A DNA stretch of 64,000 nucleotides from Octopus vulgaris (Eukaryota), in contig OX597819.1 in the NCBI GenBank assembly GCA_951406725.2, positions 2,356,001 through 2,420,000 of the forward strand. The letters are read 5' to 3'. Positions 1-64,000 of the stretch are shown here, in pieces. The notes below the pieces were generated by a model, which made no database searches, was not told where the DNA came from, and was given only the letters and a program-made list of their open reading frames with translations. The position numbers and the translations under genes were made by a program. How positions within the stretch are numbered: position 1 is the stretch's first letter; each line of letters opens with the position of its first letter.

Positions 1-162
1 TTTACAATTGTTTACTTCACTGCAAGCATACTAATGAATTTCATTTGAACTAAATTCTTTTCCGCTTCCGCGAAATAAATCATTGGTTTGAAATATTTTT
101 CATCTTATGGAATTTATTGCAACCCATATAGAATAACTTTATTTTAATAGAGACTAACTTAC

Positions 163-293
163 CATTTTGTTAAACTTTTCAGGTTCTGGCTTGGTCTGAC
201 ATTTTCTACCACTGATGTGTAAAAGTATGTTAATTAAATCTACTGTCACAGCAATATCTAATATTGATTTTTCAGAGTGGTTTGAGATTATTT
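163..293 (-). CDS. iGluR-like gene exon 7; the gene continues beyond the left edge
   Basis: Acceptor ATTCAG| and donor ATG|GTAAGT; 131 nt, phase 1-0. Reads EIISNHSEKSILDIAVTVDLINILLHISGRKCQTKPEPEKFNKM, similar to the 'Al.yDav.++' helix. Confidence 0.82.
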
Positions 294-595
294 CTGAATA
301 ATAAAAATAAAAATAGTTTCATAAAATAAAGGGTAAATGACATTTTCATTTATTTATTATGCGTGAAGTTTAATTAGTTGATCGCCAGCGCATGCATATT
401 TTGGCTAATTATATTTCATAACTAAAGTAACACGAATATTTTATGCAAGAGCATTTATATTAAGGTGGTTATAAATGCTGCATGAGCTCAATCAAAAACA
501 TCATATGTATCAAATCTATAATATCTAAATTAATCAAAATATATTATTTAGAAATATGTGTTCTGCTGATTCTAAACATGAACGTGCTTACTAAC

Positions 596-686
596 CTTTT
601 GGAATCATCGATTCATTGACTAGTTCCAATCCATAAATATTGGTCAAAGATTTATCAGAAATCGTACTTTCAAGGGCACGAAAATT
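596..686 (-). CDS. iGluR-like gene exon 6
   Basis: Acceptor TTTTAG| and donor AAAG|GTTAGT; 91 nt, phase 0-1. Reads NFRALESTISDKSLTNIYGLELVNESMIPK, similar to the iGluR 'N+tG+.L+' strand. Confidence 0.85.
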
Positions 687-2324
687 CTAAAATTAAATTA
701 AATATATTTAATTTTTTTTTTTAATCCGTGATAATGAAACAATGTTTTCTTAGATGTATTAATTTCAAGCAACTATCTATTTTCTGGTAGGTCGGCATCA
801 CGTAAAATCCACTGCTCACACAATATCTCCAAATATGGCTAAATTATGAATAAGATATCATGTATAATGTGTAATTAATTTAATGATTTGCATTATTATT
901 CGAACAAAAATTTTATTTCTTAATAACACATGAAATTAGATATTTAGAGGGAAGGGAAAACGCAAATGTTTCTCTTATAGCATTTACGTTACTGACGCAA
1001 GTGAAAGGGAACCTATATTCACGTTTATTTTATTGGAAACTTTCGGCTGTGTCCCATCAAACTAGATTAAAATACTTCAGGAAAATATTGATGGGACATT
1101 TTTACATTTACAATCCAATTAATCGTTCGTGTTACAGAAATATATGCTTTTAGTAATACATAATTGCATCTTCACATCTACTCCACAATCTATTGTGCAT
1201 GTGATGGCAAAAAATATTTATATAAATGACCTGGCACTTGCAGTTTCTTCTTGATATGATGATTCTTAACTGGAACCATTTTCAATGCTTGTATAATAGA
1301 ATTACTTTCTATCATTCCTCCATCTAACATGCAGTACACCGATCGAACAAAATTTGTTGCCGCTCAAAAAGAAGGTGTGATCTATCGTGACGACGTGATC
1401 AGAGACCTATTACAGGCTCATCATGATACCACAATAATATATTCTCACACCTATATTTCTTTACCTTCAGAAAGATATTAATAGAATGCTAAAATGATGA
1501 CTTAAATGTGTATTGGTAAGAAGGTAGCTTACATCACTATTCAATTTTACGTTGCACACACACATACACATATATGCATGTATATATGCTCATAGAGTTT
1601 ATCTCTATGATATATAATCCTTTCATCTGATATTACAGATCGCTATTTACCTTTGCAAAGGGACTTCAAATTCCACGGAGAAGTACTCATGCAAATGTAT
1701 TGGAGAAAAGCAAAACGGAAATAAATATTAAATTCAGAACCGGGAAACATCTCTTTCGAGAATATCTTGGTAACAAGAAATCATATGGTTTTCAAAAAAG
1801 TAGTATGGACGAGTTTGAGAAACTAGGTAAAATACTACGCAATTTAAGGAGAGCAAAGTGAGTGGGGTTGTCGAAAATATATCAATAGAAAGATACAATG
1901 GAAAGAGGTATGTAAATGGAGAAATATATAGACGAAGAACTATTTCTAGCCTCTTAATCGAGGAATATACTCCTTCGTTTACTCACCTCTTTCTATATCT
2001 GTGTTTATCTATAGATGATCGGGGGATTAAGAGGCCACAAGTAGTTACAACATGCGTAAGAAAACTACGTGAGATCATCTATGTGATTAAATCTTTGAAG
2101 TAGATTGACATGGAGGGTGGTAAGTAGAATTGATTGGGTATCAAATAATCCATATAGGTTAGCAAAGAAAACATTTTTTAATCTTGTAAAAAATTCTAAA
2201 AGAGTCATTGAAAAAGAAGACAGTAAATGAGTCGCAGACATTAAAAGAACTGGATGATAGAGAGAAAGAATGGGAGATAGAAAGTAAGCGTGTGTGTGTG
2301 TGTGTGTGTGCATGAGTGTGTGCA

Positions 2325-2364
<40 letters not shown>

Positions 2365-2559
2365 AGTGTGCATGCGCGCATGTGTGTGTGATGGGAAAGT
2401 CATGGAGTGGGTGTTACTGGTTACTAGTTTAAGAGCCATCCTAGTCCATGTACTGTGATAGTTCAGAAGGTTCCAAACATAAGCACATACTTTAGATTTT
2501 TATGATAATAGCTACAATAAAGCTAACAAACATTATAACTAGAATTGTAGACATATTAT

Positions 2560-2960
2560 GATAATGATAACAATGATAAGGATAACAGCCACGTAACTAG
2601 CAACTCTTTACAAGGATACACCATAATATGAATATTAACAAAACAATCAATTGCACAACTGGGACCCACTTCAAAAATAACAATAACCGCCAACGTAGGG
2701 ATAGCAACCCTACTAAGAAGACCGACGACAGAGATATCAACCAAACCTATATGAGCTGCAGTTTCAGTAAGCCCAGTTTGTACTCGCTTAACTCTAAATA
2801 TCTTGAAAGTAATATTGCATAGCAATGTAGAGTTATCATCAACAACACAAGCAGAACGTACATAGGTCTCATCATTGACTTTTTAAAAGCCGTATATGGC
2901 CGTTACAAACATATAAGCAACTATAGTGTGAAATAAAATATATATAACAGATATATTGAA
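2560..2960 (+). mobile_element. Degenerate Penelope-like element fragment (linker/GIY-YIG region)
   Basis: Remnants such as 'RTYIGL...FKSRIWPLQT' resemble the GIY-YIG pieces at 4790 and 22336; heavily decayed. Confidence 0.4.
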
Positions 2961-3229
2961 AAGAAGAATTTATGTATGCGCTAAATTTTAATGCATGTCC
3001 CGATGCCGTAAATCACTAAGCAATAAACGTAGTTCTTTTTAGTAAAACAAACTATAAATATAAGAATTTTTCTTACATGAACGATTATAACAGCCATCAA
3101 TTTGCCACATCCAAAATCAATTTTCTTTGACAAAACTGTACTTTATATTACGTTGTGTTGTACCAAAGAACCAAATTCACTAATATCAAACATTTAAAAG
3201 AAATTTAATCAAAAACTTCCTTAACTTAC

Positions 3230-3283
3230 CAGATATGTTACAAACCAATTGAGTTCTCCGAATAAAAGATGCATGTCTTTCGC
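3230..3283 (-). CDS. iGluR-like gene exon 5 (54-nt exon, not in the ORF track)
   Basis: Acceptor TTTTAG| and donor CTG|GTAAGT; phase 0-0. Reads AKDMHLLFGELNWFVTYL, matching the iGluR ATD segment 'A...gm.....hy/W++T.L'. Confidence 0.85.
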
Positions 3284-3391
3284 CTAAAATGTTACCAGAA
3301 TTAAATTAGAAAATACATATGAGGATGTACGTATGTATGCATATATACACACGGACATATTTATATATATAAATACATACATATATACATA

Positions 3392-3469
<78 letters not shown>

Positions 3470-4779
3470 AGAGAGAGAGAGAGAGAGAGAGAGTGAGAGA
3501 AAGAGAGAGAGAGAACAAAGGGATTTTCAACCTGGACAAAATATTTCATAAGCTCTCTATTGACACACCAGGCTTACAATATGACTTAGATTAGTGAAGA
3601 ACTCTAGGTTATCCTATGGTAGGATCCAAGATTATGGTTCATCACAATTCTATATATTAAATCCGTGGATGGGTTGACTCGTTTTTACACATAGTGGTAT
3701 ATAAGAAACAAGTTAAAAAATAATGATCATTGCATATATTTCCTTTATTGGACCAAATTTGGCTTACAACTGTTTTCAATAGTCATTATAGGTACATTAT
3801 CGATAAGTTTACTCATTTGCTCCATTGATTAATTGAGGAAAATTGAACGAGCTAAGAAAATGAATGCTACTTTCATCAGCTATTTCTGGTTATAAGAAGC
3901 TGAGTACTGGGGAAGAGGGGAGAAGATGGAAACATGAAAGTAGAATAGAAAACAGATGAAGACAGGTTACAAAGGGGGGTAAGTAGGAGCACGTACTAGA
4001 ACCAGGAGCATTGCCTTGCCAAATTTGGAAGAGGGACAGTCCTTCCCGATATTAGAGAAGAATTCCACTCACACGCCCCGCCTGAGCACAGATACAGCCG
4101 TATCTCCTCTAGAAAGAAAGTTAAGGTTTCATACTCCACCCTCCCAGATCTAGACTCGACAATGGCGGGTTTGAATAAACGAAATATTGCATTAGTAACA
4201 ATGAAACAACAGTAGAAAATAAAAATAAATATAACAAGCGTAACGTATATTCGAAGTTGTTCCTTAATGCTAGCAATAATAATGCTACCTCTAATCGTAG
4301 CACCCCATCTGTACCAGCGGTATGAATGGGGTTGTACTTAATACTAGTAGTAGTAGCAGCAGCAATGGACTGCTTGGAACTGTAAGTAACGACAGCTTTG
4401 GATTATCACGCTCGAGCGCACATACCGCCAGGAGTCATGACCGACACTTGGTTGAATCATGGTGTTACCCTCCTACGCCTTTGTACTACCAACTGGGTAA
4501 TATCAAATAGTGTAAACACTCCGTATGCAGTTAATGAAACTAGGAAGCAGGATGCCATCTTAGTGGCCCCTGACCTGCTGTCTCGTGACTATAATGGTAT
4601 TAGTTATTTTATTTATAAAATTTCAGGTGTGATGAATCATAACGGGGCGATCGATGGCCTTGGTATGCATAAAATGATAACAGCATTTTACAAAGTCTTT
4701 ATTAGCGTCCATGGTAACTACCTAGGCATTTAGAGTAATACTCACAATAGTAATACTCAATAATAATATTGGCAATGAG

Positions 4780-5210
4780 GCATATAATAACAAGGTGACC
4801 CCTAATAATTGCAAAAGTCGCGATAAAACGAATTGTCCACTTAGAGGAGACTGTTTAACTAAATATATGTACACTATAACTGACACTAATGCATTTACCT
4901 ACATAGGTTGTTCTTGTGACTTCAAGGCGAGATTGTGCAGTCATGTTTCCTCGTTACGACACACACATAAGGCCAATAATACCTCATTATCTATGAAAAT
5001 TTGACATCTTAAGGACAATAATGTTAAATTTGATATTATATAGAACATCATTTGTAGGGCTCGACTGTACTCTAATAACAGATATGGATGCAAACTACGC
5101 TGCACTGAGCTACATGGAATATTAAAGAATAAAGATAATGAGAACTTAATAGTAGATGGGAACATTGATTATCGTGTATTCATAAAATTCGTCGTGCATT
5201 GAAATACCTT
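4780..5210 (+). mobile_element. Penelope-like (Naiad-type) GIY-YIG endonuclease remnant
   Basis: CKSRDKTNCPLRGDCL...YIGC.CDFKARLCSHVSSLRH...NNTSLS: a Cys-rich motif before GIY-YIG, typical of PLEs. Contains stops and frameshifts. Confidence 0.75.
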
Positions 5211-5440
5211 AAACAGGTTACACAGTCCTCTAGTCCCTGGGTGTTTAATCACTACCGATCACCCTATTCACTTGCACCTCTTATCCCTGCTCTTCGAACA
5301 TAATTATTAACGTATGCAGGTCACATACCCGACCTGTCTTCCCACATATTTGGTGACATTTGATTGTTATAATATACCCGTTACATTTGTATAATCACCG
5401 AACTGATTAACCCTATTGATTATTTATACACAGGTCTTAT

Positions 5441-5658
5441 TACTCTTTTACTCTTTTACTTGTTTCAGTCATTTGACTGCGGCCATGCTAGAGCAGCGCC
5501 TTTAGTCGAGAAAATCGAACCCGGGATTTATTCTTTGTAAGCCCAGTACTTATTATATCGGTCTCTTTTGCCGAACCGCTAAGTGACGGGGACGTAAACA
5601 CACCAGCATCGGTTGTCAAGCAATGCTAGGGGGACACACACAGACACACAAACATATC

Positions 5659-5707
<49 letters not shown>

Positions 5708-5994
5708 ATATTATATATATAAATTTATATAGTTTATTATATCGGTCTATTTATACTATATAAATAGTAATGCAATACGAGAGTATTGCTTTCCAGTAAA
5801 GAATAGCCCGTGAGTGAAAATTATACATAGAAGTAAATATATGGCACAACGAAGTACTGATATTTACTGGAAAATAGCGAACGTAATAAATACGACGCTA
5901 ATGTACAGCTTCACCGTATTTATTAGCGTCGTATTTATTACGTTCGCTATTTTCCAGTAAATATCGGTACTTCGTTGTGCCATATGTTTATTTC

Positions 5995-6081
<87 letters not shown>

Positions 6082-6230
6082 GACAGCTTCTTCTTTCAGT
6101 TTCCGTCTACCAAATCCACTCACAAGGCATTTGTCGGCCCGAGGCTGTAGCAGAAGACACTTGCCCAAGATGCCACACAGTGGGACTGAACCCGGAACCA
6201 TGTGGTTGGTAAGCAAGCTACTTAACACAC
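5441..6230 (-). mobile_element. tRNA-derived SINE (octopus OK/OR-like) with internal microsatellite, interrupted by a hairpin insertion
   Basis: Reverse complement of the head GGTAAGTAGCTTGCTTACCAACCACATGGTTCCGGGTTCAGTCCC and the tail ...CAAATGACTGAAACAAGTAAAAGAG; same family as 15809-16185. Confidence 0.85.
5822..6002. repeat. 81-bp inverted repeat with a 19-nt loop
   Basis: Arms 5822-5902 and 5922-6002 are reverse complements with 3 transition mismatches. Confidence 0.95.
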
Positions 6231-6819
6231 ACCCTATTATATGGTGTTCTTTGCAAATTTAGCCTTCCTATCTCTTATTTTGTTTTCGCCTTGGGTTTTA
6301 TTTTGTCCTTTATTTAAATTTAATGGGTTCATTAAGCTTATTTATAAACTCGAAATCCTTATCTTATTATATTATATTGCATATTCCGTCTTTCACTGTA
6401 TAGTCTTCCTCGGTATATATTCTTAAATATTTTCATATTTGAACTTTCATATGCTTACACTACTGATTTGACGTGATATAATATAAATATTAATTATTAA
6501 TATGGATATTTAAATTTACATTTAGAATTTAAAATTTATTATTTATAATTTATAATAGATAATAGATATGTGCATTCTGCTTCTTATCATTTTGATATCT
6601 ATTGTACACTTCTAATTCTTACAACATCTGTAATACCCTTATCATGTTTATAATTTATCTCATACATATATCTAGGACACTGGCCTTCATTTATTTAAGC
6701 CTCCGCTTTGTAGTTTTTATATTTTTATCATTGTAATTTTTATAATTATAGTATAGTTAGTGCGTCTTTATATATATATATTTATATATATATATATAGA
6801 TATATAGATATATATATAC

Positions 6820-6870
<51 letters not shown>

Positions 6871-7264
6871 TATATACATATATATATACATACATCTATA
6901 TTTTTATGTATATATTTCATTTATTTTTTATCTTTATAATTTTTAATAACTTTTTATTTCTCATATATTTTTTGTACCTTCAGTTTTTTACTTTTATTCT
7001 CTATAGTCTTTTTATATCTTTTTATATATTTATTTTTTATTATTTATTGCTTTATTTAATTTTATTTATTTGGTCTGTAAGGCCACTTAACATCTGATGC
7101 ATACGGGTGAGAATAGGTGTGATTTATCGCTTAAGTTATTGTGTGCATTGATACATACATATATTTGCTGTGACATGAATGAGTGAAGTTTTGGTATAAA
7201 CGATGTATATGTATAAGTATAGTAATGTGGTGGTTTTAAAGATGTAAGTACAGTTGGAAGACTT

Positions 7265-7875
7265 GCGTTCTTAGCCGCTTGGGTTACTGCTCTCAACTTT
7301 GGTCCCCAGAGATTGTGGAACTCGAAGCCATCCGGCGCCAATACACAAAGAAGATTGACTCGATGCAAAAGATGGGATACAGGGAAAGGCTAAGGAAGCT
7401 GAGTCCCTATTCCTTGGAGAGAAGACGAGAGAGAGATGCAGTGATATATATTTCGAAGATCTTGGAGTGTTTAGCTCACAATTTTTGAATTGACAGCTAT
7501 ACCAGTCCTCGAACTGGACAGCAGTGCATCATACCAAAGATCCTGTCTTCCCCATCTAAAATAAGGACACAATACTGCAATAGTCTGGGTTTCAAGGGCC
7601 CGCAATTGTTCAACATCCTGCCAGGCAACCTTAGAAATTGACATATTGTTTATGTGCACGTTTTCGAGGAACATCTGGACAGGTTTCTATCTGAGATACC
7701 AGATGGAGCCACATCGTGGCAGGAGACGCAAAGAAGAGCAGCTCCGTCCAGCTTGCTACATCGCTAAAAACACTACCGGAAACAAAACACAAACTCCGAG
7801 TAACTACAGGTGGTGCACCAACATGACCTTAACCCCGGGCTGAAACCAGAGAAAGATAGAAGATAAAAGATAGAA
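7265..7875 (+). mobile_element. 5'-truncated CR1/L2-group LINE 3' end
   Basis: WSPEIVELEAIRRQYTKKIDSMQKMGYRERLRKLSPYSLERRRER is the typical post-RT segment of CR1-group ORF2; short (AAAGAT)-like tail. Confidence 0.8.
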
Positions 7876-7964
7876 GATGTATTTAGATAGTTCTGGTGGA
7901 TACCGATATTATTCGTAAGTATGTATGTGGTTGTGTAGTGTAATTGCGTGTATTGATATATGAG

Positions 7965-8290
7965 CTCGTGTATGTATGTATGTATGTATGTATGTATGTA
8001 TGTATGTATGTATGTATGTATGTATGTATGTATGTATGTATGTATGTATGTATGTATGTGTGTGTATGTATGTATGTATGTTTGTATGTATGTATGTATG
8101 TATGTGCGTATGTATGTATGTATGTGTGTGTATGTATGTATGTGTATGTATGTATGTTTGTATGTATGTATGTATGTATGTGCGTATGTATGTATAAGTG
8201 TGGTCATAAATATATATGCGCGTGTGTGTGTGTATATATTTATATGTATATGTATATGCATATATCTATATATATGTATATGTAGGTGCG
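7965..8290. repeat. (TATG)n microsatellite
   Basis: Seen directly. Confidence 0.95.
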
Positions 8291-8312
8291 TGTGTATACA
8301 TATATATTCTCT

Positions 8313-8485
8313 TATTCTTTTACTTGTTTCAGTCATTTGACTGCCATCATACTGGAGCGCCGCCTTTAGTCGAACAAATCAACCCAAGGACTTATTCTTT
8401 GTAAGCCTAGCACTTATCGTATCGGTCCCTTTTGACGAACCAATGTTGATTGTCATGTCATGCGGTGGGGGACACAGACACACAA

Positions 8486-8539
<54 letters not shown>

Positions 8540-8680
8540 GACGGACCCCTTTCAGTTTCCGTCTACCAAATCCATTCACAATGCTTTGGTCGGTCCGTGG
8601 TTATAGCTGTAGACTCTTGCCAAAGGTGCCACCCCGAAACAATGTGACTGGGAAGCAAGCTTGGTACACAGCCACTCCCG
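8313..8680 (-). mobile_element. tRNA-derived SINE copy
   Basis: Carries the family hallmarks CTTTCAGTTTCCGTCTACCAAATCCA and TTGTTTCAGTCATTTGACTG. Confidence 0.8.
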
Positions 8681-8841
8681 GACTACCCGTGACCCGTTAG
8701 GTCACCGGGAAACTCAGTTTCCCAGCAATGGACATTTGTTTCGTGAGTTTTTTTCTTTTCCAGGTCATTTTGCATGCTTTCAACGAATGTGACATCAAAA
8801 CCACGCGGAAACGGCTCCTTTCCCCACCCCCAAAAGGAAAG

Positions 8842-8952
8842 ATTTGGCTGCTATTTCTTGCACACCCTGTAATCATGTAATTGGTAGGTTGGATCCTTTA
8901 TCGCAAATAGTTGTTACGTAGTAGCAATGCTTGCTAGAAATAGCAGCCAAAT
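8842..8952. repeat. Short inverted-repeat element (MITE-like)
   Basis: ATTTGGCTGCTATTTCT ... AGAAATAGCAGCCAAAT forms a 17-bp inverted pair about 110 bp apart. Confidence 0.55.
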
Positions 8953-9046
8953 ATCTGGAGACGAGATAGCGTTGAATGCACTCGAAAAGAAACCTAGAGA
9001 AAAAAACTATTTCACACCAAGGTTACGAAGTTTATGATATATGTGT

Positions 9047-9707
9047 TTATGTATGTATGTATGTATGTATGTATGTATGTATGTATGTATGTATGTATGT
9101 ATGTATGTATGTATGTATGTATGCATGTATGTATGTATGTATGTATGTATGTATGTATGTATGTATGTATGTATGTATGTATGTATGTATGTATGTATGT
9201 ATGTATGTATGTATGTATGTATGTATGTATGTATGTATGTATGTATGTATGTATGCATGTATGGATGGATGGATGGATGGATGCATGTATGTATGTATGT
9301 ATGTATGTATCTGTGTATGTATGTATGTATGTATGTATGTATGTTTGTATGTATGTATGTATGTATGTATGTATGCATGTATGTATGGATGGATGGATGG
9401 ATGCATGTATGTATGTATGTATGTATGTATCTGTGTATGTATGTATGTATGTATGTATGTATGTATGTATGTATGTATGTATGTATGTATGTATGTATGT
9501 ATGTATGTATGGATGGATGGATGGATGGATGTATGTATGTATGTATGTATGTATGTATGTATGTATGTATGTATGTATGTATGTATGTATGTATGTATGT
9601 ATGTATGTATGTATGTATGTATGTATGTATGTATGTATGTATGTATGTATGTATGTATGTATGTATGTATGTATGTATGTATGTATGTATGTATGTATGT
9701 ATGTATG

Positions 9708-9739
<32 letters not shown>

Positions 9740-9785
9740 TGTATGTATGCATGTATGTATGTATGTATGTATGTATGTATGTATG

Positions 9786-9817
<32 letters not shown>

Positions 9818-10200
9818 TGTATGTATGTATGTATGTATGTATGTATGTATGTATGTATGTATGTATGTATGTATGTATGTATGTATGTATGTATGTATGT
9901 ATGTATGTATGTATGTATGTATGCATGTATGTATGTATGTATGTATATGTATGTATGTATGCATGTATGTATGTATGTATGTATGTATGCATGTATGGAT
10001 GGATGGATGGATGGATGCATGTATGTATGTATGTATGTATGTATCTGTGTATGTATGTATGTATGTATGTATGTATGTATGCATGTATGCATTATGCATG
10101 TATGTATGTAAGTATGTGTACATGTATGCATGTACGAATGCAGATGTGTACATGCGTATGCATGTATACACGCATATAGGCATATATGTATGTATGTATG
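9047..10200. repeat. About 1.1-kb (TATG)n array with (TGGA)n interruptions
   Basis: Seen directly; it produces the spurious MYVC/HTYI ORFs. Confidence 0.97.
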
Positions 10201-10666
10201 TACGTATGTATGTATGTGAGCATTTGCGTATGTGCGTATGTGTATATGTGTATGTATTATTAAACGTATGTTTATGTACTGATGCGTGTGTGTGTTCAAG
10301 TTGTATATATGACTGTTACTCTGTCGAAGGTTGTATGTATATATATTTACTGTAAAAAAAAAAGAAATCGTATTTTTTCGTTGTCAAATCAGTCTAATCG
10401 AAAGGTTAGTGTTTCTTCCCTTTCAAGATAAAGTTAAATTCGGAACATTTTCACATTATGCACCGTTTTGGGTGTTTATACCACAATTCCTGAATATCAC
10501 AATATCTACTACTCCAATTGATACGAAACTTATTTCATTCTGTTCCTATTAACATTTCAAGGTAAACTTAATTCATAATATTTTCCCAATATGTGCCAGT
10601 TTGCCTGGGTAACATTGCAAGCAAGCAAGTTTGAAACTGACTTTTAATGTAATATATATATAGAGA

Positions 10667-10875
10667 GAGGCGCAATGGCCTAGTGGTTAGGGCAGCGGAC
10701 TCGCGGTCGCAGGATCGCGGTTTCGGTTCTCAGACCGGGCGTTGTGTGTGTTTATTGAGCGAAAACACCTAAAAGCTCTACGAGGCTCCGGCAGGGGGTG
10801 GTGATCCCTGCTGTACTCTTTCACCACAATGGCGGTGCCCCAGCATGGCCACAGCTCAAGAGCTGAAACTGGAAA
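10667..10875 (+). mobile_element. tRNA(Arg)-like SINE, internally deleted
   Basis: Head GGCGCAATGGCCTAGTGGTTAGGGCAGCGGACTCGCGG with an A box and a B-box-like TTTCGGTTCT; same family as 20320-20818 and 48175-48562. Confidence 0.8.
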
Positions 10876-11176
10876 AACAAAAACAAAACAAAAACAAAAA
10901 AATATATATATATATATATACATATAGTTAGTTGGGAATTTGGGAATAAGTAAGTATATTGATGTTTGTGTAGGAATATATGTGTAAATATATGTGAGTT
11001 GGTGTATATTTTTATGCTTTATGTATGTTTCATTATCATACGTATGTGAAGATATATTGTTGTGTCTGAACGTGTGCATATCATTTATTATTATATGTTC
11101 CTTTTTCTTTGTGCGCAAAGATGTGTGTGGTTTTAATGTGGCAAATTACCCTGCAATAGGTTTCGTATTATCTTTT

Positions 11177-11226
11177 AATACCTGTCCATATGTTTCTTAT
11201 AGCCTGAATTCTGTCGTCAGCTATTT
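11177..11226 (-). ncRNA. Degenerate hammerhead ribozyme-like motif
   Basis: Minus strand reads AAATAG CTGACGA CAG..CTATAA GAAAC ATAT GGAC AGGTATT. The core is intact but stem II and the cleavage triplet are disrupted. Confidence 0.4.
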
Positions 11227-11632
11227 AATGATTAAAAATAAAATAAAACGATTTCATCTTCTGGGAGTTAGAGTGAGTTATCAAATTCTTATTCCCTATT
11301 TGGTATTTGTCCTCCCACTACAAAAGCTTTTTCATTTCCTTCCCTGTTCCAGTCACCCGAATTGTTCTCTATTATAAACAACAAACTAGTGGAAATGTAT
11401 CATTCTCTGGCCGAAGTTCGCCAAGGAATCATGACATGGCACATGCTTGGATTTGTCGGAATGTTTTTTTATGTCTTATTCGTGATGAAAAAGAGGTTTT
11501 TTTTTTTTCGCATGATGTAGTAATTCTATTCATTAATAAAAAAAACACGTCTGAAATAGTCATAGTGAATGAACCACTATCCATTTGTCGTTATTTGCTT
11601 ATATATATGTGTGTGTGTGTGTGTGTGTACAT

Positions 11633-11698
<66 letters not shown>

Positions 11699-12069
11699 TA
11701 ATGAACAAACGAAGGACAGAGACAATCAACACATTTGGCAAGAGTTACATATTTCATTATTTAATAATAATTCCAGTAGTACATTGGTAATCGTTTTTTA
11801 TTTCGTATATTTTCATTTGTTTTGCTTATTTTTTACATTTTGGTTTTTTGCTGAAATTTTTCTTGAGAACACATTCTTCATGATAATGGCGACTTGACGT
11901 CTATGTTTAGCATATAGGGTGTACACTTTAGTGGTCATTCCTCTAAACTTTGCATGTAACACAATTTTTAATCATCGGATTTTTTTAAATATGCTAAGCC
12001 ACTGGTTTTAATTGATTAATATCAATTTCTACCCTTATTATTTAAATTATATCTATCTATATATATATA

Positions 12070-13110
12070 TAGGGTATTCAATTTTTACAAATTTACTACC
12101 AGTGGCCTAGCATGTATCAAAAATCAATAGATGACATATTATTCAATATAAAATAGTGTACAGTTAAACACAAAGAGAACAGGCAATTTCTACACGCTAG
12201 GAGACAGTTGAATGATATGTCGTCTATTGACGTTTTATACATGTTAGGCCACTGGTAGTAAATTTGTAAAACTTTAATAACCTATATAGATATCTAAGTC
12301 TCGATATTAGCTTTTCAAAGTTCGTCTGGGCATTTTTCATTTTCTGCCGACTGAAACTACGATTGCATAGTGATAAAGATGAGACACGTGCTATCAGTCT
12401 CATAATTAAAGGTTAGTCTTTGATGGCTCGGTTACTGAAGAGGATTTGCCTGGTAAATTAAATTATTCTATTTTATTTACTAAAAACCTATAGGTATGAC
12501 CGTGAAAACAAGGTAGAAGTTTTTATTTTTCATTCTTTTTCAAATTGCTCAAATTTTTTTATGGTCTTCGGTCGTTTTTACTATGTCCTAGCGAGTAGAA
12601 ATTGCCTGTAGACTCAATAATAATTGCAATCTAGATAACGTAATTTATAAATGTATAGTAACCTCTAATAATAATAATAACAAAATTAAGAATAAAGAAT
12701 ATATTGGATCCACAGCGAACGAAATTAAAAGAATTTCCCAGCATTATTAGTCTTTCAAACATCCCAAATTTAAAAAATTCGACAGGTCTAAGTAAATACA
12801 TCAGGGATTTAAAATCTAATACAATAGAATGCATTCTTAATTGGTATATAGTTTGTGGAGCGAACTCATATAAAATAGATAAGAGTTTATGAAAATACTC
12901 CAGTCGAGAGAGTTATTATTAAACAGTAATGAAGAGAGAAGAACAAAATGCCGACATAGGAATAGCTTTCCATATGATAAAATGAAAAATATATAAAATA
13001 ATATTAAAAAACTCCCCAGCATATCATCTCCACACACTTATGATGAATATAGTTACTAGAAGTTTTAACAGTATTTATAGTAGTATTATAAACGTATATT
13101 CTAAGAACTA
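12070..13110 (+). mobile_element. Penelope-like element 3' fragments with inverted segments
   Basis: Inverted arms at about 12070-12146/12208-12288 and about 12180-12200/12587-12608. GIY-YIG C-terminal remnant NSTGLSKYIRDLKSN...ILNWYIV at 12704-12892. Confidence 0.65.
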
Positions 13111-13196
13111 AGAATTTATTAAGCAATATCACCCTTTAAATGAATAGACTGGCTACATTTATGTAACATAAATCTTAAAATCTACATTTTAAAAAT

Positions 13197-14140
13197 CTAT
13201 TTATAGCTAGCTTTGAAGGAGGGAAGAGGTAGGTGGGAGAAGATGTGCGAGCTTGAGGGGTCGGACTGGAGTCGCCGGAAGGCTCGGAGAACGGTGCATT
13301 TGAGGAGCAGGGTGGAGGGGTGGTATGTGAGGGGGAACGGGAGATGGGCAACGGCGGGGTCAGGGGCGGGAAGAAAAAGCAGAAGCATGGTCCACGGAAC
13401 GTGCCCTGTCAAGAGCAGTGTGGATAGTCGCAAGGGGATATCCACGAAGAATGAAGCGGCGATCCATGAGTTAAGACTGAGTCTCAAAGTCATGGTTATC
13501 ACTGCAGAGCCTGCGCAGACGGAGGAATTGGAAGTAGGTGATGGTGAGCTTGGTGTAGGCAGGGTGGGAGGAGGAACAATTAAGATAGGAGTGTGAGGCG
13601 GTGTGTCGGTAATGGACGGAGGTAGTGAGAGCGGAGTGGTGTATACTGATAGAAATGTCGAGAAATACGATGGGAGAGTTAGAAATACTGCAGGAGAATT
13701 TGAGGGCAAGATGGAAGGACTGGAGAAAAGAGAGGAAGGAGACTAGTTCGCAGGAGACAGGTCACACAGATACAATCATCGATATAACGACCATATAGTT
13801 CGGGCTAAGGACCAGTGAACCATGAGAATATTTGTGCCTCAACGTAACCAACGAACAGGTTCGCATAATTGGGGTCCATTCTTGCGCCCATGCCACTCCC
13901 GAGAACTGTTGTTAAAAATCCCCTGCGAACATGAAGCAGTTAAGGGAGAGAACAAGTTCAGCCTGATCAAGAAGTATGGAGGGGTCATGTTGGGGTTTGG
14001 TCGAAGGTCCAGAAAGTGTTTCAATGCAAGACGTCCTTCGTTGTATGGGATCACTGTATTTAAACTCTTGATATCAAGAGTAAAAAGAAGTTTAAAGAGG
14101 CCACAAGGAAAGGAGAAAGAGTTAAAGAGTCAGAGAGCAT
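13197..14140 (-). mobile_element. Penelope-like retroelement reverse-transcriptase remnant
   Basis: LFTLDIKSLNTVIPYNEGRLALKHFL, G.AMGARMDPNYANLFVGYVE, VRYIDDC and YHPS motifs, all frameshifted; ends at a (TA)n tract. Confidence 0.85.
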
Positions 14141-14142
14141 GG

Positions 14143-14203
<61 letters not shown>

Positions 14204-14429
14204 GTATATATGGTTACATATCTATATATGTTTATTATAAATTATATATTATATATATTACATGTTATATATATATTATATTTTTAATATATTTGTGTGT
14301 GTGTATATATAAACATACATATTTGAGTCCAAGTTTCACTTTACATGGAATAATCTTAGTATTCCATTGTATTCGCATTATGACATTTTATTTTTCTCAT
14401 GTTACTTCGTAAATAATTAATAAATATTA

Positions 14430-14690
14430 CGGAGATGTACTTGCATAACAAATGACCTGATCTTAGATCATGTGCTGAAACAAAAACAACTGCAGCGTGG
14501 AAGGTGTTTATAAGCTATTTAAAAACACACAAAAACCGTTAAATTCACTTCAACATTTAAATTTAATTTGCTAAAATATTTTCGTCGTTTTGAGACCGCG
14601 AACTGATCACTGACAAAATTCCATATCTAACGAGTTTTGTATTTTTTTTAATGGCTTATAAGCACCTTCCACGCTGCAATTGAATTAATA
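14430..14690. mobile_element. PLE-like terminal fragment with an inverted segment (family also at 27920-28170)
   Basis: TGCAGCGTGGAAGGTGTTTATAAGC is inverted relative to GCTTATAAGCACCTTCCACGCTGCA; shares the body AAAATATTTTCGTCG..ACTGACAAAA with 27920-28170. Confidence 0.55.
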
Positions 14691-14732
14691 AATAATTTGC
14701 CTAAATCAACAATAACTTCTTAAATTATGTAT

Positions 14733-15061
14733 TACTAGCTGTTACTCCTTTTTCCGTGTTGAAGTGAAGCCCACTTCTGCCTTAGTATTGAAATCTTCTA
14801 CGTTTCCCGTGCCAATTAATACCCATTAAGGAAAAATAACATCGTTATGGGAATTTACATTCAAACGCCCGATTGAGCTCACAAAAATCGATGCCAACTG
14901 AGGATTATCGAGTTTTCGAAAAAGTCCGGCCTTATTTGAACTTCAGGTCATGTGACCTACCTATGTGCCAAAAATCATTAAAAGCGGTTGGACGGTGTGA
15001 GAGGAGTTAGAGTAACCCCAAACACACAGACAGACACCATTACACATTTATGTATATAGAT
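14733..15061 (+). mobile_element. Non-autonomous Helitron/Helentron-like (DINE-like) element
   Basis: ACTAGC start, internal ACAGACAGAC and TATATAGAT end; assignment from resemblance only. Confidence 0.4.
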
Positions 15062-15381
15062 TTGAGCTGTTTCCTATAAGCATATTTTAAACGAGTAATC
15101 AAAACTGATAACATGTATCGAGAATTTTCAAATTCTCTAATTCTCCGTACTCTCTTAATTAAGAATATCAGATTCAACTGATGTGGTTCTACCTTATTTG
15201 TATGTCAAAGTACAGTACTCAAACTTCTACCATATTTGTATGTCAAAGTACAGTACTCAAACTTTTATCATTTTTCATATCACTGCTTGCAATAATAGCT
15301 TCTGGCTACAACTAAAAATAAAAAGCGTTATGTGAGGATGGCATCAAACAATGGAGAATGTAAAGTGCAAAGTCTTCTTAC

Positions 15382-15575
15382 CTTTTTCAACACTTTCCTG
15401 ACAATACCTAAATTGCTAGAATGCAACACAAAATTAGGCCATTCCGAACTTCTTAACGTACGAAGTGTTTCATAAAGTGGATCATGGCCACTGCCCAGAT
15501 GATGCATTGATGGTAACAAAATTGGATTCACCAATATATTCGATTCCCGAAGCTTTAAAATAGGTGAAAAGTCAT
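15382..15575 (-). CDS. iGluR-like gene exon 4
   Basis: Acceptor TTTTCCCAG| and donor AAG|GTAAGA; 194 nt, phase 1-0. Reads DDFSPILKLRESNILVNPILLPSMHHLGSGHDPLYETLRTLRSSEWPNFVLHSSNLGIVRKVLKK. Confidence 0.88.
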
Positions 15576-15808
15576 CTGGGAAAATAGAGACGTACATTTT
15601 CAACATTTGTTCAGATATCAAAGAAACACGTTTAATAATAAGGGTAAAGCGGAATTCAAACAGAGTAGCTACATTTTATATTTAAAAAATATAAAAATAT
15701 TCTGAACTTTGTCATATATGTACCGATGTATAAAGGCAAGCACGCATAAATACACAAACATATATTGTGCAATCATATATGTGCGAGACAGACACAAACA
15801 TGCACATA

Positions 15809-16185
15809 GGCGCAGGAGTGGCTGCGTGGTAAGTAGCTTGCTTACCAACCACATGGTTCCGGGTTCATTCTCATTGCGTGGCACCTTGGCTTAGAGTCTT
15901 CTACTAAAGCCTTGTTAGTGGATTTGGTAGACGGAAACTGAAGGAAGCCCCGTCGTATATATGTATATATATGTATGTCTGTGGATATGTTTCTGCGTTT
16001 GTGTTTGTCCCCCCATCATTGCTTGACAACCGATGGGTGTGTGTCCGTCCCCGTAACTTAGCGGTTCGGCAAAAGAGACCGATAGAATAAGTACTAGGCT
16101 GACAAAGAATAAGTCTTGAGGTCGATTTGCTCGACTAAAGTCCAGCATGGCCGCAGTCAAATGACTGAAACAAGTAAAATAGTAA
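15809..16185 (+). mobile_element. tRNA-derived SINE, near full length
   Basis: Head GGCGCAGGAGTGGCTGCGTGGTAAGTAGCTTGCTTACCAACC, internal (TA)/(TG) tract and AAGTAAAA tail. Further decayed copies lie at 16211-16345 (-) and 16420-16890 (+). Confidence 0.9.
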
Positions 16186-17002
16186 AAGGGTGAAGAGTAT
16201 GCATATATATCTGACTTCTTTCAATTTCCGTCAGTCAAATCCGCCAAGGTTTTTTGAACGAACCATCGACATACACACTTTCCGAAGATGCCACGCAGTA
16301 GGTCAGAACCCAAAACGATGCGGTAGGGAAGCAAACTTCGTTAAATCTGTCTCCTTTTTTCTTGTGTTCACATAGATAGAACTGAGTGGGAGAAATCAAG
16401 GAAATTCAAACTTAAGAAGAATGCAAATGACTGTGTGGTAGAAAGTTTGCTTCCAGGTCCCACAATTCCGGTTTCAGTCCCGTTGCGTGACAGGAATGAC
16501 AGTCTTATAATTTGATAGACGGTAACTGAAAGCCGATCACATAGATGGGTAGACAGATAGATAGAGAGAGAGAGAGAGAGGGTAGATAGATATGCATTTG
16601 AGTATGTATATATGTATGTATGTATGTATGTATATATGTATGTATATATATGTGTGGGTGTGGGTGTTGGTGTGTGGGTGCTATCTGTGCGTGTGTGTGT
16701 GTGTGTCCTTGGTTTTGTTTTTATTCCCCACCACACCTTGACAACCGCTCTTGCTTTGTTTACGTCCCCGTAAACAAGAGTCCGATAGAATAAGTACCAG
16801 GCTTCATTCAACTAAACTCTTCTAGGCAGCGCTATAGCACTGTCACAGTCCAACGACAGAAACAAACAAAAGATCGAAGATAAAAGAATAATGAATAAAA
16901 TTTCTGTTATTGTGGGGAACTCCGTTCACAAATAGGGCTTTTCCTGCGCTAAATATTTGCCGATCATTAAATACTGAGAAATAATAAATGTTTGTTATAT
17001 TG

Positions 17003-17730
17003 CAAGCGTGGTTGTGTAGTCAGAAACTTAGTTCTTAACCATGTGGTCTTGGGTTCAGTCACCTTGAACACCACCTTGGGTAAGTTCCTTGTATCATATC
17101 CTCGAGTAAAGCAAAGCCTTGAGTGGATTTCGTAGACGGAAACCGAAAGAAATCCTTTTCATATATAAATGTGTGTGTGTGTGTGTGTGTGTTCGCGCGC
17201 ACATTCTTGCGTGCAAGTGCATCACGTGTATTTGTTTATATTTGTCCCGTACCACCGCATGCCAGTCGGTGTTCGTTTGGTTATGCCGCCGAAATTTAGC
17301 AGTTGGGCTTAGAGAACAAGTACCAGGCTTTAATATAAGTTCTAGGGTTGATTTGTTCGTCTAAACTAGTGGTTCTCAACCGGGGTCCATATGGACCTTG
17401 TTGGGTAGTGAACGTGACAAAATAGTGAATTAAGGATCCACTTGTTGCTTTAGATGTATGTATTGGTATGTATTGCAAGAAACAGCTAGGATTGTTTCTC
17501 TAACATTTTACATTGTTCAACATACACAAGTTAATGTGTGAAAAACAAAGCAGGAATTTAAAACTTATTTTTAAACATCAAATGGCTATGGGGGTCCACC
17601 AGAATAAAATAGTAATGAAAGGGATCAAAAGATGAAATTGGTTGAGCACCCCTGGTCTAAACCCTTCAAAGCAGTGCCACACTATAGAAGCATTCCAATG
17701 ACCGAAACAAATAAAAGATAAAAGATAAAA
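17003..17730 (+). mobile_element. Older tRNA-SINE copy hosting a hAT MITE
   Basis: The SINE body is interrupted at 17366/17655 and ends in an (AAAGAT)n tail. Confidence 0.75.
17367..17654. mobile_element. hAT (Charlie-like) MITE
   Basis: TIRs TAGTGGTTCTCAACC / GGTTGAGCACCCCTG with a perfect 8-bp TSD GTCTAAAC (17359-17366 and 17655-17662). Confidence 0.88.
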
Positions 17731-17768
17731 GATATTTTTGTGAATTAGAAACACAAAATTACACTAAC

Positions 17769-18017
17769 CATCAGACAAAAAGACAACTTGTTTCCATCCA
17801 AGTTTCTCCATCACTTTGGCCACTGCGGTCGAAAAATCTTCTAAATCCGGAAGTAATGTACGGATGCGGTCTTTGTTTTCGGATTTGCGAACATAAGCTG
17901 ATGATGTTGTTAAATAATGACATGTTGGTTCCATAATAACGTAGTTTGGTGAAGTGAAATGGTCAATAAATGGACCTATGGCAACATCCACTTCGCTCTG
18001 CTTGAAGAGTCTATGTG
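17769..18017 (-). CDS. iGluR-like gene exon 3
   Basis: Acceptor TTACAG| and donor GATG|GTTAGT; 249 nt, phase 1-1. Reads AHRLFKQSEVDVAIGPF...IRTLLPDLEDFSTAVAKVMEKLGWKQVVFLSD, matching the iGluR ATD motifs 'V.AI.GP' and 'L.P...ls.A+..++....WK.v.++yD'. Confidence 0.9.
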
Positions 18018-18053
18018 CTGTAATAAAGATGTTGAACCAGATATACATATACA

Positions 18054-18094
<41 letters not shown>

Positions 18095-18102
<8 letters not shown>

Positions 18103-19057
18103 AATAATGAAAGAAAGAAAATGGAGAATAATGGATGTATAATTGATTTATTTGTTTGATATTATGAGGTTTAAAATTTTTCTTATAAAAACAATACGAA
18201 TAAATTATAAATCATAAAGCTCAAAAAAAAAAAAGAAATGGCAGACGCCAAAGACCTACATATGTGTTTCTATTCATACCCCTAAGTGATTCGTAATTCT
18301 AAGCATTTGGGTTGGCTCAAATCTTAAAAATTAGTTACCATTTTCAACTATGTGGGGCAGAATTTCATCAGGACTCTATGATAACAAAGGTTATCATATT
18401 TCTTGAAAGGGTGCAGACGAATTACGAAGTAGTTTAAGAAGCTAGATCATATATATTATGCGTATGCATTTAACTAGGGAATTATAAAATAAAATAACAT
18501 AAAAATAAAAAGGTAAAGTAAGAAGATAAAAGATAAAATATGTATGTAACATATATAATATATAAATTTAAATAAAAAGAAAGAACAATTCTTAAAAATC
18601 CAAGGGAAGAAAAATGTGATAAAATAAATGAAGGATAAGCTAAATAGTAAAAAAATAATTAGCCGACCGTTATTTTCATTGGTTTGGTAATTGATACAGT
18701 TCAGGAAATATATGGATGCCCAGTGTTCACATCAATCAAATATAGACAAAAGTTTGAAATATCTGACCGTTAAGATGTGTACGCTCATAAAGCCCCGGTG
18801 TGATTCTGCCCCACATAGTTGAAAATGATAACCAATTTTTAACATTTGACCCTACCCAAATGCTTAGACTTACGAATCACCTAGGGGCATAAATCCAAAC
18901 ATATATGTAGGTCTTTGGCATCTGCCATTTTTTAGCCGTATAATTTATAATTTATTTGTATTGTTTTAATAAAAAACAAATTCAGCCTCATAATATACAA
19001 ATAAATTAATGATACATCCATAATTCTCCATTTTCTTTCTTTCATTATTAACAATAT
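18095..19057. repeat. About 280-bp diverged inverted repeat (probably a PLE with an inverted 5' segment)
   Basis: Arms at about 18095-18380 and 18786-19057, e.g. CATTTTCAACTATGTGGGGCAGAAT versus ATTCTGCCCCACATAGTTGAAAATG. Confidence 0.85.
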
Positions 19058-19191
19058 GTATTGCTATAATAAACCCTAACTTATCATCAAGACTTTCTCC
19101 TTATATGATAATGATTAAACAATGAAGTTTTTTGATTATTTAATCCCTAATGAGGACTTGACAGCCTCGAATTTAGTAAATATACATACAT

Positions 19192-19273
<82 letters not shown>

Positions 19274-19278
19274 ATATA

Positions 19279-19343
<65 letters not shown>

Positions 19344-19517
19344 TGCACACACAAATATTCATATACATATAATGCTAACTGATCATTTCGCAAAAGAATA
19401 TGTATTTAAAATTGTCATTAAACAAATTACGTGAACAATATATTATAGTCTTTTAGTTAAGCCGTTACAAAACAAAGAATATTTCAAATAAAAGTATTAT
19501 TATTAATTAAATAGATA

Positions 19518-19572
<55 letters not shown>

Positions 19573-19603
19573 ATAAAATATTAACAAGATAGTAAAATTT
19601 TAC

Positions 19604-19774
19604 CATGTGTAAGATTCTGTAGTACATTGGAGGCGTTATTTAAATCAAATTCCAAAGGTATAAATTGAATAGTACAGTTTTCTTGCTCTTCATATTCTGT
19701 CGTGTTTCTGAGCAAAATTTCGGCAGCATCTCGAAAGAAATCTAATTCCACGTGTCCTTTTTCACCAACTAACG
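19604..19774 (-). CDS. iGluR-like gene exon 2 (ATD/LIVBP-like domain start)
   Basis: Acceptor TTACCAG| and donor CATG|GTAAAA; 171 nt, phase 1-1. Reads ALVGEKGHVELDFFRDAAEILLRNTTEYEEQENCTIQFIPLEFDLNNASNVLQNLTH. Confidence 0.88.
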
Positions 19775-20319
19775 CTGGTAAGTATAAAATACGAGATGAT
19801 ATAAACGTTATACCTATCACACACTGATATGTATACACGCGCACACACACACACACACGCACACATGCATAGATATACGCATAACATTCGCGCACGCATC
19901 AGTAGTCAATTAGAGCCGACGACTTAACATCCCACATCGTTATTATCCAGCGGCTCATTCAGTTCGCACACTGACCACCACTGATGAGAAGAGCTCAGTA
20001 TTTTGTTTTCAGTCTCTACATTGTCCAGACATTTTGTTTCCAAAACAATATATTTACAAGCCCACACCGATACACACATACAAGAAAACTCACGCGAACA
20101 CCAAATCACCATGCTGCATTTTTTTGCCATCATACCAACAAGTCATCCACAGTTCTCTTAAAACCGCTGAGCCATAGCCAAACATGAACTCCTTTTAGTC
20201 ACCTTTCACTGCACTCTCAAGAGCTTGAAACTTACAAAATATTCATACGACCTGCGAAATTTCAAAATAAATATACCATTCACTAGAATGTAATAATATA
20301 ATTTCGTGTTATAATTTTG

Positions 20320-20818
20320 TGTGACCCCCTTCAGTCATTAATGACCATGGGATTGCACCTAGAAAGTTACCCACCGAGGCACAAGTCAGGGCAAGGTTGT
20401 TTATGGAAGACCAGCAGTTGACCAAACATACCTGCCTCGCCCCTCCACGCCACCAATGTTATCCAAGGCTAAGGCAAAGGCCGATACAGCTTGGCACCAG
20501 TGACGCCGCAGCTCATTTATTATTGTGCAAGTGGCTGAGCACTCCACAGACACGTGTACCCTTAACGTAGTTCTCGGGGAGATTCAGCGTGACACAGACT
20601 GTGTTAAGGCTGGCCCTTTGAAATACAGGTGCAAAAGAAACAGGAAGAAAGAGTGAGAGAAAGTTGTGGTGAAAGAGTACAGCAGGGTTCACCACCACGC
20701 CCTACCGGAGCCTCGTGGGGCTTTTACGTGTTTTTGCTCAATAAACACTCACAATGCCCTGTCAGGGAATCGAAACCGCGAGTCCGCTGCCCTAACTACT
20801 GGGTCATTGCGCCTCCAC
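20320..20818 (-). mobile_element. tRNA(Arg)-like SINE, long form
   Basis: Reverse complement of the head TGGAGGCGCAATGACCCAGTAGTTAGGGCAGCGGACTCGCGG; the body is shared with 48175-48562. Confidence 0.85.
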
Positions 20819-20936
20819 AGGTTATAATATATATAATGTATATATGTATTTATATGTTAATACATGCGTATATAGACATATAGGCATGGTTGCATATATC
20901 TATATATAATAATAACACAAATGACAATCCGTCGGT

Positions 20937-20947
20937 TACGACGATGA

Positions 20948-20996
<49 letters not shown>

Positions 20997-21395
20997 AGAA
21001 CAAACAGTAAGTTGTCATTATGGTACTCAGAGTTTCGCATTCTTGTCGGCTATGAAAAACCGGTGAATAAAAGGGACGTTACGCTGATACGTAGAAAAAG
21101 AAAAAAGAAATAAGATTAAAAAAATACACGCAACCATATTCTCACAATGCATACATATAAACCTCTTGCGTTCATAACGTCTACATACGTACACACAGAT
21201 ACATGTATGCGTACATGCACATACACAAACATATATGCGTGTGTACTATTTATACATGCGCACATATCCATACACACACGCGCACACACACACATATATG
21301 TGTACGCAACTTTATCTTCATATACATATAGGTGTTTGCATGCATACACGTAACATGATGCATATATATTTAGACATTTATGCATATAAATATAC

Positions 21396-21449
<54 letters not shown>

Positions 21450-21489
21450 TTATATGCATAAATGTCTAAATATATATGCATCATGTTAC

Positions 21490-21533
<44 letters not shown>

Positions 21534-21931
21534 GTATATTTATATGCATAAATGTCTAAATATATATGCATCATGTTACGTGTATGCATGCAAACACCTA
21601 TATGTATATGAAGATAAAGTTGCGTACACATATATGTGTGTGTGCGCGTGTGTGTATGGATATGTGCGCATGTATAAATAGTACACACGCATATATGTTT
21701 GTGTATGTGCATGTACGCATACATGTATCTGTGTGTACGTATGTAGACGTTATGAACGCAAGAGGTTTATATGTATGCATTGTGAGAATATGGTTGCGTG
21801 TATTTTTTTAATCTTATTTCTTTTTTCTTTTTCTACGTATCAGCGTAACGTCCCTTTTATTCACCGGTTTTTCATAGCCGACAAGAATGCGAAACTCTGA
21901 GTACCATAATGACAACTTTACTGTTTGTTCT

Positions 21932-21988
<57 letters not shown>

Positions 21989-21996
21989 TCATCGTC

Positions 21997-21999
<3 letters not shown>
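20937..21999. repeat. About 1.06-kb near-perfect palindrome centred on (TA)n
   Basis: Arms at about 20937-21400 and 21530-21999 are reverse complements; the differences seen are microsatellite unit counts. An extra copy of about 50 bp lies in the centre. Confidence 0.95.
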
Positions 22000-22033
<34 letters not shown>

Positions 22034-22057
22034 CATACATTCACACTCCGCATACAC

Positions 22058-22092
<35 letters not shown>

Positions 22093-22329
22093 TGTATATA
22101 TAAATACATATACATCTTCCTGTCACACACCTACACACGCGCACACATATACATATAGAATATATACATGAATATACATATACTGACACACGTACATATT
22201 CACACAAAAAGGAAAAAAAAGAAACATTGAAAGAATATATTTAAAAAATTAAAAATTAAAAAAGTTTAGACAAATGGGAAGCTTGTACAGGAACATAGTA
22301 AAAATATAGATTCTAGCCGTGATCCGTGG

Positions 22330-22800
22330 AGTGCCCTAAACCGTAATAGGTATCTTTTCACAAGTGGACATAATCCAAAAAGTTCTGCTCTTGAATTTAG
22401 GCATGTAGCAGGTTTTTCGTTTATTCCAGTGTCCGAATCTTAAGGTGTGATTGTTGAACCTTGCTTTGAAATTTCCTTCTGTGAGACCCACGTGTCTCTT
22501 GGATGAAACTATGCTATTAACGTTCGTGGAGTTTACGGCGTCTTCATAAATAATGGCCTCGGTCATACATGCTCCATTTAGCTGGCACAAGTATTTATCT
22601 CTGCAGGAACAGCTGGCTTCGTGTTGCTGTGCTGCATTGTGTATAATTATATCTGGGATTGAACTAAAACTAATTTTTAGGTTATGCCTATTAAAGAGTT
22701 GCCTATATTAACGATTCAAAGGAATAAGGTTCTTAAATTATTGGCGCCAAATTGAGTTGAATTCATTTGTAAACGCCCACATTTAGCTGAATAAATTTCA
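22330..22800 (-). mobile_element. Penelope-like (Naiad-type) GIY-YIG remnant
   Basis: CSCRDKYLCQLNGACMTEAIIYE...HVGLTEGNFKARFNNHTLRF, with upstream 'FNR.NLKISFS'. Confidence 0.8.
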
Positions 22801-23033
22801 CGAGAAACGAAGTACATCCAGTGAAAAAGCCAGGTTATGCATACAGAGAATTTAACCCTTAAGAGTATTTTAATAGCCTAAGGGCTAATCCGTATTAGTC
22901 GTACGGTATTTGGTACATTCCAGAATACCTGACGAGCAGGGGTTTCCAGTGAGGTGTATTATGAACAAATAAATAACAAGAAAGCCGTTGGAAAAAGCTG
23001 CAAGAAAGTGACGCGTATCCATCGTTTGTTATC

Positions 23034-23083
<50 letters not shown>

Positions 23084-23389
23084 CAACGTACTTCTCCAGG
23101 CGTGCAGGTATTTCATTATACAAACATTTCTCTGCATTATGAGATCTAGTTGTTTCCTCAGGTGATATGTAAAGTACGTCGAAATTCTCGGCTTCAAGAA
23201 CATCCTCTCTCTCTCCCTCTCTCCCTCCCCACCTCTCTCTCTCTCTCTGTCGTGGCCTAAGTTGATTTTTGGTTTGTATTTTGGTATTAGTAAAGCATCC
23301 ACTATTATTCTTACTTTGTGGCAGGATGTTTGTGTGTTAGGAAATCTACATAAAATTGTAGCACGGTCAACTATTTTCCTTATATGTAA

Positions 23390-23800
23390 GGTTGTGAGCT
23401 GACAGAATCGTTAGCACGCCGGGCGAAATACTTAGCGGTATTTCGTCTGCCGTTACGTTCTGAATTCAAATTCCGCAGAGGTCGACTTTGCCTTTCATCC
23501 TTTCGGGGTCGATAAATTAAGTACCAGTTACGCACTGGAGTCGAAGTAATCGACTTAATCCGTTTGTCTGTCCTTGTTTGTCCCCTCTGTGTTTAGCCCC
23601 TTGTGGGTAGTAAAGAAATAAGAATCGTTAGCACGCTGCTCAAAGAAATGCTGAGTGGTATTTCGTCTGTCTTTATGTTCCGAGTTCAAATTCTACCGAG
23701 GTTGACTTCATCCTTTCCGGATCGATAAAATAAGTAGCAGTTGAACATTAGGGTCGTTGTAATCTCCCGAAATTGCCGGCCTTGTGCCAAAACTTGAAAC
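23390..23800 (+). mobile_element. Two tandem tRNA-derived SINEs (third family)
   Basis: Head GAGCTGACAGAATCGTTAGCACGCCGGGCGAAAT and B-box-like GTTCTGAATTCAAATTCC. Other copies lie at about 34550-34760 (-), 41100-41270 (-), 53400-53520 (-), 55975-56400 (-) and 56690-56790 (+). Confidence 0.85.
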
Positions 23801-24089
23801 CAGTATTTTCCTGCATAATTCTACTTCTTGTCCTGTGTTATCGCTAATTGTGGTGACTACTTCTAAAATTAAGGACAACCAAGGGGAAAATGTATTACTG
23901 TGCGTCATGTTTACAAGGCAGTTTCTCATTCTGATGTTTTGAAATATGCTCTTCCTATTAATTTATGGACAGTTTTTTTGTTTTTCGTACATGTTGGGTT
24001 CCGTAATTTGAGTTTTCTTAAACACGTATTCATGTATTCAGCAACAAGGATGCATTTGTGGCTCTTTTACTGCTTACTACACCTATGAT

Positions 24090-27000
24090 TACTGTAACGT
24101 AATTTGTTACGTACGATAAATAAGATAACCAGACAACAGTAGAAACAACGTAATGAACTAACAATTCTCTTTGCGAACCAGCAATCAATATTCCTTGTGA
24201 ACTAACAAAACTGACACCTTCTGACTTCACTGCGAACTAACACGAACGTCACTCGATTTCGAAATCTGAACTTCGAACTCACTCTGATCGTTATTATTTA
24301 TAATTTACACGGACCAGTCTATCTCTCGCAAGGGGGAGACGTAACTCTCATCACAACATCTCTCCTTTTGAGATTTCGACTACTGAGAGAAAGTGGAATT
24401 TCTTTTATTCTTATTTGTTTTTCTCTCCAGCACCTCTCCCTCCTGTTTTTTTTTTTTAGTTGTTGTACCTTAATTGTTGCCCGACTTTTAAGGTAGTAGC
24501 GTTCATTGCACACAGATATTCAGTCTGTTTTCGTTTTCTGAAGCTGGTTCTACGGGGTTCGATATCTTTCGGTGCTGGTACTTCAACATATAGATTTCCA
24601 TTGGCATCACCTTTAGATCTTCTGTATCTCTCATCTTTAATTGGTTACGGTTTCTCTTATGTTTTTGTTAAATGAACTTTATCTCTTACTTCGAAATGTT
24701 TTGTAATATTTCTTGCATTTCCTCCAAACGTATTGTTTGTCTTTCCTTTATATGTATTTTTTCCTGGCAATAATTTATCTAAGATCGATTTTATTAACTC
24801 TGCTGGTGACTTTCTTGAATTAGTATTTGGATTTGGCGTTATTCTATAGAGTCTGAAAAATTCCGTTAGTGCCTCGTCATTAGCTAACTCGTTCCTAGCT
24901 CTTCTTAGAGCTCCTTTGAACGTGTCCATAAATCTTTCCGCCTGTTCATTTGACCTCGGGTGGTAGGGCGGGGTAAACATGTGCTTTATGGCGTGTATTT
25001 TGCAGAAATTTCTGAATTCATATCCCGTGAATTGTGTTCCGTTATCTGAAACTAACGTGTCTGGAGCACCGTACAGAACAAATAACTCGAGTAGAAAGCT
25101 GTAATGTCGGTATATTCGTTGGAGGAGGCACATTCTTGATTGCGTCTGCCCTCAACAGGTCAGTAGTCCCCCATTCTTATCTATGATTTGACGTAGGTAT
25201 TTGATTTTAGGCGAAAAAATTCACATTTCTCTTCACTGAGTATGAACCCATAATCCTTGATTTTTTTGAAAGACACACTTCACCTGATCGATATGCACAT
25301 TCCGCAATTCACTTTTGATTAACACCTCATCAAGGTATGGAATAGTAAATTGATAGTCTGCCAACATCGCATCCATCGCTTGTTGAAATATTGCAGGTCC
25401 TACCTTCAGTCCAAAACGTAGTCTATTGTATTTGTATAGAACTCTGCGCGTGTTGACTGTTAACAGCTTTGAGCAGTTTTTAATCTACTTTGATTTGTAG
25501 ATATGCGTCATACAGATCGAGTTTTGAAAATAATTTTCCTTCGTTTCTGGGGTCGGTAGTGGATAATAGTTTATTTTTAAATTTTTAAACAGTCGTTTAA
25601 ACCGGTCGAAAAATCGGCACACAACCTAATTTTATTATTTTTATCTTTTACACATCGGTCGGAGCTGCCTATCTCGCGTAATCCCCTTTTTCAATCTTTC
25701 TGATTTTTTTCAATCTGTCCAACTCATTGTTCACTTGTTTTATTGCCGCAAAAGGCACTTTCCTATTAGGCTTGAACACAGGTGTAACGTTATCATCTAA
25801 TTCAAAACACGCTTCAGTCTTTGTGCATAGACCTAATTTGTTCGAGAGTACTTGTGGAAACTTTTTAAAAATTTTCTCTTTTAAAATTATTTTTAGAGGG
25901 ACAATCATTAAGGTTTTTACAATAGAGATTTATGGAAAGGTCCCATAAATCGAATAATTCTAACCAACCGATACCAAACAGATCGGTTGCATTTTTAACG
26001 ACGAACACTTTCGTCTTGCCTGTTTTCCCTCAAAATGTGACAGTCCACATTTCGCCTATCAGATGTAATTTATCGCCCGACACGCTACAAGCAGATTTCG
26101 CTGCTTTTCTCAACATAGGTTTCCCTATTTTCTTCCATGTGTCCATATTTATTATTGAAATATCATTTCCAGTATCCAATTGAAGTTTAATATGTATTCC
26201 ATTTATTTTTATGTGTATGAATTTTCTTATTTGGGAGTCGATTTTTGTTTCTGCTGAGAGCACTCTAGGATTTTTAGCGTTTGACCTTCATAATTTTGTT
26301 CTGCAGTGTGAACTCTTGTGACCAATTCGTTTGCAACTATAACATTTTTTATTTTAAATGGATAGTCTTTTTTTAAATGCGTGTCCCCACATCTATAACA
26401 TGGATTAGGACGTGGGGTTCTTTTTTATTGTACTTTTCCGGTCGGCGTATCTGTATTTTTGAGGAATCCTTTTCTTGAATTTTTTCTAATTCGTGTTTCA
26501 GGTTTACCATCCTTTGGAATTCTCCTGCCACGGACCGTAAGGTTAGATCTTAGTTCGCTTGTTCCAATTTAGAAAGAATTCAGGGCCGAATTTCTGTATC
26601 TTCGTTTGCTGTAAGGCCTTGTATGAAAATAAGACACTTGAATATCTCAGGTTCTTTGAGTCTAAAACTTTCACACATCCTGTTGACTGTTCTTGCGTAC
26701 ATAATAAAATCATCGTTCTCTTTTTTCGTTATATTCCAACACACCATTCAAGTGTTAAATAGAGAGGTTTTATCCCCGAAGACAGTAATTCTATTGTTTC
26801 TTTAAAATAAATTTCATTGGGTTTTGCTTTTTTAGCCATATGAAATTACAGTAGCGTCCATGCTCTAACGGAGCTAATCTTCGCAATAACAATCTCGCTT
26901 TTTGTTCGTCCAACCAGGATTTGCAATCTTGATTAAAAATCTTCGCGTACCTTCTGTAGTAAGATGCAAAAGTTATACTCTCCTCTGAGTTATAACTGAA

Positions 27001-27252
27001 TTCATTAATGGAGTTCGAAACGCCGTGGGACGAAAACGAACTTATCTCATTTTTGAACTTCTCTGAATATAGTTCCAATAATTGTTGTTGTAGTTGTTGC
27101 TGTAATAGTTGCTTCTGCCACTCCTGTGGCTGCTCTTGTTGCTTTTGAAACTTCACTATGGAAGCTAATAGGTCTTCCATTTTTTAAAACAAGTATCACG
27201 AACAAATTGTTAAATAACCTACGTAAGCTTCGAAACCCTTCTCATCACAACA
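24090..27252 (-). mobile_element. Ty3/Gypsy (K02A2.6-like) LTR retrotransposon remnant
   Basis: Gag (SEESITFASYYRRY), a CCHC knuckle, protease (LQLDTGNDISII), a decayed RT and integrase (LVSDNGTQF..PPYHPRSNEQAERF). A polypurine tract AAAAGGAGAGA precedes the 3' LTR at about 24090-24358. 5-bp TSD ATGAT at 24085-89 and 27253-57. Confidence 0.9.
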
Positions 27253-27870
27253 ATGATATAAGTATGGGTGAATTTGTTCCTATCTGGCTCTGTTGCCTTG
27301 TCTACTAATCCATTATGTTACCCATTATCAACTGATTGTTTTACACGTAAGATATCCTTCTTTAAAGATTTATGTCCTTTACTTGTTTCAGTCATTAGAC
27401 TACGGCCATGCTGGGGCACCACCTGGAACAAATTTTAGTCGAATGCATCGCCCCCGGTACTTAAATTTTATTAAGCCTGTCAACGTAGGTGGTATCTAAA
27501 ATGTGGTTATGTAACCGAACTTGAGTTTCAATAGAATACAGCGAACGCAGCTATTAATGGAGAATTCACATAGCGCCGTATAGTTTACCTTATTCGGAGC
27601 AGACGTTTAGAGCAGAACTGAACATCCTTAATGCAGTTGACCTGCAGGAGGTGATGACGCAATCAAGAATAATGAACAACCAAAAATTCTGGGTCCAGTT
27701 TCTCCTTGAAGTAAAACAACAGCAAATTCGGAGAAAAAACACGTTGAGAGAGTGAAAGTAGTAGTTGAATAGAAGTGTTAGAGTCAAGGACAGAAATGTT
27801 GTCAGTTTGTCTCATCAAAACTAGCTTTTCCCTTCCGCCTCAATCTCTCTTACATATATTCTAATTTGTC

Positions 27871-27928
<58 letters not shown>

Positions 27929-28195
27929 TGCAGTGTGGAAGATGTTTGTAAGGCATTTAAGAACACACAAAAAACCGTTAGTTTCACTTCTACATTTAAA
28001 TTTCATTTGTGTCAAAATATTTTCGTCGTCTTGAAACCGTGGCCTGTTCACTGACAAAACTTCGTGCTCTTGAATAGCTTACAAACATCTACGCTGCAGT
28101 TGTTTTTGCTTCACCGCACGATCTCAGATCAAGTCGCTTGCTATGCAAGTACACCTCCGCAACATTTATATATATAGTTATAGTTATTAAAACCG

Positions 28196-28257
<62 letters not shown>

Positions 28258-28319
28258 GACAAATTAGAATGTGAGAGGTCGACATTAATTTTATATATGT
28301 GTGGTGAGTAGAGAGAGAG

Positions 28320-28465
28320 TGAGATGGATGGATGGATGGACGGACGGATGGATGGATGGATTGATGGATGGATGGATGGATGGATGGATGGATGGATGGA
28401 TGGATGGATGGATGGATGGATGGATGGATGGATGGATGGATGGATGGATGGATGGATGGATGGAT
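28320..28465. repeat. (GGAT)n microsatellite
   Basis: Seen directly. Confidence 0.95.
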
Positions 28466-28919
28466 ATCAGACCGATAAATGCATACATACATAAATATTT
28501 ATATTCTAGAAAACCGATGTCGTCAATACTGCAACATTTGAAAAGTAATAAGTAGACTCTAGTATGTAATATATTTAGAACACATCATATGTTAACCACC
28601 ATCTGGTAAAAGCTTCATTACCAGAAATAGTATCTGTTGTCAATAATCTATGCAGCACGCATTCCATACGCATATAATGTTGCTACTATCATGACAAACC
28701 CTATATATTTTGCTGTTACAGAGACACATATTTTACTTTTTTACTGGTTTACTCTTTTACTTGTTTTAGTCATTTGACCGTGGCCATGCTGGAGCACCGC
28801 CTTTAGTCGAGCAAATCTTTGTAAGCCTAGTACTTATTCTATCGGCCTGTTTTGCGGGGACCTAAACGCACCAACATCGGTTGTCAATCGATGTAGGGAG
28901 GACAAACACAGACACACAA

Positions 28920-29004
<85 letters not shown>

Positions 29005-29391
29005 TATATTAATTAATAATAATAATATTAGGGAGTAAATGCAAACTTACAGGGAAAAATTAGATATAGGATTAAATCCAATTTTGTACTATAAATACAT
29101 ATTATATTAAATTAGAGATAAAACCACTATTAGGCAAATCAAACAGTGAAAATCATAAGCCAATATATATATATATATATATTTATTTAAAATTTATAAG
29201 TTTAAATTATTTAAATATTTTTTTAAATTTTAACTTTAATTTAAATATTTCAATTTGGAATTTAATATTTTATATTTTTTTAATTAATTTTATTTCTATG
29301 TATTAGCTTATGATTTTCACTGTTTGATTTGCCTAATAGTAGTTTTATCTCTAATTTAATATAATATATATATATATATATATTATATATA

Positions 29392-30678
29392 CGAGGGGCG
29401 TTCAATAAGTAATGCCCCTGACCCACTTCCTATAGCAGTAGAGCAACGAAACTTGGCACAGTTATTAGTCTTTTTCTACATAGGAACCACCCAGAGTTAC
29501 GCATTTCTCCCATCGTTTGATGCAGCTCTGGAGACCGTTTTTGTAGAAGACCCCAGCTTGGTCATCCAACCACGACGTGACTTCAGAAATCAAGGCTGCA
29601 TCATCTGGGAAACGCTTTCCTTTCAAAAACAACTTCATGGCTGGGAAGAGGGGAAAATCAGAGGGTGCAAGGTCAGGAAAGTAGGGGGATGGGGGAGGAA
29701 TTCATAGCCATACGCCTGTGCTTCTGATCTGGCGACAAGCGAGTTGTGGACCGGAGCGTTGTCCTGCAGGAGGAGGATGCCTTTTCTGATCTTGCCCCGC
29801 CTCTTGATTTTGATAACTTCTCTTAATTTCCTCAAAAGTGAAGCATAATAGGCTCCTGTAATTGTGGTACCCTTTGCCAGGAAATCTGTCATCACTACTC
29901 CGTTCTGGTCCCAGAAGACTGTGAGCATGACCTTGCCAGCGGAGGGCTGCACCCTTGCCTTCTTTGAAGGAGGTGAGTCACGGTGCTTCCACTGCATTGA
30001 CTGGGCTTTGGTCCCTGGATCATAGTGATGGACCCAGGTTTCATCCTGTGTAATCAGCCTTTTGAAAAATTTTGACTCATCTTCTTGGCACATCTCCAAA
30101 TTCATCCTCGAGTACTCGACGCGTTCTTGCTTCTGGAAAGGCGTGAGCAACCTGGGAATCTATCTGGCAGACACCTTTTGCATATGCAAATGGTCATGAA
30201 TGATAGTTTCCACAGACCCGGTACTAATCTTGACCTCATGGGCTATTTGGCGAATAATTATGCGTCGATCTTCCAAAATGGCAGCCTCAACTTGACGGAC
30301 AGATGCCTCATCAATGGCAGAAGCGGGGCGACCAGATCTGGGAGCTATTTCCACAGAGTTCCGACCATGTTTGAATTCACGATGCCAGCGTTTTACAAGG
30401 TCATATGATGGGGCATCATCACCATAAGTTACTTTCATTTCATCAAAAGTCTCCCGTGGTGTGCGTCCTTTCGAATACAAAAACCGGATCACTGCTCGAC
30501 ACTCATCAGGCTCCATTTCACACTTGACTCAGTTCAAATACCTGTAAATCAGAAACCACAATTAGTTCAGAGCTGTAATTTGTCACTTACTCTATAGAGA
30601 TATAAATGATTGCACATGCAAAATTTCAGATCAAACAACTGCAAGTGGGTCAGGGGCATTACTTATTGAACGTCCCTC

Positions 30679-30679
<1 letters not shown>
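29392..30679 (-). mobile_element. Full-length mariner (DD34D-type) DNA transposon, transposase pseudogenised
   Basis: TIRs of about 37 bp (CGAGGGGCGTTCAATAAGTAATGCCCCTGACCCACTT) flanked by TA; 1288 bp. Transposase runs from 30516 to about 29450 with ITQDETWV, LQDNAP and Y(F)PDLAPSDF. There is a TGG>TAG change in the WIPR motif and a frameshift before YSPDL. Confidence 0.97.
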
Positions 30680-30752
<73 letters not shown>

Positions 30753-30848
30753 CAGGAAGCTTTATGAAAATAAACAAAAGACGAAGGCAGGTGGAATACA
30801 AACAAACAATTGTATTAGTATGGCGCTCAGGAATATAAATAAAACAAG

Positions 30849-30886
30849 TCTTTTACGTTTCGAGCCGACGCTCTTCAACAGAAAGA
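30849..30886 (-). ncRNA. Minimal type I hammerhead ribozyme motif in a PLE terminal repeat
   Basis: TCTTT CTGTTGA A GAGC GTCG GCTC GAAAC GTA AAAGA: perfect stems I and II, palindromic stem III and a GUA site. The core has an A6>U variant. Confidence 0.75.
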
Positions 30887-31541
30887 TACACAGAAAAGAA
30901 ACACGGAGAGAAACAAGGAGAGAGAAAAAATGCGTGCAGAGGCTAGCGAATCAGCATATATACGACGGGCCTCTTTCAGTTTCCGTCTACCAAATCCACT
31001 CACAAGGCTAAAGTAGAAGACACTTGCCCAAGGTGCCACGCAATGGGACTGAACCCGGAACCACGCTACGATATATAAATATATATGTATCATAATATAG
31101 GAACGTTATTAAATATATATACACTTCATGTATTCCTTTTGGTTAATATATGCGTATTTCATATAAAATATTTTGCAATTTTCTTGTACTAAAATATCCA
31201 TATTTCCAATAGAAACATATATTATACATTTCAAGCATAGTACAAACACATTCTACCGTATATCATGTTACAGAATATAATTAAGATGTTATTTCATTGA
31301 GTCTTTTTTTCTGAACATAGAGGAAATGCTACATTCTTGGTAGTTTTTACTATATGTAGTGTCATGCTTAATTAAGTAAATCTTTTATTACATTTTTGTG
31401 GCTCTCTCCTACCTCTCTCTCTCTCCCTCTTGCTTCTCTCTTCTCTCTTTCTTTCTCTCTTCGTTACTTTTATCAATGAGATAAAAAATTATGAGAACAA
31501 TAAGAAAATATATGTATATATATATAGAGAGAGAGATATAG

Positions 31542-31586
<45 letters not shown>

Positions 31587-31601
31587 TACATACAAACACA
31601 T

Positions 31602-31797
<196 letters not shown>

Positions 31798-32343
31798 TTT
31801 ATTTGTGAATATCAATGTCTGTGTGCACATGCAGCAGCACAGTATGTGTGTGCACGCGCGCAGGTGTGTGTATGGATACGGTGGTATACCTTTAACATTC
31901 TTTTGCTAAATTACTCATGTATCGTAACAAATTAATGAACGCTTACTATTACACAACGTTACTTCTGAAACCACTGCTTATTTTTACATTCTCTGTGATA
32001 CACGCATACGTACACACATACACACACACACATACACATGCACACGCATACACACTCACACACACATGTATGTATATCTGCTTACCTATTGTGAAATTCA
32101 AAACACTTAATCATACCCTATTTCTCCATGTAACGAAGCGCTATATTTCCATTTCTAATGGTAGTTACCCACCGTTAGAATTTTTTCTATTTTCAACACT
32201 CTACACGTTTGCTGTGTGTATTTGGGGTATATATGGCCGCTTACACGTGTATATGAAATTACTCATTTCCCCGCTTCATTGCTCTTCGTATAAATATGTC
32301 ACTTATATAGTGTCTAATTTGTTTGAACAATTTCGACAATGGG

Positions 32344-32426
<83 letters not shown>

Positions 32427-32448
32427 CGTGTGCTGTTATAAATACATG

Positions 32449-32790
32449 CGCAGGCACGGTTGTGTGGTAAGAAGTTTGTTTCCCAACCACATGGCTCTGG
32501 GTTCAGTACCACTGCGTGGCACCTTGGGCAAGTGTCTTCTACTAAAGCTTTTTAAATAGATTTATTAGTCGGAAACTGAAAGAAGCTTATGGTTTATATG
32601 TGTGTGTGTGCGTGTGTGTATGCATGTGTATGACAACGGTTGTTACTTTCCTTATGTCCTCTCTCAAAAGTGACGGATAGAATAAGTACCAGACTTAGAA
32701 ATAAGTAAGGGTTTCATTTGTTCGATTAAGGCTTTCAAGACGGTGCTGCAGCATGGCTGCAATCTGATGAGTGAAAAAAAGTAAAAGGAA
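32449..32790 (+). mobile_element. tRNA-derived SINE copy
   Basis: Head CGCAGGCACGGTTGTGTGGTAAGAAGTTTG...GGGTTCAGTACC and the family tail. Confidence 0.8.
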
Positions 32791-32866
32791 AGATAAGTGA
32801 CCGCGTGTGTATCGTTGGCGATCTTCTTTCTCCGTCTTCCCTTCCTTGGACCTTTCCTTTTTCTAT

Positions 32867-32901
32867 GTTTCTGACGAAGAGCTCCGCTCGAAAGGTTAAA
32901 T
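32867..32901 (+). ncRNA. Minimal hammerhead motif in a PLE terminal repeat (about 32800-32995)
   Basis: GTTT CTGACGA A GAGC TCC GCTC GAAA GGTT AAAT; stem III carries a C>G change. Confidence 0.7.
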
Positions 32902-33001
32902 CCCCCTTCTTTCCTTTCCTGAGCGTCCAATAACACTATACTTGTTCCACGTCCTCGCGTTGTTGTGTTTTCTCTTTCTTCATGTTTGGATTAACTATAT
33001 A

Positions 33002-33062
<61 letters not shown>

Positions 33063-33779
33063 GTGTATGCATATACACATGTGTATGCGTGTGTGTGTAT
33101 GAATGTATATATGTATTATATATATATATCAAAATTCTCCTTTGACATAGCAAGATATACAAACAGTAATTAGATCGTGATATATGTATTGGTCTTCTCA
33201 AGCACCCAAAGACAAGCGGTTTCATATCACAGTAAGCATCGACTCTAAATAAAACTACACGCAACTACGAAATGTAAATTTATATTTTATGAATAACTCA
33301 TAAAAGAAAACGAACCTATCAAAGTTAATCGTCAACTTACAGCTGTTAGAATGTAAAGAGTAATGCCTTATACTACCCCAGCTTCTTCAGCGCTTTTGAA
33401 CTGCTTTACTTGGGAAACATTAAAACATATTTACTGCACTAGGTAGCCTGATTTTATAAAGATTTTCTATCATATGAAGAACTTAGAGAGGCGTAAGCAA
33501 TAAAGCAATGAATATATGTGTTTATTCCCTCAAGTTCCAAGAAATGCTGGAATTTAAATGATGGCCATAAACAGATAAGAGACAAATCAGACATGCCTGC
33601 TGGGTATCCCACCAACAATTAGTTATGTCGCCCCGTTGCAAGGATAATATATAGATATGTAGATACATATACAGAAATACTCTTATTGACCCACATACAA
33701 ACACACATATACGTATACATATAGAGAGAGATACTCACACATACATGTATATTTATACAATATATACAGATATATAAGG

Positions 33780-33887
<108 letters not shown>

Positions 33888-33988
33888 TTATAGACATATA
33901 CAGAGAAAAGGAAAGATAAATTTCAGAAAATGGAATGAACGACAGTCTTTGCAAAAAATCACATACACACACACACACACACACACAC

Positions 33989-34037
<49 letters not shown>

Positions 34038-34237
34038 AAACTATAAATATGTACATCGACACAAACTTGTAAAAGTACATGTATATACTTGCACAAATAC
34101 ACCCAAACATACAAACAATTACATATATATACATAAAAATGCACATTTTCCTAAACACAAAAAGACACACTATATGCATATGCATGGATGGTACAATAAA
34201 TCTTTAAAAAATCCATTCTCACGTACAATATGCCCAC

Positions 34238-34287
34238 GGGCATATGGCGTAGTGGTTAAGAGCGCGGGCTCGATTCCAAGCAGTAAT

Positions 34288-34374
<87 letters not shown>

Positions 34375-34538
34375 AAGAAGAAGAAGAAGAAGAAGAACGA
34401 AAAATACCTTAGGATTGGGAACCCAGGTTCGAAATTTCCTCGAGTCACCTGATGAAGGCTGGAGGGTATATCAGCCGAAACGTTGTGTCAACAACAAACA
34501 AGATGAGGAGAAATATCCGTCAAATATAAATAATGTAA
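34238..34538 (+). mobile_element. tRNA-headed SINE-like element carrying a hammerhead ribozyme
   Basis: A box TGGCGTAGTGG (34245-55), B-box-like GGCTCGATTCC (34267-77), an (AAT)n(AAG)n spacer, then a hammerhead at 34444-34489. Confidence 0.7.
34444..34489 (+). ncRNA. Minimal type I hammerhead ribozyme motif
   Basis: GTCAC CTGATGA A GGCTG GAGGGTATAT CAGCC GAAAC GTT GTGTC: canonical core, 5-bp stem II, palindromic stem III and a GUU site. Confidence 0.8.
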
Positions 34539-36069
34539 GACTCAAGATACAAATATTGGTTCCAAATGTTAATACAAGGCTAGCAATTTTGGAGGGTGGG
34601 TTAAGTCGATTAAATCAACTCCAGAGCTCAACTTTTACTTATTTTGTTAACCCCCAAAGTCGCCCTCAGCAGAATTTGAACTCAAAACATAAAGACAGAC
34701 GGAATGCCCCTAAGTATATTGCCCGGCGTGCTTAAAGATTCTGCCAGCTCGCCACCTTAGCTGCCTTAGTTGCATCACGTCAGATGTCCAAGAGACTGAG
34801 TGACACTAAAAGTGGAAATATCAAAATACCAAAAATTGTGAAGCGCTCAACACATCTCGAGAAATGCTACTAAAAGTTTATTTCTAACCTCTTGCAGCAG
34901 TATTCTCAAGAGTGATTTTGTGAACGAGCCATCCTGGCACCCGAAAATGATATTCAGCAGGGTCTTAAATCTACCATCGAAAAGTATAATCTGAATCCAA
35001 TCACACAAGTCAGTTTACATTGTTTTTGATTTTACCAATCCAACCAACTATCCAAAAGAATTTCTCTCAATTCCCTTTGGGCTACTGAGGTCCCCCTACT
35101 CACAATCTGCAACATCTTTTCATCTTATATATGGCTATGCAATTTGGATCTAACTGTATAACACTAGCCGCCCAAATCCTTATTTCCTGTGTAATAGAAA
35201 CTACTAGAATGACTAGTTGTAGCAAAGTAGAACAGATTTTATCTTCAGTTTTCAATGAGCCTATGTTTGTTATAAACAAAAACAAACTTCGTTAGAAATA
35301 GATGATGCTTGTGCTGAAATGCTGAGATGAGACGAATGTTTAGAAGGACAATGGCTTCAAAGCTGATGCAATCAGTCAGTGTGGTGGCTTATATCACATG
35401 AGGCATATGAGTTTTACCAGTTAGCTTAGTATCATTACAACAAAATTGCATAGTAACATAATAGTTGTTTCCATTTTGAGATGCCGATTATGATAAGAAA
35501 TTTTAGTCTGCTGAAGGGATTTGCGAATTCTGTTGAGAAATTAAATCTCATGAAAAGCCGGTTAGGATTGCTGGACTTGAACTGGAAAAACCATGTTACT
35601 CTCACAGGTCTATGTTGCATTGTTATACACTACTCCAAGCCAGCACCTTTTAATCCGAGTGCCAAAGTGTTGAACAAGAACTTTCTACAGCCAGCTCCTT
35701 CAGAATAAAACACATTTCTGTTAAAACTGCTTTTTTTATTACATTCGGAATTACAAAATATATGAATTAAAACGAAATACATTGTATTTTTAAGCCACAC
35801 AATTAACGCTCTCAACAGACACAGAAGCTTCACCCATCAAAGAAATTTGGGAAAATTCAATACTAGATGCGTTTCTATGAATATCTATACAAATATTATT
35901 GTAGGTAAAAAGTACTCCATAAAAGTTCACTTAAATTTAACAAAAATTAATTTCTATTGATACATACTCGGCTCCTGCGTAATATATTCAGTCAGTACAA
36001 CACCAGGTCTCCGTGAAATTACACACACACACCCATACGCACGCATGCATATAAATGTGTAGGTGGGTG

Positions 36070-36134
<65 letters not shown>

Positions 36135-36195
36135 TTAGAGACAAAACCACTATTATGCAAATCAAACAAATTAAAACTTGCAAAGAAGGTTTTGA

Positions 36196-36249
36196 AACCA
36201 CCTGAAGAATGTCTCATAGAAGTGCTGACACGAAACGGTCGTAGTGGTT
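36196..36249 (+). ncRNA. Hammerhead motif inside a fold-back PLE end (36125-36420)
   Basis: AACCAC CTGAAGA A TGTC..GACA C GAAAC GGTC GTAGTGGTT with a GUC site. The flanking inverted arms belong to the same family as 29025-29370. Confidence 0.7.
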
Positions 36250-37157
36250 ATTTTAATTAAATTTAATTTATATTTTTGTATTGGCTTAAGTCTTTCTTTG
36301 TTTGATTTGCATAATAGTGGTTTTGTCTCTAATTTAATATAATATAATATTTTACTATAAAATTGGATTCAATCCTAAATCTGATTTTTCCCTGTAAGTT
36401 TGGATTTATTCCCTAATATGTATTATATATATATATATAAGGTAATTTAAAAAGTTCATATCTCTCATGAAACTATGAACGAATGTGCATAATATGATGA
36501 CCAATATATATTGCTTAATCGTTGACTGTTTGAAGTTGATCCTGCAATATTAGGACATAATTTAAAATCAGACAGTGTGCTAGTCTTTACCTATGATATA
36601 TGGAAGTCCATTAAGCTATCGCAGATTTCTTTAGATTTATGAATTTCTGGTAATGCATAAAAGTTGCCATATTTTTTATCCTTAATTATTTAAATACCTT
36701 CTTTTCCGTTAAATTATTTTCCCACTTGTCGCTTAACTTACCACTTTTGTTCCTTGACTATTTATCTGCATTGATTTCTAATTTCTGGAGACCGTTTCAT
36801 AGTTTTAAGACCAACTCCCCATAATGGGTTTTGTCCATTATTACAATGAACCTTACTTTATCAGTTTTTTTTTCTAATGGCTATAGAAGAATCTGTCTGC
36901 CAACATTCAAATGCTTGTTACTCTTCTTTTGATATTGTAAGATATTCTGGAATTTGTAAGTACGTTAATCTTTAATTCTTGAATTACGTTAATTTTTAGT
37001 GTCATATTTTTCTCCCATTATCTTATTGTAGTAGAATATTTAAATTATAACAGCGTTGCAGCATATATGTGTGTGAGTACGTGAGTATGTATGAGTGTGA
37101 GTGTGTATGTGTGCGCGCGCAAGTGTGCATGTACTATATTTGTGTACGTGCGTGTGC

Positions 37158-37188
<31 letters not shown>

Positions 37189-37309
37189 TATTAAAACAGG
37201 TAATTGGAAAATTTCGGTATATTTATTCCATATTACATATGTTCCTTTACCATTTGGAGTTGCATAGATATACATGTAGAAAAACATATAAGAAATCTCT
37301 TTACGTACA

Positions 37310-37342
<33 letters not shown>

Positions 37343-37859
37343 TGTATGTATGTATGATAATAAAAGGGTAAAATTAATCAATTAATCAATTAATTAATTA
37401 ATAATTAACAATTTTACCAAGTAGTTCGGTACCTTAAAATAACCTTTTTAGGCAAAATTATACAAATATTCTGTAATTATAAATATAATTATAATCAGGA
37501 GTCAGTTAATTGCTTCACCACGCACCGAATTTAGAAATAGGAATTAAATGTCTTTTCTACTTTTAATTGATAATTAAAAAAATTGCCAAGTAGTTCGCTA
37601 CGTTAAAATAACATTTATTAATTATTAATTAATTAATTAGTTTTACCCTTTTATTATTATTGAAATTATAATTTATTCCCTGATCGAAAACTGCAGTTTC
37701 TGCGGGATTGCTCCTAACACACACGTGGGTATTGAAGATAAATATGTGTTCACATTCGGCTGTATATGTTTGGAAGTGTTGGTTGAATATCGGTTATGCG
37801 ATGGCGCTTGATCGCGTACATATTTAATCCTAACATTCTGAAATTTATATTTCGAAACA

Positions 37860-37929
37860 CTGCACTGAAGATGAGAAATAAGTAAGTAAGTAAATATAAC
37901 CTTACTTTAATCTCGAAACGCGTACGTAG
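37860..37929 (+). ncRNA. Hammerhead motif inside a fold-back PLE end (37355-38105)
   Basis: CTGCA CTGAAGA T GAGA...TCTC GAAAC GCGT A CGTAG, with the classic PLE GAAACGCGT palindromic stem III. Confidence 0.75.
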
Positions 37930-39040
37930 CTAACTGAGTCGTGTGGATTCGTTACTTTTTCTTTTTGCCTACGTAAAAAGTGTGTTACTGTCTGGGAGAT
38001 TTTTATGGTAGTAGAAAAGGCATTTAACTCCTATTTCTAAATTCGGTGCGTGGCGAAGAAATTAGCTGACCCCTGATTATAATTATGTTCATAATTATAG
38101 AATTTTTGTATGTATGTATGTATGTATGTATGTATGTATGTATGTATGTATGTATGCATGCATGCATACATGTATGTATGTACGAATACCTGTATGTGCA
38201 TGTTGTATGTACGCGCATGTGTATGTATTATGTATGTGTGTAGGTATGCGTGTATGTATGTTTCTGACCATGAGAAACAGTTGATCGATATAATTCTCAA
38301 TGAATGAGCACGAACGTAGCTGAGCACTCCACAAGCTCTTAATGCAATGTTCAAAGTCAGCGTATCACTGTTTCCCAAGTCAGGTCTTTGAATTAAATGT
38401 ACAACTCATTAGATAGGCTTCAATACAGTTTCTATCTACTAGATTTCACTGACAAAGTTTGGGTTTACGCAAGAGTATAAAAACATACTTGCCCAAAATG
38501 TCACCGAATGTACTCTAACTCGGCATATCATTTTTGTGAATAAACTTCTTAACCGTTGAAACATACTGCCTCTCTTTCTCTCATTCTTTCTCTCTCCCCC
38601 CTCTCTCTCTCTTTCTCTCCCTCTCTCTCAATCTCTCTCTATGCGTATATATATATATATATATTGGATGTGTGTGTATGTGTTTGTGTGTGTGTGTGTG
38701 TATGTGTGTGTGTCCATGTGTGTGTGTGTGAGAGTATGAAAGCGTTGTAATGTGCTTCAAGCCTTGTGGTATCTGAGAATTCATGTTGTTTAGTCGGTTT
38801 CTCGCAATGCAAAAGAATATATCAATATTAAATTAGCAACAAAGTATTCAAGTGTTACCTTTGAGATAATCTAATAATTATTTGCATTTCTAGTAAAATA
38901 CCCATCAACAGAGAAAAGCAGTTAAAGAAATATCAATGGCATATACTCCCTTTGGCTGTAATGGAAGGATATTTATTAAGCCCCGTGTCAACATTCATTG
39001 CTACAATTTGTAGTGTCAGCTGCAGGAGCAGAGTCAGCTA

Positions 39041-39110
<70 letters not shown>

Positions 39111-40640
39111 GGTGGTGGTGGTGGTGGTGGTGGTGGTACATTATCCATTGGGCTTGGTCTAACTCAGCGTTATTGACGGTCGGGTAGCTGAGGATTTATT
39201 TTTACAAGAATTATTTTTCTCTCATTTATTACCTATGCTGTGTTCAATGAATAAAATGGTAGCAAATATATATATATTGTTACTAATGTTCCCACATTTT
39301 ATTATATGTTTCCGAAACGATGGCACGCGTATTGTTTCTTCATCCAGATATACAAAGGTCGAATCATGCTGCCGATGTAGCCCTCACTTGATATTTGGTC
39401 AACAGTAGGAGATATACTACATAAATGTATGGGCACTTGTCTGTTCCACGGATTGTCTGTCAAGTGGGCAGCATGCATGAATTGTGAATGTTGTAAGTGT
39501 GCTAAATATAGGATCATTTCTGTAGCTATGGCATTTGATGAAATGTGTTAATTTCAGAATGCCGGTTTTGGTGAAGTCGGATAGCGAAAGAAGCGGTGTA
39601 TTCGTTGATTTTCAACATTTGAAGAAACTGGGAAACGTGCGACCCCAACGTTCAGTATGACTTCACCTGTCTTGGATATATATACATACATACATAAATA
39701 AACACACGCGCGCGCACATGTACGCGTGTATGTGTGTGTATGCATGCGTGTGTGTGTGCGTGCGTGTGTGTGTGCGTGCGTGTGTGTGTGCGTGCGTGTG
39801 TGTGTGCGTGCGTGTGTGTGTGCGTGCGTGTGTGTGTGCGTGCGTGTGTGTGTGCGTGCGTGTGTGTGTGCGTGCGTGTGTGTGTATCTGTATATTACAA
39901 ATAATGAATTAAATAGAGAAATACAATTGACAATCTAACAATTTATCACATTATAATGTAATATAATATACTATAAATATAGTATAACCAAAAAAGCCAA
40001 ATAAAGCCAACATTTAGATTAACATTTTTGGAGACAAGCTCTATGACCCGGCGTTGTCGGTCTAGCGCTAGTGATTGTTGTTCGTTGCCGGGTCGCAGTA
40101 AAATTTTCTCACTAAATCAAGAGCTAAGTTTCTTATCACATTTCAGCCTGGGCCAGTTTTGCTGTTTATGAGCTAGTTGGAACATTTTATGAGAGTAATT
40201 AATATTTATTGGACTTCGGCAATAACATATGGACATAAGGGGTCAATTTATCGGTTTTTAATGGCTTTCTTGGGTGACTGGAGAAATGAAAAGATCTTCA
40301 CGATCACCCTCAGACAGTTTTGAAAGCCCATAGATAATGCGAGCCTTTTACGTGAAAAACTGTGGATTTTACGTGAAAAACTGTGGACACACAGATACAC
40401 CGACATTTTGCCGTTTATAGATATAGAGATATATAAAAAAACATTGGAGATATATAAAAACATTTTTGACCGTTATAAATTTTCTTTACATAATTAATTC
40501 ATCCTTTTGAATTTTGTTGTTCTTTTCTTGTACTTATGTTTTGAATTGTTAACGCTCACGCCCCTAAACATAGGTATTTTGAATCAGTATCATGCAATCT
40601 GGTAGTCCTTTTACATGGAATTTCGTTTGTCTTTTGAACC

Positions 40641-40725
40641 AAGGCCCTGAAGAGGCTCGTATACATAGATATGAATTGTTTATAAATCAAATAATGTATA
40701 TAAGTCGAAACAAACTGTTGGGTTT
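40641..40725 (+). ncRNA. Hammerhead motif with an extended stem II
   Basis: AAGGCC CTGAAGA GGCTCGTATACAT...ATGTATATAAGTC GAA ACA AAC TGT T GGGTT; 12 of 13 stem II pairs form, and stem III is ACA/TGT. Confidence 0.7.
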
Positions 40726-40950
40726 ATTTGTATTTGTTTTTTCGCTTTGCTTTAAATTGGTTATATTATTTTTATATTATATTATAACGTAATAAATTGT
40801 TAGATCGTCTCTATTTAATTTATTTTTTGTATTTTGTATTTATACCCCTATTTCTGCGGTATTCAACTACCGTAAAAGTGATTTGGATGTCTTAACCCCT
40901 GTGAAGGAATCGTCTGTTCCTTCGTTTGTTATATATAATATATACATACA

Positions 40951-41009
<59 letters not shown>

Positions 41010-42202
41010 TTTTGTACTCGTTCTGCTTTTATATTGATAGGAAGGGTTGACTTGCGATATACCACCTGACCGACAGAAATCGGGGTTTACTTTTTAACAC
41101 ACTCCTAGTTGTGAAGTTCTGGGGCGAAAGGTAGTTGATTAAACCTACAACAGTATTTAGCTATTACTGTATTTCATCGACACTGGGGGGGGGGGGGGCT
41201 GAAAGAGTAAGTTGACCTCAGCGGTGTTCGAATTCTAAACATAAAGAACCGAAACAAGCACCATAAATCATTTGCATGTTTGCATGTGTGTGTGTGTGTA
41301 TGTGTGTGTGTGTGTTTGTGCGCGCGTGCGTGTGTGTATTACATCGAAGTTCTTCTAAAGCAAGTTTGTGAATAACAGAGCATTTACGGATACTCAATTT
41401 TAAAAGTAGGGTAAAATTAATATAATGCATGTCGACGCTGACATAAACTTTCGTCTGACAGAATATTCATTTAATCCCAATCAACACAGCTTTATTTGTT
41501 TTCATATATATGTATCTTCTCCTTCAAGCAACCTCAGTTGAGATGCTTCTCAAAATGCTACTCTATCTCCCATTAGCTTTTGTAGATTATCAATACCATG
41601 TTGTGTATCTCTGCCAGTAAATTCTATGGAGTTGAATGGTCTTTGTACTCTGTTAGTGTTCGGAACTCTCCAAAATATTACATTTGATAAAGCCTGTTGT
41701 TCAGCACGGTAAACGTGGCTAGCAAAGCCAACCCTGCACTGAAAAATACAAGTAGTAATAGGTGGAATGTGTGTCTATAAGTCATCTCTTTGGTCTTGTG
41801 CTCATGCGATGAATATTTTTTGAGCGATCACGTGAAATTTTGATTATGCACTACCAAGGCTATCTTGAAGTATCTTCTTTGCTGTTCGGGTTTCACCTCC
41901 TTAAAAGAGAATTCTCTCTACACATACAATGAAGAAGACAAGTTTTTTTGATTTGGAAAATTATGGTTGACCGATGTTTTGAAGCTTGTTACTGGCACTC
42001 GAAGCATTTGCATGAAAAGAAATCATTCTTACTGTAACAGAGGACTCAATGTACTTGCAGTTACTGACTTCCTTGAATCATATTCCATCACTGGAACAAA
42101 TTCGTAGATTTTCATTTTCATTGATAGTTATTTATTCCTTCTTCTTTGCACAGAGAAATAGACATACAGACAGACATACAGACAAAAGACAGACAGACAA
42201 AA

Positions 42203-42412
42203 GACGGGGATGCTGAAAAGTTCCCGTCTTTAAGGGTATTGCGAATAGCCTAGTTGCAGGCCCAATTCTCAGTTATTTTACAAGGTTTAGAGAAACTGAA
42301 GGACCGCTGCTATAAGTGTGTGGATCTGACTGAGATTGGAATACAGTCACGATTAACTTATCTTCATGTATTTTCTTCAAACCAAAGCCAGGTACTTTTC
42401 AGCATCCTCTCG
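42203..42412. mobile_element. Mariner-derived MITE
   Basis: Inverted termini GGATGCTGAAAAGT ... ACTTTTCAGCATCC(TCTCGTA). Confidence 0.7.
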
Positions 42413-42675
42413 TATGTACATACATGCATACATACATACATACATACATACATACATACATACATACATACATACATACATACATACATACATACATACA
42501 TACATACATAAAAAGTTTAAGCGGGAGTTTCGTGAAATAAGTTATCGTGGCAAGCGTAAATATTATATGGTAACTCTTGCAATGAAAATAATATGAATAA
42601 GATTAATAAGATTAATAAGATTAATAAGATTAATAAGATTAATAAGATAAATAAGATTAGTATGGTATTTATATA

Positions 42676-44030
42676 TCCGGTCATTAAGAATGAAATGTCC
42701 GATTTTGAACTGAAAGTTTATTTTACTTTATCTCAACAAAAAGCAATGCAGTTAATCAAAGTATGCACCTAAATTATCAACACAATTTTGCCATTTTATC
42801 AGTAGCTTATTTATGCCAGCAGTGAAGAATTCTGGAGAACAAGAGGTGATGAAATCATGAAAGGCTGTTTCTGCATCTTTAGATTTGAAGTTTTCCCTTG
42901 CGAAAAGTTGTCTAATGCCTGGAAAACGTGATAGTCAGTTGTTGCAAGGTCTGGTGAATATGGTGGATTACAGAGAACTTCGAAGTTCAGTTCCTGTAAT
43001 GAGTAGCATTCTTTGTGCAACATGACATTGAGTATTGTCTTGCAAGAGAATTGGCTGCCTGTCTCTATTGACCAATCTCGGTTGTTTAATTGCAAGTTCA
43101 CTCATCATTTCATCCAGTTTCTAACCTATATCCAAGGCTCCTTCATTATAATTTCATCATCAACAACAGGGTAATTTTGTTTGTATGTATGTATGTAATG
43201 TATGTATGTGCAGATTTGTATGTTTTATGTATGTATTATACCAGGTCTCATGAAACTGTAGTGGATGACACCAGCGCTGGACCACCAAACAGACACTATT
43301 AGCTTTTTTGGGGTGAATATTCTTTTTCTGGTTTGTGTTTTGGCACTTCGTCTGAATCCAACCACTGAGCAGAACGCTTGCTATTGTTGAAAAGAATCCA
43401 TTTTCGTCACACGTAACAAAACGATGCAAAAATGGTTCGCTTTTATGCCGTGACATCAAAGAACAGCAAGTTTCAAGGCGACGTGTCATTTGATGCTCTT
43501 TCATTTCTTTCAAGCTTCTTTACCTGGCCGATTTATTTCAGATGGTCCAAAACGGTTGGAATCAAAACCTTTTTGCTAACTAACGCGTAGTGCGAGATGT
43601 ATGCACTTCCACTACAGATTCCAGTTCATCATTATCCACCTTAGTCTCAGGTATACCACGGGGCTGATTTTCAAGAGTAAAGTTACCAGACCGGAACTTC
43701 TCAAACCATCGACGTACAGTGCGCTCATTCATCACACCTTCACCAATTTCCACATTGATGTTTCGAGCTGTATGGGATGCATTGGTTCCACGCTGAACTC
43801 ATATTCATAAACAACACGCATTTTTTATTTGTCCATGAGTTCACAAAATTAAGTTACAAGAGGAAACTCACAATATAATCTCACACTATAAGCAGGAATT
43901 ACATTTCGAAAAGTGATGATGTAACTCTTCAATGTTGTAAAACAAAGAATTGTCATGATGAAGCATTAGAGTCAATGACTGTCAAACTTGGTGCATAAGA
44001 AAATCGGACATTTCATTCTCAATGGTCTGA
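42676..44030 (-). mobile_element. Degenerate full-length mariner (second family)
   Basis: TIRs TCCGGTCATTAAGAATGAAATGTCCGATTTT / AAAATCGGACATTTCATTCTCAATGGTCTGA with TA flanks; FLHRFVTCDE and PPYSPDLATTDYHVF motifs with many frameshifts. Confidence 0.9.
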
Positions 44031-44291
44031 TATAATTTAGCCATTTCGTTTTTTGCCCGCCGTTGGATTGCAGTTATGGTGGAGCATCACCTTCAAGGCT
44101 TTAGATGAGAATATCAGCTCCAGTAATTAATTTTAAGCTTAGCTTTAATTTTATCAATATTTGTATGTGGAATTGATATTAGATACAACACTGGTTTTGA
44201 GAAGTATAAGTTGAAGCATGCATGTAAGCGCGTGCACCAATCACACGGACATTTAAAAACAGATATATGTATACATATATATATGTATGTA

Positions 44292-44344
<53 letters not shown>

Positions 44345-47004
44345 ATATACATACACGTATATATACATACATATATATATATATACACGTACATATACAT
44401 ATATTTATATGCATATGTATATGCATATATGTATGTGTGTGTGTTTATGTGTGTGTTTGTCTCTGTGTGTAGTGTACGTATACACAAATACACACATACG
44501 ATGACTTTCATCTTGTAACTGTTTGTCGTATTTCACGGAAGGTTGTAGTAGTACGACCACGCAATACGACCAAGCAAAGAACTACACGGTTATGAAGCAT
44601 AGTTTTAAAGCATAAAGCCATGTCTACACCTATATTACTGTTTTCTTTCTCTCTTTAGCTATCTACTGCTCAGTGGAGCAACTACTATACTTCATATGAA
44701 CTTTTCTCTGCGAAAACACACCGTATTTTGAAGTTATTTTTACCGGACAAACATTTATCATTATAAATTTATCCGAGAATTCTATACCTATAGCAGTACT
44801 GATGTGGGCAGTTGTGATTTTGCTAGTTTGACTCAACACTGATATCTACTCAGTTTACCATTCACTGATAAATCAAATATATATTCAACATAGAGCTCAA
44901 CCAACTAAGTCGTACAGCAATAAGATATTATAGATAGTTTACGTCTTTTATCTCTTTCTAGTTAAGATTGTTTACTTTTTGGCGTAAACTGAAAAAATAT
45001 TACATAACAACTCTCAAAGGAGAAGAGGTGACACGAATGAAATTTTACATCATTTAAAAAATCAAATATTTCACACAAAATACAACTTCCAAAGAAATTG
45101 TGTGTATAAACTTCCATCCATTTTGAAAACCATTTCAAATAAATCGTAGCATTTTCAGGGGTATTATTAGTAATTTTTTTTAAATGCAGTAATAGAAGAT
45201 AAGAAAGATGTCTTTGAATGTTAAAAAACAATGTATTGTCTATGAAGAGCCAGACCCATGAGACTATACGTTTAATTCATCAGGCGTACGTTAAGTGTAT
45301 TGTGATAATATATCAAGAGTTTGTAAAATGTTAAATATATATTTGATATATCAGTGAATGGCAAACTGAGTAGATATCAGTGTTGAGTCAAACTAGCAAA
45401 ATCACAACTGACTGCATCAATACTTCAATAGTAATAGAATTCTCAGATAAATTTATAATGATAAATGTTTGTCCGGTAAAAATAATTTCAAAAACGAATA
45501 TGAAAATAACTATTGAAAGGATAATTATCTCTTGCGTTTATACTTTGAAAGAAAATTTAATAACTATTGGCCATATGATTCCGAGTGAATGTAAATCCGT
45601 TTTAATAACGTCAGTACTATTTGAAAATATTGAAAAAATATTCTTTTATTGATGCAACTCTAGCAATAATATTATACATATTTGATGTTTTAAAATGTAA
45701 TAAACAATTGATTTTTCTATATTCCATTGTCCAATAAACAAATTTATTTTACTGAATCTCACTAACAATATGTTTCTGAGATTGTTAGAAGCCAGTAATG
45801 AATGAAAAAGTGTTAAATGCTTTTGCTAAGGACAAAATGTATCACCTATGACTTTATACAAGCTTTCAGCCCATAAGATAAATTCGCTTAACGCCTTATG
45901 AATACGGTCGCTGCACTTGAACATGATTAGCTAGTGATTAACTCAAATAAGTCGTCTCTAATGCACATCCTTCTGCTGAATATGACTGTTACAAGATTCG
46001 CTAGAATGTCTCTAATAGTATTGTATACTTTCAAGGATAATAAGATTAACATATCAATTCTTTCTCCTTAGAGACCATAATTCAGTATCTAGTAATCGAT
46101 ATAAGGAAAGCAATAGCAAATAGATCTACTTCTCTGTTGGTCACAGAGATCAAGAGCAGGCTGATGTAGGAAAAGAGTTGGCATTCAATGCTAACAAATT
46201 AACTCACAATTCAAACATTCAAATACAAAAGCAGCGATAGTAACGTCAAACGATAAGGTAATTCTGTACAAGCATTGAAACTCGTCTTATTCACAGTGCT
46301 AGCTAAAGGTTAACACTAGATAATCATTAGGTTTTCCATAGAAACTAAAGAATTCTAGTCATAGTGAGGATGGTTATTTGCTTTGTGCATTGAACTTACA
46401 AATTATATTTATCGTGCTATTACTTGAAATTAAATTTTCTCAGTACAACTTCTAAGTGTACCTTTTAGAAACAAATATATTTATGAATGCCTAACGTTAT
46501 TATAAGATATGTAAAATGTAGAATGTAAATATATGAATATCTATAAACGCAGATTTCTTTACATTTGCTTGGAAGAAAGGCACAGTCATGTGGAAATGAA
46601 AGAGAGTGAAGGATAGAGCATTTTCGGAAGAGAACTATATTTTGGAGTTGCAGGCATACTTTCCAACAAAATTATGTAGGAAGATAGTTTTTGCGGTGGA
46701 ATTATCTTAAAAAGAATTAATTATAAATAGAATTAATTATAAATCAATTACATAACTATCAAACATGGTAATCTCGACGGGAGTAAGAATAATTCACGTT
46801 TGCCTCTCATATACACCCGCCTGCTTCTCATTTTCGCACAAATTAGATATTTAGTTATATCGGAATATCAAAGTACCCGGAGTCCGCAACACAGAAGAAG
46901 AATTAACTATTATTTACAAACTAACTTATAAATAGTCTTTTAATACGCACATTGCAAGTAATTTTAATTGAAATATATTCACTTCATAGTTGTATAGTAA
47001 TATC

Positions 47005-47063
<59 letters not shown>

Positions 47064-48174
47064 TAGACAGACAGGCAGGCAGGCAGACAGACAGACAGAC
47101 AGGCAGGCAGGCAGACAGGCAGGCAGGCAGGCAGACAGACAGACATATAGATTGATAATAGTTACGCAGTCAATCAGTTTATTAACTTATTAGAAGAGAG
47201 GCAGATGATTGAGTAAAGATTTTAAACGCAGTCTTTCCTCTTTCTAATTTTAAACCTTTTGAGAGAATTCGTTAAAATGAAGAATGTACATAAAAAATGT
47301 AATTAGGGATTTTAGCTGAAACCCTGAAGAATATATTTTCCCTTTCTGCAACTGACAAAATAGCGAAAACAGTAATAGTCGACCAATTCGATTACGCATA
47401 TAACACTCATCGCGCGACAATGACTGTTCATGTGAAATGTATCGAGCCGCAGTACAAGCAATGAATTTTCTTCCACCATTTCTGTTCTTTGTTCATGTGA
47501 TCCGGTTGTGAGTATCAAGGTCTACTCTAATGTTACATACTTGTATCTAGACAATGTGTTATCCGATTTCTCGTACGACCAAGACAATTGCGAGAATTTT
47601 CTTGGAAATCGAGTTTTCTCTCTTCCTTGACCATGCCACAGCCAGTGTTGATTTCGTCGAAGCAATATTTCTTGTATATCAGAGATCTCCGCTTAGTTTA
47701 GGGTTAGGATTATCCTGTCCTCTCTTTCTGTATAAAATGCATGATCAGACTTTGATGTGACATCATGAATGCTAGCAATGTTTTAGAAATGTCTCTTGCT
47801 TATTTCCAGTATATCAATTGTCACGGTGAACTCAGGTTGTGCCACTTAGCTCGACTTGGTATTTGCTGTTTAAAATACTTCAGTTCAATCTAAACATTAT
47901 GTATTCAATCCAGATATTAATTTTCCCTCTAAACTTTATGTATTGGCTTTGAGATGCGAGACCTTAACATCAGGGCTTTTGTGTGTGCGTGCATGTGTGT
48001 GTGTGTATGAGTCTGTGTATGCGTGTGTGAGTCTGTGTGTGTGAGTCTGTGTGTGTGTGTGCGTGTGTGTGCGCGTGTGTATGTGTGTGTGTGTGTATTC
48101 CTTCATTTGAGTTGCAGAATCCCTCTAAGAGTATTGCGGACATATTAATAAGAATAACGCTAGCGCTAGAACAT

Positions 48175-48562
48175 CGTCGTCGTGGCACTCCGTAAGTTTC
48201 GACGAGGAGGATTCCAGTTGATCCGATCAACGGAACAGCCTGCTCGTGAAATTAACATGCAAGTGACTGAGCACTCCACAGACACGTGTACCCTTAACGT
48301 AGTTCTCAGAGAGATTCAGCGTGACACGGTTTGTGACAAGGCTGGCCCTTTGAAATACAGGTACAACAGAAACAGGAAGAAAGAGTAAGAGAAAGTTGTG
48401 GTGAAAGAGTACAGCAGGGTTCGCCACCACGCCCTGCCAGAGCCTCGTGGAGCTTTAGGTATTTTCGCTCAATAAACACTAACAATGCCCGGTGTGGGAA
48501 TCAAAACCTCGATCCTACGACCGCGAGTCCGCTGCCCTAACCACTGGGCCATCGCGCCTCCA
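48175..48562 (-). mobile_element. tRNA(Arg)-like SINE with an 11-bp TSD
   Basis: TSD CGCTAGAACAT at 48164-74 and 48563-73, (ACG)n tail and an intact tRNA-like head. Confidence 0.92.
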
Positions 48563-48579
48563 CGCTAGAACATAGCTCT

Positions 48580-49200
48580 GCTTTATTCTGACAGTAACCT
48601 CAAACTGTACAGAGCTGAAGCTCTTCATCGTGACTTGAGCCTTGATTTAAGTGCACAGGGACTTTTTTATACGAGTCAAGTTTCCCGAACATCTAAAACC
48701 TCTGACTATTTTACTTTGATTCAACTTATTTACTGTGTCGAATGCCTTCGTGAAGTCAACATTAAGCGCATGTGGTACACTACTCCAAATGTTTTCTCTA
48801 GATTTGTCTGAGATAGAACACCATACAGATGGGACATCTTCTCCTTTGGGTCCCATATTGAACTACTGAGTTTCTCACTTCCAGTAATCTTCTTATTTGC
48901 TGAAAGTGATTCGTAAAGTAATTAATTTGCATCGTTTTTCCTGAAACATTGATGATCCAACAGCTGATTTCAGCAGATTGGTACCTCGCTTTTGAGGTCC
49001 CTTCAGTGCATCCTTCAGTGCAGTATATGAGCTTTTTATGTCATTGCAATTAGCAATTTTCTTTTTTTTTTAGTTATTTCCTTTATTTTGTTATTATTCT
49101 AATTGCATCTTCTGTTGCCCTTATTTCTCTGAATTCAGTCTTGACGACTCCCTCACAGTTAAATCTATGTCTTGCACTGTGAGGCAAAGCGAACAGTATC
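48580..49200 (-). mobile_element. Decayed RTE-clade LINE RT fragment
   Basis: NVDFTKAFDTVN...IVRGFRCSGNLTRIKKSL resembles the RTE 'FVDLTKAFDTV..LW.IL...GCP'. Confidence 0.65.
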
Positions 49201-49638
49201 TGGATTCCTAACTGCATGGATTTTGTTGTTTCCCACAATTCCGGAGCCTCAACCATATATCTCTTTCTAGAATTGATCTTATATTCCTATCCACGAACTT
49301 ACTTTTTCTGTGCTCGGTGGTCTTGGGATGTCTACTCCTGTTCTATTTTACGGCTACTATGAAGGATATCTTCAATAGGGTTCTTTTGTAGTTTTGTAAT
49401 GTCTACATCACCCTATTATTCAGCCTAGTTATGGTGTAAACATTATTGACATGTTACCGGTGTTATTTTGCATGATATAAAATTCTATAGAATAAATCTT
49501 TACATTCCAGTTAACAGCGCATCTGGAAATTAATTTTTATACACTCTAGCAATGGAGAGAAAAGAGGGATCAGCTGGACTAATTTCAATTTTCATCTTAC
49601 AGGAATATGCCACAATTAATTATAAATAAGGTCTCATA

Positions 49639-50445
49639 GGCGCAGGCGTGGCTGTAAGAAGCTTGCTTCCAGGTTCAGTTCCACTGCATAGCACCTTGGA
49701 CAAGTGTCTTCTACTATAGCCCCGGGCCGACCAAAGCCTTGTAAGTGGATTTAGTAGACGGAAACTGAAAGAAGCCCGTCGTATATGACTGTGTATGTGG
49801 GTGTGTAGGTAGGTGCGCACGTGTGGGTGGCTTTGTGTTTATTTTTATCCCCCCACCACCGCTTGACAACCGGTGCTGGTTTCTTTACGTCCCGTAACAG
49901 AGTTTCGGCAAAAAGGAACGATAGAATAAGTGGCAGGCTTCAAGAAATACCTATTGGGATCGATACATTCGGCTATAGATTCTTCAAAGTGGTGTCCCAG
50001 CATAGCTGCGGTCAAATGACTGAGACAAGTAAAAGATAAATAGGCACTGGCGTGGCTGAGTGGTAAGAAGCTTGCTTCCCGATCACATGGATCCGGGTTC
50101 AGTACCACTGCATGAAACCTTAAGTGTCTTCTACCATAGTCTCGTCCCGACCGAAGACTTGTGTGTGGATTTGGTAGACGAAAACTGAAAGAAGACCGAC
50201 GTATATGTGTATATGTGTATATTTGTGTGTGTCTACGTCTGTGTTTGTCCTCCACCTCCACCACCGCTTGAAAACCGGTGTTGGTATGTTTATATCCTCG
50301 TAATTAAGTGTTTCTGCAAAAGACACTGATAGAATAAGTACCAGGCCCAAAAAAACAGTCTTGGGGTCGATTTATTCGACTAAAACACTTCAAGGCGTTG
50401 CCCCAACATGGCCGCAGTCAAACGATTGAAACAAGTGAAAGAAAA
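49639..50445 (+). mobile_element. Two tandem tRNA-derived SINEs
   Basis: Heads at about 49639 and 50042, each followed by the family body and tail. Confidence 0.88.
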
Positions 50446-53400
50446 CGATATGGTATTTCTAGCCGTTATTATTGAGCGCTCTTTTTGACTCTGATAACTT
50501 GATTTGAATAAAGGAAGTCTTGGTGGCTAGTTCGGTAAATAAGTTAAGTCCGTTTTTGATGCTCTGATGCAATACATGATAACTTTATAGATTTCAGCCA
50601 TCGATGTTTCGTAAACTAATAATTAAACTTAATGAAAACAATGCTTTTTCTTTAATACAACCGCAAATGAACAGAAAAATAAAGAGAAATTGTATAAATC
50701 TATTAAACGGGATTAAATACACAGGACATCGAAATAACTGCCAAGAATGTGTGATTAATACAAACCTCTGTATATTGATATAATAAATGTCTCGACGATA
50801 ACGACAATAAATACAATATCACTGAGGACATTTAGTAAATGGAAGTCAGTTACCGGGCAAGTTTCAACTCAGAGTGAAACTAGTTTAGCTGAATTCTCTC
50901 CTCGCAAAGATTTTATTAAAAATAAATCACAGTCGTTTGCAACTTCCAAAAATGTAAATTAAGTTTAATAATTCTACTCACACAGTGTTGGTTGACATCT
51001 ATAGCTCATTCCGTAGTACATAATTACATCGAAAATAATCATTACCTACATATAAGCAATTTATGAATCGGAATAGCAGCCAAGAATTCGCAATTTATAC
51101 AAATCGCTGCATCAAATTTAATTAATAAGTTTAATTACTGTGGCAATAGACACAGCATTACTATCGACAGTTGGAGAATGGTAGTTGGTTGCTGTTAAAT
51201 TTCCCACGAAGATTACAAAAGAAGTCGACTGGTACCACTTTTCTGACCACAAAAGGACATTCATTTACGAGTGTCAATGCTTTAAATGAAATATGGAATC
51301 ATATAGAGATTTCACTCAGCACAATGGAAAACAGGTAGCGTGATTGTAGGTAACACAGCTAATGACAGATAAGCTATACTTAAGAGCCCTTCTTTATAGG
51401 ATTACTTTCAACAAATTTAAATACTAACTTTGCAGTTACTTTTAGCATTCTCTTTGTGCGCTACAAAATGTGCAACTGCCAAGTACTGATTCTACAGCTA
51501 TTGCAGGGATTGGCCGATAGACGTCCAGAACGTGACGGATTTCCGTCCATCTGCAGTGGATTTATTAACTTGGATAGCTGTTCACACTCTTGAGTTCATC
51601 TGCCTATTTTGACAGGTTTTGTTTTTCATCCCACAGTGTGACCAAACTTACTGTATTTGTTGATTTAGTCACCGACTGTACAACCGTTCAACTGTCATTT
51701 GTTGTACTGGTTTGCAAGATCACTAATAATAAATCTCTCGCTATCAGATGAGTAGGTATCGGATTATGAGATTTCTATCCTTTAATGTGCCATTTAATGA
51801 ACATCAAATGATACGCAATTCTATCCAGTAAGTTTCTCCATGTATATAATACCCTCTTTTGGTAACGTGGGTGGCGATATGCGTTCCAAAGTACACGTCA
51901 ACTATATAAAGACGAGCTGTTATATATAACCCATTCATGAGGGTATTTTAATGTGGGTATATGTATGTGCCTACCTCATTAATGTTGTTTATGAATACTC
52001 AAAGAGGTCGTGCTAAAGAGAGTTCAAAAATATGACCAAAGTACCCAAATATGAGCAAAGCTTGTTAGATTGTATCGTACATTTCAACTATCGCCAATAG
52101 CTGTTGCTTACAGTGAAATGTCATACTTTATAAAGGTAAATCGATGCACCTACAACAGTCATGATAATTAATGGTGTTGATATGAGACAGTAAAATAGTT
52201 AAGAGAGCAAAATTAAATACCATAAATATATGCATACGGTTTATATATAGGTATAAGTACATTTGATATAATACAAGTATAAAAATCAGAAATGTGAAGT
52301 GTTTTCGAAAGGAGACACCATAAGCGAAAAACATAAGTATATGGTTTTTGTTCTAAATTCTATGAATAGATTTTTTAAATGTGAATTGACATTAAAGCTT
52401 TCATAGAGAATAAAATTAAATTTCATTGCATGAAAGATACTTTATCAATATTTTTATCAACAAAATCCTATCGTATGATGTATGTGATTATACTTCATAT
52501 AGATAATTTGAATATATATAAATATACATCTATAAACCATCCACTCAAAAATGTGTGTGAGTATTTTTATGTATATGGATGTGAGTGCATATATAGATAC
52601 AAGCTAGTTAAATTGCTAAGGATTGTGACAATCTGCTCAAGTGTTTATGATTTAAATCTACTACTTGCATTTCATTCTATTCTAGGTAGAATGTATATCA
52701 GTGCTTCAGTACACCTGTCAGCATTAGGGACTAGGTGAATCTGATTCAGTTTCAGATCAAGCTCTGCACTCCAGTTCACTTTAGAATCGCTAATAACGGT
52801 CGGTGTACAACATTACATTTATCACTCACTCAGCATTCACCGCTAAGTGGACAGCTGCCACGAAAAGAGCCCGCTGTGTAAGCATAAGTGGGTTGTGTGT
52901 ATGCGCCTGGGTGAATATATGCTTGCGTGTATGTGTGTGTGTGTGTGTGTGTGGGGCGTGTATGTATATATATGTGTGTGTGTGTGTATGCATGTATGTA
53001 CGTATATATGAATGCACGTATGAATGCACAAGATGGGCGCGCATGCACACACAGACACACGCACATACACAGGTACATATACATGTATATCCGTTATATT
53101 AAGATATTAAAAAATTGGTAATTGTGACAGCATTTCATGCCTACAATCACTTCGTATTCCAAAGGAAAAAATATCACTGCTTAACAGCAACTAACGAAAA
53201 GCCTGGAGATCAATTACTAGCTATTATTGTCAAGAATGCTACACGAGGATAGCCCAAAATCATGTCATCTGTACATTATAGGAATATCAAATTATATATA
53301 TATGTCTATCTATCTATACACACACACGCACATGTATATATACATATAAGAGATTTGGCAATACTATCGCCTCCAGTACTTGAATGATACTTATTTTTTA

Positions 53401-53821
53401 TCGTCTACCAACATGAAAAAAGGTAAATTTGACCTCGGTGGAATATGCTCTTAGAACGAAAAGACCCGGAACAAATATCACGGGGCATTTTTCCGTCAAG
53501 CAAACGATCCTGACAACTCGCTGACTGTTTTTTTTTTTTTTTTGTAAAAAGAAAAAGAACGAAATTATGACATAAACGCGTGCATACAAAATCATATTTA
53601 ACACAAATTATTAACTCGATAAGTCAGAAAGGCATTGCGTATTTATACACTAATGTAAATATACTCGTGTTTAATTTTTGAAAAGGCACATGTAACAACA
53701 AGAACTTGCATTCACACATGCATAAACACGTACGCGCGCACGCGTATACATACACATGTATGTAAACTTTTTTTTTAATTTATCGATAATGTTGCTAATA
53801 AAAAGCGACTGAGTAAAATAC

Positions 53822-53945
53822 CTGCTTTCACAAAATAGTTGGTGTTGCTCATTGCATCCCCTTCATCTGCAGTTGTTGATTCCATGATAACGAGAAGCAT
53901 GGTTAACATGAATAGAGGGAAAGGGATTTCTTTTTTAGCTTTCAT
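53822..53945 (-). CDS. Coding exon 1 (signal peptide) of an ionotropic glutamate receptor-like gene
   Basis: ATG at 53945 reads MKAKKEIPFPLFMLTMLLVIMESTTADEGDAMSNTNYFVKA, with a basic n-region, a hydrophobic core and a T-T-A cleavage-like site. It is 124 nt with a phase-1 donor GCAG|GTATTT. It joins exon 2 in frame (G+CG=Ala), giving FVKAALVG, which resembles the first beta-strand of iGluR ATDs. The implied intron is 34,047 nt. Confidence 0.8.
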
Positions 53946-54651
53946 GATGATAGCGTATTAATATTACCTCTTAAGATATTAAAAGTGTTGAGAATAACGA
54001 ACAAACAGCTGAAATAGCGACTAAAATAACATGAGAAGCAGCTGTCATTTCCATAAGTGCTTTATTGGCACTGAACTATTGCAAACAATTCAGAGCATGG
54101 GAGGAGTTTACGAATTCTATAAAACGACTATATATTAGCAATGAAAAAAAAATCGATTACTCCCGGTAAAATTGGTGTTTATAGAGATATGAAAATATCC
54201 CGCTTCGAGCCCTTCTTTTCGTCAGTATATGACATTACTAAATGAAGCCAATCCAATAATTGTTGAATAATCAGCCATTTTCATTGATTGCTTATGCGTT
54301 TATCTCCGATCATAAATGGGCGTTTTAATGTCAACCAATCTAAATTGGCAACAGTGTGATTCCCATGGTAAAACCCAAATCTAATACTACAAAGTAATAT
54401 ACATACATACATATACACACACATTTATATATATATATTGTATATATATATATGTGTGTATGTATGCGTGAGTGTTTTTCTATGTATATATATGTTGTCG
54501 CTACCTAGTAATATACATACATACATACATATATACATACATACATACATATACACACACATTTGTATATATATATATTGTATATATGTGTGTGTATGCG
54601 TGAGTGTTTTCTATGTATATACATGTTGTCGCTAACTAGTAATATATATAA

Positions 54652-54696
54652 AAGATGATTACCTAATTTCTGTTCTTTTGTCATTAATTAATCGAG

Positions 54697-54775
<79 letters not shown>

Positions 54776-54782
54776 GTATATG

Positions 54783-54852
<70 letters not shown>

Positions 54853-54870
54853 TGTATATATATGTATATG

Positions 54871-54934
<64 letters not shown>

Positions 54935-54976
54935 GATTAATTAATGACAAAAGAACAGAAATTACGTAATCATCTT
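54652..54976. repeat. 48-bp inverted repeat enclosing about 230 bp of (TA)n/(TATG)n
   Basis: AAGATGATTACCTAATTTCTGTTCTTTTGTCATTAATTAATCGAGATA matches its reverse complement ending at 54976 with one mismatch. It is preceded by a tandem duplication of about 130 bp (54390-54645). Confidence 0.93.
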
Positions 54977-56527
54977 CATTCTGCTATAAAACGCAGGGCG
55001 CTTAGAGCCGAGTGCACAATATCTTATAGCTTCCTGCAACAAACAGTGGTTGCTTCTTTATTTTGTGTGATGGTTATTTAAGTTAAGCATTTCATAGTTT
55101 AACTGTACAAATATACAGGACGACACACTAGAATGTGATGACAGACAAATATACTAGGGCTTTCATTTTCCATTTTTTAATAACCTGAGACTAAATGTTA
55201 GAACTACGTTTGACTTAGATGGTCAACATTTGTCGCTTACAGAAGCTGTTTTCTTATTCCCGTAAAAAATATGTTTTAAAATAACTTGTTTTTCATATTA
55301 AGAGCTTGAAATAATGTTTCAAAATTCGAAAAAAATGGTGTATTATTTTGCTCATTAGTTTAATGAGGAAATCCTAATGGTTGGAACGTAGCGAAGGTGA
55401 CAGCCATAATTAAGCTTCTACACGTGATCATTGGTGTCAGCTGTTAGAGACAAGTGACGCCTGTATCTGTATTTAGAAGAGCGGAGGGATAATTAACTAC
55501 GTCAAAAAAAGTTAAGAAGTCATCAGATTAAAATTTTCGTCGATAGAAGTCCATCAAAGAAAAGGCGGTTAGTAGAGAATAATAGTCATCAGAGAGGAAA
55601 CGATCTGAAAGTAAAAAAAAAATCAGCAAAGCAGACTTCGTATAAAATAATAATGTCTTCATGTTTCTTTTAAAGTAATAACTGTAATCTTATGATTCCG
55701 AATTACTTTCCCTTTTAAACTCAGATAACTTGAATATAGTATTTCACGATTGAGACTAAGCAGAAAGATATATATTTTAATTAGAACATTTGCTTCTCTA
55801 TATCTACTCAATAATGTAATACTAAGAATAGTTATTTGTATCTTTGACCAAATTTTGCTGCGAAGTAGTATTTCAAAAGTATCTTTTAAAATTTTTAAAT
55901 ACTAACTTGCTTGTGAGAAATTTCAATAATGAGTCACACAAAAATTGTGTGTAAGGGCAAAAGTTATATATTGATTTCTGATTCAGGTACAAGGCCAGTA
56001 ATTTTAAGAGGAAAGGCGAGTCGGTACTATCGACGCCACTATTTAACTTTTGGTTTGTTTCCTAGGCAAAGTTGGCCTCGGCCGTTCTCGAACTCAGAAC
56101 GTAAAGAGCAAGAACAAATATCGCAAAGCAATTTCTCCGAAGCTCTAGTGGTTCTACCAATTCACTACACTAGAAACGCTATAATTTGGTTTCAAATCTT
56201 GGTACAAGGCCAGCAATTTCGAAGGAGGGAGTAAGTCTATTACATCGACCCCAGTTCTCAACTGGTAATTATTTTATCAACCTCGAAAGGATGAAAGGCA
56301 AAGTCGATCTCGACAGAATATGAACTTAGAACATAAAGGCGGACGAAATTCTAAGCATTTTGCCCGATCTAATCACGATTCTGCCAGCTGGCCGCCTCGC
56401 AGACTTTATAGGCTGAAACTTATTACTAAGACAAATTTTGTAAAATGAAAGATGAGGTTTACGTAATTTCACTGAATTCTTAATAAAAAAATGTTTCTTA
56501 AAAATAAGTAAGTGTGTGTGTGTGTGG

Positions 56528-56577
<50 letters not shown>

Positions 56578-56809
56578 GCTATAGTATTTCTATTTTAGCT
56601 TCAGAATGATCGGTGGGGAATAAAATGGTCTTGTTTGCCTATGTAGTCTAGAATCTATTGACACATTCTTATTTATAGTGTTGAATCTTATTTGGCAGAA
56701 TCGTTTGAGTGATGGGCAAAAATGTCTTGTGGTTTTTTGTTTCGGATCTTTGTATTCTAAGTTCAAATTCCACTGAGGCGGCACGCAATAAGCTAATGAA
56801 ACTATGAAG

Positions 56810-56980
56810 AGGAACAAGACTCTAAAAATGATCCATATTTTCCATGACAATGCGCAACTACATACATCTTTGGCCAGAAATTAGGGAATAGGCAAATTGG
56901 ACCAGTGTGTGCTTCCTCATCCACAATACAGCCCGAATGTGGCGCCCTCCGACTTACACCTCTTTGGCCATTGGGATGAC
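56810..56980 (+). mobile_element. Mariner transposase fragment
   Basis: FHDNAQLHTS...VLPHPQYSPNVAPSDLHLFGH. Confidence 0.8.
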
Positions 56981-58984
56981 AATTTGGTGTATAACGATTT
57001 GATGATACCTAACAAGGTGGGTGTTGCTTTCAAGAAGTGAGTATAACAGCGCACGTCTGGATGTTTTCAAAGAAGATCAGAGAGTGTCAGTGATATGGTT
57101 GCTTCCATTACGACATGGTATTGTCAAAATAACGCATGTATTTAACATGCTGTCAAATGTTTTTGTAGTATTCAATCCATATCAGGATTAGGTTTTCCTT
57201 TCTCTTCTTGAATAAATTTTCAGTTCATTAATCGATGCTTTTCATGAAAGTGAATTTCTTTTCGTTACCTTCCTGCTCCTCTAGTAGGATGTTATTACTT
57301 TCCAATCTGTCGGAGAGACCAGATACCAGAAATATCAAGAATTTGTATGTAAACATGTTATTGGTTTGTATTTTGCACTCTCTTATAGCAAGTTACATGT
57401 TGATTCCGGTTCTTTTAGTATTATATTGAATGCTGATACTACAGATTCCAGTATACTGGTTAAGTATTTTGTCTAGAAATTGAGGTTTTTCTCTTACTAG
57501 TAATCTTTAGAGTATTGGTAAATTCCCGCTAGTTCATGTTTTACATTTCCCTCAGTTTCTGTCAAATAAATTGTGTGCATTTATTGCGCTGTATTTTTTG
57601 TTTTGTTTTGATGTTATGTTTTTTTCGTTTGATTTTTTCTCAATATATTTCGATTTCTGATGGTGTTGGAGGTTCAACTAGCATTATACTGTTTTATACA
57701 TTTTTATTCATGTCTCGTTAAATCTCTCAGCATTTGTTTCAAATAACTTATTCTCATTAAAAACGTTCATGACAGATGTTCAAATTATCTGCCATGTCTT
57801 CTGTGAGATTTGGATTTGGTTCTATGATAAAAAAAAATATACTTTCAGGATTTGGCTATCATTTTATGAAGAATTTTGTTTATGTGTGGCTTGTGAAGGT
57901 GTTTCAATTGGTTCATGTTTATTAAATTCGCTATTGATCACATCTATTTCCTTCATTGTTTCTCGTAGATTTTTCTCTATTGCTAATGACTTTTTATTCT
58001 ATTTGTTCTTTGTGCAGCTGGGATTTATTATCGGTGTAGCTGGATGTTTGCTTGGTTATTTTCATTAAGGTACTGTGTGATATTCGCCCTCATTTTAAAT
58101 TGCTGTTTTTTTGTAGTAATATCTTGGGTGTGGTAACTTCTCTTGAAATATTTCCACTTTGTTTTAAGGGATTGCTTGTAATATGAGAGTTTGGGTTTTA
58201 GGAGCTAATCGTTTTTTTACTTGGCTAGCTTTTTTATTCTATTTCCAACGTGTATTATTTCTATGAGTTTTTCTATTTCTGTACTTTAGAAATTTATAAT
58301 AAAACTATACATGTGCTACCATATTTAATTTAATTCATGTTACATCCTTTTTTTCTTTTCTCGTAGGCCATTTTGATGAGGCTAATGTATATTAGCTAGT
58401 GTATGGATGTGTTTTATGCGTGCAACACTGGGTTAACGGCCTTTAGTTCATCTTCCTATTGCAATTTATTTTATGTTGAACGTTGCTTGCAGTAGGAAGC
58501 AGACATTAACGATTTGATAGGACACCGCTTATGACCTTCGTGTTACATGTACTTCACAGCGTCATCACATTAAACTCACCATACAATATTCATTATAAAT
58601 CTTGAAGAAGCAAATAGATATTTTTATCGCTGTTTGGTTTATTGGACATCGCTGGTGTATCGCTATATAGTGATGGCTTTATCTCAAGTTGGTTCATTTT
58701 GCTTTGTTTATGAGTCCCATTCCCGTTTGTTATTGTAGAATTGTATATTATGTAAACAATGTTTCTTGAGCATAATAAAGACAGAAAAGCGTAAAATATG
58801 TATTAGATATATCTACGAAAGATTTGGACAACATTGCTATATTTTTTATGTATTGATATTGATCTCAGATACGGTAATATTATTGGATATTTTTTATTCT
58901 TACAGAGTTTTTCACCATCTTTGTTGTTATTCATTACCGACACGTACTTTTCTGTTATTCTAGTTATTCTTCAGTAGCTTTACT

Positions 58985-60972
58985 TTTATTGCGTGCTTTC
59001 GCTGCACTACCAAGTGTGGCTCTATGGGCCTTGGGCACGCAAAGTGTTTAGTTTAGTTTTGTAATTTTGTTTAGCATTCGAAAATACTCTAGGCAATACG
59101 AGTGCAGTAACTATTAGTGCTATTTTCTGTATATTGTCCATATTGTAAGTTATGAGATTTGGGTTATGTATTTGATACCATGATTTTTAATAATTCTAAT
59201 CATTCTCACTGTTATAGCAATTGTCTATGCTTTCTGTCCCCATATTCTAGTTATCTCTATTTCTAGCTCTCTATATTTGCGTAATTTTAATTTTGTTTAT
59301 TAGAGTTTATACTTCCATTATGAGAACATGCTTTTCCTGGTTGTCTTTGACAGTAGTAACCTGCCGATCAGTTTTGATCTTCTTTGAATAAACTGGTACA
59401 TCCCAGAATATAATTGTTTTCTCATACTCTGAGACTTTTCCGATGTATGCTTATTATGCCACCTTTTTTGTTGTAGCGTTTCATAATACTGACATAATTA
59501 CCACTGTATGAAATAGCGAGTCTATCATGCTTGTAAACATATTCTTCGATGTCAAAGACTGGGAAATCACAGGCCATATATTTGTTTCTTTCCAATTTCT
59601 ACATATTCTTGTATTCAGATTCACTACATGCTTCTGGCGCCTTCTTTTGGGGGAGGTTTTGATCCTCTACTGAAGTCAACAAACATTTAGTCCCTGCTTT
59701 CAGCTCTGTATGTCTCAACAATTGTCTGGATTTTTCTTTGCCAACTCTAGGTTTGTTTTCTTTTTCGTATGTTGACTATGCTTTAGGTTTTCTTACTATC
59801 ATTTTAGTGTGCCATTGCATAGACATACATAAATTTCTACCTTTCACAATTTCTGTTGTTCTTTTTCTCTTATCCGTCCCATTACCGTCAGATCTAAGCC
59901 TCTGTTTTATATATGCTTCATTAAAGACAGGAAATAATTGTTGTTACTGTGTACTTTGTAACTATTTGTATTAGTTTTTATTGTTTTTCATTGTATACTT
60001 TCGCAGATTTTCAATGGATATTTTCTGGTCACATATGAGTCACTGTCTTAGTACTCATCGTAAATAAATCTTTCTATGTCAATCTTTTGGTGGTGTATTC
60101 AGTCATAATACAGCCATTATTTTTCTTTCCTGACTAATATTGCTAATTCGCTGAGAGTTCAATACAAAAAAATTATAACAGAGCAAGAGTAATCATATTA
60201 TGTGCATTGCATTTGGCATTTAGCCCTGTTATTACCTTAATATATGTATAATATTGCTTTTTCAGTACATTACCCATCATACATTTATGTCTAACACTCT
60301 GTCTTGTTCAAGGACTCCAAAGAGTCGTTAAGTCCTTAAGTTTTCTGACACTCTTATATCCGTTTCTTTCTCAATCACTATATTGCTGCTCTCGATTTTT
60401 CCCCGTTTTAATGTGTTTTTCTCATCCGAGTTTCATATCAAGTCCTCTAAGTCTGTAGCCTGTCTGTGAGTAGGGTTTCTACATGTTTATCACCTGCATG
60501 GCATAACTTGAAGTCATCGTTTCCTAAAGCTGCTTCAGTGCCTTTCTATAGCATTTGTAACTGCATTTAGTTTAATATATTACTTTGGGTAACGGTTAAT
60601 TAGTGTCAAACAGAAAAAGCATATGGAGGGAGATCCCTTGAACTACTGCTCTTCTAATAGAGATGGTCATATAATCCCTTCTTTTTGTCTATATCTTGAG
60701 ACTTGCAGAATTATTTACTATTAACTCATGACCAGTTACCAGTATCTGCTGACTGTTACCAGTATCTGATGTAAATCACTCATAGCTGCAAGTGTGCGGA
60801 GCTCTATTAAAAGGTTTCGAGTAACAATCTAATCCATTCGATGCTCTGCCCCTTTTATATTTCAACTGTTTTTGGTTATAGCTTTGACTTATATAACCAT
60901 ATATGCTTTTTGCAGTGCCTCGTGTGTGTGTGTGTTGGTGTATGCGTGTGTGTGTGTGTATGTGTGTGTGTA

Positions 60973-61051
<79 letters not shown>

Positions 61052-61750
61052 GCGTATTCGGGATGAAAAATGTCTTTGAATTGTTTTCGATATAATTCAT
61101 TGTTCTTTTTTAACCATTGTTACTGGATGCTTTCCCTGCGCAATCAAACACCAATCACTTACGTTTAAAATCCCTGATGCACTTACTGTCGTTGTTCTTA
61201 TTCGTTTTCTTATTCTTCAGGTTATCGCTTTTAGTTTTTGTTTTTTGTTTTTTTGGTTTTTTTGTTGGGGGGAGTTGTTTTCTGTCTTTTTTCAGATCTT
61301 TAATTTCTGTTGGGGTTGATATACCGATTAAAGAGAATTTCATTAACTTGTGGTCATTGACAACAATATCTAGTCGATTAGTCTTGGTTTATCATACTGC
61401 GTATTACGGTTTATCTCAGAGTGTGGCTGCTTTGGCATTCTCCGATACCTTTCTTTGTGAGTGTCGATACCATCTGTTCTGGGTGGCATTTCATAATGCT
61501 GGCATGACTTTCAAAGTAAATAAGACCCAATACTGTCAGGTCAATGAATTTATCCTGGGTAATTTAATTGTTTCTCCCTCATCTACATATATTTGTAGTT
61601 ACCGTATTCTGCTTTGTTACAAAGTTTTGATGGTTTCTAATGAATTGGCTTTGAGTCTGTGCATGATCAATAACACTTCAGTCCTTGTTTTGAGTCCTAT
61701 GTTTGTCAACAGTGTTAAGAATACCTCCTTTCAGACGATATAGGTTCACA
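58985..61750 (-). mobile_element. Old, decayed R4/Dong-like non-LTR element
   Basis: Its 3' end GTAGTGCAGCGAAAGCACGCAATAAAA matches the younger copy at 62755-62790. Remnants of QKIALIV, KYRELEIEITRIW and the RT 'DDFKL' are visible. The 5' boundary is uncertain. Confidence 0.7.
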
Positions 61751-62519
61751 ACATATTCGATTCACTGATTTAAGGGAACTTTGAGACACAACACCTGCAT
61801 CCATGAATGAAGCAAGAAAATACTTTTTTTTATTATTTAGAGAATTTAACATTTGCTGATGTATTCTGATGCCTGTCAAAATCACGAGCACGAAAAACAG
61901 CGAGACTGAAAACGATGACAGACATTTTCATTCATAATACGTTCCGGCAGATTTGAACGTAAATATATCACCATTGTAGTATTTTGTCTTCGGAGGACAC
62001 ATTAGATTCATTGTTCCAAAATAGTTTATTTAGACTGAAGAGCCATATCCAGGTGGAAACACCAGCAACTCCTTACTTCAATGAATCAAGTGTGCTGCGA
62101 ACATGCATCTTCTGAAAGGAGAAGGTATCCGAAATAAAACATCAATTACCATATTCTGTTAAATTTCCCAGAATGTATTAAAAGCGAAAATGTATGTCAT
62201 CGCGTTAAAGAGAAGTATTTTTGTATGATTTTAGCATCAAAAGATCGCATGCTTTTGTGCTATACCCTATTCAATAAATGCATACTTACATACGTATACA
62301 TTTATATTATTCTTTTACTTGGTTCATTTATTGGACTTCGAAGTGTATAATCGATCATATCGAACACAGGAATCGGTTTTTAAATCTCGTACTTATTCTA
62401 TCGGTTTCGTTTTGTATTAATTTACGAGGCCATAAATAAACCAACTGGTATTCATTTGTTTATGGAGAGAATCACAAAGACAAAGACACATGCATACACG
62501 TGCACGCGCTCATGCAAAC

Positions 62520-62750
62520 ATACATTATTATTATTATTATCATTATTATTATTATTATTATCATTATTATTATTATTATCATTATTATTATTATTATTAT
62601 CATTATTATTATTATTATCATTATTATTATTATTATCATTATTATTATTATTATTATCATTATTATTATTATTATTATCATTATTATTATTATTATCATT
62701 ATTATTATTATTATTATCATTATTATTATTATTATTATTATTATTCAGTA
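62520..62750. repeat. (TAT)n/(CAT) trinucleotide array
   Basis: Seen directly; a second array lies at 63525-63640. Confidence 0.95.
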
Positions 62751-62751
62751 G

Positions 62752-63526
62752 TTTTATTTTTATTTTTATAGCGTGCTTTCACTTCACTACCGAGCGCAGC
62801 TCTGTGTGCCTTGGGTATGTGCTGTGATTTGTTGTGATGCTCTGATGGTTATTGTATGGAAAGTGTTCTGCGTAGGATGTGGCAGTGCCTAGTAGTGCAA
62901 TTTTCTGTATGTTATATGTGTTTGTAAGTCCTGGTGTTTTTGTTATGTATTTTTCTGAATATTTTTTTATCATGCCTAATGCACCTACTATGATAGGAAT
63001 TGTTTCTGTTTTCAGATTCCACATTCTAGTTACCTCTATTTCCAGGTCTTTGTATTTTGAGAGTTTCTCCATTTCTTTTAGAGACACGTTGTCATCTGCC
63101 GGTACTGATACATCAATTAGAAAGCATTTTTTTTCTTCATGATCTCTGACAACTATATCTGGTCTGTTGGCCTTAATTTCTCTATCTGTGTGTATCGGCA
63201 TATCCCAGAGTATGGTTGCTTTCTCGTTTTCTGTGACCTTTTCTGGTGTGTGCCTATACCATCTTTTTTCTGTTGTTATTCCATAATGTTGGCATAGCTT
63301 CCAATGTATGTAATAACCATCAGAGCAGTGTCTTGGGTATGTGCCTTGAGTATGTGCCGTGGTTTGTTGTGATGCTCTTATGGTTACTGTATTGAAAGTG
63401 TTTTGCGTAGGATGAGTGCAGTGCCCAGTAGTGCAATTTTTTGTATGTTGTATATATTTGTAAGTTCTGGTGTTTTTATTAAGTATTTGTCTGAATATTT
63501 TTTATCATACCTAATGCACCTACTAC

Positions 63527-63604
<78 letters not shown>

Positions 63605-64000
63605 CATCATCATCATCATCATCATCATCATTATTATTATTATACACCATTTGGTACTTTCATGCAAAGTTCTACTGCATCGCCTGCTACACCTCCATGT
63701 TACTGGGGGGGTGCAACATTGTGTGTTCGTTATTGTTGTTGGGAGTGTGAAAACTCGTCCCAGTATTGTCTTACATCACTTTGTTTTATTATGGAGTTTG
63801 GTTGCAGCCTTTTGTTGCATTAGTGTTCGTATTGTGTGCAGTGTGTGTAATACCAGTTGTGTTCTTCTGTTGGGTATTCGGCCTGTATGGGGTTGTTTAT
63901 AGAGTGTGTCTTTTTTTGTGCGGGATGGGGAGGGTTGTATTACTGAATTGATAATGTCTTGCGCATCATGTGGGTTGTTCCTAGCAGGGTTATTTTTTGG
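62752..64000 (-). mobile_element. Tandem 5'-truncated R4/Dong-like (restriction-like endonuclease) LINE 3' ends in (TAA)n
   Basis: KANRPDIVVRD..KKCFLIDVSVP...EKLSKYKDL..IIVGALG..QKIALLGTA (PD..D REL motif) at 62779-63310. A second copy lies at 63310-63525 and a third (QKITLLGTTHMMRKTLSIQ*) at the right edge. Confidence 0.88.

Follow-up and report, generated by a model that had tools for sequence, protein, structure and literature searches.

Introduction

The element PAc of Anolis, of the Penelope/Poseidon group of Penelope-like elements (PLEs), encodes a reverse transcriptase (RT) with a C-terminal GIY-YIG domain and has a hammerhead overlapping the start of its open reading frame (ORF). It has two internal start sites for reverse transcription, an optional tail of 30-40 bp, an uncut RNA template and AT-rich targets (PMC11167929). 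These traits are shared by the octopus family described here, which in addition carries a 73-nt tRNA-derived head with A and B boxes; the available text of PMC11167929 describes no such head for PAc. In Schistosoma, the Sm-alpha repeats are non-coding and combine, like our repeat, a promoter of Pol III type with a type I hammerhead downstream of it (PMC6765202, PMC8490949), so that a Pol III SINE with a hammerhead is in itself not new. Sm-alpha is described as freed from multimers by self-cleavage and, in the accessible parts of the same two papers, has no identified partner, whereas the octopus repeat has a minimal ribozyme and ends set elsewhere, and is the pLTR of the partner itself.

Metazoan non-LTR retrozymes are short, non-coding, pLTR-related and PLE-dependent, with a type I hammerhead and, for some of them, tandem arrays (bioRxiv 10.64898/2026.07.22.740005; PMC7761336). 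As far as these sources are available, they are defined as tandem units cut to circular monomers, in contrast with the octopus copies, which are mostly single or inverted and have ends off the cut site. The tRNA head is also specific to our family, and neither "tRNA" nor "Pol III" occurs in the part of bioRxiv 10.64898/2026.07.22.740005 that was available. The TRIMp3 elements (Cassandra, Helenus, Ajax) have, like the present family, a Pol III promoter derived from a small RNA in their terminal repeat, for which a SINE insertion was proposed (PMC10886601). They are non-autonomous LTR elements from which no long sequence in common with the LTR of the partner is expected, whereas the head described here sits in a protein-coding PLE, and the word "Penelope" is absent from the available text of PMC10886601. 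The non-autonomous Chlamys PLEs such as MRC1 are non-coding and resemble the octopus family in sharing their 3' end with an autonomous PLE, in their inverted copies and in a tail restricted to one end; in the accessible part of this report (PMC8557442) neither a tRNA head nor Pol III is mentioned.

We analysed a window of 64,000 nucleotides of Octopus vulgaris (contig OX597819.1, assembly GCA_951406725.2) and searched the whole genome (2.8 Gb, 227 contigs) for relatives of one of its elements. The octopus SINEs OK, OR1 and OR2, probably from the same animal group, presumably resemble this family by their tRNA-derived heads; they were reportedly described by Ohshima and Okada in 1994, and OR1 and OR2 are said to originate from tRNA-Arg. 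OR1 or OR2 is cited as a CORE-SINE in the passages available from PMC4824008 and PMC4758252, and was set beside our family by description only. A literature search returned neither this family nor a tRNA head in the pLTR of a coding PLE, and repeat databases and libraries may hold an entry. In the accessible part of the repeat annotation of PMC13282606 hammerheads are unmentioned and one supplement gave no matches to two 18-mers; its repeat library may hold the family. The fixation of a tRNA head in the pLTR of a coding PLE may be new. By its features the element is a PLE pLTR that works like a SINE, and it shows neither the LINE tail of SINEs nor the two characters examined for retrozymes.

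Results and discussion

Organisation and damage of the window copy

The element is located at positions 34238-34538 of the window on the forward strand, on which all features below lie except where stated. Its motifs were found where a previous sequence-only reading had placed them, and each of two tested motifs occurred once in the window and never in 100 shuffles. The tRNA-derived head (34238-34288) has an A box at 34245-34255, matching the SINE promoter consensus quoted in the available part of PMC8969392, and is followed by a tract (34291-34397) of (AAT)n at 34291-34346 and (AAG)n at 34345-34397. The A box and spacer had thus been read correctly. Both B boxes of that reading, on the other hand, were lost. 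Alignment to the intact copy L234 showed a 22-nt deletion at about 34269/34270, by which the anticodon loop and the first part of the B box are lost, and the apparent B box "GGCTCGATTCC" (34267-34277) is the product of the deletion junction. Intact heads measure 73 nt, and in them the A box is followed 44 nt later by a proper B box. The second string resembling a B box (34426-34436), which is without the final CC, lies inside the Penelope coding frame and is probably no promoter element.

Upstream of the head, positions 34232-34237 correspond to a 6-nt leader native to the Penelope pLTR, as the same leader precedes the head in ORF-linked copies, and the RNA would have started near 34232. The sequence-only reading had overlooked an 8-bp inverted remnant of the first bases of the head on the reverse strand (34228-34235), lying within a palindrome at 34228-34245 and representing a fold-back or a head-to-head joint.

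The 3' part of the pLTR (34398-34538) is the 5' end of a Penelope ORF, into which it continues at other loci. The first 41 codons of this ORF (34415-34537) are open in the window copy, with a TTG start codon in place of the ATG of the family. Within them a minimal type I hammerhead is predicted at 34444-34489, with the motif layout of the PLE ribozyme in the available part of PMC4209133: stem I (34444-34448/34485-34489), the core CTGATGA (34449-34455) followed by one unpaired A, stem II GGCTG/CAGCC (34457-34461/34472-34476), and GAAAC-GTT with the palindromic AACGTT (34477-34484), the predicted cut falling after 34484. The hammerhead had been called well formed, which held for the core, stem II and GAAAC-GTT layout but not for stem I, where a T-T mismatch leaves 4 of 5 pairs, compared to 5 of 5 in the intact copy L031. 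The short AT-rich end noted before is present, but is really the short class of Penelope 3' ends (34527-34538), at which the window copy aligns to tail position 144 and at which reverse transcription probably started. The flanks of this copy show at most an imperfect resemblance to a TSD and were left out of the counts. Among copies the (AAT)n/(AAG)n tract differs in length, with a median gap of 42 nt between head and tail (n=68). The window copy itself is likely dead.

Identity of the head and of the ribozyme

Rfam found neither a hammerhead nor a tRNA at the locus, even at E<=10, and ARAGORN detected no tRNA in the head. The minimum-energy fold of the window copy differed from a hammerhead, the folding z-scores of the head, the hammerhead and the 3' hairpin were all non-significant, and the head gave no cloverleaf fold. 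As Rfam and ARAGORN were blind to both parts, each was tested directly; with these programs and the folding giving no support, the hammerhead was recognised by the layout of its motifs, and the tRNA origin of the head by its alignment to the tRNAs of the genome.

The intact head aligned end to end with the tRNA-Arg(TCG) of the genome with a score of 59, compared to at most 39 for 300 shuffles; head and shuffles were compared with the same 30 tRNA loci, which cover few isotypes. A profile built from the tRNAs of the genome matched all six ORF-linked heads, with the A and B boxes at tRNA spacing. Intact copies hence exhibit the tRNA-derived head with A and B boxes that is typical of SINE2 elements, the B box being broken in the window copy. 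Concerning the ribozyme, the minimal layout of PLEs was given by Cervera and de la Pena (PMC4209133, available in part), and the extra base after A9, the G10.1-C11.1 pair and the palindromic stem III were all present. In stem II, 4 of 5 pairs change on both sides across nine sequences; 7 of the 9 had been picked by a script requiring the stem, which makes this covariation test circular.

Family size and arrangement of copies

First-look searches gave 3213 candidates with the tail as query and 1088 with the head. An exact 39-nt hammerhead sequence occurred 1218 times genome-wide and a 20-nt head pattern 2980 times, with zero occurrences of the respective controls. In a blind sample of 80 stretches of 10 kb taken at round coordinates (800 kb), 13 contained the element, which corresponds to about 45,000 loci (24,000-78,000).

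Leaving out the query copies, head and tail lay on the same strand within 800 bp in 27/29 loci found with the head, 21/28 found with the tail, 20/30 found with the exact hammerhead and 4/13 blind loci. The previous proposal that head and hammerhead belong together in a large family is thereby confirmed. Among the outcomes that would refute it, it had named an accidental nesting of head and hammerhead in a microsatellite at a single locus; the sole point for such an accident is that both pieces border a microsatellite, and this co-occurrence together with the thousands of exact copies excludes it, so that we give it practically no weight. Divergence from the column majorities is about 5% for the ORF and 5-8% for the pLTR; short and ORF-bearing copies are of similar age (5-8%), and ORF pieces are attached in 9 of 100 loci.

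A few loci carry head-to-tail arrays, namely four complete 240-bp units at L171:3834-4881, three headless units directly after a zinc-finger ORF at L172:4773-5324, and a two-unit repeat at L236. The arrays L171 and L172 are loci where a hammerhead dimer could form. We found also a repeat of about 570 bp shared by L211, L252, L045, L379, L083, L042, L034 and L046, which is inserted in the (AAT)n of several copies, is common elsewhere, and has no match to the LINE piece described below.

The repeat as pLTR of a coding Penelope-like element

The partner was found via a broken RT fragment upstream of one head (L043). Head and tail followed about 30 bp after the ORF stop in 16/19 loci found with a piece of this ORF (query locus excluded), and letters of the head followed the ORF in 8/8 further loci found with the protein. 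Conversely, the tail stood directly before the ORF, and in frame with it, in 24/30 loci found with the 5' part of the ORF. The pLTR is thus present both after and before the ORF, which is the partial tandem arrangement of PLEs. In this unit the ORF stop is followed, after about 30 bp, by the tRNA-like head and the (AAT)n, and then by the ATG, the hammerhead in codons 12-24 and the rest of the ORF; the ATG, about 20 nt past the (AAT)n, opens a frame which runs through the hammerhead into the protein. The N-terminal peptide of the intact copy L031 matched that of a relative, P0005 (12/17 identical, E 1e-5). The following 165 residues matched P0005 at E 1e-30, and the two proteins are 52% identical in the RT.

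The partner protein exhibited an RVT_1 match above the cut-off and weak TERT matches, and its relatives are 830-850 aa long. A GIY-YIG-like C-terminus was read by eye as a motif and aligned to a PLE whose domain matches PF01541; Pfam scored no GIY-YIG in the C-terminal pieces of the partner. From its motifs, and from the overlap of ORF and hammerhead as in PAc, we tentatively place the partner in the Penelope/Poseidon clade. None of 124 scored matches contained an intact ORF, the longest open frame being 569 aa, and the family thus appears extinct.

As judged from sequence, the head, the (AAT)n and the hammerhead are the pLTR of a coding Penelope-like element of this genome and not a free SINE with a borrowed ribozyme. 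All five features of EN+ PLEs that were looked for were found: an adjoining RT/GIY-YIG ORF, the partial tandem, inversions, a tail at one end and a minimal hammerhead. The shared 3' end and LINE mobilisation of SINE2 elements were not observed, the 3' part being the start of the PLE ORF, and the earlier remark that no LINE tail is visible was right. The earlier hypothesis of an independent non-coding element with a borrowed hammerhead has to give way to a pLTR with the first 40-50 codons of a coding Penelope in the same genome.

Several other candidates for the partner were rejected. Searching for GIY-YIG with Pfam led to other PLE families, including a young one of 781 aa, which share no module with the element, and neither does a Neptune-like family; the module was present in 0/30 and 0/12 loci of such families, and as one separate insertion in 20 loci. 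In the young family (L175:1243-4508, L176) intact ORFs of 781 aa are numerous, a further frame overlaps upstream, and the 3' region contains CCAAT/CRE-like repeats; a descriptor search found no hammerhead in this family. L003 and L008 proved to have their (AAT)n interrupted by part of an RLE-type LINE (L003:467-1450). This piece is a 3' portion with a zf-RVT match just under the cut-off, and is presumably Dong/R4-like.

A related PLE showed how a head can be acquired. At L355:2440-2760 a tRNA-derived SINE of about 320 bp lies between the ORF stop and the hammerhead, and the relative L351 is without it, so that the first step, a SINE entering a PLE pLTR, can happen; this was the one such insertion found among those of 79 related metagenome loci that had flank. 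At L377, L382, L387, L388 and L397 the sequence breaks off at nearly the same point, about 390 nt into the 5' ORF query, and a tail piece follows in three of them; an additional RT start site or a subfamily with a deletion may account for this.

Insertion signature and 3' ends

A head-to-head inverted copy was present in 62/100 loci. Two classes of 3' ends were distinguished, which lie 120-155 nt inside the ORF and are separated by about 30 bp; 47/49 inverted pairs had one long and one short 3' end. Flank matches of 10-13 bp were observed in 20/49 pairs, compared to matches of at least 10 bp in 6/2352 mismatched pairs, and the flanks are 70% AT. Inverted copies with a 30-40 bp tail at one end only were described by Craig et al. 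(PMC8557442). Frangieh et al. attributed the tail to a pair of sites within the ORF at which reverse transcription begins, and reported that both DNA strands are cut and extended and that uncut RNA is the main template (PMC11167929; both papers available in part). The copies were almost certainly made by the Penelope protein, and the inversions, the long and short ends and the flank duplications bear out the earlier suggestion of Penelope machinery.

The same suggestion had included a release by self-cleavage, with which the ends disagree: 3 of 207 pieces ended near the cleavage site and 7 of 142 started there, compared to 3.1 expected. This 5' excess (p 0.04, for one window chosen afterwards) is among the points in favour of an independent Pol III SINE or retrozyme freed by self-cleavage, which would borrow the Penelope proteins and whose ORF-linked copies would be secondary fusions. 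The predominance of solo copies by about 10:1 over ORF-attached ones (9 of 100 loci with ORF) and the tandem arrays L171 and L172 would also suit this scenario. Against it, the hammerhead half is the N-terminal coding sequence of the ORF itself, conserved in the 52%-identical relative, and the head is regularly found next to the stop of the ORF. Tandem hammerhead units, the usual form of retrozymes, are rare, most of the 100 loci being single or inverted, and since the ends lie off the cleavage site the element is not a retrozyme. We regard the independent SINE or retrozyme as largely refuted and very improbable.

Probable start of the RNA

Among the 34 copies reaching the first base of the head, 29 stopped between -12 and +4, compared to 11% expected from the truncation rate inside the head (p ~2e-23); these copies had not been chosen by their head. 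The accumulation of stops at the edge of the head suggests an RNA start about 6 nt before it. In a list of the first 100 matches to the head pattern, inspected by eye and including three loci present on both strands, 22 continued into the 3' UTR, about 37 had a palindromic joint and about 41 had other stops.

These joints raise the possibility that no RNA started at the head, and that the 5' peak arose from truncated long Penelope RNAs because the palindrome at the edge of the head drew fold-back or cDNA annealing. The palindromic joints of the list lie exactly there, and the window copy has one too. Nevertheless, the roughly 41 other stops occur at the same place without such a joint, simple copies are joined straight to the flank in L017, L248, L252 and L079, and RT passes the stronger stem II without a comparable peak. 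An origin of the peak in the palindrome thus appears improbable, and an RNA beginning just before the head is retained below.

Which polymerase

In favour of Pol III are the A and B boxes at tRNA spacing and the position of the putative start, a few bases ahead of the first base of the tRNA. Runs of four T (T4) on the sense strand were scarce, with 7 in 37,670 nt of 28 copies compared to 75 expected and none of them shared, while five ORFs of other PLE families of this genome have 4-10 each. With a codon-aware null the scarcity gave P 0.0125 for L226 and P 0.24 for a second set of segments. On the column majorities there were 0 runs compared to 3.6 expected; given the common ancestor of the copies, it is this comparison of 0 with 3-4 that counts, so that the depletion is only modest. 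The 5' ORF pieces had 7 T4 runs, 3 of them T5, in 20,932 nt. The ORF of a related family without the tRNA head was also T4-free (L311, L318; two loci, read by eye, out of about 30 that were informative). We considered a Pol III terminator behind the long end and rejected it, as the ORF continues there without a T run.

A TATA-like box (TATAA) was found 28 bp before the putative start, at -34, in 11/11 scored ORF-linked copies. On this basis the short RNA could have been transcribed by Pol II, the tRNA head being a passenger and the short copies by-products in cis of the mRNA, with no SINE phase. A capped RNA would solve the problem of translation, and the similar age of short and ORF-bearing copies also fits. 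In the available parts of the literature PLE promoters are located in the pLTR (PMC6765202), and it is argued that autonomous partners must use Pol II (PMC10886601). On the other side, Pol II leaves the intact A and B boxes and the scarce T4 runs unexplained, and the TATA-like box overlaps the ORF stop codon, which may be why it is conserved. A TATA at -30 is likewise compatible with Pol III. One site differed between ORF-linked (8/21) and solo (9/81) copies (p 0.007), which are otherwise of the same sequence and of similar age; this is a hint that solo copies had sources of their own, and these are without this TATA-like box. Taken as a whole, this account of the copies as by-products is less likely than not.

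The longer RNAs often began earlier, as 4 of the 6 tail-to-ORF copies reaching the start of the head continue upstream. Three unstranded RNA runs and one contig set, whose read source may be another species, contained the sequence and showed no sharp transcript starts or ends; the increase in read depth, about 2-3 fold over the head and as much as about 8 fold over the tail, is what copy number would produce.

For the short RNA we therefore lean slightly towards Pol III, and Pol II is a distinctly weaker possibility. It is also possible, if rather doubtful, that the whole 2.6-kb coding element was read by Pol III from the captured tRNA promoter, with T-run terminators purged from its sense strand, a SINE produced inside its own terminal repeat and an uncapped Pol III RNA serving as mRNA. 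Were this true, it would contradict the rule by which autonomous retroelements depend on Pol II or on host read-through.

Proposed origin of the copies

The explanation to which we give somewhat better than an even chance is that the window copy is a decayed solo pLTR of a coding Penelope with a tRNA-derived head, likely copied by its own RT/GIY-YIG protein from an RNA which likely began just before the head and was most likely made by Pol III. An ancestral element would have captured a tRNA(Arg)-like head, probably by insertion of a SINE, and its RNA would start about 6 nt before this head. By analogy with the system in the available part of PMC11167929, the protein would initiate cDNA synthesis at two sites within the ORF, 120-155 nt from its start. 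An RNA start at -6 would put these sites about 250-300 nt from the 5' end, so that copying from their 5'-proximal copy would give a cDNA of only 250-300 nt, which is a SINE-sized element such as the present one. If both ends of a staggered cut served as primers, this would produce the 10-13 bp duplication and head-to-head pairs in which one end is long and the other short. With their internal promoter, solo copies could in turn have given rise to new copies in the manner of SINEs, and the hammerhead, inherited from the pLTR, would be mostly uncut in the templates.

The family provides a direct sequence link between SINE-like copies and a Penelope partner, a pairing which reviews had only proposed for retrozymes. 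It also suggests a simple route to such families: once a tRNA head has entered a pLTR, reverse transcription that starts internally, close to the 5' end of the RNA, yields SINE-sized copies. Its tens of thousands of insertions document the Penelope mechanism on a large natural scale. Families of this kind may be classified as SINEs in repeat libraries, with PLE-derived DNA being undercounted as a result.

Other elements

A second minimal hammerhead lies at window positions 32820-32990 on the forward strand, with its core at 32871. It belongs to a different, pyrimidine-rich repeat family, which occurred in 12/80 blind stretches and in none of 12 Neptune-like loci. A further hammerhead family, also abundant and with a U3-A8 core variant, was seen in L077, L079, L104 and L140, with tandem copies 362 bp apart in L079. 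On the reverse strand of the window, positions 13402-13986, 36510-36662 and 62881-63500 contain remnants of two other PLEs and of an RLE-type LINE adjoining a long (ATT)n tract. Three open stretches on the same strand, 29638-30159, 24660-25151 and 26794-27183, resemble, by their motifs, pieces of a mariner transposase and of LTR-retrotransposon integrase and gag. Two further tRNA-like heads, at 48494-48550 on the reverse strand and 10675-10732 on the forward strand, probably belong to other SINE families.
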